A stretch of 64,000 nucleotides of DNA from Mytilus californianus (lineage: Eukaryota). Both the position numbers and the translations under genes were made by a program. Below, in pieces: positions 1-64,000 of the stretch (positions are counted from its first letter, which is position 1; every line of letters begins with the position of its first letter). The stretch is from contig NW_026262581.1 of assembly GCF_021869535.1 (NCBI RefSeq), positions 128,712,001-128,776,000 of the forward strand, read 5' to 3'. The notes below the pieces were generated by a model. The model did no database searches. It was not told the origin of the DNA and worked only from the letters and a program-made list of their open reading frames with translations.

Positions 1-939
1 GAAAAATCTTCCCGAGAACTGATAGCTGATCTGCACAGTCTGGCAATTGAGACTTCCGATATAGATGGGCTACAAGAAATCATATCAGATATCAGTGATC
101 GACAAGAAGAAGTTGTAGCAGAAATTCATGAAAGGACAAATAATTTACAAACCGCTCTTACAAAGTCACAAAATGTTGAAGATGCTTTGGACAATATGTT
201 GACATGGTTACGTGACACTGAGGGTGCATTGAACAATCAAAGACGCGCAAGTCTCAGTCGTTATAACTTGAATGAACAATGTCAGAATTTAGATCTAATC
301 AAAGCCGATATTGACAGTCACAAACCTAGTATAGAAGCTATCAGAAATGAAGCTAATGAACTGATCAAAACTTGTGAACTTGACACTGCTAAAACAATAG
401 AGGCCAAAGTTGGCAATCTTGAAGCACAATTCCATACTGTGCAGAATAAATGTAAAACCAGAAATAAGGACTTACAAGAGCTTTCAGAAACTTTGGAAGA
501 ATTTCATGACACACTTGATAAGTGTAAACACTGGATTGCAGGAAATACTACAACATTAGAAGATCGGGAATGGAATAAAAAACCAGTAGAAACTGTTAAA
601 GACATTGTTGAAAAAGTAACCTCTGAAAAAGAAGACAAACAAAAGATCATTGAGGAATTAAGATCTCTTGGCCAAGCTCTGGTAGAAGATTCTAGAACTG
701 GAGAAGTTGGTGCTGTCAAGGAATCTCTGAGTGATTTAGACAGACGGTGGCATGAAATGGTGGCATTGCTATCTGAACGTGAACAAGAGACACTAGAGAA
801 AGACAGACAAGGAAGTGAATATGAAACAATGAAAAAGAATGTAGTTGATTGGTTAACTAAGGTGGAGAACAAAGTCGATGGATTTGAACCTGTGGCTGTA
901 GATGTTGATATAGCTGAAAACCAAATAGAAGAATTACAG
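1..939 (+). CDS. Spectraplakin exon w1 (starts before window), spectrin repeats
   Basis: Frame open from base 1 ([11 protein letters not shown]...ENQIEELQ); donor CAG|GTATGT; ends phase 0. Confidence 0.95.
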
Positions 940-3900
940 GTATGTTTATCATCTTGTTTGGAGGATGTCTGTATACATAAACTAAATCATGCTTAATTCT
1001 GCAATTGTTATGGATTTATCGATATATTGTAGGCAATAACAAAATTGAATCATATGGGATTTTAAAAAAATACAAATGCTAATTCAAGAATTCAAATGTG
1101 GACATGCTTGCGTTAATTATTTCTGTTTAATGAATGATCACATGTTGAATATTTTTTTACATTTGAATTTCTTGGATTAGTAATTCTATAAATTTTACTT
1201 GTTGGATAGTATTCAGCATTAGCATGTTACAGTAAATTAAGTATAAAGTAAAAATGTGATACATGTATATTTTTTTTTAAAGATGTGTAAAAAATAGTAC
1301 CGATAACAGGCTACTTGGTAAATTAATAAATGCAAACAAATTTCTTTGTTTTGTTTTAGCCTATGTTACAACAATACCAACAATATGCTGAAACTGTTGA
1401 TGAAGTAAATGACCTTGGGGCAGCTTATGATAACCTTCAAAACCCAGATACTAGACCTAGTAGTCCATTCAGAAAGATTATGAGTAAGTACATTTGTATA
1501 ATCTAAAAAATCAAAGTTTTACAAAACATGCTAAATATCTATTACAGTGAAACCTATCTGATCTGAACCCTTTATAAACCAGTAATCTGTCTACAATGGA
1601 CTGGTGTATCAGGACATAAAAAAAGAAAATCCTTTAAAATTCTATCATTGTGTTAACTGAACACCTATTTGACATAAACAAATTATTCATCCAGCAAAGG
1701 TTTTGATTTAGACAGGTTTTACTATATCTCTAAATAAGTCAAAAGTGTGATTTAGACAGGATTTACGATATCTCTAACAAAGTCAAAAGTGTGATTTAGA
1801 CAGGTTTTACTATATCTCTAAACAAGTCAAAAGTTTGATTTAGGCTGTTTTTACTATATCTTGAACAAAGTCAAAATTGTGATTTTAATCTTATTTACTT
1901 ATGATATGACTTCCCTTACACAGTAGAAAGTAAAAAAACTTTTTTTAAAGAATGTTTAAAAATAAATGGATTGCTTGAAAGATAAATTATATGCCAGCAT
2001 AATTCAGGAAAATATAGAAATGTTTATAAGTGTTAATCTGTGGTAATGAAGATATATCTGGATATGACAGATAACATTGGTCAATTACAAACATTTGTAT
2101 TTTGTTGATTGCTGTGACTGTATATAACATGACATTTGTTCTTATTTTTAGGAGGCAGAAGATTATCCAGTCTAATGTCACCAAGAGTCCGAAGTCCATC
2201 CCCATCATTTACTTATCCATCCTCACCATCACCTAATGTAATCAGTCCTGCTAGTGATTCTAGTGGATTCAGTAGTAAAAAGAGTTCCAGTGACAACTTT
2301 AATCTAGAAGGTAAATGTTTTCCTCTGCATAAGGATTTTCATGTATTTTATTCAGAAGTAGTAAATTTAACTTGGATTGAATTGAGTATCATCTATAACA
2401 TTTTATATCAGTATCTTCAATTTTTTAGTCTTTATTGTGTAAGAGACTTGTTTGCTGTTCTGTGTTTCTGACTTAACTTACTTTTTCATTTTCATCTATA
2501 AAGATCAAAATATTTATTTTATACATATTGGCACTCATATTTTTGATGATAATGGAATGTTTTTACAGATTTGACAGAAATCCAACAAGAACTGGTTGAC
2601 ATTAATCATCGTTATGACCTTCTTGGTGACCGACTGGCAGATCGTCACCAAGAGCTACAGAACATGTTGTCAAGTACCAAAACATTCCTACAGGATGTGA
2701 ATGACCTTATGACTTGGGTTGATCTTAAGGAACTGGATGCCAGCCTGTCTCCTTCCTTACCTACAAGTGAAAGGGAGGCTAAGAAACAGTTGAAACTTCA
2801 AGAGGTAAGTTATGATATTAAAGTGACAGTAGCAGTGGGTTTTATCAGATGCATTTACTGAAAAGTACTACATGACGTTTCTACCATTATATCCTGGCAC
2901 ATTTCTCCACTTAATATAGCTAGCTATTTGAAAAATTAAAAAAAGGTAGATAAAATAGGTAAATTAATTGTTATAATTTATATATTCTTTATAATGGAAT
3001 ACTAGATTACATACACTTAATTTAGATGTTAGCCTTTCTTCATACAGCATATCTGATACACCAGATGTTTATATGTATCGAATATTTTATCCCTTTCCAT
3101 CACCATTTAATAAAGAAGGAGTGGTTCATTGGTAAAGCAAAGCTCAATGTGACTTGGATCATCTGAGTGTGCAAGATTTACAATAGAAATTTGAAGTCTT
3201 GTGTGGGCTTAACCCACTGTAGAGCTTTGCATGGTTTATAAAAAATAAGTATTTGATCAGAAAAGACTTTAAATATATGCAGAATTTGAAAAGATAATGA
3301 AATAAAATAAATTAGGTAAAATAAAGCATGAAAGGTTCTTTTCATTTAAATTAAATTTAACTCATTTTCCTATTTTACACATTACCAAATGAAAATATTA
3401 ATCAATGAACTTTTTTCTATACTTGCAGACTCTACATAAAGAATTACTTGAGAAAGAGGCTCTGATTGAGGACATCAGAAACAAATCTCAAGAACTGATG
3501 AAGACCAAGAAAGGTGTCCCAGGAATGGATAGGGTTCAACAACAGTTTGCAGAATTAGGTAACCGTCAGCCATGTAGAAGATTTTATGAATTTTCTTTTC
3601 ATATTAAATGCAAGTTTTCAATATCCCTCTGTCAAGATTCTGTCAGTATGCACAGGAAAATAAAACTATAATGTTAATTTTTACTTATATAAATATGCAA
3701 ACTCTTTTAGCCTTAATTGTAATGATAGATAGAATAAAGCAATTTTTGTCTACTTATTGTACCCTGCACGACACGTTGCAGGGGACATAGAAATACTGGG
3801 CTTCCATCTGGTTTTGTTAGCCCTCTTACGTGTACAATTCTTACAGATTTTTATAAAACTTATATCATCTGTTTATATCAGCAATGTCTTGGATAACTTC

Positions 3901-6350
3901 AAAAATCAGTGGCGATTAATTATTTTTTAAAGACTTGTGCCCCTTTGAAATATTAATTATATGGAAAATTGCATTGTAAGCGGTCTCGTGTACTATTCTT
4001 GCCAAATTTTTATAAAACTTATATCAAAGGTTTATAAAAGCAATGTTTCGGACAAATTCAAAATCAGTGCCAATCAAATTTTTTTTAAAGAGTTATGGCC
4101 CTTCAAAACATTAATTATATTGCCTTATTGGAAATTGCATTGTATTCGCTCTCAAGCCTTCATTTCTCTTAAGATATTTTTAAAAAGTGTTTTAAAAAAA
4201 ATTTTTTTTTTAGTCATTGCCCTTGAATAGATAAGATATGTGCAGTGAGGGGGACATTGGAACTCTGTTCTTTTATTCCAGATGACAAATGGTTGGATGT
4301 AAAGGTTGCCTCAGAACAACGTAGAAAAGCCTTAGAGGGAATGGTATCAGACATCAGAGACTTCAAGGATGCTGGTGTACATCTACAGAAATGGATAGCT
4401 CAGAAAGAGAAAATGGTGGCAGTACTGGGACCAGTAGCTACAGAACCATCCCAGATCCACAACCAACAAGAACAAATTAAAATCTTGAAAGAGGAAGTGG
4501 CTGGACAGGAACCAACGTATGAACGTTTAATCCAGAGTGGACATAGCATCCTGGACAAATGTCAACCAGACTCCACAGATGCTGCTCATATCAGTGAGAA
4601 GATGGCAGTTATCAGTAAAGGGTGGGACCAGCTCAGTTCACGACTTGGTGACAGAGATAAGACACTTGTTGCAGTCGAGGGAATGAGTGCTGAATTTAAT
4701 GAAACATTGCAGTCACTACATGACTGGTTGAATGACTACACGGAAAGAGTTGATGGAGTAAATACTCAACCCACCAATCCAGAGGAACACCAAAGACAGA
4801 TACATAGATTACAGGTAGGTTATGTTAGCACATTTAAAATCTGACTCAGCGTGTCTGTCTAGTACAAGATAATATATCAAGTGGTGATGTAGGATTTTCC
4901 TTTCAGATACAAAAGTTTCATTAGATTATGTAAAACATGTAAAAAAAACAATTAAGATGTGATTCTAATTTCTCTTATTTTCAGTCATTGGAAGGTGAAC
5001 TTGTAAATCAGCAGCCGTTACTGAGCAAACTGAAGGAGCTTGGTAAGAAGGTTGGTGACAATACCAAAGATCTTAGTACTAAATCTGAACTGAAGAACAA
5101 AATATCAGCCATAGAGAAACCAGTCACAGAAATGGAATCTATACTTGGTAGGTATAATAGGAAGGGAAAAAAGCTTTGTATAAAAACATTAAAGTAGAAC
5201 AGATTTGACATTTTGTGTTGTTTTTTTTTAATCAGACAGTGACTCTATATAAGAAACGACAATTTACAAATATAATCCATTTTTAGAATATTTTCTTCAT
5301 TTGAGCATGTAATTTTATACAGAAATTCACTGTGTTGACTTTATTGAATCATAAGCACTTAAAAAGGTAGTAGTTTAGATTTATTGATGAAAAAAGACTA
5401 TAATTACTAGTTAAAGGTTATTGATCTCATTATTAGCTGCAAAGAAGACCAGTATAGAACAATCGAGTCAAGAAGGAGAACAGTTCCAAGAAGGTTGTCA
5501 GGAAATACTGGACTGGGTATCTGATCTCCGTGGTAAAATACAGAAACAACCACCTGTGTCTGGTAACCTTGACCTCCTGAGAGAACAATCTCTACAACAA
5601 AAGGTAGGCAATAGACTTGTACTTTGTGATGTTCTTGAGTACATGTTATTTTTTGTCTCGCCTGCAACAAAATTAAACTCTTTATATAAAGCTTTATATT
5701 TTAGAAGGTAGAAGACCTAGATGCTTCATACTTTGTATGCTTATACCTTCTGTTACAAAGTTTCTGTCTGTCATATGTCCTTGACCTAATTTTCATGGTT
5801 CGACTACTGGCTGGAAAAAAAAAATTGTTTTTTGTCATGTGAATTTCTCACTTATTATGAGTAATAGAATAACTATATTTGGTATATCGGTTCCTGTCTG
5901 CCCGACAGAGTTCACGTGACTTTCACCTCATTATATGGATCAATGATCAAGGTTAAAGCTACGTGTTAAGGTCCGTTTTACAGATACTGTAAGCAGAAGG
6001 TCAACTATATGTTGTGTATGGAATGATTGTAAGGGGTACATGTCAGTCTGGCAGGTTTCATCTGACCTTGACCTCATTTTCATGGTTCATTAGTCAATGT
6101 TAAGTTTTTGTGTTTTGATGTTTTTTTTCAATTACATAAGCAATAGGTCAACTATATTTGGTGTATGGAATGATTGTAAGGTGAACATGTCTGTCTTGTA
6201 GGATTTATCTGACCTTGAACTCATTGTTATGGATCTTTAAAAATGTTAAGTTTATGTGATGCTTGTAGTGAAACCTTTATCTTTAAGACTTTCACATAAA
6301 ATCAATGGTCAGTAAAACAGGTGAGACATTTCAGCGTGTGCACTCTTGTG

Positions 6351-6403
<53 letters not shown>

Positions 6404-9400
6404 ATCTGTCTGTCTGTCCGTCTGTCCGTCCGTCAGTCCATCAGTCCTGTTTCTTGTCATCGCAACTCCTCTCAAACCACACAACAGAATTTCACGAAAC
6501 CTTTTTAGATAATAAGGACATACTATATAGATGTGCATTTCGACAGGAAATTACAATTCAATTCTTTTTCTAGGAGTTACGCCCCTATGAACTTATTTAC
6601 TTTAATGTACTACTGCAACAGTTTGTCATCGCAACTCCTCTCAAACCACACAACAGAATTTCATGAAACATTTTCAGATAATAAGGACATACTACATAGA
6701 TATGCATATCGACAGGAAATTACGATTCAATTTTTTTTCCAGGAGTTACGCCCCTTTGAACTTATTTGCCCAATATACTACTGCTACCTTTTGTCATCGC
6801 AACTCTTCTCAAACCACACAACAGAATTTCATGAAACCTTTTCAGATAATAAGGACATACTACGTAGATGTGCATATCGACAGGAAATTACGATTCAATT
6901 TTTTTTCAGGAGTTACGCCCCTTTGAACTTATTTGCCCAATATACTACTGCAACCTTTTGTCATCGCAACTCCTCTCAAACCACACAACGGAATTTCATG
7001 AAACTGTGTAGATAATAAGGACATACTATGTAGATGTGCATATTGACAGGAAATTACGATTCAATTTTTTTTCCAGGAGTTACGCCCCTTTGAACTTATT
7101 TGCCCAATATACTACTGCAACCTTTTGTCATCGCAACTCCTCTCAAACCACACAACGGAATTTCATGAAACTGTGTATATAATAAGGACATACTATGTAG
7201 ATGTGCATATTGACAGGAAATTATGATTCAATATTTTTTTCTTATACAATTTTTTTTTCTTACACTTATTTGATTTTTCCAATGACAATGTGGGGACGTG
7301 GGGTATGTGAGCGCACTCACTAAGGTTCATTCATTAAAGAGTCAATTAATTAAATTGTTTAGGTATATGATTTAAACAGTACTTGAAACAAAGAACAAGC
7401 AACTTGGTTATGACCATTTTTACTTTTAAGATTGCTTCATCTTTTAACAGTGAAATGTAATAATCATACAGGCAAAATACATGAAATGCTGAAGATTGTT
7501 ATTGCAAATAGGGAAAAAAAAAACTGTAATTTTTAAGAGGGGTTTTTTTTTTTTTATTTAGTTGATCACACAAGATATCCAAGAGAGAGGTACTGAGGTA
7601 AGAGATATCCTTCGTAAAGGTAACAAATTACTTGACACATTGCCTCCATCCAGACATGCTAAAGAATTAGCTGAGAAGTTAGAAGACATTAAAACAGAGT
7701 GGGAGGAGTTAAACAGACAGGCCTTACAGAGATCACAGCAGATCGAGGCTAGTCAGAAACATGGCCAGAACTTCCAGGAACAGCTTGACAAGATATTGAT
7801 GTGGCTGAACATTGATAATGAAAAACTTGCTAATATTGTACCAAAAAGTTTAGATAAAGATGTGGTGGCAAAGAAACTCAAGGATGCTCAGGTAATATAT
7901 CTATAAGAAAGATACTCTGAAATCAATACAAAAATTAGATTTTGTTGGTCCTCAATGATAACAGTAATACTACATTAAAGTAGTATGTACTATTTAATAT
8001 TATCTTTGTTCAGTCTGCTTCCAAAACTTAATCAATAAGAAAAAAGTCAAGGTTGATGTCAAGAACATTGAATTATACATTGCCAAGTTTGAGATTGAAA
8101 AAGTACTGTTTTAGCAAAAGCAAGTATAGTTCAGAAAGAGAGAGGGAGTTTGTTTTAACTTTGTTTCATCAAGATTGTGATCAGTTTTATTCTTTATGTA
8201 CAGGCACTGCAGACAGATATTCTTAAACATTCCCATGACCATGACAATTTGAACAGAGAGGGCCAGTCATTGGTTGGATTAGTTGATACAGATCAAAGTC
8301 ATGTTACCGACTCCTTATTTGATGCCAACAAACGATGGGAAAATCTCAGTCAAGGTAACCAGAACTATTCCTCAGATTTATCATTATATTATATGTATCT
8401 AAATACACATCTGATGCAATCCTAAAACAAGAACTTCTAATGTGATTTCACAATTTAAATGTTTTACCTTGTAAAACTGGAACTAGAATTATTTTATATT
8501 TCCTTTCAATTACAATATTTGTAGAAAAATAAGAAAATGTATTGTTTTAAGTGTTTTAATTGTTTAATGAGTTAAATTATATAGAAAAAACGTTTTGGAG
8601 GCTCTGAAAGTGACCATTAGAGGCAGGTGACCGCTGAAACAAGGTGACCATTAAGGCAGGTTTGACTGTATTTGTAGAAAAACAAGAAAATGTATTGTTT
8701 TAAGTGTGGTAGTATCAGTTAAACAGTTAGATGATTTATTCGTGTCAGTATTTTATGTTACATTTATTTAACAACACATAAGACATGCAGATTTGAATAT
8801 TTATTTATTATACAGCTGTAGCAGACAAGATAGAAGAATTAGAAGACTTGTCTCAGAGACTGGAAGAATTCCATGACAACATGAGAGAATCAGAGTCTAC
8901 GTTAGATAGATACAAAGATAAACTTGACAGTCATCTGAAACAGGGTAGTTCATCTAGAGATCCCAAGCACATAGATAAAATTAAGGTAAATAATACTACA
9001 GGAGTATCAGTATATTTATCTCAAATTCTCTTACCATTTATTATTCACTAAAATTCCTGCAATAAGTATAGATTATAACATGCCCTTTTCCATATTGGCC
9101 CTGGTATCGTCCCGAGACTCCCATATCGGCCTCGAGGCTTTAGCCGAGTGCCGATATGGGTCGAGTGATGATACCAGGGCCAATATGGAAAAGACATGTT
9201 ATAATCTATTTATCACATATTTAAGTTCTGCAGAAAAGAGAAAAAAAATTCAATTATAACAATTTAATGAAATATAACAGGTAAAATCTTTAAAATTTTT
9301 ATCACAAAAGTTTTATCACATTTTCAAATTTACTTTAGTTTTCATCATTTACTTCATAGAAATTAATTGTCACATTTCCACTTATTTTGGAATATGGCAA

Positions 9401-12400
9401 TACACAATTGCCTAATTCTCCGGCACTTTTTAACCACTCCTAAGTCTCCTTTAGAATTTTAATGTCACTTTCAGTTTTTTCCTTGTGTTAGTGTTTTTCA
9501 TTTGCTCTACAAAGTCTGTCCTATCGCTTTCCTCCACTGCGATGAAACGAGCACCGTCATTGTTCGCCATTGTCGTTAAGGACGCAATGACGTCACGTCA
9601 TTTGGAATCAGGGCACAATAACCAATAACCTCTTTTTTGCCCCGGGCAATTTTGAGGTTATTACATATGCAAAACTCAACGTATTCGTAACAAATATGTG
9701 ATAACACCTTTTATTGTATAGCAAATCTTGAAAACTTGTCACGGATGACATCAAAAATTCTTAGCTACATATATATCATAGAATATTTATACCCCCGCTT
9801 TAAAAAAGTGGGGGTAAACTGTTTTACCTCTGTCTGTCCATCCGTCCCATGAATATTTTTCGTTGCATTTTTCTCAGAAACTACATCATAAGGATTTCTG
9901 AATTTGGTTTCAGGGTTTATATAAGTCAGCTATACTGTGTGATGCGTTTTTCTGATTCATCACTCAACAACTTCCTGTTTACCGAACACTTACATATTTT
10001 TACACTATTAAAATTATCCACTTGCGGCGTGGGTATCATCAGTGAGCAGTAGCTTGCAGTTTCACTAATTAGTCTTATTTTAGGTATATTTGTAATTGAC
10101 AAATAACCAGTGAGAATTCAGTTAAAGCAATTTAGTAATTTATTGGACTTTATCTAACACAGGCATGGCAAGAAGATGTAGATGCCATCACATCACAGAT
10201 AGATTATGCTGAGGCATTGCTGGATGGGTTACAAGTCCAAGGGGATATCACTGCACCTCTTGTCACCAATCTAGAGAAAGCTAAACAAAAACACGATCAG
10301 CTCCAACAAGAACTGGCCGATTTAGTGGAGGAAATGGAGAGTGGTGCTATGGTTCTAACACAATATCAGGTAGGTCAGAGGTCAAGCTCATACCTTGTCA
10401 TAAAATCCATTCATAAGTATGAAGTTAAGGTGCTCATATATCGTGGTGGCTTAATTAGAGTGGAGAATTAAAACATAATAAACAGCTTGAATATTTTATC
10501 AGGAAAACAAAGACTAAAATGTTTTATTTAATAAACATCATATATATTAATACTGTAACTTCTTTTCCATTACATAAAAACCTATTTCCAAACAAGAAAC
10601 AGTTACTGGGGGTTAGTAAGTTTTTTGTCAGATTTATTAAAAGAAAATGTATTTACAGGATCTTGTCCAGAATGTAGGTTCAGAACTGGCTCATTTAGAT
10701 GCAGAATTTACTTCACTTGATCCTATTGGACGTGATGAATCCATGCTTAGAGGCCAACAGAGGGAAAATGAGGTTAGTATAATTCTATTTATTTTACATT
10801 AAAAAAAAGAACATTTTAAAAAAATATTCATATAGTAAATTGTAAATTTTTTCTTGTATTTTTTTTTTATTGATATTTTACAGTAGATTAAATTTTGAGT
10901 ATAGTGGTCAACATTTAGTGTATCAAATATCCCCCTTTTTTGAGAGAAAAAAAACAATCTGTTTTTAACTTTAACCCTATGAAAATGTGCCTAGAGATGA
11001 GAGTCAAACTCAACAGGTCATAAGGTTTGTTGTCTGCATGTTTGGAATAATAAATGTTGACTACATTAAGGGCAATTGCACTCCAGTTTCTTATGTTATC
11101 ATGTATAATTATATTTTAAAGGACTTAGTGGTAGAAATAGAGGTATGATATTTGTTTCTGTTGCTTTGCACTTGTATGATGATAATGACCAAATGTTTGA
11201 GTGCTTTTAATTTAGATTTGTGGGATTAATCAACCAGGCAGGGACATTGTAGGCAGATTTAAGACTTGGAAAATAAAATGAATAACATCTTTATTAGTTT
11301 GATTGTTAAAAAATTATAGAGAACCTTATGTCTCTTATGTTCTTTAGGTCAAGTCAAAGTAAATGATGGTTTTCTTAATTTTAATAGATTTTAAAATATC
11401 AAAGGCCTCCAATGAATAACATTATTTACATTTTGGTGTACGAACAGTGAAATTGCCGCCAATCCTTCAGATTCTGAAATAGTAAATTGATCACCAAATG
11501 GCAAAGAATTACTTCGACTTAAACTTTAAAAAATTTTTAAAAGTACACAAATAATTTTTGAAAGAAGGATGCATAGATGTCAACTGATATGAGGGGGAGC
11601 TTCTCAATATTTATTTCCTATAAAATTTGGATACTGTCTGAAAATTGGTTAAAGGTTTTGTTTATTAATAGTTTGAATAATTTGAATTGTGGTTTTAAAT
11701 TGTTTAACTGCAAAAACTAAGATTGAATAACAGAAAACAAGGCTCAACCTTTAGGAGGTTTGGAAAGTTGACACCTATGATGATATAAGTCTTAAGCCTG
11801 TCTATTAACCTCAAATGTAGTCAAACTGGCTTCAAATGCACAAAGCTGCTAGTGAAACACATTTTGAATGAGTTATTTAAAAAAAAAGTCTATTAATATT
11901 TTCTGTAATAAACTAAAACATTCTGAAGATTAGTACGTTGTTATTCTTGAATTTCTAGTCAATTTTGTATAACATTGATATTCAATGCATCATGCCATTT
12001 TACAGAATGTCTGTATCTTAGTAAGTTATACCTGTCAAATCTTTAGTTGACTGTTTGTGAAAAAGGAAATATATACACCTCAATGTTCACAGCATGAAAT
12101 TAGCTTTCATTCTAGAACACTACCATTTTCTAAGTTTAGTTTGTTCAATTGAGTGTTTTCACATAGGTTCCATTGTTCTGGACTGTACTTTAGTTCAGTG
12201 AGACTAGAGAGACAATGAAAAAAAAATCAGTTTTTGTACATTTTCAAACTACTTTCAAACTCTCAAAGAAGTCTAAAAAAAATAACAAATAGAAGAAAAA
12301 AAAATATTCTTGAAATCTCAAATGAGTGGGAAAATATTGAAAAAAACTCAATTTTCTCTGATTACAAAGTTGTATTTGCTATTGTTTAAATGGCTTATGT

Positions 12401-15400
12401 TGCTGATGATTTTATACATTTTATGGCATAATTTTTGCCAAGCACCATTCTTATAAAGGGTTCTCACTTTGTTTAGCTTATATTTTATGTTATTGCTAGT
12501 ATGGGAAAGTGAAAAATAGCTTCAAAGACACAAAACAAAATGATCCTGTCAAAAATTTATTCTAAAAAGCCTATTCATTTGGAAATAAGTTATGCTGATA
12601 ATTTTATCTTGGTGATGCTACTTTATTTTTTGTGTATATAAAAATATTTTTCTGATTTGAGTATTTTTACTATGATCAACAATTAACATCTAAAAATGTG
12701 TAAAAAATATGTATAATGTAATTAAAATATATGTTATTTGTAAGATAGTGCTAGATGGTTCTCTTTTGAATTTTCTTGTGTTTGGTTAAAAGAAAGAGAA
12801 CATTGATAAATTGTTAGACATCAAAATGTATAAGGCATATCATAAAGGGTAAACGTTTTAATTGTTTTCTTAAAGATATCCCTTTTCTTAAAACATAAAT
12901 GAAAAAAAAAAAAATTCTGCAATACCCAGTAAAACTTAAGTAAAAACAAGCCTATAAACTCATGTATTTATTCCATTTTCAGGAGTTTGTGTCTAAGCTG
13001 TATGACATTGAGGCTAAGATAGATGACGTTAAACGTAAGACAGATGGACTCAAAGCATCGGGTTACCTTACCGATACTGGTGTTTTATCTCCTGTAAGTT
13101 TAACCTCAAATATTAATGCTTTCCTGGAGCTTAGTTTGCCTTAAAGAACTCATTTTACATGTTTATTTCAAAATGTCAAACAGATGATCTTTTTAGCATG
13201 AAGGTTCTAGGTTGCCTTGTACTTTTCTTTGTTAGATTTGTGTTCAGTTATTTTTCTGTTCCAAAATAAAATTTCAACACAATATATTTGTTGCAGATGA
13301 AACAAATTCAAAAGCAGTTTGATAACTTGAAAGACAAGGCAGAAAAACGTAAAGAAGACCTTGATCAAACATTCCTTAAAATGGAAGGTGTTGATGATAA
13401 CCTACGTAGGATGAGAACTAGCATTGATAGAGCCTCAGCAGAGTTAGACATGCATGAACCAATTGGTCATGATGTAGAACCAATCAAAAGACAACAAGAG
13501 GAACTTAAGGTATTTGTATAAAATGTCATCATTTCAAAACAACAGCTATGTTGTAATATTACTGTTATTGGATTGTTTACATTAAATCAGAATATATCTT
13601 CATTTTTAGCTCACCTGGCCCAAAGGGCCAAGTGAGCTTTTTTCATCACTTGGCGTCCGGCGTCGTCCGTCGTCGGCGTTAACTTTTTACATTTTGAACT
13701 TCTTCTAGAGAACCACTGAATGGAATGAAACCAAACATGGCATGAATGTTCCTTATGAGGTGCTGACCAAGTGTTGTTACTTTGTAGCCGATCCATCATC
13801 CAAGATGGCCGCCAGCGGGGGACTTAGTTTAACATAGGACCCTATGGGAAATGCATACAAATGACTTCTTTTAGAGAACCACCGAATGGAATGAAACCAA
13901 ACATGGCATGAATGTTCCTTATGAGGTGCTCACCAAGTGTTGTTACTTTGTAGCCGATCCATCATCCAAGATGGCCGCCAGCGGGGGACTTAGTTTAACA
14001 TAGGACCCTATGGGAAATACATACAAATGTCTTCTTTTAGAGAACCACTGAATGGAATGAAATTAAACATGGCATGAATATTCCTTATGAGGTGCTGACC
14101 AAGTGTTGTTACTTTGTAGCCGATCCATCATCCAAGATGGCCGCCAGCAGGGGACTTAGTTTAACATAGGACCCTATGGGAAATACATAAAAATGTCTTC
14201 TTTTAGAGAACCACTGAATGGAATGGAACCAAACATGGCATGAATCTTCCTTGTGAGATGCTGACCAAGTGTTGTTACTTTGCTGTTGGTCCATCATCCA
14301 AGATGGCCGCCAGCAGGGGACTTAGTTTAACATAGGACCCTATGGGAAATACATACAAATGTCTTCTTTTAGAGAACCAATGAATGGAATGAAACCAAAC
14401 ATGGCATGAATGTCCCTTATGAGGTTCTGACCAAGTGTTGTTACTTTGTAGTCGATCCATCATCCAAGATGGCCGCCAGCGGGGGACTTAGTTTAACATA
14501 GGACCCTATGGGAAATACATACAAATGTCTTCTTTTAGAGAACCACTGAATAGAATGAAACCAAACATGGCATGAATGTTCCTTATGAGGTGCTGACCAA
14601 GTGTTGTTACTTTGCAGTCCGTCCATCATCCAAGATGACTTAGTTTAACAAAGGACCTATGGGAAATACATACAAATGTCTTCTTTTAGAGAACCACTGA
14701 ATGGAATGAAACCAAACATGGCATGAATGTTCCTTATGAGATACTGACCAAGTGTTGTTACTTTGCAGTCGGTCCATCATCCAAGATGGCCGCCAGTGGG
14801 GGACTTAGTTTAACATAGGACCCTATGGGAAATACATACAAATGTCTTCTTTTAGAAAACCACTGAATGGAATGAAATTAAACACGGCATGAATGTTCCT
14901 TATGAGGTGCTGACCAAGTGTTGTTACTTTGTATCCGATCCATCATCCAAGATGGCCGCCAGCGGGGGACTTAGTTTAACATAGGACCCTATGGGAAATA
15001 CATAAAAATGTCTTCTTTTAGAGAACCACTGAATGGAATGGAACCAAACATGGCATGAATCTTCCTTATGAGATGCTGACCAAGTGTTGTTACTTTGCAG
15101 TTGGTCCATCATCCAAGATGGCCGCCAGCAGGGGACTTAGTTTAACATAGGACCCTATGGGAAATACATACAAATGTCTTCTTTTAGAGAACCACTGAAT
15201 GGAATGAAATTAAACATGGCATGAATGTCCCTTATGAGGTTCTGACCAAGTGTTGTTACTTTGTAGCCGATCCATCATCCAAGATAGCGCCAGCGGGGGA
15301 CTTAGTTTAACATAGGACCCTATGGGAAATACATACAAATGTCTTCTTTTAGAGAACCACTGAATAGAATGAAACCAAACATGGCATGAATGTTCCTTAT

Positions 15401-18400
15401 GAGGTGCTGACCAAGTGTTGTTACTTTGCAGTCGGTCCATCATCCAAGATGACTTAGTTTAACAAAGGACCTATGGGAAATACATACAAATGTCTTCTTT
15501 TAGAGAACCACTGAATGGAATGAAACCAAACATGGCATGAATGTTCCTTATGAGGTGATGACCATGTGTTGTTACTTTGTAGCCAATCCATCATCCAAGA
15601 TGGCCGCCATCGGGGAACTTAGTTTAACATAGGACCCTATGGGAAATACATACAAATGTCTTCTTTTAGAAAACCACTGAATGGAATAAAATTAAACAGG
15701 GCATGAATGTTCCTTATGAGGTGCTGACCAAGTGTTGTTACTTTGTATCCAATCCATCATTCAAGATGGCCGCCAGCGGGGGACTTAGTTTAACATAGGA
15801 CCCTATGGGAAATACATAAAAATGTCTTCTTTTAGAGAACCACTGAATGGAATGGAACCAAACATGGCATGAATCTTCCTTATGAGATGCTGACCAAGTG
15901 TTGTTACTTTGCAGTTGGTCCATCTTCCAAGATGGCCGCCAGCAGGGGACTTAGTTTAACATAGGACCCTATGGGAAATACATACAAATGTCTTCTTTTA
16001 GAGAACCACTGAATAGAATGAAACCAAACATGGCATGAATGTTCCTTATGAGGTGCTGACCAAGTGTTGTTACTTTGCAGTCGGTCCATCATCCAAGATG
16101 ACTTAGTTTAACAAAGGACCTATGGGAAATACATACAAATGTTTTCTTTTAGAGAACCACTGAATGGAATGAAACCAAACATGGCAAGAATGTTCCTTAT
16201 GAGGTACTGACCAAGTGTTGTTACTTTGCAGTCGGTCCATCATCCAAGATGGCCGACAGCAGGGGACTTAGTTTAACAAAGGACCTATGGGAAATACATA
16301 CAATGGAATGAAACCAAACATGGCATGAATCTTCCTTATGAGATGCTGACCAAGTGTTGTTACTTTGTAGCCGATCCATCATCCAAGATGGCCGACAGCG
16401 GGGGACTTAGTTTAACATAGGACCCTATGGGAAATACATACAATTGTCTTCTTTTAGAGAACCACTGAATGGAATGGAACCAAACATGGCATGAATGTTC
16501 CTTATGAGTTGCTGACCAAGTGTTGTTACTTTGCAGTCGATCCATCATCCAAGATGGCCGCTTAGGGGGGGGGGGGGGGGCTTAGTTTAACATAGGACCC
16601 TATGGGAAATACATACAAATGTCTTCTTTGAGAGTACCACTGAATGGAATGAAACCAAACATGGCATGAATGTTCCTTATGAAGTGCTGACCAAGTGTTG
16701 CTACTTTGTTGCCGATTTACTGTTCAAGATGGCCACCAGGATATTTTATTAAATAACAGGACCAATATTAATCAAAATTTGGCCTCAATCATTATTTGGG
16801 TATCTGTTATGATTTTTATCTATCTTTGCATGATTTCTAAAACCAAAGTAGAGTCAGGTGAGCGACACAGGCTCTTGAGAGCCTCTAGTTTGTATTGAGT
16901 TTAAGTAATGGTAATTTTTAATAATTGTCACTTACCCTTTTTCCAGATTATTTCAGCTATAAAGGGAAAATCGGTTACTTGTAAGTGAAATAAAAAAATG
17001 ATATCTAGGTAAACTTTTACATAGTAACAACTTTTTCAAAGCATTGTGTCATTTAATTCACAGTTATACCAGAAATCTGTATTGGAACCATTATTGAAGA
17101 GGGTAGAATCTGTTCAGGGGGATGCTCAGACTCTTGTACAAACATCAGCCCCTGGTGTCAATACCGGAGGCCTGGAATCAGATCTAGAAATTATGGTTGA
17201 TAAGTGGTCAGAACTGAATGAAAAGGTACAGAATACATATATTTCATTACTCTTAGGCTTTTGAATATGTATCTCTTTGAACTCCAAGTTTTGAATTAGA
17301 ATTTAGTTTGGATGACTATTTTTGTCATGTTATTAGATGTTTACGAGAAAATGATTAGCATCCATTAGTAGGAAATTAGCCAGAAAGAACTTTGTTTTAA
17401 TCGACTTTAATATACTACTTGGATCAAAAAATGTATGAAGCTTTTTCAACGGTGTTGAGATAGATCTAGTGACAACAAGCATGAATGTAGATAATAACTG
17501 CCCTTATAGAGAGGAGATTAGAAAAAATAAATAAAATTTGCCTGTTTAAGAAGAGGAAATGAAAAGCATTTCTTAGCTTCTAGATTATAACTAACAGCTT
17601 GTTGCATGAATTTTAGGTGCTGGAACGTGAACATAACTTGGACAATGCATTGTTACAAGCTGGTAAATTCAATGATGCTTTAGACTCACTACTGAGTTGG
17701 CTTAAAGAAACTGAAGATATGGTACAGAACCAAAAATCCCCATCCACTGACTACAAAGTGGTTAAAGCTCAATTACAAGAACAAAAAGTAAGTAAGAAAG
17801 TGGTGATGACTGGTGATAAGTGATGTGACTTGTACATTTAATACCATTTTGTACTATATGTTTTCATTGTTGAAGTAAGGATTCAAACTTTAAAAAGTGA
17901 TTATCATTTGTAAAATGAATATAGAACTAATATTTGTTTCAACAGTGGAAATTAATAATCAATTATAAAATTATCAAATTTACAAAATCACAAAACAGAT
18001 AGCTTAAATGTATTCAACATTTTAAGAGGGATAATTTAAGACTGGACAGTTCACTATTTAGATACAGCATCTTGATGAAGTAAATTTATCGAACAAAACA
18101 TTTTTTCATTAGCTGATAAAAGATCAAATTATACTGCCATTGTTTTCAGTTCTTGATGAAGATGTTAGACGACAGAGAAAGTAGTGTTAAATCAGCTAAA
18201 CAACTTGCTGATAATCTATTGAAAAACCTCGACTCCAGAGAACAAAAGGCTATACAGAATCAATCAGCCCAGTTACAGCAACGATGGGATGTGTTACGTC
18301 AGAATGCTGCTAATCGTTTAGACAAGTTAGAGGACGTGGTTGGATTAGCTAGGGACTACCAGGAAGTCAGGGACCCTCTGTGTCAGTGGCTAGACATGAC

Positions 18401-21400
18401 AGAGAAAAAGTTTGCTGCTTTGGAACCATCAGCAATGGATACTGAAGGCATAGAAAATATCATTACTTCACTAAAGGTAACTATTTATATCTCAATTTAG
18501 ATTTCTATGGTTAAAATTTATAGTTTTATATGTGTCATCTTTAAATGTATTATTTAATTCAGTTGATTTAGAGAAATATATTATTATAAGCTCAGTTTAT
18601 TTGAAATATTATTAAACCCATGTTACGGAAATTGTCTTTAGAAAGAATAAATCCACTAGTTTTTAGGCATTTGATATGTTTCATTATCAGATTTATAAAT
18701 ATTTTGTGTAAGAGTGCTAAATAATTGCGTAATTACAGGATATGGAAGCTGACATTGCTAACCAAGAATACAACTTCCAGAACTTAGGAGATAAATCTGA
18801 CAACTTACAGAAATATTGTTCAGGTATACATTTCTATATACTAAATACTTTTGTATAATAATAGACTGTGTGGGTGAAAAAGAGAGACCTTAATACAAGC
18901 ACAAAATGTTGTCATGACTTTACTAAACTTGAATAATTTTATTTAGTAAACTTAAAGAGCATATTATAAGTTGATGGTAGTATAAGTCAACAGAATTTGA
19001 TCCTATTATTTTGAGTCGATTAAGAAGGATATTCTAGAATAAGACCAGCAATTATAATATCGTCATGGATGGATTATTTATAACCATATTTGAAGTGGAA
19101 ATTAAGAGGATGAGATGTTAATATTACAAGCAAATACTACATAGATATAAGGGACTTTCTCTTCAGTGTAACTTTCCATGTACTGTTTTGTAGAGAATTG
19201 ATTCTTCAAAATATAGAAATATTGTGTAGGTACTACTTTGTTTAACTAATTTTTAAGAACATAATGAATGAAATTCACTTTATATAGGTAAGTTTTAGGT
19301 CAGAGATTGAAATACTAAAAACCAAATATATATACAAAGTATGTTAAAGTTTAAACTAAAGAAATAATATTATAGGACAAGATGCTGATACATTAGATAA
19401 GAAAACTCAAGGATTCCAGAGTAGATTCTCAGATCTTTGTAACAAAGTCTCAGATTCTACTGAACAAATGGAAGAAGCATTACCTCTTGCCAAAAACTTT
19501 AATGAAGCACATGCCAAATTCTTAGACTGGGTCCTTTCAGTAGAACCACAACTAAGAGCCAAGGAAGCCACAGGACCAGAAGCTTTTGAACAAGTACAGG
19601 TAAGACCAACTATTAATAGTATTAAAATGACTAAGGAAAGTTTAAAGATTCAAGTCAAAAAATTATTCACAACACAATTACAAAAAGGCAAACCATGATA
19701 TAAATGTAGTTAGTTTAGCATTTGTTTATTTAAGAAAGAATTAATAGCAGGTTGTTGTTTAGTATTATTTCTATTCTAATATGAATAATAATAAAATACC
19801 AGAATTTGTGATCCTTTAAAAATTCAACATATTGTGAAGTTATTTTCTGTCTGTCATAAATCATTGAGTATATTAACATGGAGCATATCACAAAGTGAAA
19901 AATGAACATCATATAAGAATGAAATGTACATATGTATGAAATAAAGATACAGTAAACTGCTAAGATCTTGAATCCCATTGTTATCGATCCATGTTTTTCA
20001 CCTTTGAGCTGTGAACACAAAAATGAAAAAATTTTAATTTATGAAAACAGAATTGAAATTGAGGATGTTTTAAATTGTTTTCTTGAAGTACATCTACTTT
20101 TACTTTTGTTTTAGAACTTTGTTCAACAGTTACAAGAAATTCAGCCTGTGATAGAGACACTGAGTAATGATGGTAGCCTGTTAGCTGAGTTGGCTCCTGG
20201 TGATGCTGGACTTAGAGTAGAAGATACTATCAATAAAAACATGAAACGATACGATGCTGTGAATGACAATATACAGAGGAGGTCACAGAAACTTAGATCA
20301 ACAAAACAGAGGTCGTCTGAGGTAAGGTCAGGGGTCATATAAGATACATAATATAAAGGGCATATGAGGTATGAACAGCGTTCATGTAAGAGTTATAATT
20401 CAGAGGTCAAAATGCTGGATCCACAAAACAGGAGGTTATCTTTGAAAAGACCCATAAAGCATAGGTCAAAGGCATAAAACAAGAATCATCTGAATGAAGA
20501 AGTATACAAAATGGATTATGGAAGTTAAGATCTTTAAAACTGTGGTCATCTAAGATTAGAGCTATAAAACAAAAGGTTATCTTGAGTAAGATCCTGAAAA
20601 CAGATGTCAGAACCATAAAACTGTTATCATTTGAGGTACAATTTAAGAGTAAGAGTAGTATATAAATAATAGATGAGTTCTTTGGTTTTATTGCTATGTT
20701 AGCGTGTTGAGTTGCTTGGGAAGAACAGTTCTATATAAGATGTTACAAAATTGAAAGCTGATACAAACAAAATCTCTGAAATTTAACAAGTAAATGTTAA
20801 AAAGGTCAATGCTAGAAAAATCATGACAAAATATAAAAAGTAGTAATAAGTTTTATTAATGTTGTTTTTAGATTGTAAATGATATGAATGACTTGATAGA
20901 ATGGTTTGATGATGAAGCTAAAAAGATCAAAACTGCTGAATCTGTTAGTAGTGATCCTGTCAAACTCAACAAACAGATAGCTGAACAAAAGGTATGCTTC
21001 AAGTATACAGACAAATAGACTGGTCATCATGAATTATCATGTCATAAATGGCAAAAAGTTTCTACTTTTAAACAAGACTGTGTCTTAATGCACATGCATA
21101 GTAACATACTATAATGATAGAGCCAAATATCTGTTGACTTCATGTCTATTTTACATCTTTTAAAATTGTATTTCATGAGACCGGAATTTGCTTTGGAAAA
21201 CAGTAAATGCACTTACACATGTATACATGAATATCAATGCCATAAAAGTTTGATTAAATCATTTGAGCAACCATCATTGTAAATAATTTTACATATTACA
21301 GGCAATTAATGACGACATCAACAGCCAGAAAGCAAAAGCTAGAGAGTTCATTACCAAGGGTAAAAAGTTGTTACGAGAATCATCATTTGAGGATGATCCA

Positions 21401-24400
21401 CAATTAAGAGAAAGAGTTGAACATTTAAAACAGAAAGTAGATGCTGTAGGTAAACTAGGTGTAGACAGATTGAGTCAGCTAGAACAGACTCTCCCATTGG
21501 CTAAAGCTTTTTATGATACACATCAGGATCTGGTCACATGGTTCACAGAAGTTAATCCTACCCTTGCTGAGTTGGATGTTATGTCTATTGATGCAGATCA
21601 CGTAAAGAGACAACAAGATCAAGTCAAGGTATGACAAATACTTTATTTCAAACATATTTATTCAATTCATTTTTATTCGGAACAATTGTCACTAGTAAAG
21701 TTTTAAAAGTAATGAATGAACGAAACTCAAACAATATATCAACGCTTTATTTGTGCAAAGACACTACTATCATGACTTGCCAACAAACTTCTATGCATTA
21801 AGTAAATGATTTCGATTTAAATATGATGATCTCTATTTCATTAGGTATTAAAGCAAGAAGTACAAGACTACAAACCAGTGATTGACAGACTTAACAAGAC
21901 AGGAAATGCCTTGGTCAAACTTTGTGGTGAACAAGATTGTCTCAAGGTTCAGAAGATGCTTGATAAGGACAACAAAAAATTGGATGATATGCGAAACTCT
22001 CTGAGAGACAGATCAATGTCTATTGATGAAGCTTTGCAGCAATCAGCTGAGGTATATAACGAACACCAATTTAAACTTTAAACCTTATTTTTTTTAATTT
22101 TATAAATAAGATGTTACGATTTTAAGACTCTGAATTATAAAACACGAAAAAATTAGTGGACCCAGGAGGTGACTTAGAATATGATATTGATGCCTAATGA
22201 ATTATTAGCTGGAGCTTATTGTAACAGTAATCATATTGACTCCAAAATATTGTCAACAGACAGCTACACCTAGTCAAGACCACAGTAATTTATTTCAGTT
22301 TAATAATGTTTTAATAGTTTGTATCTACTGAATTCATACTGTTATTGTACACATATACAATACATTGATACTGCTAACACACACATATTCATGACCTTAT
22401 CAATAGTTTTTGTCCAAGGATTAAAAACTGAAGATTCAGAAATCATTTCATTTATGCAAAAATTATAAACACAATTTCATGAACTGCTGCAAATAACGAG
22501 ATTGTAATTTAAAATGACAGTCCAAATTAATGGAATACTAATCCTTTCTAAGTAGTAAAAATATAATATTTACCTGTTTGACTTCTAATTGTAGTTTACA
22601 GACAAATTGGAAGACATGTTAGAGACTTTAGCAACAACAAGTGAACAAGTAGAGAATGCTGAACCTGTGTCTGCCCATCCAGACAAACTGAAAGAACAAC
22701 TGGCAGAAAATAAGGTTACATTCGTTTGAATATTTCTGAAAAAAAAAAACCCATTCTATGCTATCACTCTTTTTTCAACTTTGAATCATAACAACATGTT
22801 TTACAATTACTTATTTCATTTATAAGTTCTAGCTGTGTGTTCAGACTGTTAAAGACAATATGCAGGTCCCTATCATATAACAAAAACAAAATAATTTAAG
22901 CTATCATTTGGAGATCGATTATACAATGATTTACCGCCTCGGTGGTCTCGTGGTAGCGTGTTCGCCTCAAGTGCGGGAGGTCGTGGGTTCGAACCCCAGC
23001 TGGGTCAAACCAAAGACTTTAAAATTGGTGTTTGCTGCTTTTCCACCATGCACGCGGCACTAAGGAGTAAGAGCAAAGACTGGTTGGCTCAGAGTCAGAA
23101 TAATGTGTCCAGGTAAGGTGATATGTCTTCCTGCGGACTGTTACCTTGTGTACTAGCACGTTAAAAATCCGGCTCAGCATGTCAGTCTAGTACAAAGCAG
23201 GGTTCTTATTTATATTACATTAACATGTTCTCATCCTGAATTTGCATATTAATTTGTCACTGGATGTTAAACAGCCATTCATCATCATCATTATACAATG
23301 ATTTCATTATTGCAGTGAGAAAGTTATCCAATGTTTGAATATATTTTCTAGTACTCAAGTGGAAGTTGACAAATCTCGAAAAATATTTTATAATACTAAA
23401 ATAAATTTAAATAAAAACTAATAGTACAAATATATTTGTAAAGTTTGAATGATTCTTATAGGCATTGTTGGAAGACATGGACATGAGACAGACTGCTTTA
23501 CAGTCCATTAAATCTACTGCTGAGGACCTTATTAATCAAGCTGGCAGTGACCAGGATGAAGCAGTCAAAGGTAAAATGTTCTTATATGGAATGCCTTGGA
23601 TTAATTTAATAAAAAATATGTTTAAAAGAAGGGACATAATAAAGAGATACTCTTTGATTTGTCTCCAAATAGTAAAGTTGATCCTTTCAGTAAATTCATT
23701 TGCTACTCGGACCTTTTTCGTTTTTTTGTATCAATATGTCACTGTTAAAAAGAAAAGCATTCTAAACAAATGTCTTCTGATTTTAGATGTACAACAAAAG
23801 TTGGGTGAACTGATAGATCTGTATGAGGGTATCAAGGATGCCACACATTCCCGTACTCAAGCTCTGGAAGAAACACTGGATGTGTCAGAACGATTCTGGG
23901 ATGACTTACATTCTCTGGCTGGTACAATCAAAGACCTACAAAATGCCATAATCCACCAAGAACCTCCTGCTTTAGAACCAGCAATCATTCGAGAACAACA
24001 GGATTACATGGAGGTACATTTCTTACTGCATATTTATCATTATGGGGGGGTAGGGGGTATGTAGATGTAGTGATTGGGATGTTCCCCCTTTCTTCCTACT
24101 TTTGTAACTGCTACTGCTTTTGAACCTTGACAGAATTTTTGAAACTTTTACAGAATCTTAATGATGTAGTTTTGCTCCTTCTATTTCATATCTTCATCCA
24201 GATTGTTTATGTGGTTTACTTTGGCATGATATGGACCTCTACATATCCACACACCATAGTGCACTTTCGTATATGCTTTCCTCCTTAACCCCTATTACAT
24301 TGTATTGAAATTTTCTTATATAAACCATGTAATGCCATTGTGCATCTCATATTTAGTTTTTTTATCCAAATTATTTTGAGGTTTCCCTAAACAAATTATT

Positions 24401-27400
24401 TCCTCTGCTTTATGTTGGGACAAGGGATATGATATTGTGAGCTTTGCTAGCAGTACCTCTAGTTATTAGTTTATTTTTCCTTGAATTTCCTAGTATATTG
24501 TAAACCACAAATTGAAATACTATATGAAATACCCATTATAATAGGAACAAATGAAAAAACCATGAAATAAATTATCCTCAAAATTACAACTTTTTAAAGT
24601 TGAATAAAACGATTCAGAAATAAACATTCTATACTTACAATTTACAGTCTCACTTTCTTTACAATTGATGTTTTGTGAAATGAGAAATGTTTTGACGTAT
24701 GAAGTTCCCATGATCAAACAAGACAAACATCATTTGTGAATTAGTATAATGGTATCTGTGAGGGAATATATATGTCTGCTTTTGTGTATTGTACATGTAA
24801 ATGCATCATTTGTTCAAAATTTAACATTGTTGTTCTGAATTGTATTCAAACACTGAAGAAATGATTTACTGATGAGACCTCATATTTAATTTTCAAAAAT
24901 GTTTATTACTAGGCACTGAAAGATGACATTGAAGCAACCCAGGCCGACATAGAAGATGTCAGTCAGACAGGGGAACAGTTGGTATCACTGTGTGGGGTTC
25001 CAGAAAGGCCAGAGGTGGAGAAGAATGTGAACGACCTTCAATTGACCTTAGGAAATGTGGCAGACAAGTTTGAGAAGAGATCTAAAGACCTCGAAGTAGC
25101 TCTGACCAAGGCTGTTCATTTCCAGGATGAACTGATGGTAGATATGACCTTTTGCAGTTTAATTTTGATTTACAATTTTATATTCAATCCTAAAAACTTC
25201 AGTTTTGCTGTGTCAGGCAAATTTCTTTTTTACCACCTTTTCTGTAAAAGAAACAGTGGCCATTGTACATTTTGGCACTTAGCATTCATAGACGAAGTTC
25301 AATCCAGAAAGAAATCTGAACATAGCAAAGCTATGTTTTGCCTGTATATGTAAAATTATTCATAGAATAACATATCAATTTTGTTCTTTTTAATTTCTTT
25401 CTGTATCACAAACCCCAATTCATGAAACTCATTGAATTGAAAATATTTCTTTAATATTTTTACATAATTTTGTTGTAACATTTACAATTTAAATTGATGT
25501 ATTACATCAATCAAGAAGACATGACAGACATGTTCTTGTGTTTCATTATAGAAAATATTAGTCTGGCTGCAGAAGAATGAGGTTAAAGTGAGAGAGTTTG
25601 GCAATGTTGGAACTGACTTTGATACCATCAAAATTCAGTGGAACCAAGTTAAAGTGAGTGAAATCAATTTGTAATATTGACTCTAACTTTTTATTTAACC
25701 CCGCCATGCATAAGATTTTAATTGGTTATTTTATATGGTAAATTATTGTTTAGGCTATCTGTCTAAAATAACCACCACCCATCAAATTTTAATAAAAATG
25801 CCTTTGAACCCCTCTCCATTAATTCTGGAAAAGCCGTAAGAAAGAAAAAAAGCATTCTGCAGTATCAGTACTGACTTTGATACCATAAATATATAACGGA
25901 ACTTAGTCCAGGTAGGTCAAAGCATTGTTTAATACATTAATTGATTGATTGGTGTTTAATGCTACTTTTAGGGCTATTGTGCAATTTCGTGGTGGTTAGT
26001 TTTTATAGGTGGAGGAAGCCGGAAAGAGAACCAACGACCTTATAATATGACGCAGGTTTCTTCAAAAGTGATGATTTTCTATAAATTGTTTGAAATTTCA
26101 CAGTGATATCATACTTTAACTTTGTTTAAACTTGTTTATTTACTTTTGACTTTAATTATTTATCCCTTGTAATTTTTTATTAACTGTGTATTTGCATTCA
26201 GGTGTCACAGGTCAAATTTTATTCGTTCATTGTGTGTTAATTTACGTTTTTTGATTGAGTTAAGCCTTCCAATTGATATTTTATAGTGTGTTTTTATTCT
26301 ATGTTGTGATGTTATACTATTGGTTCAGAAAAGGGAGAAGGTTTGGTACCATTAAAACATTTAATCCTGCTGCAAATGTTTGCACCTGTCCTAAGTCAGG
26401 AATCTGATTACAGTAGTTGTCGTCTGTTTATGTAGTTCATACGTGTTTCTCGTTTCTCTTTTTTATATAGATTAGACCGTTGGTTTTTCCGTTTGAATGG
26501 TTTTACACTAGTAATTTTTTGGGGCCCTTTATAGCTTGCTGTTCGGTGTGAACCAATGCTCCGTGTTGAAGGCCGTACCTTGACCTATAATGGTTTACTT
26601 TAATAAATTGTAACTTGGATGGAGAGTTGTCTCATTGGCACTCATACCATATCTTCCTATATCTAATTGGTAGAAAAACTGACAATTCTAGTCAATTAAG
26701 ATTGGAGTGAAAGCACCTGCCATGTGCAGGATTCGAACTCACAACCTCAGTGTTGACAGGCTAGTGATACAGTAGTTTGACTAATTAGACGACTTGGCCA
26801 CCGATGCCCTTGGTTAATACAGATATTGAATTCAAAAATCAAGTGTTTAGATGCTGTATTTTAAAATAATTTCTTTGTATTAATTCAGGACATGAAAGCC
26901 AAAATAGAACCAAAGCAAGTTGATGTAGAAGCATTAAATCAGAAAGCCAATGACCTTGCCAAGGACAGCACTCCAGAACAAGCAGCCATTGTTAAAGAAC
27001 CCATGTCAAGTGTCAACAAAAGATGGGATAATTTACTGGAGGGACTTGGAGATAGAGAGGTAATGTATTGACATTGATGAATAAAGGGTAAATTGATGCA
27101 ACATTAAGGGTTGGGAGATCAAAAGTTTATCTAAGAAGAAAAAAGGATGGAGTTTGAAGGACTGGGGTATAAGGAAGTTTTTTCTTTGGATTATTAAACC
27201 AGTTACAAGATATGCATTAGAATGTTAGAAATATTTGCAAATTGCAAATAATTTGCACTCAAGATTAGGTTCAAATGAAATTCTAGAGAGTAAATGGTAA
27301 AAATTTAGTAAGATATATATAGGAAGATGTTTTAATTACATTGTTTGAATTTCCATTTGCTCTTTGTTTAATGAACATTTCTTCCCTGAATTTTTTGTAT

Positions 27401-30400
27401 TGATAGTGTGATATTCTATTGTAGAGAAAGTTACAGATGGCCATGCTGAATGTTGGTCAGTTTGAACATGCTCTCAATGAACTACTTGCCTGGCTTGATA
27501 AAACTGACCAGTCTTTAGATGATGCTACTTCAGTGAACGGTGACCACAAATCAATAGAAATAGAACTTGCTAAACTCAAGGTAATTATTAACTTTAATAT
27601 TACACTTATAAGTAGTCCTTATTTTCGTTAAAGAAGGAGAAAAGTATGCAATTTTTTATTTTAAAGTACTATTCTGGTATCTGGATTAATCATTCTTTGG
27701 GTGCTAATTTTAATAGTTTTTGTAGGTTCAGGTGAACCACAAATTTAAGTGCTCAACAAAAACAAGTTTCATTAAGACTTGTAAGAAGAATTTTTCCTCA
27801 ATTCATTAAAATCAATACCCTACAAAATATATGAAGCCAGAGTATTTAACTTGTTTTAAGATTTGTCTGTAGAACTATGTTATATTGATATACATATATG
27901 AATTTGACATGATATAGCCATTTTATGGTGATGTGGTTTTAAAGAACAATAAGTGAAAAGGTAAATGTTTTCCATGTTTTCAGGTCATTCAAAATGACAT
28001 CGATGGCCACAAAGAAAGTGTAGATTCCTTGAAAGAAGCAGGTGTTCGTGTGGTTGCAAAGGAACCAGGTACTGACTCTCCTGTGAAAAGGAAGCTAAAT
28101 GAGATCAACACCATGTGGGGCCGTGTACAGGATAAATGTAACAACAAATATAAACGGCTCAAGGACGCTCTTAGAGAGGTAAAAACCTTGGATTTTGGAC
28201 TTTGACATTTCTGTATAAATTCTCTGTAAATAGATTTTATGGTCGAAAATAATGAAAATTTAATTATTTGCCCAGGAATAATAAGACAAATGAGCTTATA
28301 TGTCAGTATAGTTTGTTAAAGATTACTTTTTATCTCATTACCTTGGCACCAACAAGAGTTCTAGCTCATATGTCAATGTAAGAGTGTAATATGACAAAGT
28401 TTTGTATATTTATCTTATTTGCTTGGGACCAACAAGTCATACTACCTCATATCTCATTGTGAGAGTGTAATTTTATAACACATTTATTATTTTTCAGGCC
28501 AAGTCCTTTGCTGGTGATCTACAAGACACATTGGCCCATATGTCAGAGTTGGAAGATAATTTGATAACATCAACACCAGTTGGTGGCTTACCTGAGACAG
28601 CCAAAGAACAGTTTGAGAAATTCATGGTGAATACTAAGAACTTTTATAAAAATATCATTATTTTTTGTTTCTTTTCAAGGAGAATTTAGTTTTACAGCTC
28701 TTCTATAAAAGCATGCAAAGCAAACCTTTGATCAACTTGCTTGCTATGTTTGTTTGGATGTTTGTAAACAAAAGGTAGATAGTCTGTTTCAGTCTGTTTA
28801 CTATATAAAGGAATTTGATTGGACAATAAACATTAACTTCATTGCATTTCAATTTTTATTGTCCAATCAAATCCCAGTATATATAAAACAGACTGAAACT
28901 CCGCCTACCTATTGTTTGCAAACATCCAAGCAAACATAGCAAGCAAGTTGATCAAAGGTTTGCTTTGCATGCTTCTATATAAGAGCTGTAAGTTCACTCA
29001 GAGATCTAGAATTTATTTTTACATCTTGTTTTGAAAAAAAAATATGTTAGAACATAGCATTTGTTACTAATCATTATCAGTTAAAAGAACAGTATTTGGT
29101 ACTTATTCATTAGAACATACATACATCATAACTGAATTTGTAAATGTTCTGATATTCTGATGTTTAGCTTTCAAACTGTTCTGTAAATAAATGCATATAT
29201 ATACGAAGAATTTTGTGTACTGTAGCATGTGTACAATGAACTAGACAACACAGATAGAAGGATAGCTAAACTGACAGAAGCTGGAAACAAACTGGCAGCT
29301 AAAAAGTCTGACACTGCTGCTAATAGTATCAAACAGAGTCTGGCAATACTACACCATAGATGGGAAAATATCAGGACTAGAGCTGAGGATAGAAAAGTAT
29401 GTCATAGTGTGATTGGTTAATTGCATTTAAGATTAGACTATCATTTGCCCAAATATTGCTTCACTGTCTTGATTTGTTCTAAAATTTATATCAGAAAGAA
29501 CATCTTAGTAAGATTTGAGTGTTTTAAATATTTTCCAAATCAAGGATTAATTTGAATTGTAAGCTTTATTAACTGGTATGTATGGTTTTGATAATTGATA
29601 ATTTCTTTAAAAATGAAAAAGAAAAAAGAAACATAGTTATCAAATTGATGACAATCATGTTTATCATTATTAGGCTAAGCTAGAGAATGCTGTAGGACAA
29701 GCCAACAGTTTCAGTGATGACCTTAACAGGTTTATAGCCTGGTTAACAGACACAGAGAAGACACTAAACAACCTGAAACCAGTCAGTCGTCTGCTTGACA
29801 GAATAGCAGTTCAAATTGAAGACCACAAAGTAAGGAACTTGCTAATTATTTACATTTTATAATGGTTTGCCATACGAAGTTCAATCAAAATGCCTTTAAT
29901 ATGTTTCTTGTAAATTATGGTGAAAATATAAAATGATTCTGTAATTCTTGAGATTTTTCTTACTGTTTAGTGTTGAAAGATGTCAAACATTTGTTTTCAC
30001 ATGACATTGTTAACATTTTTAAATAGATAAAGAAAAATACTATTCTGTTTATTATTTCAGTAGAAATTGATTCAAATGTTGATTGCTTTTCATTTATTTA
30101 TGGTTTATATTTATTTCTTTGTCAGGCCTTACAGAAAGATGTCAGTAAGAACAGAGAGACTATGATAGCTCTAGACAAGACAGGAACACATCTAAAATAC
30201 TTCAGTCAGAAACAAGATGTCATCCTGATCAAAAATCTTCTGGCCAGTGTTCAACATCGCTGGGAGAAAATTGTATCCAGGAGTGCTGAGAGAACCAGGC
30301 ATCTAGAGAAGGGATATAAAGAAGCCAAACAGGTAAAGAATCATATCAAAATTGTTGTTTTATTTGGATGTGTATGTTGTTTTAACTTTCATCTTTTATG

Positions 30401-33400
30401 ATACAGAATTTATACATTTAACATAATATCATGCAAACATGGTTTTAATGAGAAATAAGAATATCAATATGAATAAATTGTAGTAGGTTGAAGTTTTGTA
30501 TGCTGTAATACAGTAGTATCAATCAATATTTTTAGTTCCATGCAATGTGGAGAGAGTTACTGGATTGGTTAAGAGAAGCAGAGAAGACCCTAGACTCTCA
30601 TCATCAAGTAGGAAATGATCCAATCAAAATAAAGGCTGAGATTGCAAAACATAAGGTATATAATCATTTTGTATTCTAAGAATTGTTCCTTAAATATATA
30701 TATGGAAGGTTGATAGTTAACAGATCGGTATTGAAAAGGTTGAAATATTTTTACAACGTTTTTTCTCATGAATACAGAAAGTATAGATCGGACACCATGA
30801 ATAAGTTTGTAAAGATAAATTGTTATCATACATAGTTTATCAATTTTTTTGATGCCATGATTCACTAAATAGGGAATTTTTAAATACTGAATATAAAAAT
30901 AAGGAGATGTGGTATAAATAGACTGTATAATTTTATTAATTTGTATATTATTTAAAGCCCGCAAACCAATACATTTTAGGGAAACCATAAAATGGCATAA
31001 CTTAATGAAGTTCTTTCACAGAATTAGATAGTCATTGACGTACACTCATTGCTGAACTGGTCAGATTCAGGATCATATATTTTACTTTTTATTTGCAGGA
31101 ATACCAACGAGGGATTGGTACCAGACAGCCATTATATGACAGTATCAACAGATCTGGAAGGACATTGAAGGACAAATGTCCAGCAGAAGATGTCACAGAT
31201 ATACAAAAAATGTTAATAGAACTGAAAACTAAATGGAACACAGTCTGTAGCAAATCTGTTGACAGGTAGGTGCTATTATTTATTTAGTTTTGGAGATTTT
31301 TTAATTGCCATATGTTTATTGTCTGTAATAAACTATTAAGAGCTGTGAAATGAAATATTTTAGATCTTTAGAAGGCAGCTTTAAAAAAAAAAATTTGAAA
31401 CAATGACTTTGAATTGTTGGAATTCCACTTTCTTCTAAATCTTGTGAATGTCTACCATCAAGGCAGATGGTTTGAGGAGTCTAAATTGTTGGCTGGTCAA
31501 TTCTCTAAATCACTACAAGATTTATATTTTTTTTCAGGCAAAGACAGTTGGAGGAGGCTTTGTTGTTTGCTGGACAGTTTTCTGAAGCATTACAAGCTCT
31601 GTTGGACTGGCTGGGTAAGGTAGAACCTACTCTGGGTGAGGATCAACCTGTTCATGGAGATATAGATACAGTCAATAACTTAATGGAGTCACATAAGGTA
31701 AGGTCTAGAAGAAATGACAGATGTTATCATTTGTATATTGTTTTATTGTATAAGTAGCAGTATATTTTGCTGAATAAATCCAATCTTGTTTGTTTACTTA
31801 TCTATTAAGTCCAACTTTCCTTTTCAACTATTAAGTACCGTAGAAAGGCTTGTATAGTCCGCGGTTTTATTCTCCAAAATTGGACCTTCTAGACGGGGTG
31901 CGGACTATAGAGTACAATAAGCAAGATATAAGAGAAAAATTTCAATTTCGCGGACGAGGTGGTTTGTTTACGTTCCGCCATCTTTGTTATTTATATTGTA
32001 GAGGGCGCTCTTATATTTTTTCAAACTAATAATTTTAACTCATCCATATTAATAAGTTATTTCTATTCAATATCAAATAATAACTGATAAATATAAAAAC
32101 TAAACCTTTCATTACAAATTTCTCGTTTCTTTTCAATGCATTGGTTGAAATAAACTGGTATCTGCTTGATTGAAACGATACAAACATAGTGAAAAAGACA
32201 ACCGTAAACCAGCTTAGAATTTGTAAACTACAAAACGTAATCGGTTATTGTTCGTTCCGTTTTGGTGTTTCATACTGACTAATATGGTTTGTATTAGCTT
32301 AAGACCATTCAAACATTAATGTGATAGATATATTAAAGACTGTTTTACAAAAGGATGGAACTTTTTTACTTTCAAAGTCGTATTATAGTGATATCTGTTA
32401 TGTACGGATTTCGACTCTCACCGGTTAATTTCTTCTTTTACACGTGCTTTTTAAACTTCCTGTTTAAACATACACAAGTTTCTAAATTGTTTTTTAAGTG
32501 AAATAAACTTATTTTAACAATCATGAAGCGTTCTAGAATCATTTACAAGCAGTTTCAGCTTCTGTTTGGTGATGGAAAACAGGTTTTTCCAAGAAAATAC
32601 CGCAAACGACCGCACAGGATTTGAAATTACCGGAGTTTCATTAGACCTTTTCTAACAGTTACAAAAAGTTTTTTTACCTAAAATTTCGTGGGGAGAAGGG
32701 GGTGCAGACTATGTACCAGTGCGAACTATACAAGCCTTTCTACGGTATGAATAAAATGAGATATACATATACATCAATGAGGCAGCAACCCAATGACAAA
32801 AAAAATTCAAAAACACATCTAGATGGCAACATACAGTTGGTGTCTATAAATATATGTCAAGCTCTAAATCATCCAGAGTCTGTAAAAGTTGTGTATAAAT
32901 TAAACAACCAAAGATCAACAACAAATTCTCCAAATACTAAAGAAATTTAGACATGACATAACACAACTGCTGATGAGGTTCCTGACTAGGGACAGCCACA
33001 GGAATATGTGGAGGGGTTAAACAATCTTTTTGAGATCTCAAGTTTTTAACAGGATAAACAGTAAACAGATATAGGAAAATGTAATATGACCTTTTATACT
33101 TTCTCATTGTTTTCAAGGCCTGATTTTTACATCCTATAATTTATGGAAATGGCCAAGCTTACTATTTGATTGACCAAAACAGATTGATCTCAATTCGGTT
33201 TTACTTTACAACATATTCTTTCTTTTTAAAGGCATATCAGCAGGAACTTGGTGCCAGAGCAAATACAGTAGAATTTGTAAGGAAACGTGCCAAGGAATTA
33301 ATGGATAAATCTGAAGGTGACATGTCACAGCAACAAGCAGAATTGATAGAGTTATCTACCCTGTGGGATAGGGTTTGTAAGCTGAGTGTCAACAAACAGG

Positions 33401-36400
33401 AACGACTGGAACAAGCACACAAACTTGTAAGTATAGAATCTCTTAATAAGAGTTATCTTTGTGACAAAGAGTTTCCAAGTTGATCAAGTCTTCACCTGTC
33501 ATTTGAAAAATTGGTTCTCTGGGATAAGATAGATTTTGTTGTTTACTTGCTCAAAGTCAGTGGTTAAAAAATTATCTGCTTTCTTCCAACAGATAACTTA
33601 AAGACACAAAATTGTACAAATGTATTAAAGATGGGGTTAAACCTCAGCAAATAAACAGTTACAGGCAATGTTTGGAAAATCTGATAACTTTTGAAAAGTT
33701 GCCTAATAAAGATGTTTTATGGCAAAATAACAATTTGATGAGGAAATTTTTGCGGCAATTGTATGAGGACAACAATCCTAGTTATTAGTTGGTAATTTGT
33801 CTATCAAGCTTTTCACTTATGTTCAATTTATAATAAATAATATTGTATATGTTTAGGCTGAAGAATTCCACAAGAAAGCCCAAGGACTGTTGGAATGGCT
33901 AGCATCAGCTGAGAGACAACTAAGATATAGAGGTCCAATACCTGATGAGGAACCTGCTCTAATCAAACATATAGAAGACCACAAGGTAAAAAATAGAATG
34001 TCATAAAGAACATTATGGTTTGAAGAAGTTAAGGTCAAGAAATAGGATGTACAAAAATATCCACATAATGCATAACATTCTGAACAATTTTAAGACCAAG
34101 AAATTTTGTATGGTAATTATTATATATGATAGTATGGTAATAGATATGATTTTAAAAAAGGTACAACTTAAAAACATACAAATGTGTAGGAGAAAGTGAA
34201 TTGATTATTTAAATGTGTAGTGTTATAAATGGTGTCATTTTGGTTTTTTTTTCTTCAGAAATTTGAGGAAGAACTAATGAGACAAGAAGCTCACCTGAGA
34301 GAGACATTGAACATAGGCCAGGATATAATGAAAAGATGTCACCCTGATGCCCTATCCACACTTAAGCATTGGCTATCTGCTCTTAAAGCCAGATGGGAAG
34401 AGGTGGGTATTGTTAAATATATTTTAGAATTCTACTGTAGGAGAAATGGTGTATAGATGTATGGTTTATCCTATTGTGAAATTAAGTTTGTCCTATAGTG
34501 GAAGTTTATATGATTATTAAGATCAGCCATGCTTACTGATGACAGATTATGGTAGTAAATTACTATCTCTGCATTTGTTACTGGACCCTGATAACAACTG
34601 TTCATCTGCTATGGTTGATTTTTAAAGACAAAGTTTTACACAATGCTCAATATTTTCTTTTTTCTCTTCTGTGATATGCAAACTTGCTGAATTCCCAATT
34701 TTTGCTTTACAGCAGGTTTGTTCCATTAACCACTGGATTTATAAGCAGTAGTCAATTGGATGTAATGGTTTAACAAATCACAAATAATAAGACTTATTGT
34801 CAATGATAAATGTTACTATTTTATACCAATTAGAAATTGAGTTAAATTGTTGCATGATAAAAAAACTAATACATATCTCTTTGTTTCAGTTGACTGGTAT
34901 GTGCAAGACCAGAGGTAAGAAAATGGCTGAAAACCTATCAACTGTCAGATCTAATACACGACTTCTGGATGATCTGTTAGCCTGGTTGAATGGAGCAGAG
35001 ACAACACTGATTAATGTAGACCAGGAACCCATTCCAGGGGACATTCAGGTCATCAATGACCTCATCAAAGACCATCAGGTACAGTATAAATACTCTCGTT
35101 TCTGGATTGGTTTTGTTCATTTTTTGTTAAAAAGTATTGCCTTCTTGATTTCATTGAGAATATAAAATTTGTGGTTTTGATTTACCAAAAAATTCCAGAA
35201 AATTGGCATCCATAATCAAATGTAATTTACAGTAACCATAACCGGAGAGATAGTTTGATGAATTACAAGAAATGTAGTTTTCTCATTTTTATATTTACAA
35301 CTTTGATTCTGTTTTTGTTGACAAATTTACACACATTTTGAGTAGTAACAAAAGCCCCTTGTTATAAGTCCCTCCTGACAGAGACCATCCCAATTTTACA
35401 GTCTTTTTAATAAACGAGTACTATTTTCTTTATTTTCAAATCCTCAAAGAAGAAATCACCTCTTACAAGATCACATTTTTCTGCTGGAAGAATGGCCTTT
35501 TGAGAGGGAAAACTGTTAAATTAAATGACTCGTCTTGTGTGTAACCTTATTTGGGACTTGCATTTTACATGACTTTTGTAGCACTTCATGAATGAAGTAT
35601 CGAGTAGACAGCCTGATGTTGACCGTTTGATAAAAGCTGACAAACAAAGAACAGCGTCCACTTCAGAACCAGCATCATACATTCCAGTATTGAGAAATAC
35701 ATCAGGAAGACACACACCTGTCAAACTAACTCCCAGGTAAATGGTCTATACTAATCAAACATTATCCATTTTCTTAAAGTTATGCTTATATCATAACTGT
35801 TTGGTAGTACAGTAATAAGTATTGCATCAGTGTGCACAAGAGAGAAAGAGGTCTTGAAATTTCTCTGTATTAGATCTAAAGAAATAAGGACATATAAATC
35901 AATGAGAGCAACCATTAAGAAAAAAGAAAAAGTATCTGTGATCAGTTCAGCATATGGAATACTTCTTCAATATATACATGAAAATAATGATTAAATGTGA
36001 TGTGTATGTACTTGTATAAATATGAAACATTTAGTATCAAAACTTTTTTACCATGTTCCTAAGTTTCAATAAAAAACAAGTTTTCAGGTGTAAAATATGA
36101 ATATCAATACATTTATAGGAAAGACACAGACAGTGGCAGAAGAACACCTGAACCATCATTCAGAAATCCTAGAACTGGTGCCCTGTTTAACAAATGGCGA
36201 GGAGTGTGGTTAATGACAATGGACAGACAACGGAAATTACAGGATGCTCTGGATCATTTGAATGAAGTCGAAAAATTAAAGAACTTTAGTTTTGATCCAT
36301 GGAGGAAAAGGTTCTTGCAATGGATGAGACATAATAAATCCCGCATTATGGAAATGTTCCGTCGTATCGACAGAGATAAGGATGGAAGAATAACACGCAG

Positions 36401-39400
36401 AGAGTTTATTGATGCTATCATATCTACAAGTAAGATTTATATATATTATCTTGACTATCAAACATATAATATAAATTTGAAGCCCACTTGACAACCATTT
36501 TATTGTATACAGAAGTATATAACAAAACAAATTTTTTTTTTTTTAACTGAATGATGATTTCTTGATATTTTCTTTTCAGAATTCCCTACAAGTCAGTTAG
36601 AGATGGACATTGTAGCCAACTTGTTTGATCGCAATGGCTCTGGATTAATTGATTACAAAGAATTTGTGTCTGCTCTCAGACCAGATACACACAAAGAGGT
36701 AAATCTTCTCTGAAACTGGAAGGCGAAATGTTTTGAAACTTTACAGGTTTGATGAAAAGGAGACTCTCTACATACTGTCCTCGTTAAAGGTTAATTTAAA
36801 GGCAAACATGACAGCATTGTTTACATATATGACAGCATTGTTTACACATATGACAGCATTGTTTACACATATGACAGCATTGTTTACACATAGTTCCCAT
36901 TAAAACTCTATGGAAAGTCACATGTTCAAATAAACGTATTTACACTTTTGGTATTTAGCTATATTTTGCCTCCGAATGACCTTAGATCTACTCCGAATCA
37001 CCTTTTGACGTCAGGCAACAATCACTTTTTAATTGTGACGTCAAATGTTTTGAATTATGATGTCAAAGTTTACGGGAACCTGTGTGATTTTACGTAATGG
37101 CGGACAAATTTGCATACAAGTGTAAATACGTCTATTCTTTTTGTTCTATTTTCTATTTTCTATGTTCAATATTTTCTTATTTACTAATGGATGTATTTGT
37201 CATACTTTGAATGGAATTAACATTTTGAAATGAAATTAATTTTACATTTTTGTTTTGTTTTTCAGCTTGATAAAAATTTGACTGATTCAGAAAAGATCCA
37301 CGATGAAGTACATGAACAGGTGTCGAAATGTACCTGTGTAAAACAGTTCCGTATCCACAAAATAGGAGAAGGAAAATACAGGGTATGTATTGCACAGTAT
37401 CATGGCACGATATTTATTGTATGTTTCCACGGGTATTTCTTAAAAGTTTGTTTTCAGAGAATTTGGGTTTTATTCTGTACAGGAACAGATAGGTCATCAT
37501 AAACGGTACTTGAAAATAGAATGGGATTTTTTTTTTTAAATGGTGAAAGGAATATGACAGTATTGAGGTTAGTTAGTCTTGCGCTACAAAGAAATAAGTC
37601 ATTGTAGTTACCATAGCAGGTATGTAAATTATTATACAAAGTAAACAAAATTGATTAATTTATATATTATATTTGTGTAAAACAGAGCTAGAATATGTTA
37701 TGTAGTTTTTAGAAGGTTACATTTATGCACCAATTTTTTTTGCTAATTGCTTTGTGAATATTGCAGCCAGATGGGGAAAATAATAAATGACAGATTTTAA
37801 GATTTGGATTATTAATTTGTATAAAAATTCACAAATTTCAACTGTGTGGAAAAGATAAATTTATGTTTCTAGGGTGATGATACCCTACAGATTATATGTA
37901 TAACGGTGAGAATCGCACAGACAGCATGTGGCTCATGTTGGTAATGGGCTAGCACTGTGTGTCACATGTCTGTTTCCATGGCGATTGTCACTAGGCGTAG
38001 GCTTCAACACCAATGCTTTGACATTGTGTTTTGCTTCGTTTTTGGGAAACGCAGTGTTTGCTCCTCTTTCAATTGCCGTCTGTTTTCTCTTGGGTTTTTT
38101 TAAGATTTTAATTTTTTTTTCTTTTAATAAAATCTAAATATAAACATTTCATTAAAAATAGATCTGACTTATGTAGCTTAATGGAAGAAATCAAAATCTT
38201 ATTCAAATGAATCATGTTACAATGTATGTGACTTTAAATATTTTTAAATTCTTTGATGTACATTGTAGTTGTTATTGCCACATACATATATAAGGTTTAA
38301 GAATATGTTTTTCATACCTTTGTTAACAAAACTTAGTATTGCTTGCTTAAAAAGTCAGTCATAGTAGCTATTGGTTAAGGGGCACAAGCTTCATAGTTAT
38401 AGATAGCCTTAAACTGTTTGGTGCTGTTGTTTTTGATAAGGCAGATTAAAAAGTACACTGAAAAGCAATAGTTTGCAGTTTATGATTTTCCTTTGAAATA
38501 AATTTGTATTTGATTTACAATTATTGAATTCAAATAGACAATTGCCATGGAGACATAGATTTAACAGTTAGGTCAGTTTTGTGTCTTAGATTAATCCTTA
38601 GTAGTTTAAATTTTGATTTAACTTTTTTAAGTAGTTAAATAATTCATAGACTTTATTTGTGTCTGATGATTGAAATGTATACCGGGTATGTTACCATTCA
38701 AACAATAGATTACGTTTGTTTATAAGAATCAGTGTGTAGTAAACATGTTGGGAAAAGCAAGACAGTAAATTCAGAGTATGCAGTAGCATTAAACAAGGCT
38801 GCATTCTAATATCCTTTACATGTATCTGAAAATACCAACTGTATGCATTGAAAAGCATCCCAAAAATAGGACCTATCTCATCAAAAGTCATTTTGTTTGC
38901 TTAAAACTTTTTGTAAAAATTGAATGCATGCCCTACACAAATAGATTGAACAAAACAAAAAAGAAAGACTTCTTGTAAAGCACAAATGCTACATCCAGCA
39001 TTATTGTTATTTTGCTTGTTCATAACAAACAAATAAGGACAGGAAAAGAAATACTATATGTAGAAAACCATCTACTGACTATTGTGTCACATAGAAAGTT
39101 TTGGGCTATGTAGCAGTTTTTCCCATTTAGTTATTTACATACCTGCCAACCTCTGAAACCTTCAAAGAGGGAGATCTCCCTCTCAACTATGACGGCTGAG
39201 GGGGAGATTTTGCGCGAACGACATTTTCAAGTGAAATATATGACGTGTTTATTTATAAATCTACGAAACACATATAAGAGTTAATAAATATACTTTGTTT
39301 CTTTAAATATGGTTATATCCTACAGAAGGTGTGTTGCTTGTTTCTTTCCTATTTCATCAATTTTGACATTTGAATCCCTTCCGGACAACTTTCACTCCAG

Positions 39401-42400
39401 ATACCTCTGTTATAAGAGAGCAATCATGTTGTCACAGGTGCATTTTGTGTGTGCACATATCTATTTCACTAAATTTGGTTCAATACATATCTTATAAATT
39501 TCAATATAAACATTGAATAGATGTATAGATCTTTTACGTGATTTTTAAAATATAATTATTTTTTTTGTCTTAAGGCATACAAAATCTTTTAATTGCCATC
39601 CTTTTATGATTCTTTGTTTAATTTGTATTTAGTTTATATTGTTTTATCAATTCACTTTATTTTAAGAAGGGTAACTTAAAACAGGATTAAACAGGGGAAG
39701 TAACCCGAAATTTCTATGAAGTGTTTTGCTTGAAGCAAAAGTCGTTAATGATCGTTAATTAGTACTATGTTTGACACCCAAGCTGTCAAGTGAAGCCATT
39801 TAATTTCACATGGTCAATGATTTACAGGTAAAACAACCCTCATAATGAGACAAAAATGTAATTAATGTTGACTTGTCATTCAAGGTTAAAATATCCCAAA
39901 GCGGGAGATTCTATACTCCCGCAAGGGAGGGTACCGGCAAGCGGGAGATTTCCCGAATTTCGCCATTTGAGCGGGAGTCTCCTGCTCAAAACGGGAGGGT
40001 TGGCAGGTATGGTTATTTAGATAAAACCAACATGCTTGTTCATTTGTTACAAATGCTCAATCAATAAGTTGACTTTAAAAGACATTGACATTTTACAGGT
40101 GTTTGTATTCATTTGTTTATTTAGACCAAAATAGTTAAAAAGCCTTTTATTGCATTCAGAGTTATGGATACGATTTTCAAGGAAAGATTTTTTTTCAGAT
40201 CGATACATCAACTTATGATGCAAGCATTACGGTAAAAAGTACATTTTTCAAAGCTTTCATTTACTCTCCAAAAATAGCATGTACTTGCTGGTTCAGTCAG
40301 CAAGAAATCTTTAAAGATTTACAAATCTGCTGCTTTTGCATCTGGTTTTACTTAGAAGTGAAAGCAAAATGTATACCTATGCATACAAGACAGGTCAGGG
40401 TATGGCCTTCTGTAAACTGTTCTTACTTAGAACGTACATGGATTATTAAAAAAAAATTTTTTGTACTGTATTTGTCGCATACTTCTGTAACAAAGGCAGG
40501 TTTACATTCATTAACTTATAAGCTAACTGAAGATTCTTATTAAGACAACGGCAAAAGCAAGATGATGATAAATGAAAAATGATTCACTTTTAGTTCTCAT
40601 TTCCTCAAGAAAGAAAAGACATAATTTCATTTTTGAATAAATTTTAGGACAACTTATGGTATACCCGGTATATACAAATACATCTTTTGATATGATTACT
40701 TTCATTTCCCACCAAAATTTGTAAAATGATATTCCTCTAAACAATGATGCATGATTTAGCCTGCAGGTAGGGTGGTCCATTAAAGTAAAGAAAATGCCCT
40801 TTCTAATGACTTCACTATACTTTACATATTTTTATTTATGCATATTTCTTGACACCAGTTGACAAAACTTAAAAGTCACTTCCAGTTCAATTGACAATGA
40901 AATGTCATCAAATACTATTTATACCGAAATGTTTTGTGAAATATATATTTTTCACTATTTCATAATCCTTTTGGTTTTTTTCCTCTTCTTGTTTGCATGA
41001 TGTTGCCTATTCTGAAGGGTATTTTATCTCCCAAAGGGTCCATCACTGCTGCAAGCTCTGTTATTTGTGTCAGTATACATTCCAAATAACAGACCCACGT
41101 TTATGGAAAAAGACTTACAGATTCATTGAGAATGAATACCCAATATCATAACTGTACATTTGCTTTAATGTGTAATGCATATTTTTTACAGTTTGGTGAT
41201 TCCCAGAAGTTAAGATTAGTGAGGATTCTCCGTAGTACAGTAATGGTTCGAGTCGGAGGAGGATGGGTGGCACTGGATGAATTCCTCGTCAAGAATGATC
41301 CTTGTAGAGGTAGGTCTTACAAAATTTATTATTTTAAGCAAAAGGTTCATGGGGTTTAACATACTAAGTCACATATTAACATTGATGGGTAAGGGTTATA
41401 TTGATAATCAATGCAGAATGTTTTAACATGTTTATCATAAGTATTCAAGATCTTCTAATGATAAAATTCAAGGGTAGTGCTCACTGTATACAACACTTTA
41501 TAACCTCAGTGCAACTGGTAGATTACAACACTTTATAACCTCAATGCAACTGGTAGATTTGGGAAGATGCTTTATATTTGAAATAAACATAATCAGCTTA
41601 ATATTTCTATAAAAACTAGCAGCGATATGCAATACATTTATATTCTCCTGCAAATCTATATCTTCATTTCATGTATGCCATTATTCTTATTTCTGTAAAT
41701 CATGTATGTGATATGGCTATATAAAAAGTGCTGTACATTTTGTTTGGCTGAGTACACATGTATTGCACGACATGTATAGACAGTATATATGACATGTTTA
41801 TATTCTAAACACAGACCTTAGTGAACACTTTGAGTCTTGTCCAGTTTGTAAGTAGATACAACGTTCCCAATGGCCAAGTTTAGTTTGTCACTTCAGTTCT
41901 TTTCATTTTTTATGGTGGAAGTCACAATATATATTGAATTTTTATTTGCATGCTATTATTCCGATAATTGTCCAAGGAGTTCATACTGCACATTGCACAT
42001 AACTAAAATATTGCATGATGTTAATTTTGCACTCAAGTATGTCTTACATGTGATATGAAATAAAACATTCAATTTTTAAATGTATTTTTTTTTGTCTTAA
42101 TAATAAACTATACAGGAAACTCATTTAGGCCATTATAAAAAATGATACCTAGATTCTCATCCAGCTTTTTTTTTAAATTGGTTTGTTGCAAGTTGATATT
42201 TTTTGCCAATTTTGGAAAAAATTCCTACCAAAATAAAAGATAATAGGTAGAAATCAAAACAATATTTTTTTTTTGGCTAATAAAAATTCAGGGCAAGGGG
42301 AGGAGAATCTAGTGAAAAAAATTATTATGCCCTTAAAAAGATTTTTTTTTTAAATATTCATCTTTAGGTAAATAGAAATCCAAGGCATTTGGACGGAATT

Positions 42401-45400
42401 GTACAGTTCATTTGAAAAAATTGTTCTTACTCATATTACATAAGAACAATAAATCTCATGTATGTTATCAAGTCATTATATGATTTCATTCAATAAAGTT
42501 TTCACACCATTATATATCATCATAGTTCTATATTATCCTTGATAGCAGTATGAATCCTTGACATTATATATAAATTTCCTCCGATATTGAGGGCAATCAT
42601 TTATTTTGCTTGTATTCTTCAATGTTGCTTCTTTTTCTTTCCACAAGTGGGACTGCGGAGACGAATCCGTTTCAAAGTTGCAGTAGTAAACCCAGAGGAC
42701 CTCAGTATGTCTGGCATCTTGTTTTATATTAATGTTGTCTTGCCAGAGTTATTTCCCTTTATATGTTGTGAATAATTGTTGGTATTTTTCAATTTGCTTT
42801 TTCGCTGGAATGGTTACTTGCTTCCCATGCTAGTTAATAAATTTTGAATGATTAAAGTTTACTTTATGTTTAAATTTTTATTTTTTGAATGGATATGCTG
42901 TTTTAGTAGTTTAGTAAAAGCTTATTATTTTGAGAAGGAAATTTTTATATTTTAGTGGAAGGAAATTTTAATAAACAAATCTAAATCATTTGCAGCATTA
43001 GCAATTTTTACTAAGTAGAAAAGTGGGTTAAAGTTGCTTAAATGTGTTCAAAGAAACATAGGAATGAGAAAAGCAAATAGTATTTGAATGTTATTATGCA
43101 TGAAATTAGCTCAGAAAGGTTAAACTACTTTGATCGCTGTGATTTTCAAGGTGATGAACCATGTATGACACCTCATTCATAATGGTAACAAAACCAAGGA
43201 TTGATGGAGTTAGACATCATTTATATTCAGTTTCCCTTTCAGCTTTGAATTGATGTTGTTCCAGACTAACATTGTATACTAGAAATCCTGATAACAGTAA
43301 CATTCAGAAAAATGTTGTTTGTATTTTATACACTGATTACTTTCCCATGTTGACTAACTGATATGTTGCCTGACCATGTTGACTAACTCATATGTTTCCT
43401 GACCTTGTTGACTTACTGATATGTTGCCTGACCATGTTGGCTTACTGATATGTTGCCTGACTTACCTTGTTGACTAACTCATATATTTCCTGACCTTGTT
43501 GACTTACTGATATGTTGCCTGACTTACCTTACTGACATATTGCCTGACCTTGTTGACTAACTGATATGTTGGCTGACCATGTTGACTTGCTGATATATTG
43601 CCTGACCATGTTGACTTACTGATATATTGCCTGACCTTGTTGAATTACTGATTGATTGCCTGACCCTGTTGACTTACTGATATGTTGCCTGACAATGTTG
43701 ACATACTGATATGTTCCCTGACCACGTTGACTTACTGATATGTTGCCTGACCATGTTGACTTACTGATTTATTGCCTGACCATATTGACTTAATGATATA
43801 TTGCCTGACCATGATGACTTACTGATATGTAGACTGACCATGTTTGCTTACTGATATGTTGCCTGTCCATGTTGACTTACTGATTGATTGCCTGACCATG
43901 TTGACTTACTGATTTATTGCCTGACCATATTGACTTAATGATATATTGCCTGACCATGTTGACTTACTGATATGTTGCCTGACCATGTTGGCTTACTGAT
44001 ATGTTGCCTGACCATATTGACTTAATGATATATTGCCTGACCATATTGACTTAATGATATATTGCCTGACCATGTTGGCTTACTGATATATTGCCTGTCC
44101 ATGTTGACTTACTGATTGATTGCCTGACCATGTTGACTTACTGATATATTGCCTGATGTATTGCCTTATCATGTTGACTTACTAATATATACTGCACTAT
44201 GTTGACATACTTATGAATTGCCTGGCCATGTTGACCTACTGATATATTGCCTGGCCATGTTGACCTACTGATATATTGCCTGTCCATGTTGACTTAATGA
44301 TATATTGCCTGTCCATGTTGACATACTTATGAATTGCCTGGCCATGTTGACCTACTGATATATTTCTGTACTAAGATACCAGTCATGTTATAGAATGTAC
44401 TATTTTTACAACTCCTGTATTATGATGACTTTCATGTGCAACAAATTATAAGTTTTAAATTTGAGAAGATGTTTAAATTGTTTGCTAGTTAGAATTTTAC
44501 TTTGTTCAAATATGAATCCAAAAATGGAAGTTATCTTAACAGCTGTAAGAAAATTGAAATTTCTGTGATTGTTTTTATTGAATAAAATTTAGCATAGAAA
44601 ATTAAGTTGAAATGTTATTTAATGATTATTATATTTACAGCTAAAGGAAGAACAAATATTGAATTGAGAGAACAATTTATCCTTGCCCAAGGTGTCAGTC
44701 AATCTATGACAGGATTTACAGCTAAAAGTCCAAGTGGCAGTTCTTATTCTGGTAGCTCTACACATTCTGCAGGAACATGGAGCACACGATCACCAAGTTC
44801 TGCTACTGGACCCATTACCAAGGTTAGTATAAATTGGGGCTAGTGATGATGAAATATCTGAATTTTTTTTTTTCATTATTCAAACATTTAGGCTTTCTTG
44901 ATGACTAAAAGTTTTTCATTATGAATAATAAGGTTAAAGGACAGTAAGGTCTGTACCACAGCTTCATTATTGAGAAACAATTTGAACTTAAAAAGTTCTT
45001 CACATTGTTTTGGATCATGAACCACCAAGTACTGCCACAAGATCCATACCAAAGGTGAGTCTAGTTACAAGTCAAAGTGACAGTTTTTAACTCCAATCAC
45101 CAAGTACTGCCACAAGATCCATTACAAAGGTGAGTCTAGTTACAAGTCTTAGTGACAGCTTCTAACTCCAATCACCAAGTCCTGCCACAAGATCCTTTAC
45201 AAAGGTGAGTCTAGTTACAAGTGTTAGTGAAAGTTTCTTACTCCAATCACCAAGTACTGCCACAAGATCCATTACAAAGGTGAGTCTAGTTACAAGTCTT
45301 AGTGACAGTTTCTAACTCCCAATAACCAAGTACTGCCACAAGATCCATTACAAAGGTGAAACTAGTTACAAGTCTAAGTGACAGTTTCTTACTCCAATCA

Positions 45401-48400
45401 CCAAGTACTGCCACAAGATCCATTACAAAGGTGAGTCTAGTTACAAGTCTTAGTGACAGTTTCTTACTCCAATCACCAAGTACTGCCACAAGATCCATTA
45501 CAAAGGCGAGTTTAGTTACAAGTCTTAGTGACAGTTTCTTACTTCAATCACCAAGTACTGCTACAAGATCCATTACAGAGGCGAGTCTAGTTACAAGTCT
45601 TAGTGACAATTTCTTACTCCAATCACCAAGTATTGCCACAAGATCCATTACAGAGGCGAGTCTAGGTACAAATGTTAGTGACAGTTTCTTACTCCAATAC
45701 ATCAACATATTCACTGAGATGAGGGATTATTTGATCTCCAAGTTTTACACTAGAACCTATTACTGACTACACTAGAACCTATTACTGACTACACTAGAAC
45801 CTATTACTGACAGTAAGGAAAGTTATAAGTCTTAAATTCAAGTTTTTCTAATTGTTTGATGCTTGAATTGTAAAACAATCAAACAGGTGCTTAAAGAATA
45901 TGCTGTAAATGCAAAACAATGTGTACATCTAAATACTAATAAATACAATGTATCAATAAGATATTTGATGAATAATTACTATTAAATTGAACAGATTCAA
46001 ATATTTTTTGGCTTCGTTGGATCTCTAAATCATGAAGAAAATTCTCCAAGCCATACTAATCTGAATTAAGTATCTCTACTACTGGTAAATGGTCTTGTTC
46101 TGTGAAATATTTTTTCATGATTATTTAATTTCTGTTAATGCAATCAGAGGCATAGGAAAAGGAATTCCCTTGCTGTTCCAAGGGTAAGCTAACTATAAAT
46201 ATTTAACATGTCAAGATGATTTCAATGTAGTGTTAGTTTTTTCAATTTTGTGCTTTAAACAAATCAAGATCATTTCAGGCGACCTCATATTTGTTTATAG
46301 TTTTATCATAAAGGTTTTACTTGAAATTTTTTCAGATATTAAAATAAAAAACTTTATGATTCATTGTAATACAATTTTGACAAAGGAAGAAATAAGATTC
46401 TTTACTCATTAAACGTTTAATACTAATGTTTATTTCCAACATTTAAATTAATGCAGCAGAGGACAAGGAGAGCTCTCTCCGTACCGAGTGTAAGTAGTCT
46501 ATTGGTTTGGATGATGTATACGTTATATAAGGAGGATAAACATGCAAACATATGTTGACATGTTATTAAAGTTTTCACACATTACATGTTGCCATCTCTT
46601 CATGCTAGGATACAGTAACCTGTTACACTGGATTAGAAGTGAAGACTTGAGAAGTTGTAGGGACCATGGGAAATTTGTTCATAAGATATCAAGCCTTCAG
46701 AACATTGTCATGTAACATATAAAACAAAAACGAACTCAAGTTGACTTTTAAACGAACTTTATTTATCTGATCTATTTATAACTCTCTACTTTCACTTTTC
46801 TTTATTTCTCTCACCCAGAGCAATTCACATTGTGACGTCAAATTTAATGTACCAAACTTTGTGTTTCAGTACTTGATTTCTGTATGTAAATTGTCCTAAT
46901 CACACCTGTCTTCAGGCGAAACATGTCGACCAGCATTTAAAAAAAAATGCAGTCTAATGAAGTGTTGTTGTCACATTGGCTCTTTATTTGAAAATATTTT
47001 TTAAATTTATTGACAACCCTGCATACCAAAGTATCCACTTAAGGAGTCTATAAGAAAAGTAAACACAACAGCATTGGTTCACCCCATTGAGTTTTTTTTT
47101 TTTACCTAGGAAGAAATAGAATTCTAAACTCATTTAACGTTTAATACTTATGTTCATTTCCAACATTTAAATTAATGCAGCAGAGGACAAGGAGAGCTCT
47201 CTCCGTACCGAGTGTAAGTAGTCTATTGGTTTGGGTGATGTGTACGTTATATAAGGAGGATAAACATGCAAACATCTGTAGACACGATGTTAAAGCTTGC
47301 ACACATGTTGTCATCTCTTTGAAATCATACAGTCAAATTCTGTAAAACTTAATTTGGTAAAACAAGAGTTTGGTCTCCTAAAGAAATGTTTAATGTTTTT
47401 TAATTGTGGTATTGAGCATGGTCTCAGAAAGCAATATGTGTTAAAATATACATACGGTATGGGTTTCTCTCATTGTTGAAGGCTGTAGGTTGCCTATAAT
47501 TGCTTACACCCACTTCATTTGACCTTTGGTGGATAGTTGTCTCATTGGCAATCATACCACATTTCCTTATTTTTAATTAGACTTGTTACATTTAAGAGGC
47601 TTATGTTACATCTTTGCTTTATCTTACTGTGGTCCTGATCTCCTGTTTTTATGCCCCCGCCGTAGCGGAGGGGGCATTAAGTTTTACCCTTGTCTGTCTG
47701 TACGTCCGTCCGTCTGTACATAACTCTGTACGTACGTCTGTACGTCCAAAAGTTGGTTTCCGTTCTCTAACTTTAGTTTGCCTCAACCAAATGTTATGAA
47801 ACTTATACAAAATGCTTATTACCACAAAACACAGATCAAGAATGAATTTTTGTGGCGTCACTTTAACTGTTCTAGAGTTATGCCCCTTTACAAATGGAAA
47901 AATTGCTGAATTTTTCGTTTCCGTTCTCTAACTTTAGTTTGCCTCATCCAAATATTATGAAACTTATACACAATGCTTATTACCACAAAACACAGATCAA
48001 GTTTGAATTTGGTTAGTTTTACCGTTCTTCAGTTAAGTCCCTTTATAACTTTATATGATATGCAAGCAGGGGCATCATCTGTTTCCCATGTTAATAATAC
48101 AATTAAATAGCTGATTATCAGAACTATTAATGATTAACATGATGGCACAGTTCATTCAAAAACATTTTTACATTTTCTTATTCAAATGTTTCTTTGACAG
48201 AAATGAAGTATCTTAAATTTATATCTACAGATAAGAGAGAAAACCCAGTACCCAACACCATGGCGACAACGGATGAAAAACAGCCCTGACGTTGAAGTAC
48301 GACAGATAATGTCTGGTGATAGGATGAGTAAACCTAAAGTCAGCAGAGATATCATGAAAAGCCCAGGTCAGTATAGGCTTACAGGTCTTCAAAAACAAAT

Positions 48401-49577
48401 AAAAAATATTGGATATTCAGATACATGGCTTTGACTTTTAGAAAATTAATGTGGAATATGTATTTTTTGTTATCTTTTTCAAAGTAGAGTATTGTGATTG
48501 GGGATCATGATTTCAAGAAATTTATCTCTTTCTGTATTAGTGTGATATATTTATATAAATTTATCAATTATATCACTGATCCAGACTTCAATGTTTTTTT
48601 TTTTCATCTAATTACAGAAACCAGGTTTTAGGTGATCTTTTTGAAAGGACTTTTTTCTAACAAAAGCAATTTCAACTTATTTAGGAGAGTCAATGAATAG
48701 TTATTTAGCCTGCAATTTCATACAGATGCAAATTGAAGATTTTGTAACAACAAGAAATACAAAAATAAGCCTGAATTAGATTCCCTATCAAAGTATTTTA
48801 ATTGGATGATAGACAGCTCCAAGTTTTATTGTTTACCTGACAGTAATCTATCATTTGAAGTTGTTTCTATGTGTAGATGGTTTACCTGAGTAATCTATCT
48901 TTTGAAGTTGTTTCTATGTTTAAATGGTTAACCTGACAGTAATCTATCTTTTGAAGTTGTTTCTATGTTTAGACGGTTTACCTGACAGTAATCTATCTTT
49001 TGAAGTTGTTTCTATGTTTAGATGGTTTACAGTTATTAACACTAACCAAAATTAAAAAGCTTTTGAGGGAAAAATCAATAAAATTATGTTGTTAACAATA
49101 ATTTTATATCTTGAATTTTCATCCAGTATATGAAATATAGTGTTGGTTTATATTAGAAGGGCTAATTAGAGGATAGATAACTATTATGCAATAGATTAAG
49201 CTTTCTCTAGGAAAAAACTTCTTCATAAAGGGTATTTCTTCTTTCAATTACTCAAAATAAGATATTACGGTTACAGAAACCTCAATAAATTGTGTATGTA
49301 TGTTTTGTTCTTTCCAGCTACCCCTGTAAGTCGCAGCTCGAGTAGAGCTAGTACAAGTAGTCGACCACCAAGTCGTGCAGACAGTGAGGCATCAGAAGCC
49401 AGTGAACCAGAAATCTTTACAACAGTGCAACAAGAGACAAAAAATCTGGGTGGTCGTAACACCACAACTATGACATACCAAACTCATGTGATACAAACAC
49501 GTAGAACTTCAACCCCAACATCAGCCTCCAAAAAAGTATCAAAAATACCAAAACCATCTCCAGCACGGAAAAAATAA
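1..49577 (+). CDS. DST/MACF1: Spectraplakin (dystonin/MACF1/short stop orthologue), 3' portion: 51 coding exons, 5' part lies upstream of the window
   Basis: Exons chain with GT-AG boundaries and matching phases into one frame of 10,047 nt. Spectrin repeats with periodic W/L; conserved [17 protein letters not shown] segment; EF loops [12 protein letters not shown] and [12 protein letters not shown]; GAR signature [39 protein letters not shown]; [10 protein letters not shown]; terminal SKIP. Confidence 0.97.
1360..1483 (+). CDS. Exon w2
   Basis: AG|[11 protein letters not shown]...[10 protein letters not shown]|GTAAGT; phase 0-1. Confidence 0.9.
1545..1885. repeat. Decayed TA-flanked MITE whose right end is tandemly repeated (about 43-bp unit, about 4 copies from 1703)
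   Basis: tacagtgaaacct... left end; repeated gatttagacaggttttactatatct. Confidence 0.5.
2152..2310 (+). CDS. Exon w3, Ser/Pro-rich insert in rod
   Basis: AG|(R)[17 protein letters not shown]...SDNFNLE|GTAAAT; phase 1-1. Confidence 0.8.
2569..2804 (+). CDS. Exon w4
   Basis: (D)[10 protein letters not shown]...KKQLKLQE; AG/GT; phase 1-0. Confidence 0.93.
3429..3558 (+). CDS. Exon w5
   Basis: [10 protein letters not shown]...QQQFAEL; AG/GT; phase 0-1. Confidence 0.93.
3755..4277 (+). mobile_element. HINE/pearl-like non-autonomous element, family B
   Basis: 5' hairpin ccctgcacgacacgttgcagggg; internal repeats; 3' end ggacattggaactctgttcttttatt matches the reverse copy at 61021-62344. Confidence 0.75.
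4282..4814 (+). CDS. Exon w6
   Basis: (D)[10 protein letters not shown]...QRQIHRLQ; AG/GT; phase 1-0. Confidence 0.95.
4985..5147 (+). CDS. Exon w7
   Basis: [10 protein letters not shown]...TEMESIL; AG/GT; phase 0-1. Confidence 0.93.
5437..5603 (+). CDS. Exon w8
   Basis: (A)[10 protein letters not shown]...EQSLQQK; AG/GT; phase 1-0. Confidence 0.93.
5715..6350 (+). mobile_element. 5'-truncated HINE-type element
   Basis: Repeated atctgaccttgacctcattttcatgg and gtcaactatatttggtgtatggaatg units; ends gtgtgcactcttgt. Confidence 0.55.
6351..7335 (+). mobile_element. HINE/pearl-like element with about five 168-bp internal repeats
   Basis: 5' hairpin ataccccacgcaacgagttgcggagggtat; (TGTC/CGTC)n microsatellite; unit starts at 6456, 6625, 6793, 6960, 7127. 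Confidence 0.85.
7562..7891 (+). CDS. Exon w9
   Basis: [10 protein letters not shown]...KKLKDAQ; AG/GT; phase 0-0. Confidence 0.95.
8204..8354 (+). CDS. Exon w10
   Basis: [10 protein letters not shown]...RWENLSQ; AG/GT; phase 0-1. Confidence 0.93.
8816..8985 (+). CDS. Exon w11
   Basis: (A)[10 protein letters not shown]...KHIDKIK; AG/GT; phase 1-0. Confidence 0.93.
9068..9704. mobile_element. Hairpin-ended non-autonomous element, possibly Crypton-type
   Basis: About 142-bp near-perfect palindrome at 9068-9209; inverted 13-mers ttatcacatattt (9210) and aaatatgtgataa (9692); family assignment is inference. Confidence 0.55.
9786..10070 (+). mobile_element. Short HINE/pearl-like element
   Basis: 5' hairpin acccccgctttaaaaaagtggggg; tgtc/cgtc microsatellite; 3' gtgagcagtagcttgcagtttcact. 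Confidence 0.75.
10163..10369 (+). CDS. Exon w12
   Basis: [10 protein letters not shown]...MVLTQYQ; AG/GT; phase 0-0. Confidence 0.92.
10659..10772 (+). CDS. Exon w13
   Basis: [10 protein letters not shown]...GQQRENE; AG/GT; phase 0-0. Confidence 0.9.
12006..12020 (+). CDS. Candidate 15-nt microexon in the rod (between w13 and w14)
   Basis: caTGCcattttacAG|NVCIL|GTAAGT; phase 0-0; GCATG about 70 nt downstream. Confidence 0.35.
12983..13093 (+). CDS. Exon w14
   Basis: [10 protein letters not shown]...DTGVLSP; AG/GT; phase 0-0. Confidence 0.9.
13297..13509 (+). CDS. Exon w15
   Basis: [10 protein letters not shown]...RQQEELK; AG/GT; phase 0-0. Confidence 0.93.
13604..16890 (+). mobile_element. 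HINE/pearl-like element carrying about 18 copies of a 166-bp satellite monomer
   Basis: Subterminal agctcacctg ... caggtgagc inverted motifs; 5' hairpin ggcccaaagggcc; (CGT)n; 3' hairpin aggctcttgagagcct then ctagtt; monomer spacing 166 (13728 to 13894). Confidence 0.92.
17064..17225 (+). CDS. Exon w16
   Basis: [10 protein letters not shown]...WSELNEK; AG/GT; phase 0-0. Confidence 0.93.
17617..17787 (+). CDS. Exon w17
   Basis: [10 protein letters not shown]...AQLQEQK; AG/GT; phase 0-0. Confidence 0.94.
18150..18476 (+). CDS. Exon w18
   Basis: [10 protein letters not shown]...NIITSLK; AG/GT; phase 0-0. Confidence 0.94.
18739..18823 (+). CDS. Exon w19
   Basis: [10 protein letters not shown]...LQKYCS; AG/GT; phase 0-1. 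Confidence 0.88.
19376..19599 (+). CDS. Exon w20
   Basis: (G)QDADTLDKK...EAFEQVQ; AG/GT; phase 1-0. Confidence 0.9.
20115..20321 (+). CDS. Exon w21
   Basis: [10 protein letters not shown]...TKQRSSE; AG/GT; phase 0-0. Confidence 0.93.
20872..20991 (+). CDS. Exon w22
   Basis: [12 protein letters not shown]...KQIAEQK; AG/GT; phase 0-0. Confidence 0.92.
21302..21628 (+). CDS. Exon w23
   Basis: [10 protein letters not shown]...RQQDQVK; AG/GT; phase 0-0. Confidence 0.94.
21845..22051 (+). CDS. Exon w24
   Basis: [10 protein letters not shown]...ALQQSAE; AG/GT; phase 0-0. Confidence 0.93.
22595..22714 (+). CDS. Exon w25
   Basis: [10 protein letters not shown]...EQLAENK; AG/GT; phase 0-0. Confidence 0.92.
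22933..23289 (+). mobile_element. Full-length tRNA-derived SINE (probably Meta-domain type) with 15-bp TSD
   Basis: A box tggtctcgtgg, B box ggttcgaaccc, (CAT)n tail; TSD attatacaatgattt at 22918-22932 and 23290-23304; Meta assignment from recalled ggtcaaaccaaagac motif. Confidence 0.88.
23462..23570 (+). CDS. Exon w26
   Basis: [10 protein letters not shown]...QDEAVK; AG/GT; phase 0-1. Confidence 0.92.
23787..24013 (+). CDS. Exon w27
   Basis: (D)[10 protein letters not shown]...EQQDYME; AG/GT; phase 1-0. Confidence 0.93.
24913..25137 (+). CDS. Exon w28
   Basis: [10 protein letters not shown]...HFQDELM; AG/GT; phase 0-0. Confidence 0.93.
25552..25653 (+). CDS. Exon w29
   Basis: [10 protein letters not shown]...IQWNQVK; AG/GT; phase 0-0. 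Confidence 0.9.
25941..26810 (-). mobile_element. tRNA-derived SINE (V-domain/RUDI-like), split by an insertion at 26041-26666
   Basis: Minus strand reads ggcatcggtggccaag, B box gagttcgaatcc, ttccggcttcctccacc, (CAAT)n tail; imperfect TSD tgtttaataca/tggttaataca. Confidence 0.75.
26041..26666 (+). mobile_element. 3'-end fragment of a Penelope-like retroelement family nested in the SINE
   Basis: Ends gttgtctcattggcactcatacc, as do the fragment at 47468-47573 and the minus-strand remnant ending at 54973. Confidence 0.55.
26889..27059 (+). CDS. Exon w30
   Basis: [10 protein letters not shown]...EGLGDRE; AG/GT; phase 0-0. Confidence 0.93.
27425..27580 (+). CDS. Exon w31
   Basis: [13 protein letters not shown]...IELAKLK; AG/GT; phase 0-0. 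Confidence 0.94.
27984..28178 (+). CDS. Exon w32
   Basis: [10 protein letters not shown]...LKDALRE; AG/GT; phase 0-0. Confidence 0.93.
28498..28626 (+). CDS. Exon w33
   Basis: [10 protein letters not shown]...[15 protein letters not shown]; AG/GT; phase 0-0. Confidence 0.93.
28695..28988. mobile_element. Fold-back MITE, TA target duplication (Tc1/mariner-like)
   Basis: TA|CAGCTCTT...AAGAGCTG|TA; about 135-bp arms, imperfect palindrome along nearly the whole element. Confidence 0.85.
29226..29396 (+). CDS. Exon w34
   Basis: [10 protein letters not shown]...TRAEDRK; AG/GT; phase 0-0. Confidence 0.92.
29674..29829 (+). CDS. Exon w35
   Basis: [10 protein letters not shown]...VQIEDHK; AG/GT; phase 0-0. 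Confidence 0.93.
30126..30332 (+). CDS. Exon w36
   Basis: [10 protein letters not shown]...[17 protein letters not shown]...GYKEAKQ; AG/GT; phase 0-0. Confidence 0.96.
30536..30655 (+). CDS. Exon w37
   Basis: [12 protein letters not shown]...AEIAKHK; AG/GT; phase 0-0. Confidence 0.93.
31099..31265 (+). CDS. Exon w38
   Basis: [10 protein letters not shown]...CSKSVD; AG/GT; phase 0-2. Confidence 0.93.
31538..31697 (+). CDS. Exon w39
   Basis: (R)[14 protein letters not shown]...LMESHK; AG/GT; phase 2-0. Confidence 0.95.
31838..32745. mobile_element. Non-autonomous Tc1/pogo-type DNA transposon
   Basis: TA|CCGTAGAAAGGCTTGTATAGT ... ACTATACAAGCCTTTCTACGG|TA; no transposase ORF. Confidence 0.85.
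33232..33426 (+). CDS. Exon w40
   Basis: [10 protein letters not shown]...LEQAHKL; AAG acceptor, GT donor; phase 0-0. Confidence 0.92.
33857..33985 (+). CDS. Exon w41
   Basis: [10 protein letters not shown]...KHIEDHK; AG/GT; phase 0-0. Confidence 0.93.
34259..34402 (+). CDS. Exon w42
   Basis: [10 protein letters not shown]...[22 protein letters not shown]; AG/GT; phase 0-0. Confidence 0.95.
34890..35078 (+). CDS. Exon w43
   Basis: [10 protein letters not shown]...LIKDHQ; AG/GT; phase 0-0. Confidence 0.93.
35582..35736 (+). CDS. Exon w44, last spectrin repeat insert with SYIP motif
   Basis: [14 protein letters not shown]...PASYIPVLR...PVKLTP; AG/GT; phase 0-2. Confidence 0.9.
36119..36429 (+). 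CDS. Exon w45, end of rod plus EF-hand 1
   Basis: (R)[10 protein letters not shown]...[46 protein letters not shown]; phase 2-1. Confidence 0.96.
36580..36698 (+). CDS. Exon w46, EF-hand 2
   Basis: (K)[39 protein letters not shown]; phase 1-0. Confidence 0.95.
36809..36890. repeat. 21-bp tandem repeat, about 4 copies
   Basis: atgacagcattgtttacacat repeated. Confidence 0.8.
36929..37136. mobile_element. 208-bp MITE with 19-bp TIRs
   Basis: aataaacgtatttacactt ... aagtgtaaatacgtctatt (18/19 match). Confidence 0.7.
37266..37382 (+). CDS. Exon w47, GAR domain N-half
   Basis: [39 protein letters not shown]; CxC zinc ligands; phase 0-0. Confidence 0.96.
37873..37905 (+). CDS. Candidate cassette microexon inside GAR domain (33 nt, or 15 nt from acceptor at 37890)
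   Basis: tttatgtttctAG|[11 protein letters not shown]|GTGAGA; phase 0-0; GCATG shortly downstream. Confidence 0.5.
39138..40011. mobile_element. Non-autonomous TIR element with 8-bp TSD (hAT or P superfamily)
   Basis: TIR catacctgccaacc / ggttggcaggtatg; TSD gttattta at 39130-39137 and 40012-40019. Confidence 0.88.
40160..40231 (+). CDS. Candidate cassette exon inside GAR domain (72 nt, or 33 nt from acceptor at 40198)
   Basis: ccttttattgcattcAG|[13 protein letters not shown](AG|)[11 protein letters not shown]|GTAAAA; both acceptors in frame, no stop, phase 0-0. Confidence 0.45.
41018..41068 (+). CDS. Weak candidate cassette exon inside GAR domain (51 nt)
   Basis: Long pyrimidine tract with TGCATG, then AAG|[17 protein letters not shown]|GTCAGT; phase 0-0. 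Confidence 0.3.
41192..41309 (+). CDS. Exon w48, GAR domain C-half
   Basis: [39 protein letters not shown]; phase 0-1. Confidence 0.98.
41815..41847 (+). CDS. Candidate cassette microexon after GAR (33 nt)
   Basis: tattctaaacacAG|(D)[10 protein letters not shown]+T|GTAAGT; phase 1-1. Confidence 0.55.
42648..42704 (+). CDS. Candidate cassette exon after GAR (57 nt)
   Basis: ttgcttctttttctttccacaAG|(V)[18 protein letters not shown]+A|GTATGT; phase 1-1; GC-richer than the flanks. Confidence 0.7.
43346..44364. repeat. 29-bp minisatellite, about 35 copies
   Basis: Unit gttgacttactgatatgttgcctgaccat. Confidence 0.92.
44641..44822 (+). CDS. Exon w49, post-GAR tail
   Basis: (A)[25 protein letters not shown]...[11 protein letters not shown]|GTTAGT; phase 1-0. 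Confidence 0.95.
45021..45700 (+). repeat. 75-bp minisatellite derived from the 3' end and donor of exon w49, 9 copies
   Basis: Unit contains caatcaccaagtactgccacaagatccattacaaag|gtgagt, versus exon cgatcaccaagttctgctactggacccattaccaag|gttagt. Confidence 0.88.
46148..46183 (+). CDS. Candidate microexon A in C-tail (36 nt)
   Basis: tttctgttaaTGCaatcAG|[12 protein letters not shown]|GTAAGC; phase 0-0. Confidence 0.65.
46457..46489 (+). CDS. Candidate microexon B1 in C-tail (33/30 nt, NAGNAG acceptor)
   Basis: tactaat branch motif, aattaaTGCAG|CAG|[10 protein letters not shown]|GTAAGT; phase 0-0. Confidence 0.7.
47181..47213 (+). CDS. Candidate microexon B2, identical duplicate of B1
   Basis: Same 33-nt sequence and splice sites as 46457-46489, 724 bp downstream. 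Confidence 0.6.
47646..48090 (+). mobile_element. HINE/pearl-like element
   Basis: 5' hairpin atgcccccgccgtagcggagggggcat; tgtc/cgtc microsatellite; two internal repeats; 3' gcaggggcatc. Confidence 0.8.
48231..48366 (+). CDS. Exon w50, C-tail
   Basis: [14 protein letters not shown]...DIMKSP|GTCAGT; phase 0-1; continues the GPITK-IRE motif. Confidence 0.88.
48831..49030. repeat. 49-bp tandem repeat, about 4 copies
   Basis: gtttacctgacagtaatctatcttttgaagttgtttctatgtttagatg. Confidence 0.85.
49318..49577 (+). CDS. Terminal exon w51, Ser/Arg-rich tail with SxIP
   Basis: (A)[22 protein letters not shown]...[13 protein letters not shown]; TAA at 49575-49577. Confidence 0.95.
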
Positions 49578-50372
49578 TTCATTATTCATATAGGATGTTT
49601 ATTTAATTTTGCTGCTTTAGTTCTCGTAAAAGCAGACTATCGGTATGCCTGTAATTATGACATTTTGTTACCATGTTACATGTGAAACCTGCAAAAAAAA
49701 GATGGAAATACTTATAATATGGGAAAATTGCTAGGTTATTTAAATATCAAGCTTGTGATATTAAGCATTTAGATCATATTCCATTGCTGTCATTAATTAT
49801 ATCTTCATTATGTGATACTAAATTCCATATTTTTGTTATATGTATATAGTTATTTATACACAGATTAAAGCTTTATAATTGTATATACTAGAGTAAACAA
49901 TTTTTCTATCTTGTTTGATGTGGAAGAAAGAATGCATGTTATTAGATAATTGTTTTTGAGATAGTTGAAATGATTGGTTACTGTTTGGTGAAGTCTTGAA
50001 TTTGATTGGTGTATATTTGATAAAGGGAGAAACTATTAAATTGGTGCTGCTGCTGTTGTTATTAGATATGAAATCATTTCTCCCTTTATCAGATTTTCAA
50101 GTCAATGATGCAAAATTGAGTACTTCAAATTATTTCTTCTTTTGCTAAATAACAGAAAAGTTTATCAATCAGTTGACTTTATATGTATTTTGTAATTTAG
50201 CAACAAATTTTTATGATATGTCTCTGACATGTCTGAAGTGCTATATCATTCCTATGTATGTTGTATGAATGGTTACCATGACTACAGGGTGTGATTTTTT
50301 TTAGTATGTATATATTATCTATATATATATATATGTACTGCCTTGCTATATGTAAGCAAGTAAAAGCGACAC

Positions 50373-50378
50373 AATAAA
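50373..50378 (+). terminator. Probable polyadenylation signal of the spectraplakin 3' UTR
   Basis: AATAAA about 800 nt after the stop, followed by a T/GT-rich tract. Confidence 0.55.
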
Positions 50379-51280
50379 AGAATCTCACATATTTGTATAG
50401 TATTTGTTACCATGCCAACACAGTTAACTGTCTTGAAACAGAAGGGATGAAACCATCAATCTTGGTCTAAAAAAATGCCCAGTCTACTAAGAAGTACATG
50501 ATGTTCCTTGGCTTTTTTTTTTTTTTTTTTTTTACGCATAATGATTTTGTGTATAAATTGATACACAATATCATCTCTTATCCATCACATTTTTCACTCA
50601 CCTGGCTAAAATAGTTAGTGTGGGCTATTTCCATTACTTGAACCTATTGAACACTTTCAGCAAATATTGCATTCATACCGCTTATTAATTACTTCATAAA
50701 AATAACTGTTTTCTGCTCAATTTCCAGCCCATCGGAGTAGTATGATTTTATTTTATGTATATGAAAAAAGGAATTATATGGGTTATATGTTAGAGACAAC
50801 AACCCAATGACAAAAAGACATCAGAGATTTGTCTATACAATGTCAAGTTCTAAATCTGCTTGTGTCTATAAAAGTTGAGAATAAATTTAACAGGCAATCA
50901 TAGATCTGCATTTAACATCAAATTCTCCAAATAAGGAAACACATTAAGATATGACATAACACAACTACTGAAAAGGTTCCTGACTTTGGGACAGGCACTT
51001 AAACATGTGGTAGGGTTCAACTAGTTTTTGAAATCTCAACCGTCCCCCTTTTTTGGTCGGATTGCAGTGTGGTGATGTCAGATGGGAAGCTGGGAAAACT
51101 TGACACCTAATATGTGTAATCAACTCCTCCTACTGTTTTAACCCATATCTCTGAAATTCATAGAGTGATCCACATATATTGAAGTTGTGCACCTGTTATT
51201 ATGGTATTGTTTGAGGAATTTTCCCTTTTTTTCAGACTTTGGAACTTAGCCATTTCTTCAGAAAAAAATTTCAATAGATT

Positions 51281-52004
51281 TTTTAGTCCCCTACCGACGA
51301 AGTCAAAGGGGACTTTAGGTTTGCACTCTGATCGTCTGTCTGTTCATCCATCCATCCGTCAGTCCGGCAAAACAGTTTTCCACACTTTTTCTTTGTGCTT
51401 GAAGATATTTGGTATATAGTTTAATCATGACAAGTTACAGATCAAGTTCGAATTTTGTTCTGGTCTAATGATTTTGTTCAGAGTTATGGTCCTTTGACTT
51501 AGAAAATTCACTCAAATAATCAGTTTCCCGCACTTTTTTTTATCATGCTTAAAGATATTGATTTGATAATTGGTACATAGTTTTATTATGACAAGTGACA
51601 GATCAAGTTCGAATTTTGTTCCAGTCTGATGATTTTGTGCAGCGTTATGGTCCTTGGATTTAGAAAATTTACTCAATTAATCAGTTTTCCGCCCTTTTTT
51701 TTTGTCATGCTTGAAGATATTGATTTAATAATTGGTATATAGTTTTGTCATGACAAGTTACAGATCAAGTTTGAATTTTGTTCCGGTCTGATGAATTTGT
51801 GCAGAGTTATGGTCCTTGGACTTAGAAAATTCACTCAAATAATCAGTTTTCCACTTTTTTTCGTCGTTTTTCATTGACTTAATATTTTTTATATAGTTTA
51901 CACCATGATAAGTTGCGGATCAAGTTAGCATTTTGTTCTAGACTAAGAATTTTTAACCGGTAGGGGACTATGTATTGCCATGCAATACTCTCAGAATGCT
52001 TGTT
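51281..52004 (+). mobile_element. HINE family C with about 161-bp internal repeats
   Basis: Subterminal agtcccctaccg / cggtaggggact; 3' hairpin gtattgccatgcaatac; reverse short copy at 61928-62075. Confidence 0.85.
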
Positions 52005-52478
52005 TTTTTTAACTTCCGATCTTTGGAACTTTACAGAAAGTTTGCAAACCAATTGAGGCTGTGCACCTTTCATTATGGAGTTGTTTAAAGATTTGTTACT
52101 CATTTTTTAAATGTTTAAAGGAGCATTAGCTTATAGATAAAAATAAAATATGATTTTTTTTTGTTCAAACTTTAATGAAAGTGAAATAGTTTTCGCTTTT
52201 AGCAGCCAGTTTGGTTCAGTTTTGTCAAAATAGGCAAAGAAACATCGCTAAAGAATTATTCACTTGCAAGTGAATATTTCGACCTCATTAAATCCATATT
52301 CATGTGAACTTCAATTGAACCCCTCAGCTAGAGATGGATTACGCATGAACTAGGCATGTTCAGCTATTAAAAAGAAAAGAATGTCAACATTTGAAGTGAA
52401 ACAAGGGTAAACCATTTGGTTGACTGATTCGATCTTCAAAAACTCATTCTTATACAGGTAAAAACGATTATTAACATA

Positions 52479-54394
52479 TTTTTATACGACCGCAAAAAAA
52501 TTTTTGTGGTCGTATATTGGTATGACGTTGGCGTCGTCGTCGTCCGTAGACACATTGGTTTTCGCACTCTAACTTTAGTTTAAGTGAATGGATCTCTATG
52601 AAATTTTACTACAAGGTTCAATACCACAAAAGGAAGGTTGGGATTGATTTTGGGGTTATGGTACCAACAGTAAAGGAATTAGGGGCCAAAAATAAGCATT
52701 TTTGTAACTTCCAGACAATAACTTGTGTTCAAGTGTATGGATCTCTCTGAAGTTGTACTGCAAGGTACCATACCACAAAGGGAAGGCTGGGATTGATGAT
52801 GGGGGTAATTGCCTCAATATTTTAGGAATTAGGGGCAAAAAAGGGGCAAAAAACAAGCATTTTTCTAGTTTCAGGACAATAACTTGTGTGTAAGTGTATG
52901 GATCTTTCTGAAATTGTACTACAAGGTTCCATATCACAAAGGGAAAGCTGGGTTTGAGTTTGGGGGTAATTGCCCTAAACGTTTAGGAATTTGGGGCCAA
53001 AAAACACATTTTTCTAGTTTCCAGACAATAACTTGTGTTCAAGTGTATGGATCTCTCTGAAATTGTACTGCAAGGTACCATACCACAAAGGGAAGGCTGG
53101 GATTGAGTTTGGGGGTGATGAATGATGAATCATAAGGGGGTTCAAAAAATTTTGGGGGGGGATTTTTTTTTTTTTCATTTTTTTTCTTTTTTTCATTTTT
53201 TTTTCTTTTAAAATTTTCCATTTTAAGTTGGTTATTTCTGATTTATATTTAAAAGCAAATAATTATGATATGGTAGGAGATACACACCAAACAGGATGTG
53301 TAAATTATTATATATAATAAGTATTGTGCAATAGCAAGAAATTTTCAATTGCACAGTAATGCACAATAGCAAGAAATCTTCAATTGCACAGTATTGCGCA
53401 ATAGCAAGAAATCTTCAATTGCACAGTATTGCGCAATAGCAAGAAATATCCAATAGCACAATATTGGGCAATAGCAAGAAATTGTCAATTGTACAGTATT
53501 GCGCAATAGCAAGAAATATTTAATTGCACAGTATTGTGCAAAAGAAGATACTTCATATAAATTGCTTATTTCTTGACCAATTTCAATGGGGTTTTATTCT
53601 TGAATTCTTGGGGTTCTTTAATATGCTGAATCTAACCGTGTATTTAGTTTTTGGATTTTGGGCCCCGTTTTAAATTGGTCCACATTGAGGTCCAAAGGGT
53701 CCAAAATTAAACTTTGTTTGATTTCATCAAAAATTGAATTATTGGGGTTCTTTGATATGCCGAATCTAACCATGTATTTAGATTCTTAATTTTTGGTTCT
53801 GTTTTCAAATTGGTCTACATAAAGGTCCAAAGGGTCCAAAATTAAACTTAGTTTGATTTTAACAAAAATTGAATTCTTAGGGTTCTTTGATATGCTGAAT
53901 CTAAACATGTCTTTAGATTTTTGATTATGGGCCCAGTTTTCAAGTTGGTCCAAATCGGGGTCCAAAATTAAACTTTGTTTGATTTCAACAAAAATTGAAT
54001 ATATGGGGTTCTTTGATATTCTGAATCTAACCATGTATTTAGATTTTTGATTTTTGGGCCCCGTTATCAACTTTGTCCACATTGAGGTCAAAAGGGTCCA
54101 AAATTAAACTTTGTTTGATTTCATCAAAAATTGAATTCTTGGGGTTCTTTGATATGCTGAATCTAACCATGTATTTAGATTTTGGATATTGGACCATAAT
54201 AGGTGAATGTTCAATTTAAAATTTTTAAGTTCTTAAACCACATTCATTCTGTGCAGAAACCTATTCTGTGTCAAATATTTAATCACAATCCAAATGCAAA
54301 GCTGTATCAAGCTTGAATGTTGTGTCCATACTTGCCCCAACTGTTCAGGGTTCAACCTCTGCGGTCGTATCAAGCTGCGCCCTGCGGAGCATTT
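52479..54394 (+). mobile_element. HINE family A, composite copy with three internal arrays
   Basis: 5' tatacgaccgcaaaa hairpin; (CGT)n; about 135-bp, 35-bp (6 copies) and about 130-bp arrays; 3' gcggtcgtatcaagctgcgcc. Confidence 0.85.
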
Positions 54395-55193
54395 TATTTA
54401 AACCTATAATATGAAATCAAACAGACCTAGAAAAATCCAATTGCACGAGTTCACTATCTATATCTTTGTTTATTATTTTATCAGGTTATATGAGCGTCGG
54501 CTGTCTTCGGAGGTCACCTCGATGGTTAATTAGATGGCGTCTAGACTAAAATAAACACAAAATGATGATACATATTATTGAGTCTTTGCATCAAAAATTG
54601 TTTATATTAGACTTTTTATTATCTAGATATACTTTTTATATGAGAATTTGAGTCAAATTGGTGAACATGAATTTGACAGCTAATGCAACTTAAAGAAACA
54701 ATCTGTGCAACCCAGCCATTGTCTGTCAGTAGATAAAAAGAAAAGATAAAATACAATACAATAAGAACCAAAACAGGATAAGCGCTTAACTCTAAAATAA
54801 TGGTTTATAGATATCAACAACATATAAAAATAGATAACAAAGTATACTTTATTCAAGAATGCTAGCAGTTACTGAGAGTACTTGACTTGATGATTAGAAA
54901 TCATGCTGTCCTACGCCTAATATGGATAGGTATACTTCAAAAAGGATTTCATACAACAATTCCACAATATATATGAAAATAAAAAGATGTGGTATGATTG
55001 CCAATGAGACAACTCTCCACCAGAGACCAAATGACAGAAGTCAACAACTATAGGTCACCATACTGCCTTCAACAATGAGCAAAACCCTTACCACACAGTA
55101 ATCTATAAAAGGCCCAGAAAAAGACAACAAACAAATGTAACACAATTCAAACAAGAAAACTAATGTCCTGATTTATGTACAAAACAAAAAACA

Positions 55194-55658
55194 AACTAGA
55201 CAAAGCGATGACCCCCACTCTGAAGTAGCTGTATTATAACGAAGTCAATGTGGGACTTTCTTTGAGATATTATTGTGTCTGGGAGACACAAATGATGCCC
55301 CCGCAGATGCAAAGTTTTATTTTTAAATACACAAAGTTGAGCATGGGAGCACATAGGTCTATGGTTCACTGTAGGAGGAGTTATCCGGAAACACTTATGC
55401 ACCTCTTATGCAAGTAAATACTCAAAAAAATGACAAAGTTCATCTATCTCCCAAAAGAGCAAATATCAATAAAAATTAATACCCTGACCACATGCACACC
55501 TTCAATATATGTACAAACAGCCGGCAAAGTGAAAACTTCCTAGCATTCAAACTAGGAGTTATCTGGAATAGCTATATACCCATAATGGAACGTAAGGATG
55601 GAGAGACGAACAGGGGTAAAACAATATGCCCCCCAACTTTCAGTTGCAGGGGCATAAA
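55194..55658 (-). mobile_element. HINE inserted into an A-run of the Penelope-like remnant
   Basis: aactag terminus; terminal hairpin atgccccccaactttcagttgcaggggcat; the host repeat resumes collinearly on both sides. Confidence 0.7.
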
Positions 55659-56112
55659 AAAACAAATATGATATACAGCAATAAATGACAACCACTGAAT
55701 TACAGGCTCCTGAATTTGGACAGGCACATACAGAATATGGAAGCTGTAAACATGTTTGCTGGTGCCCAACCCACTACATAACCTGAGACAATGGTGTAAC
55801 AGTACAGCATCAGAACAAACTATAAAAATCAGTTGAAAAGGGCTTAACTCACCAGATCGATACAAAGCACACAAAAAACTAACAAAAACACAAAAGACGC
55901 AAAAAACAGATCTGAGAGTATTCTCAGTTACAGAAAGCTAGTTCAAAGCCAATAACAACTTATAAAAAATTCATGTATCCAAGACTAAAATATTAATCTG
56001 CACACATCCAACATCCAATGGATTTAGTGTAAAGATGTCATTTACAGTCTGAGAAAATCAGGGCCTTGTACAAAGCCAAAAAATAGGTATGGACAGATTG
56101 TAGGACCTATGT

Positions 56113-56660
56113 CTACATTTGTGTATTAAAATGTAAAAGTTTTGACCAATTTATGACATCTAGATCCCAGCTTTGTTCTTTAGTAATGACAATATTATGT
56201 TCATCAATATCAAAGACTTTTCTGCAAACATGGGCATAGTGAACCAACTGAGAAATATACTCTACCTTAGAGGAGCCAACAGAACTCCACAATCATTGAG
56301 AGACAGAACAAAAAATTGGAAAGGCAAAGTTTGGTTCATCATACATTTTAGTGTGGGTATTTCCATATAAAATTATAATATCAAGGTTTAGAAAAAGACA
56401 TTGGTCACTGATAATGTTTGATTTAACAAGAATTGGGATTCAGAACCGTAAAGGAATTAATCTGGAATAGCACATGCACATTTACTTCTCATTGGAATAC
56501 CAATCACTTTTGTTTACCTTAGCTCCAGAAGGAAAATACATAATGGCTTTAATCATTTCTTTGTATGTCCAAGATGGGTTTTGTAAGTTTTATTACTTGA
56601 AAGGGAATAAATTGTAATGACTGCAACAAATATAGTTACACCCAGATTCATCTAAGGACT
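56113..56660 (-). pseudogene. Reverse-transcriptase C-terminal fossil (Penelope-like)
   Basis: One frame with several stops: ...CLFLNLDIIILYGNTHTKMYDEPNFAFPIF...EYISQLVHYAHVCRKVFD..., resembling the FLDL-x-TKxYDKR-DFxFPI-YISQLxRxARxC pattern of bivalve retroelement RTs (recalled, not searched). Confidence 0.7.
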
Positions 56661-56749
56661 ATTTATTTAAAGAGGAAAATTTCTCTTTAATAAAATTATG
56701 TAGTAGTGTAGTATAAAAGGAGGAGAAATCATAACTGACAATGGATGAT

Positions 56750-56880
56750 AATGATTGTTGGTGTTTAAAGCCACTTTCAGCACTATTGGCTATGTCATGG
56801 TGGTCAGTTTTTGTAGGTGGAGGAAGCTGGAGTCCCATGAGAGAACCACCAACCTTCGACGGGAAAACTGAATAAATGTT
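56750..56880 (-). mobile_element. 3' fragment of the same V-type SINE family as 25941-26810
   Basis: ggtgtttaaagccactttcagc...gtggaggaagctggag...gagaaccaccaacctt. Confidence 0.65.
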
Positions 56881-57762
56881 AAATGAGTAGTCACATGAAG
56901 TGATTTTTGCTGTTACTGTCATACTTATGATGACTTATGAAAATAATACTTTTCTGCTGTTCAAATCAATTTTGCTTTTCAAGAACAGATGAAGTGAAAT
57001 AAAAACAAAATTATGCAGAATTATTCCTTGGAAGATGCTTACTAGGGTTGCTACTTTAGTCCTGAATGAAAAGTCAAATATGGCTCCAAGAGGCCACAAA
57101 AGGGGTCCAATTGGTCCTAAATTCAAAGATCTTCCAAGAACTACTGAGCCATTTGAAACCAACCTTGTAGAATGTGTTCCTGTAAATCGAAAACTTGATG
57201 AAGTCTCCAATGGAAGATAAAGTTTACATTGAACTGAAAAAACTTTCTATTTTCAAGCAAAATTGGTTACTGTCCCATAACTGGTAAAGCAAATCAAAAA
57301 ATTTCAAAATTGAAACAGCTTTCTTTCACCAATCCAAACAACTGCAAGATTTGAAGTAAATTGATCCAATCAAAATTGAGCTAGTGCACTTCACATGAAA
57401 ATGCCTAAAACTTGACAGTTAGTCAAATAAATTTTCAAAGTCTTAAGAAAGCATGCTTTCTCTAATCCCACCAACAATATTGAGATTGAAGTTAGTTGAT
57501 CCAAATATGATCAAGTTTATGCATGACATGTGAAAACTGCTATACCTTTGGAATGACTTATCAGAAAATTTTCAAAATTTAAAGGAAACTTAATTTACCA
57601 ATTCCACCACTAGTTTGAAGCTTTAGGTAAAACAACATTTGAAAAATTTACATAAATCTGACAGTGTAAGTCCCATAACTCTAGCATGATAAACCATACA
57701 AATTTTCAATAACAAAAGGAAGCTTACTTTCTTACACCTCACAACAGAGTATAAGTTCAAAT

Positions 57763-60593
57763 AAAATGCTTCGCTGGGGCGCAGCTTGATACGACCGCAG
57801 AGGTCGAACCCTGAACAGTTGGGGCAAGTATGGACACAACATTCAAGCTTGATACAGCTCTGAATTTGGATTGTTATTAAATATTTGACACAGCATAGGT
57901 TTCTGACACAGAAAGAATGTGGTCTAAGAACTTGAATTTTTTTAATTTACCTATTATGGTCCAATGTCCAAAATCAAAATACATGGTTAGATTCAGCATA
58001 TCAAAGAACCCCATATATTCAATTTTTGTTAAAATCAAACAAAGTTTAATTTTGGACCCCAACTTGGACAAACTTGAAAACTGGGCCCATAATCAAAAAT
58101 CTAAACACATGTTTAGATTCAGCATATCAAAGAACCCCAAGAATTCAATTTTTGCTATAATCAAACTAAGTTTAATTTTGGACCCTTTGGACCTTAATGT
58201 AGACCAATTTAAAAAACGGGACTTAAAATTAAAAATCTAAATACACGGTTAGATTTGGAATATCAAAGAACCCCAATAATTCAATTTTTGATGAAATCAA
58301 ACAAAGTTTAATTTTGGACCCTTTTGACCTCAATATGAACCAATTTGATAGCGGGGCCCACAAATAAAAAATCTAAATTCATGGTTAGATTCAGCATATC
58401 AAAGAACCCCATATATTCAATTTTTGTTGAAATCAAAAAAAGTTTAATTTTGGACCCCAACTTGGACCAACTTGAAAACTGGGCCCATAATCAAAAATCT
58501 AAACACATGTTTAGATTCAGCATATCAAAGAACCCCAAGAATTCAATTTTTGTTAAAATCAAACTAAGTTTAATTTTGGACCCTTTGGACCTCAATGAAG
58601 ACCAATTTAAAAAACGGGACCCAAATTAAAAATCTAAAAACACGGTTAGATTTGGCATATCAAAGAACCCCAATAATTCAATTTTCGATGAAATCAAACA
58701 AAGTTTAATTTTGGACCCTTTTGACCTCAATATGAACCAATTTGATAGCGGGGCCTACAAATAAAAAATCTAAATACATGGTTAGATTCAGCATATCAAA
58801 GAACCTCATATATTCAATTTTTGTTGAAATCAAACAAAGTTTAATTTTGGACCCCAATTTGGACCAACTTGAAAACTGGGCCCATAATCAAAAATCTAAA
58901 TACATGTTTAGATTCAGCATATCAAAGAACCCCATATATTCAATTTTTGTTGAAATCAAACAAAGTTTAAATACTGGACCCTATCTTGGACCAACTTGAA
59001 AACTGGGCCAATAATAAAAAATCTAAACACATGTTTAGATTCAGCATATCAAAGAACCCCAAGAATTCAATTTTTGTTAAAATCAAACTAAGTTTAATTT
59101 TGGACCCTTTGGACCTCAATGTAGACCAATTTAAAAAACAGGACCCAAAATTAAAAACCTAAATACACGGTTAGATTTGGAATATCAAAGAACCCCAATA
59201 ATTCAATTTTAGATGAAATCAAACAAAGTTTAATTTTGGACCCTTTTGACCTCAATATGAACCAATTAGATAACGGGGTCCACAAATAAAAAATCTAAAT
59301 ACATGGTTAGATTCAGCATATCAAAGAACCCCATATATTCAATTTTTGTTGAAATCAAACAAAGTTTAATTTTGGACCCCAATTTGGACCAACTTGAAAA
59401 CTGGGCCAAAAATCAAAAATCTAAATACATGTTTAGATTCAGCATATCAAAGAACCTCATATATTCAATTTTTGCTAAAATCAAACAAAGTTTAATTTTG
59501 GACCCTTTGGACATTAATGTAGACCAATTTGAAAACTGGACCCAAAATTAAAAATCTAAATACACTGTTAGATTCGGCATAACAAATAAATAAATGTGAT
59601 CAAAGATTTTACAAATCTAATGCGCCATACTGTACAATTAAAGATTACTTCTTGAAATTTTTCAATATTTGAAATTTGAAAAAAAAATAATATTTGAAGA
59701 ATAATTCTTTTTAATTTCTGAAATCTGAAATGAGAAAAAATTGGCCCCCCACAATTTCTTTTTATCCCCCCCCCCCCCCTTTTCCCCCAAAAAAAATTCT
59801 TTCCCTCAAGATATGGTCATAATCTCAATTCAAATTTCCAATGGAGTAGGCAACCATAATTACCCATTTAAATTTACCATAGTGCTAACTTAATCTATTT
59901 TATAATAGAATTAATAAAAATATAGTGTCAAATCTTTCATATGGATTTTTTTGTAAAAAAAATGATGAAAACATTTGCAGATATTTTTACTGGTCTTCCT
60001 TTATAAATATGCATTTCTTTAAACATAATTTAAAAGCAGTGTAAGGGAAGTAACCAAAACGTTGTATTTGGATTACCTCCCTTACACTGTTTTAGATTAT
60101 CTTTATTGTTCATTAACCATTACTTTATACATAATTTAAAAGCAGTGTAAGGGAGATAATTTCAATGATGTATTTGATTTATCTCCCTTACACTGCTTTA
60201 AATTATGTTTTGTACTAAAGTATTTGTCCATTAACCAGGACAACCTTGTTTTTCCCCCTTTTTTGCCCCTAATTCCTAAACGGTTTGAGCCATAACCCCC
60301 CAAAGCAAATCCTAACCATCCCTTTGTGGTATGGAAACTTGTAGTATAATTTCAGAGAGATCCATACACCGTTCCACAGTTATTGTCTGGAAACTAGAAA
60401 ATGCTCATTTTTGGCCCCTTTTTGGCCCCTAATTCCTTAACTGTTGGTACCATAACCCCAAAAATCAATCCCAACCTTCCTTTTGTGGTATTTAACCTTA
60501 TGGTCAAATTTCAAAAAGATCCATTCACTTAAACTAAAGTTAGAGTGCGAAAACCAATATGTATTCGGACGACGACGCCGGACGACGACGCCG

Positions 60594-60634
<41 letters not shown>

Positions 60635-60684
60635 CAACGTCATACCAATATACGACCACAAAATTTTTTTGCGGTCGTATAAAA
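57763..60684 (-). mobile_element. HINE family A, copy with expanded 126-136-bp array and long (GAC)n
   Basis: Reverse complement of the ends of 52479-54394; about 12 monomers at 58000-59580; (GAC)n at about 60569-60633. Confidence 0.88.
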
Positions 60685-61020
60685 AATGTAATCAAAGCAT
60701 ATGTAGTTGGTATGCAATATGTTAACAATTGCAATTCTAAAGGATTAACTCCTGTCACTTTGAAATAAGAGATCATAAGAGACTGAAAATTGCTTTTGTG
60801 GTGACCAATGGTAAGCAAAGTCAGAGCAATGGAATATCATGATATTTCATGTATGACAGGAGTTTAAATGAGACAATTGTAGTCTAGCTGATCTGACATT
60901 GCAGATAGCAATTTTCAGACAGACATCTGGTTCTTAAGTGGATATGGGTTGCTATTTGAAGCAAGATATCCTTGTCAACCAGTAACCAACTTGTTTTTGT
61001 TCTTTAAAATTTTTTAGAGA

Positions 61021-62344
61021 AATAAAAGAACAGAGTTCCAATGTTCCCTGCGTTGCATATATTTTATCTCTCCAAGGGCAATAACTAAAAAGGTACTCTT
61101 TTTTTTTGTTGTTTAAAACAATTTAAAAATATCTTCGAGAAATTAAGGCTTCAGAGCAAATGCAATGTGATTTCCGTTACAATTAATTTTTCCAAGGGGC
61201 ATAACTTCTTAAATATATTTGATCAGCACTTATTTTCGAAAGTGTCAAAGACATTGCTGATATAAACCTATGATATAAGTTTCCTCGTATTCTGGCAAGA
61301 ATTGTACACATGAGAGTGCTAAAAATGCAATTTTCCATATAATCAATATTTCCAAAGGACATAACTCTTTTAAAAATAATTGATCGGCACTTATTTTCGA
61401 ACTCATTAAAAACATTGATGATATAAACCTATAATATAAATTTCATAAAATTCTGGCAAGAATTGTACACATGAGAGCGCTAACGATGCAATTTTCCATA
61501 TAATCAAAATTTCCTAGGGGCACAACTATTTCAAAAATATTTGATCAGCACTAATTTTCGAACTCATCCAAGACATTGCTGATATAAACCTATGATATAA
61601 GTTTCATAAAATTTTGGCAAGAATTGTACACATGAGAGCGCTAAAAATGCAATTTTCCATATAATCAATATTTCCAAGGGACATAACTCTTTTAATAATA
61701 ATTGATCGGCACTGATTTTCGAACTCATTACAAACATTGATGATATAAACCTATAATATAAATTTCATAAAATTCTGGCAAATATTGTACACATGAGGGC
61801 GCTAACGATGCAATTTTCCATATAATCAAAATTTCCTAGGGGCACAACTATTTAAAAAATATTTGATCAGCACTAATTTTCGAACTCATCCAAGACATTG
61901 CTGATATAAACCTATGATATAAGTTTGAAAACAAGCTTTCTGTGAGTATTGCATGGCAATACATAGTCCCCTACCGGTTACAAATTCATTGTAATGGAAC
62001 GAAATTCTAACTCAGACAGACAGACGGAGTGCAAACCTAAAGTCCCCTTCGACTTTGTCGGTAGGGGACTAATAATCTGGCAAGAATTGTACACATGAGA
62101 GCGCGAACGATGTAATTTTCCATATAATTAATGTTTCTAAGGGCATAACTCTTTTAAAAAAAATTGATCAGCAGTTATTTTTGAACTCATCCAAGACATT
62201 GCTAATATAAACCTATGATATAAGTTTCATGAAAATCTGGCAAGAATTGTTCACATGAGAGCGCTAACAAGACCTGGCGGAAGGACGGACAGACGGAAGC
62301 CTGGTATTTCTATGTCCCCCGCAGCGCATTACGCGGGGGACAAT
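61021..62344 (-). mobile_element. HINE family B with about 178-bp repeats, containing a short family C insertion (61928-62075)
   Basis: Ends match the reverse complement of 3755-4277; repeated ctggcaagaattgtacacatgagagcgcta unit. Confidence 0.85.
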
Positions 62345-64000
62345 GAAGGCTTCAGAGCAAATGCAATGCGATTTTTCATTATAATTAATATTTCCAAGGG
62401 GCAATAACTCATTAAAAATATTTGATCAGCACTTTTTTTCGAAAGTCCCAAAGACATTGCTGATATAAACCTATACTACAAGTTTCATAAAATTCTGGCA
62501 AGTATTGTACTCATGAGAGCGCTAACAATGCAATTTTCCAAATATTTAATGTTTCCATGGGGCATAACTCTTTTAATAAATTGCTTCGCTGGGCGCAGCT
62601 GGATACGACTGCAGAGGGTCCATCCCAGAACAGTTGGGGCAAAAATGGACACAATATCGCGCTTGATACAGGTCTGAATTTGGATTGTAATTAAATATTT
62701 GACACATAATAGGTTTCTGACACAGAATAACTGTATTCAAAGAACTTAGAATTGGTTATATGATTTGAATTTATATTCAATTTTTTGCTTTTGTTCATTA
62801 CACTGTGTCTGTGCCAATTGACACCCCCCAAAAAAATAAAAATAAAAATTAACCCCCTTTTTTGTTTGCTTTTGTGCAATACACTATGCTGTTGCTTATT
62901 GAACCCCCCAACCCAAAAAAATCCCCAAATATGTGAAGTAATTTTGTTTAATTTCTGAAATCTGAAATGAGTAAAAATTGCCCCCCCCCCCCCATATTTC
63001 TTTTTACCTCCCCCCCCCCCCCCCCCCCTTTCCAAAAAATTCTTTCCCTCAAGATATGGTCATTATCTCAATTCAAATTTCCAATGGAGTTTGCAACCAT
63101 AATTACCCATTTAAATACATCATAAAAGTCTTAAATAGATAATTCAAAAGCAGTGTAAGGGAGGTAATCCAACATTGAACAATTTTGTTTTTGGATTACC
63201 TCCCTTACACTGCTTTTAAATTGTCCATTAACCAGGAAACCCTTGTTGTTTCTCCTTTTTTGCCCCTAATTCCTAAACGGTTTCAGCCATAACCCCCAAA
63301 GCCAATCCTAACCATCCCTTTGTGGTATAATTTCAGAGAGATCCATACACTTCAACACAAGTTATTGTCTGGAAACTAGAAAAATGCCTTTTTGGACCTC
63401 TTTTTGGCTCCCAATTCTTAAACTGTTAGGACCATAACCCCTTAAATCAATCAAATAAATTTCTATTTACTTATACTAAAGTTATTGTCCGGAAACCAAC
63501 TGTCTTTAGACGACGACGATAACGTGATACCAATATACGACCACAAAATTTGTTTGCAGTCGTATAAAAATAATTGATCGGCACTGATTTTCGAACTCGT
63601 CCAAGACATTGCTGATATAAACCTTTGATACAAGTTTCTTAAAAATCTGGCAAGAATTGTACACATGAGAGCGCTAACGATGCAATTTTTCATATTATCA
63701 ATGTTTCCAAGGGGCATAACTCTTTTAAAAATAATTGATCTGCACTGATTTTCAAACTCGTCAAAGACATTCATCAAAGGAACCTATGATATAAGTTTCA
63801 GAAAATTCTGGCAAGAATTGTACAGGAGAGCGCTAACAATGCAATTTCAATGTAATTGTTTCCAAGCGGCATAACTCTTTTGAAAATAATTGATTTGCAC
63901 TGATTTTCGAAAAAGTCTGAGTCATTACTGATATAAACCTTTGATATAAGTTTCAAAAAATTATGGCAAGAATCGTACATGTGAGAGCACTAACAAGACC
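62345..64000 (-). mobile_element. Further family B repeat array, interrupted by a short family A copy (62580-63570)
   Basis: The 178-bp unit resumes in register after 63570 (taattgatcggcactg); family A termini at 62580 and 63570. Confidence 0.8.

What the first reader, a model, noticed from the sequence alone, without database searches (positions are those of the whole stretch)
46148..47213. C-tail microexon trio, with one microexon duplicated and its core kept identical
Three frame-preserving phase 0-0 candidates lie between exons w49 and w50: [12 protein letters not shown] (36 nt) and two copies of (Q)[10 protein letters not shown] (33/30 nt via a CAG|CAG tandem acceptor). All have strong GTAAG donors and a TGC just before the AG. 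That TGC is the cis-signature of SRRM3/4 (eMIC)-regulated neural microexons in bilaterians. A and B look paralogous (basic run, then S, then VP). B1 and B2 share a 79-bp identical core spanning the acceptor, exon and donor, while the flanks differ at about 7 of 50 and 7 of 61 positions. This pattern suggests selection or gene conversion on both copies. B carries an R-x-x-S-x-P 14-3-3-type motif and A carries a K-R-x-S PKA-type motif, so splicing could set the number of basic phospho-switches in the microtubule-binding tail. B2 has lost the CTAAT branch motif of B1 (tactaat to tacttat). I am not aware of this arrangement being described for molluscan spectraplakin.
Basis: partly seen in the sequence, partly recalled or inferred. 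Interest (0 to 1): 0.8.

Follow-up and report, generated by a model that had tools for sequence, protein, structure and literature searches.

The report
Mussel spectraplakin tail microexons: mostly confirmed
Three tiny optional exons in the tail of a mussel's giant cytoskeleton-linking protein look real: one is old and shared with distant bivalves and two are a newer duplicated pair, but their suggested nerve-specific control and phosphorylation-switch role remain untested.

Summary
The sequence observation holds. A (46148-46183, [12 protein letters not shown]) and the twins B1 (46457-46489) and B2 (47181-47213, (Q)[10 protein letters not shown]) are the only open, frame-preserving AG...GTAAG blocks in the 3.4-kb intron. 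On the + strand of all 64 kb, they are the only such blocks with a TGC just before the AG. B1 and B2 lie in a 208-nt duplication with 19 differences and a 79-nt identical core from -25 to +21 around the exon (P about 0.001).

RNA: three runs mainly join 44822 straight to a 136-nt exon at 48231-48366. One RNA assembly of the same organism lacks that joint. Its main contig continues from 44822 into about 37 letters at A, and then B, with no cover of the introns between. The junction letters themselves were not shown.

Comparison: A has positional orthologues with the same acceptor context (TTAATGC[A/T]ATCAG) and a conserved R-[KR]-x-S core in host DNA of the file clam Acesta excavata and in another bivalve-like contig. 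B has none there, so it looks lineage-specific.

UGC and long AG-free zones fit SRRM/eMIC-type microexons. Neural specificity, use of both B copies, NAGNAG use and the phospho-switch are untested. This scan has reported other microexons in this genome, but not this locus. It is a new member of a known kind.

The parts
44641..44822 (+). It is the post-GAR, Ser-rich tail exon, ends ...SATGPITK in phase 0, and has donor AAG|gttagt.
   Evidence: RNA contigs of X10, X7 and X5 lie on 44639/41-44820, and the joint 44820(+2)->48229(+2) is seen. It is homologous to the Haliotis, Potamilus and other MACF1 tails.
46112..46147 (+). Conserved acceptor region of microexon A. It holds TTAATGCAATCAG with UGC at -9, and no AG for 79 nt upstream.
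   Evidence: It is the only significant intron HSP between the window and L001 (window 46112-46150, E = 7e-4). Local alignment gives z = 7.3. AG-free zone.
46148..46183 (+). Microexon A, 36 nt, [12 protein letters not shown], donor gtaagc. It is the ancient member of the trio.
   Evidence: Sequence. In X7 the bin depth of 3.44 equals about 37 nt at the depth (17.7) of the main contig, which stops matching at 44820 with 68 letters left. Orthologues are L001 630-656 and L002 1500-1529.
46375..46582 (+). First copy of the 208-nt duplicated segment, which carries B1.
   Evidence: the repeat finder family D2, 91% identical, spacing 724. 19 mismatches.
46432..46510 (+). 79-nt core identical in both copies, running from -25 to +21 around B1.
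   Evidence: P = 0.0013 for such a run. Alignment A1.
46457..46489 (+). Microexon B1, 33 nt [11 protein letters not shown] (30 nt from the alternative AG at 46458-46459), donor gtaagt, CTAAT at -34.
   Evidence: RNA-contig depth is 14.4 in its bin in X7 and 0.58 in X10, with zero depth in the adjacent intron bins.
47099..47306 (+). Second copy of the duplicated segment, which carries B2.
47181..47213 (+). Microexon B2. The exon and 46 flanking bases are identical to B1, and the upstream CTAAT is changed to CTTAT.
   Evidence: X7 depth is 11 in its bin. B1 and B2 cannot be told apart by exon sequence.
48231..48366 (+).
   Evidence: Joints 44820->48229 (16 raw reads in X24; contigs in X10 and X5) and 48362->49314 (26 raw reads; contigs in X10, X7 and X5). 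Sequence. Orthologue alignment A3.
49318..49577 (+). Coding part of the last exon. It is Ser/Arg-rich and holds the SKIP (SxIP-type) motif just before the stop codon.
   Evidence: Relatives.

Best explanation
A, B1 and B2 are in-frame cassette microexons. They lie in the intron between the post-GAR tail exon (ends 44822) and the 136-nt exon at 48231 of a mussel spectraplakin (MACF1/dystonin/Shot-type) gene.

A is an old exon. Its acceptor region, its strong donor and a basic R-[KR]-x-S core are kept in other pteriomorph bivalves. B arose later, possibly from A, and was then duplicated locally. Both copies keep a perfectly identical 79-nt block covering the 3' splice-site region, the exon and the 5' splice site.

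The default mRNA skips all three. In some samples they are included, adding 12 (A) and 10-11 (B) residues to the disordered Ser/Arg-rich tail that lies between the GAR domain and the SxIP motif.

Inferred, not shown: inclusion raises the local positive charge and adds basophilic-kinase sites (KRNS in A; RRALSVP, an R-x-x-S-x-P motif, in B). Splicing would then tune, and phosphorylation could reverse, the tail's grip on microtubules. This parallels GSK3 phosphorylation of the GSR tail in mammalian MACF1.

Also inferred: inclusion is driven by a factor that reads the UGC next to the 3' splice site (SRRM eMIC type).
For: Gene identity:
- The exon at 41126-41356 matches the GAS2/GAR domain, PF02187, E = 7.5e-21.
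- The tail aligns with annotated mollusc MACF1 proteins.

Exon-like anatomy beyond chance:
- A, B1 and B2 are the only candidates in the intron.
- About 0.03 TGC-bearing candidates are expected by chance.
- The 79-nt identical core has P = 0.0013.
- The AG-free zones are 79/62/63 nt, against 24-43 nt for the neighbouring exons.

RNA:
- The skip joint 44822->48231 is seen in X24 (16 reads), X10 and X5.
- X7 has no skip joint. Its 9480-nt contig stops matching at the exon end with 68 letters left.
- X7's depth is 3.44 in the A bin (about 37 nt at that contig's depth of 17.7), 14.4 in the B1 bin and 11 in the B2 bin. Depth is zero in the intron bins between them.
- X7's contig for the next exon carries 30 extra letters before 48231.

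Conservation:
- L001 630-656 encodes RKLSRPCSL.
- L002 1500-1529 encodes (K)RRFSRHSTL. L002 comes from the Acesta excavata gill metagenome Ga0072491 (PMC8755941).
- Both lie 167-235 nt upstream of the orthologous next exon, with the TTAATGCTATCAG-type acceptor and gtaagtat donor.
- These are the only significant similarities in the whole introns.

Functional context: GSR-tail phosphorylation by GSK3 releases MACF1 from microtubules, and the tail binds EB1 through SxIP (PMC8012552).

Cis code of eMIC exons: PMC8797185.
Against: - The junction letters for 44822->46148, A->B and B->48231 were not displayed. Inclusion is inferred from contig geometry and bin depths in one run.
- In the raw-read run X24, cover of the A and B bins (0.5-0.8) is no higher than that of some plainly intronic bins, so it proves nothing.
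- No annotated or assembled mussel protein carrying the peptides could be retrieved.
- B has no orthologue in the two outgroup contigs.
- B1 and B2 cannot be told apart in RNA.
- No UCUC-rich tract lies upstream, and B2 lacks the CTAAY branch motif.
- The exons are 30-36 nt, longer than the strict 3-27 nt microexon class.
- The kinase and 14-3-3 motifs are short and common in basic Ser-rich sequence.
Confidence: 0.72

Rival explanations
1. Only one B copy is a working exon, probably together with A. The other is a young, still-intact duplicate, and the identical core reflects recent gene conversion or recent duplication rather than selection on both copies.
For: B2 has lost the CTAAT branch motif. 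The exon sequences are identical, so RNA cannot assign usage. X10's small depth was laid on B1 only. Gene conversion tracts of tens of bases are common between copies 724 nt apart (general knowledge).
Against: The identical tract is centred exactly on the splice sites and the exon (-25 to +21), while both flanks carry 13-18% differences. That is what selection on both copies predicts. In X7 both bins carry depth.
Confidence: 0.3
2. The exons are real, but their inclusion is not neural or SRRM-eMIC dependent. It could be muscle-, stage- or stress-specific, controlled by other factors, with the UGC being incidental.
For: Tissue labels were not available. There is no UCUC tract, and strong GTAAG donors and a 30-36 nt size are not specific to eMIC targets. 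One RNA assembly shows them as the main form, which would be unusual for a whole-animal or non-neural sample if they were strictly neuronal. The mouse Macf1 microexon is reported as RBFOX1-responsive (PMC13067610).
Against: The UGC at -9 is conserved in window A, L001 and L002 across deep bivalve divergence, and lies within the only conserved intron island. The AG-free zones are long. No GCATG lies near A or B in the window.
Confidence: 0.4
3. These are chance pseudo-exons in an AT-rich intron. The RNA cover in X7 comes from mis-assembly or another locus, and B1/B2 is a neutral intronic duplication.
For: Inclusion rests on one run's contigs. The other three runs skip. No protein model with the peptides was found.
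Against: About 0.03 such candidates are expected by chance, and three are observed, all in frame. A's splice region is the only conserved island in introns of distant bivalves. X7's depth at A equals that of the gene's own contig, and the neighbouring intron bins are empty. The B core occurs only twice in 64 kb and is not a high-copy repeat in RNA.
Confidence: 0.07
4. The B1/B2 duplication is an assembly artefact, with two alleles laid in tandem. In that case there is a single B exon.
Against: The copies are only 208 nt long and embedded in 516 nt of unique spacer. That spacer is itself covered by low-depth contigs of a second organism (X5, bins 46580-46959). B2 is followed by a repeat-element insertion that is absent after B1. 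Haplotig duplications are normally kilobases long and collinear.
Confidence: 0.06

Closest known systems
SRRM3/4 (eMIC)-dependent neural microexons of bilaterians (fly and mammal programmes; PMC8797185)
   Same: They are short, frame-preserving cassette exons in a cytoskeletal gene. UGC lies within 10 nt of the 3' splice site, the AG exclusion zones are long (62-79 nt), and B1 has a CTAAT branch motif. The intron just upstream of the exon is conserved (A versus L001).
   Different: They are 30-36 nt rather than 27 nt or less. No UCUC-rich tract is present. Neural restriction and SRRM dependence were not tested. One copy lacks the branch motif.
Mammalian MACF1/ACF7 C-terminal GSR tail regulated by GSK3 phosphorylation; mouse Macf1 neural microexon (PMC8012552; PMC13067610)
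   Same: It is the same protein family and the same region (after the GAR domain, before the SxIP motif). Basic Ser-rich sequence there has charge and phosphorylation that control microtubule binding. Macf1 is already known to carry a regulated microexon.
   Different: Here the basic phospho-motif units are supplied by optional exons, up to three of them. The position of the mouse microexon was not established here, and no sequence homology with it is claimed.
Annotated 12-residue insert (VCCCNHISHHRQ) at the same GPITK|IREK junction in Gigantopelta aegis MACF1 isoforms (P0025, P0027, P0029)
   Same: It has the same junction and the same size (36 nt) as A, and is an optional element in mollusc gene models.
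   Different: Its sequence is unrelated, it is not basic and it has no R-x-x-S motif. Homology of the exon was not tested, because no genomic sequence was available.

Membership tests
Spectraplakin (MACF1/dystonin/Shot) C-terminal module | GAR (GAS2-related) domain followed by a Ser/Arg-rich tail with an SxIP motif | tested here: met
   PF02187 GAS2, E = 7.5e-21, on window 41126-41356. The tail aligns with named mollusc MACF1 proteins. SKIP lies near the C-terminus.
Alternatively spliced cassette exon | Both the skipping and the inclusion forms are present in RNA | tested here: met
   Skipping is shown by explicit joints in X24, X10 and X5. Inclusion is indirect: in X7 there is contig geometry plus depth confined to the A, B1 and B2 bins, and no skip joint. 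The junction letters were not shown, so this is met with that caveat.
Alternatively spliced cassette exon | Frame preserved, with AG/GT splice sites | tested here: met
   The exons are 36 and 33/30 nt with no stop codon, and the flanking exons are phase 0 on both sides.
eMIC (SRRM3/4)-dependent microexon | UGC motif close to the 3' splice site | tested here: met
   TGC at -9 (A, L001, L002) and at -5 (B1, B2). None occurs within 20 nt of the neighbouring exons' acceptors.
eMIC (SRRM3/4)-dependent microexon | Long AG exclusion zone or distant branch point | tested here: met
   79/62/63 nt for A/B1/B2, against 36/24/43 nt for the three neighbouring exons.
eMIC (SRRM3/4)-dependent microexon | Polypyrimidine tract enriched in UCUC, and a strong CUAAY branch site | tested here: not met
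   No TCTC lies between branch region and acceptor. CTAAT is at -34 in B1 only, lost in B2, and at -92 in A.
eMIC (SRRM3/4)-dependent microexon | Length 3-27 nt (strict definition) | tested here: not met
   30-36 nt in the window. The orthologues in L001 and L002 are 27 and 27/30 nt.
eMIC (SRRM3/4)-dependent microexon | Neuron-restricted inclusion that depends on the eMIC domain | not testable with these tools
   Run and tissue labels are coded, only one read-laying run was allowed, and no perturbation data exist.
Basophilic kinase (PKA-type [RK][RK]xS) site / 14-3-3 mode-1 (RxxSxP) motif | The consensus is present in the peptide | tested here: met
   KRNS in A, RKLS in L001, RRFS in L002, and RRALSVP in B. 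This is sequence level only.
Basophilic kinase (PKA-type [RK][RK]xS) site / 14-3-3 mode-1 (RxxSxP) motif | Actual phosphorylation or 14-3-3 binding | not testable with these tools
   This needs biochemistry or phosphoproteomics.

The most novel reading that the evidence does not exclude
Splicing sets the copy number (0 to 3) of a basic phospho-motif module in the microtubule-binding tail of a spectraplakin. An ancient UGC-dependent (eMIC-type) microexon was duplicated twice in the mussel lineage, and both young copies are held identical by selection. Transcripts can then carry A, A-B or A-B-B, which would give graded microtubule affinity in neurons.
Probability: 0.2. Interest if true: 0.6.

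Novelty: new member of a known kind. Interest (0 to 1): 0.42.

Why it matters
Spectraplakins link actin and microtubules, and their C-tail is where microtubule binding is switched by phosphorylation. This locus shows a deeply conserved optional microexon in exactly that tail that carries a kinase-type motif, and a lineage that has multiplied it. That gives a natural handle on how tail charge and phosphorylation are tuned.

It also adds a lophotrochozoan case, with intron-level conservation of the UGC acceptor context, to the question of how old the UGC-read microexon programme is. The case is testable with a minigene.

It is a modest advance. Regulated microexons in MACF1, and the eMIC cis code, are already known.

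Tried and rejected
1. Word search with the last-exon ORF found only genomic ORF calls. The contigs behind them gave two useful loci (L001, L002) and three that stop short of the microexon region.
2. The full library search with the last exon gave no mussel transcript-derived protein. It did give the Haliotis full-length protein P0018.
3. Word search with the tail region of P0018 found gastropod and Potamilus proteins that join GPITK|IREK directly, but no Mytilus protein. Whether public mussel gene models already list A and B therefore stays open.
4. Word search with the B2 intronic ORF, meant to fish congener contigs, found nothing.
5. The metagenome scan with the next-exon alignment gave one mytilid-like contig, L006. 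Its 650 nt upstream of the exon are a transposon, so it is uninformative.
6. An RNA structural element in the identical core is rejected: fold z-scores are -0.14, +0.43 and -0.17, and there is no Rfam match.
7. RBFOX (GCATG) control: there is no site near A or B in the window. Two TGCATG sites lie in L001's downstream intron only.
8. The B core as a dispersed repeat is rejected: it occurs only twice in 64 kb and is not among the highly covered repeats in RNA.
9. A-B paralogy is only marginal (z = 2.3), so I do not rely on it.
10. I tried to read B-B double inclusion out of the bin depths of X7. The arithmetic allows several solutions, so I make no claim.
Full report
WHAT IS THERE

The window carries the 3' end of a spectraplakin gene on the + strand. 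The exon at 41126-41356 matches the GAS2/GAR domain (PF02187, E = 7.5e-21). [quoted passage not shown]

RNA reads and contigs define the local exon chain:
- An exon at 44641-44822, ending ...SATGPITK in phase 0.
- A 136-nt exon at 48231-48366 ([14 protein letters not shown]...), phase 0 in and phase 1 out.
- The last exon from 49318, whose coding part ends at 49577 and contains SKIP, an SxIP-type motif.

The three candidates lie in the 3408-nt intron 44823-48230.

CHECK OF THE OBSERVATION

A (46148-46183, [12 protein letters not shown]), B1 (46457-46489) and B2 (47181-47213, [11 protein letters not shown], or 30 nt from the second AG of cag|cag) read exactly as described. They have gtaagc/gtaagt donors, and TGC at -9 (A) or -5 (B).

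A mechanical enumeration looked for every AG + 21-51 nt open block (a multiple of 3) + GT[AG]AG in the intron. It returns only these three.
- With the added requirement of TGC within 12 nt of the AG, they are the only hits on the + strand of the whole 64 kb.
- The - strand has two such hits.
- Shuffles of the intron give 0.03 on average.

B1 and B2 sit in a 208-nt direct duplication (46375-46582 and 47099-47306, spacing 724) with 19 mismatches. The longest identical run is 79 nt (46432-46510 = 47156-47234), from 25 nt before the exon to 21 nt after it. Random placement of 19 mismatches gives such a run with P = 0.0013.

B2 has CTTAT where B1 has the CTAAT branch-type motif. The core is not a dispersed repeat: it occurs only twice in the window.

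RNA EVIDENCE (the single call allowed)

The skipping form is explicit.
- Joint 44820(+2)->48229(+2), GT..AG: 16 raw reads from 12 start points in the stranded RNA run X24.
- One contig each in X10 (depth 59) and X5 (a second organism).
- The next joint, 48362(+4)->49314(+4), is seen in all four runs.

Inclusion is seen indirectly in X7, an RNA assembly of the same organism from another study.
- X7 has no skip joint.
- Its 9480-nt contig (depth 17.7) stops matching at 44820 with 68 letters left, and it does not continue into the intron (the bin 44870-45059 is empty).
- The bin holding A has depth 3.44, which is about 37 nt at depth 17.7.
- The bins holding B1 and B2 have depths 14.4 and 11. The intron bins between them (46200-46389, 46580-46959) are empty.
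- The contig that carries the 136-nt exon has 30 further letters in front of 48231.
- Sixty-eight letters equal the 2 ambiguous bases, plus 36 (A), plus a 30-letter overlap into B. That is the expected break point of a k = 31 assembly at a branch.

X10 has a trace (0.58) in the B1 bin. In X24 the A and B bins (0.5-0.8) are no better covered than some plainly intronic bins, so that run is uninformative about inclusion.

The joint table was truncated and the letters were not shown. I therefore rate inclusion as strongly suggested, not proven. It cannot be said whether B1, B2 or both are used, because the exons are identical. Nor can the acceptor choice (33 or 30 nt) be determined. Run labels are coded, so no tissue statement is possible.

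COMPARATIVE EVIDENCE

The last exon found genomic ORFs of other bivalves. Two of their contigs reach upstream.

L002 comes from JGI data set Ga0072491, the gill metagenome of the file clam Acesta excavata (PMC8755941), so it is very probably host DNA. It holds the whole tail in 2 kb:
- The orthologue of the 44641-44822 exon.
- One microexon at 1500-1529, (K)RRFSRHSTL.
- The orthologue of the 136-nt exon at 1696-1861.
- The last exon.

L001 is an ENA metagenome contig from an unidentified bivalve-like animal. It has a microexon at 630-656 (RKLSRPCSL), 235 nt before the orthologous next exon.

All three A-type exons share the acceptor context TTAATGC[A/T]ATCAG (TTTATGCTATCAG in L002), and the two outgroup exons have a gtaagtat donor.

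In all-against-all blastn of the introns, the only significant matches are at this microexon:
- Window 46112-46150 versus L001, E = 7e-4.
- L001 616-664 versus L002 1486-1537, E = 7e-5.
Local alignment against shuffles gives z = 7.3 and z = 8.1.

A is therefore an old, constrained exon whose invariant coding feature is R-[KR]-x-S.

B has no counterpart in L001 or L002, and A versus B is only marginally similar (z = 2.3). B is therefore a later, lineage-specific addition, possibly derived from A.

Other mollusc proteins:
- Haliotis, Nucella, Littorina and Potamilus proteins, and a transcript-derived fragment (P0010), join GPITK directly to IREK.
- Gigantopelta isoforms carry an unrelated 12-residue insert at that junction.

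A mytilid-like contig found by the metagenome scan (L006) breaks in a transposon before the region of interest.

HOW IT PROBABLY WORKS

Shown:
- The blocks are in frame, have splice sites, are skipped in most RNA and are covered in one RNA assembly.
- A is conserved, and the two B copies have a non-random identical core over the splice signals and the exon.

Inferred:
- Inclusion inserts 12 residues with five Arg/Lys plus one His (A), and 10-11 residues with three Arg (B), into a disordered Ser-rich tail between the GAR domain and the SxIP motif.
- In mammalian MACF1 this region binds the microtubule lattice, and it is released by GSK3 phosphorylation (PMC8012552).
- The simplest mechanism is that the inserts raise the tail's affinity for microtubules, and that phosphorylation of the inserted serine cancels the effect. 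The sites are KRNS in A, conserved as RKLS and RRFS in the orthologues, and RRALSVP in B, which is also an R-x-x-S-x-P motif.

Regulation:
- The published eMIC cis code is UGC near the 3' splice site, a long AG exclusion zone, a UCUC-rich tract and a strong CUAAY branch site (PMC8797185).
- Here the UGC is present and conserved.
- The AG-free zones are 79/62/63 nt, against 24-43 nt for neighbouring exons.
- There is no UCUC tract, only B1 has a nearby CTAAT, and the exons exceed 27 nt.
- The resemblance is real, but membership is unproven.

Also checked: no RBFOX sites lie near A or B, and the core has no unusual RNA fold and no Rfam match.

NOVELTY AND LIMITS

- Mouse Macf1 is already reported to have a regulated microexon (PMC13067610).
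- Paper searches for microexons with MACF1, and with mollusc and SRRM terms, found nothing on molluscan spectraplakin tails.
I could not retrieve this gene's mussel models, so a rediscovery cannot be excluded.
- I file this as a new member of a known kind, of moderate interest. Its two better-than-ordinary features are the deep conservation of A's UGC acceptor region and the selectively identical duplicate pair.

Noticed in passing
window 45023-45698 (and 45746-45811): A 75-nt minisatellite of 9 copies. Its unit is the last 33 nt of the upstream exon ([11 protein letters not shown] versus the exon's [11 protein letters not shown]) plus a gtgagt donor and intron start. It was already noted by the scan (s1-302753). 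No RNA of organism A covers it. In run X5 (organism B), one contig of depth 243, higher than the gene's own 113-176, lies contiguously on about 140 nt of it. The origin of that contig is unexplained.
   Followed up: partly
L002 614-1200: The Acesta contig also has a minisatellite (29-nt unit, 20 copies) directly after the donor of the orthologous exon. Its unit is unrelated to the mussel's. The same intron position has therefore gained tandem arrays independently in two bivalve lineages.
   Followed up: partly
window 47340-48100: A repeat-element insertion lies between B2 and the next exon. It has internal 97-nt direct repeats (47753-47849 and 47914-48010). In all four runs it is covered thousands-fold by RNA reads and contigs with many variants, so it is a highly expressed dispersed family. 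Without it, B2 would lie about 260 nt from the next exon. That is similar to the microexon-to-exon distance in L001 and L002.
   Followed up: no
P0025, P0027, P0029 (Gigantopelta aegis MACF1 isoforms): These carry an annotated 12-residue insert, VCCCNHISHHRQ, exactly at the GPITK|IREK junction. It is unrelated in sequence to A or B.
   Followed up: no
window 48231-48366; L006 652-786: The 136-nt exon of the mussel and of the mytilid-like contig L006 lacks about 10 residues (the ...TEPDG... stretch) that are present in Acesta, L001, Potamilus and gastropods.
   Followed up: no
P0018, P0024, P0025, P0026 (gastropod MACF1), just after NDPCR: Some isoforms carry a very basic cassette (VGLWRRNRFRFMRRFL...) directly after the GAR domain, and others go straight to (A)KGRTN. 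This bears on the scan's note s1-302786 about cassette exons after the GAR domain in this window.
   Followed up: no
L006 1-380: A transposon-like element with about 70-nt terminal inverted repeats lies just upstream of the orthologous exon in the mytilid-like contig JYMV01046817.1.
   Followed up: no
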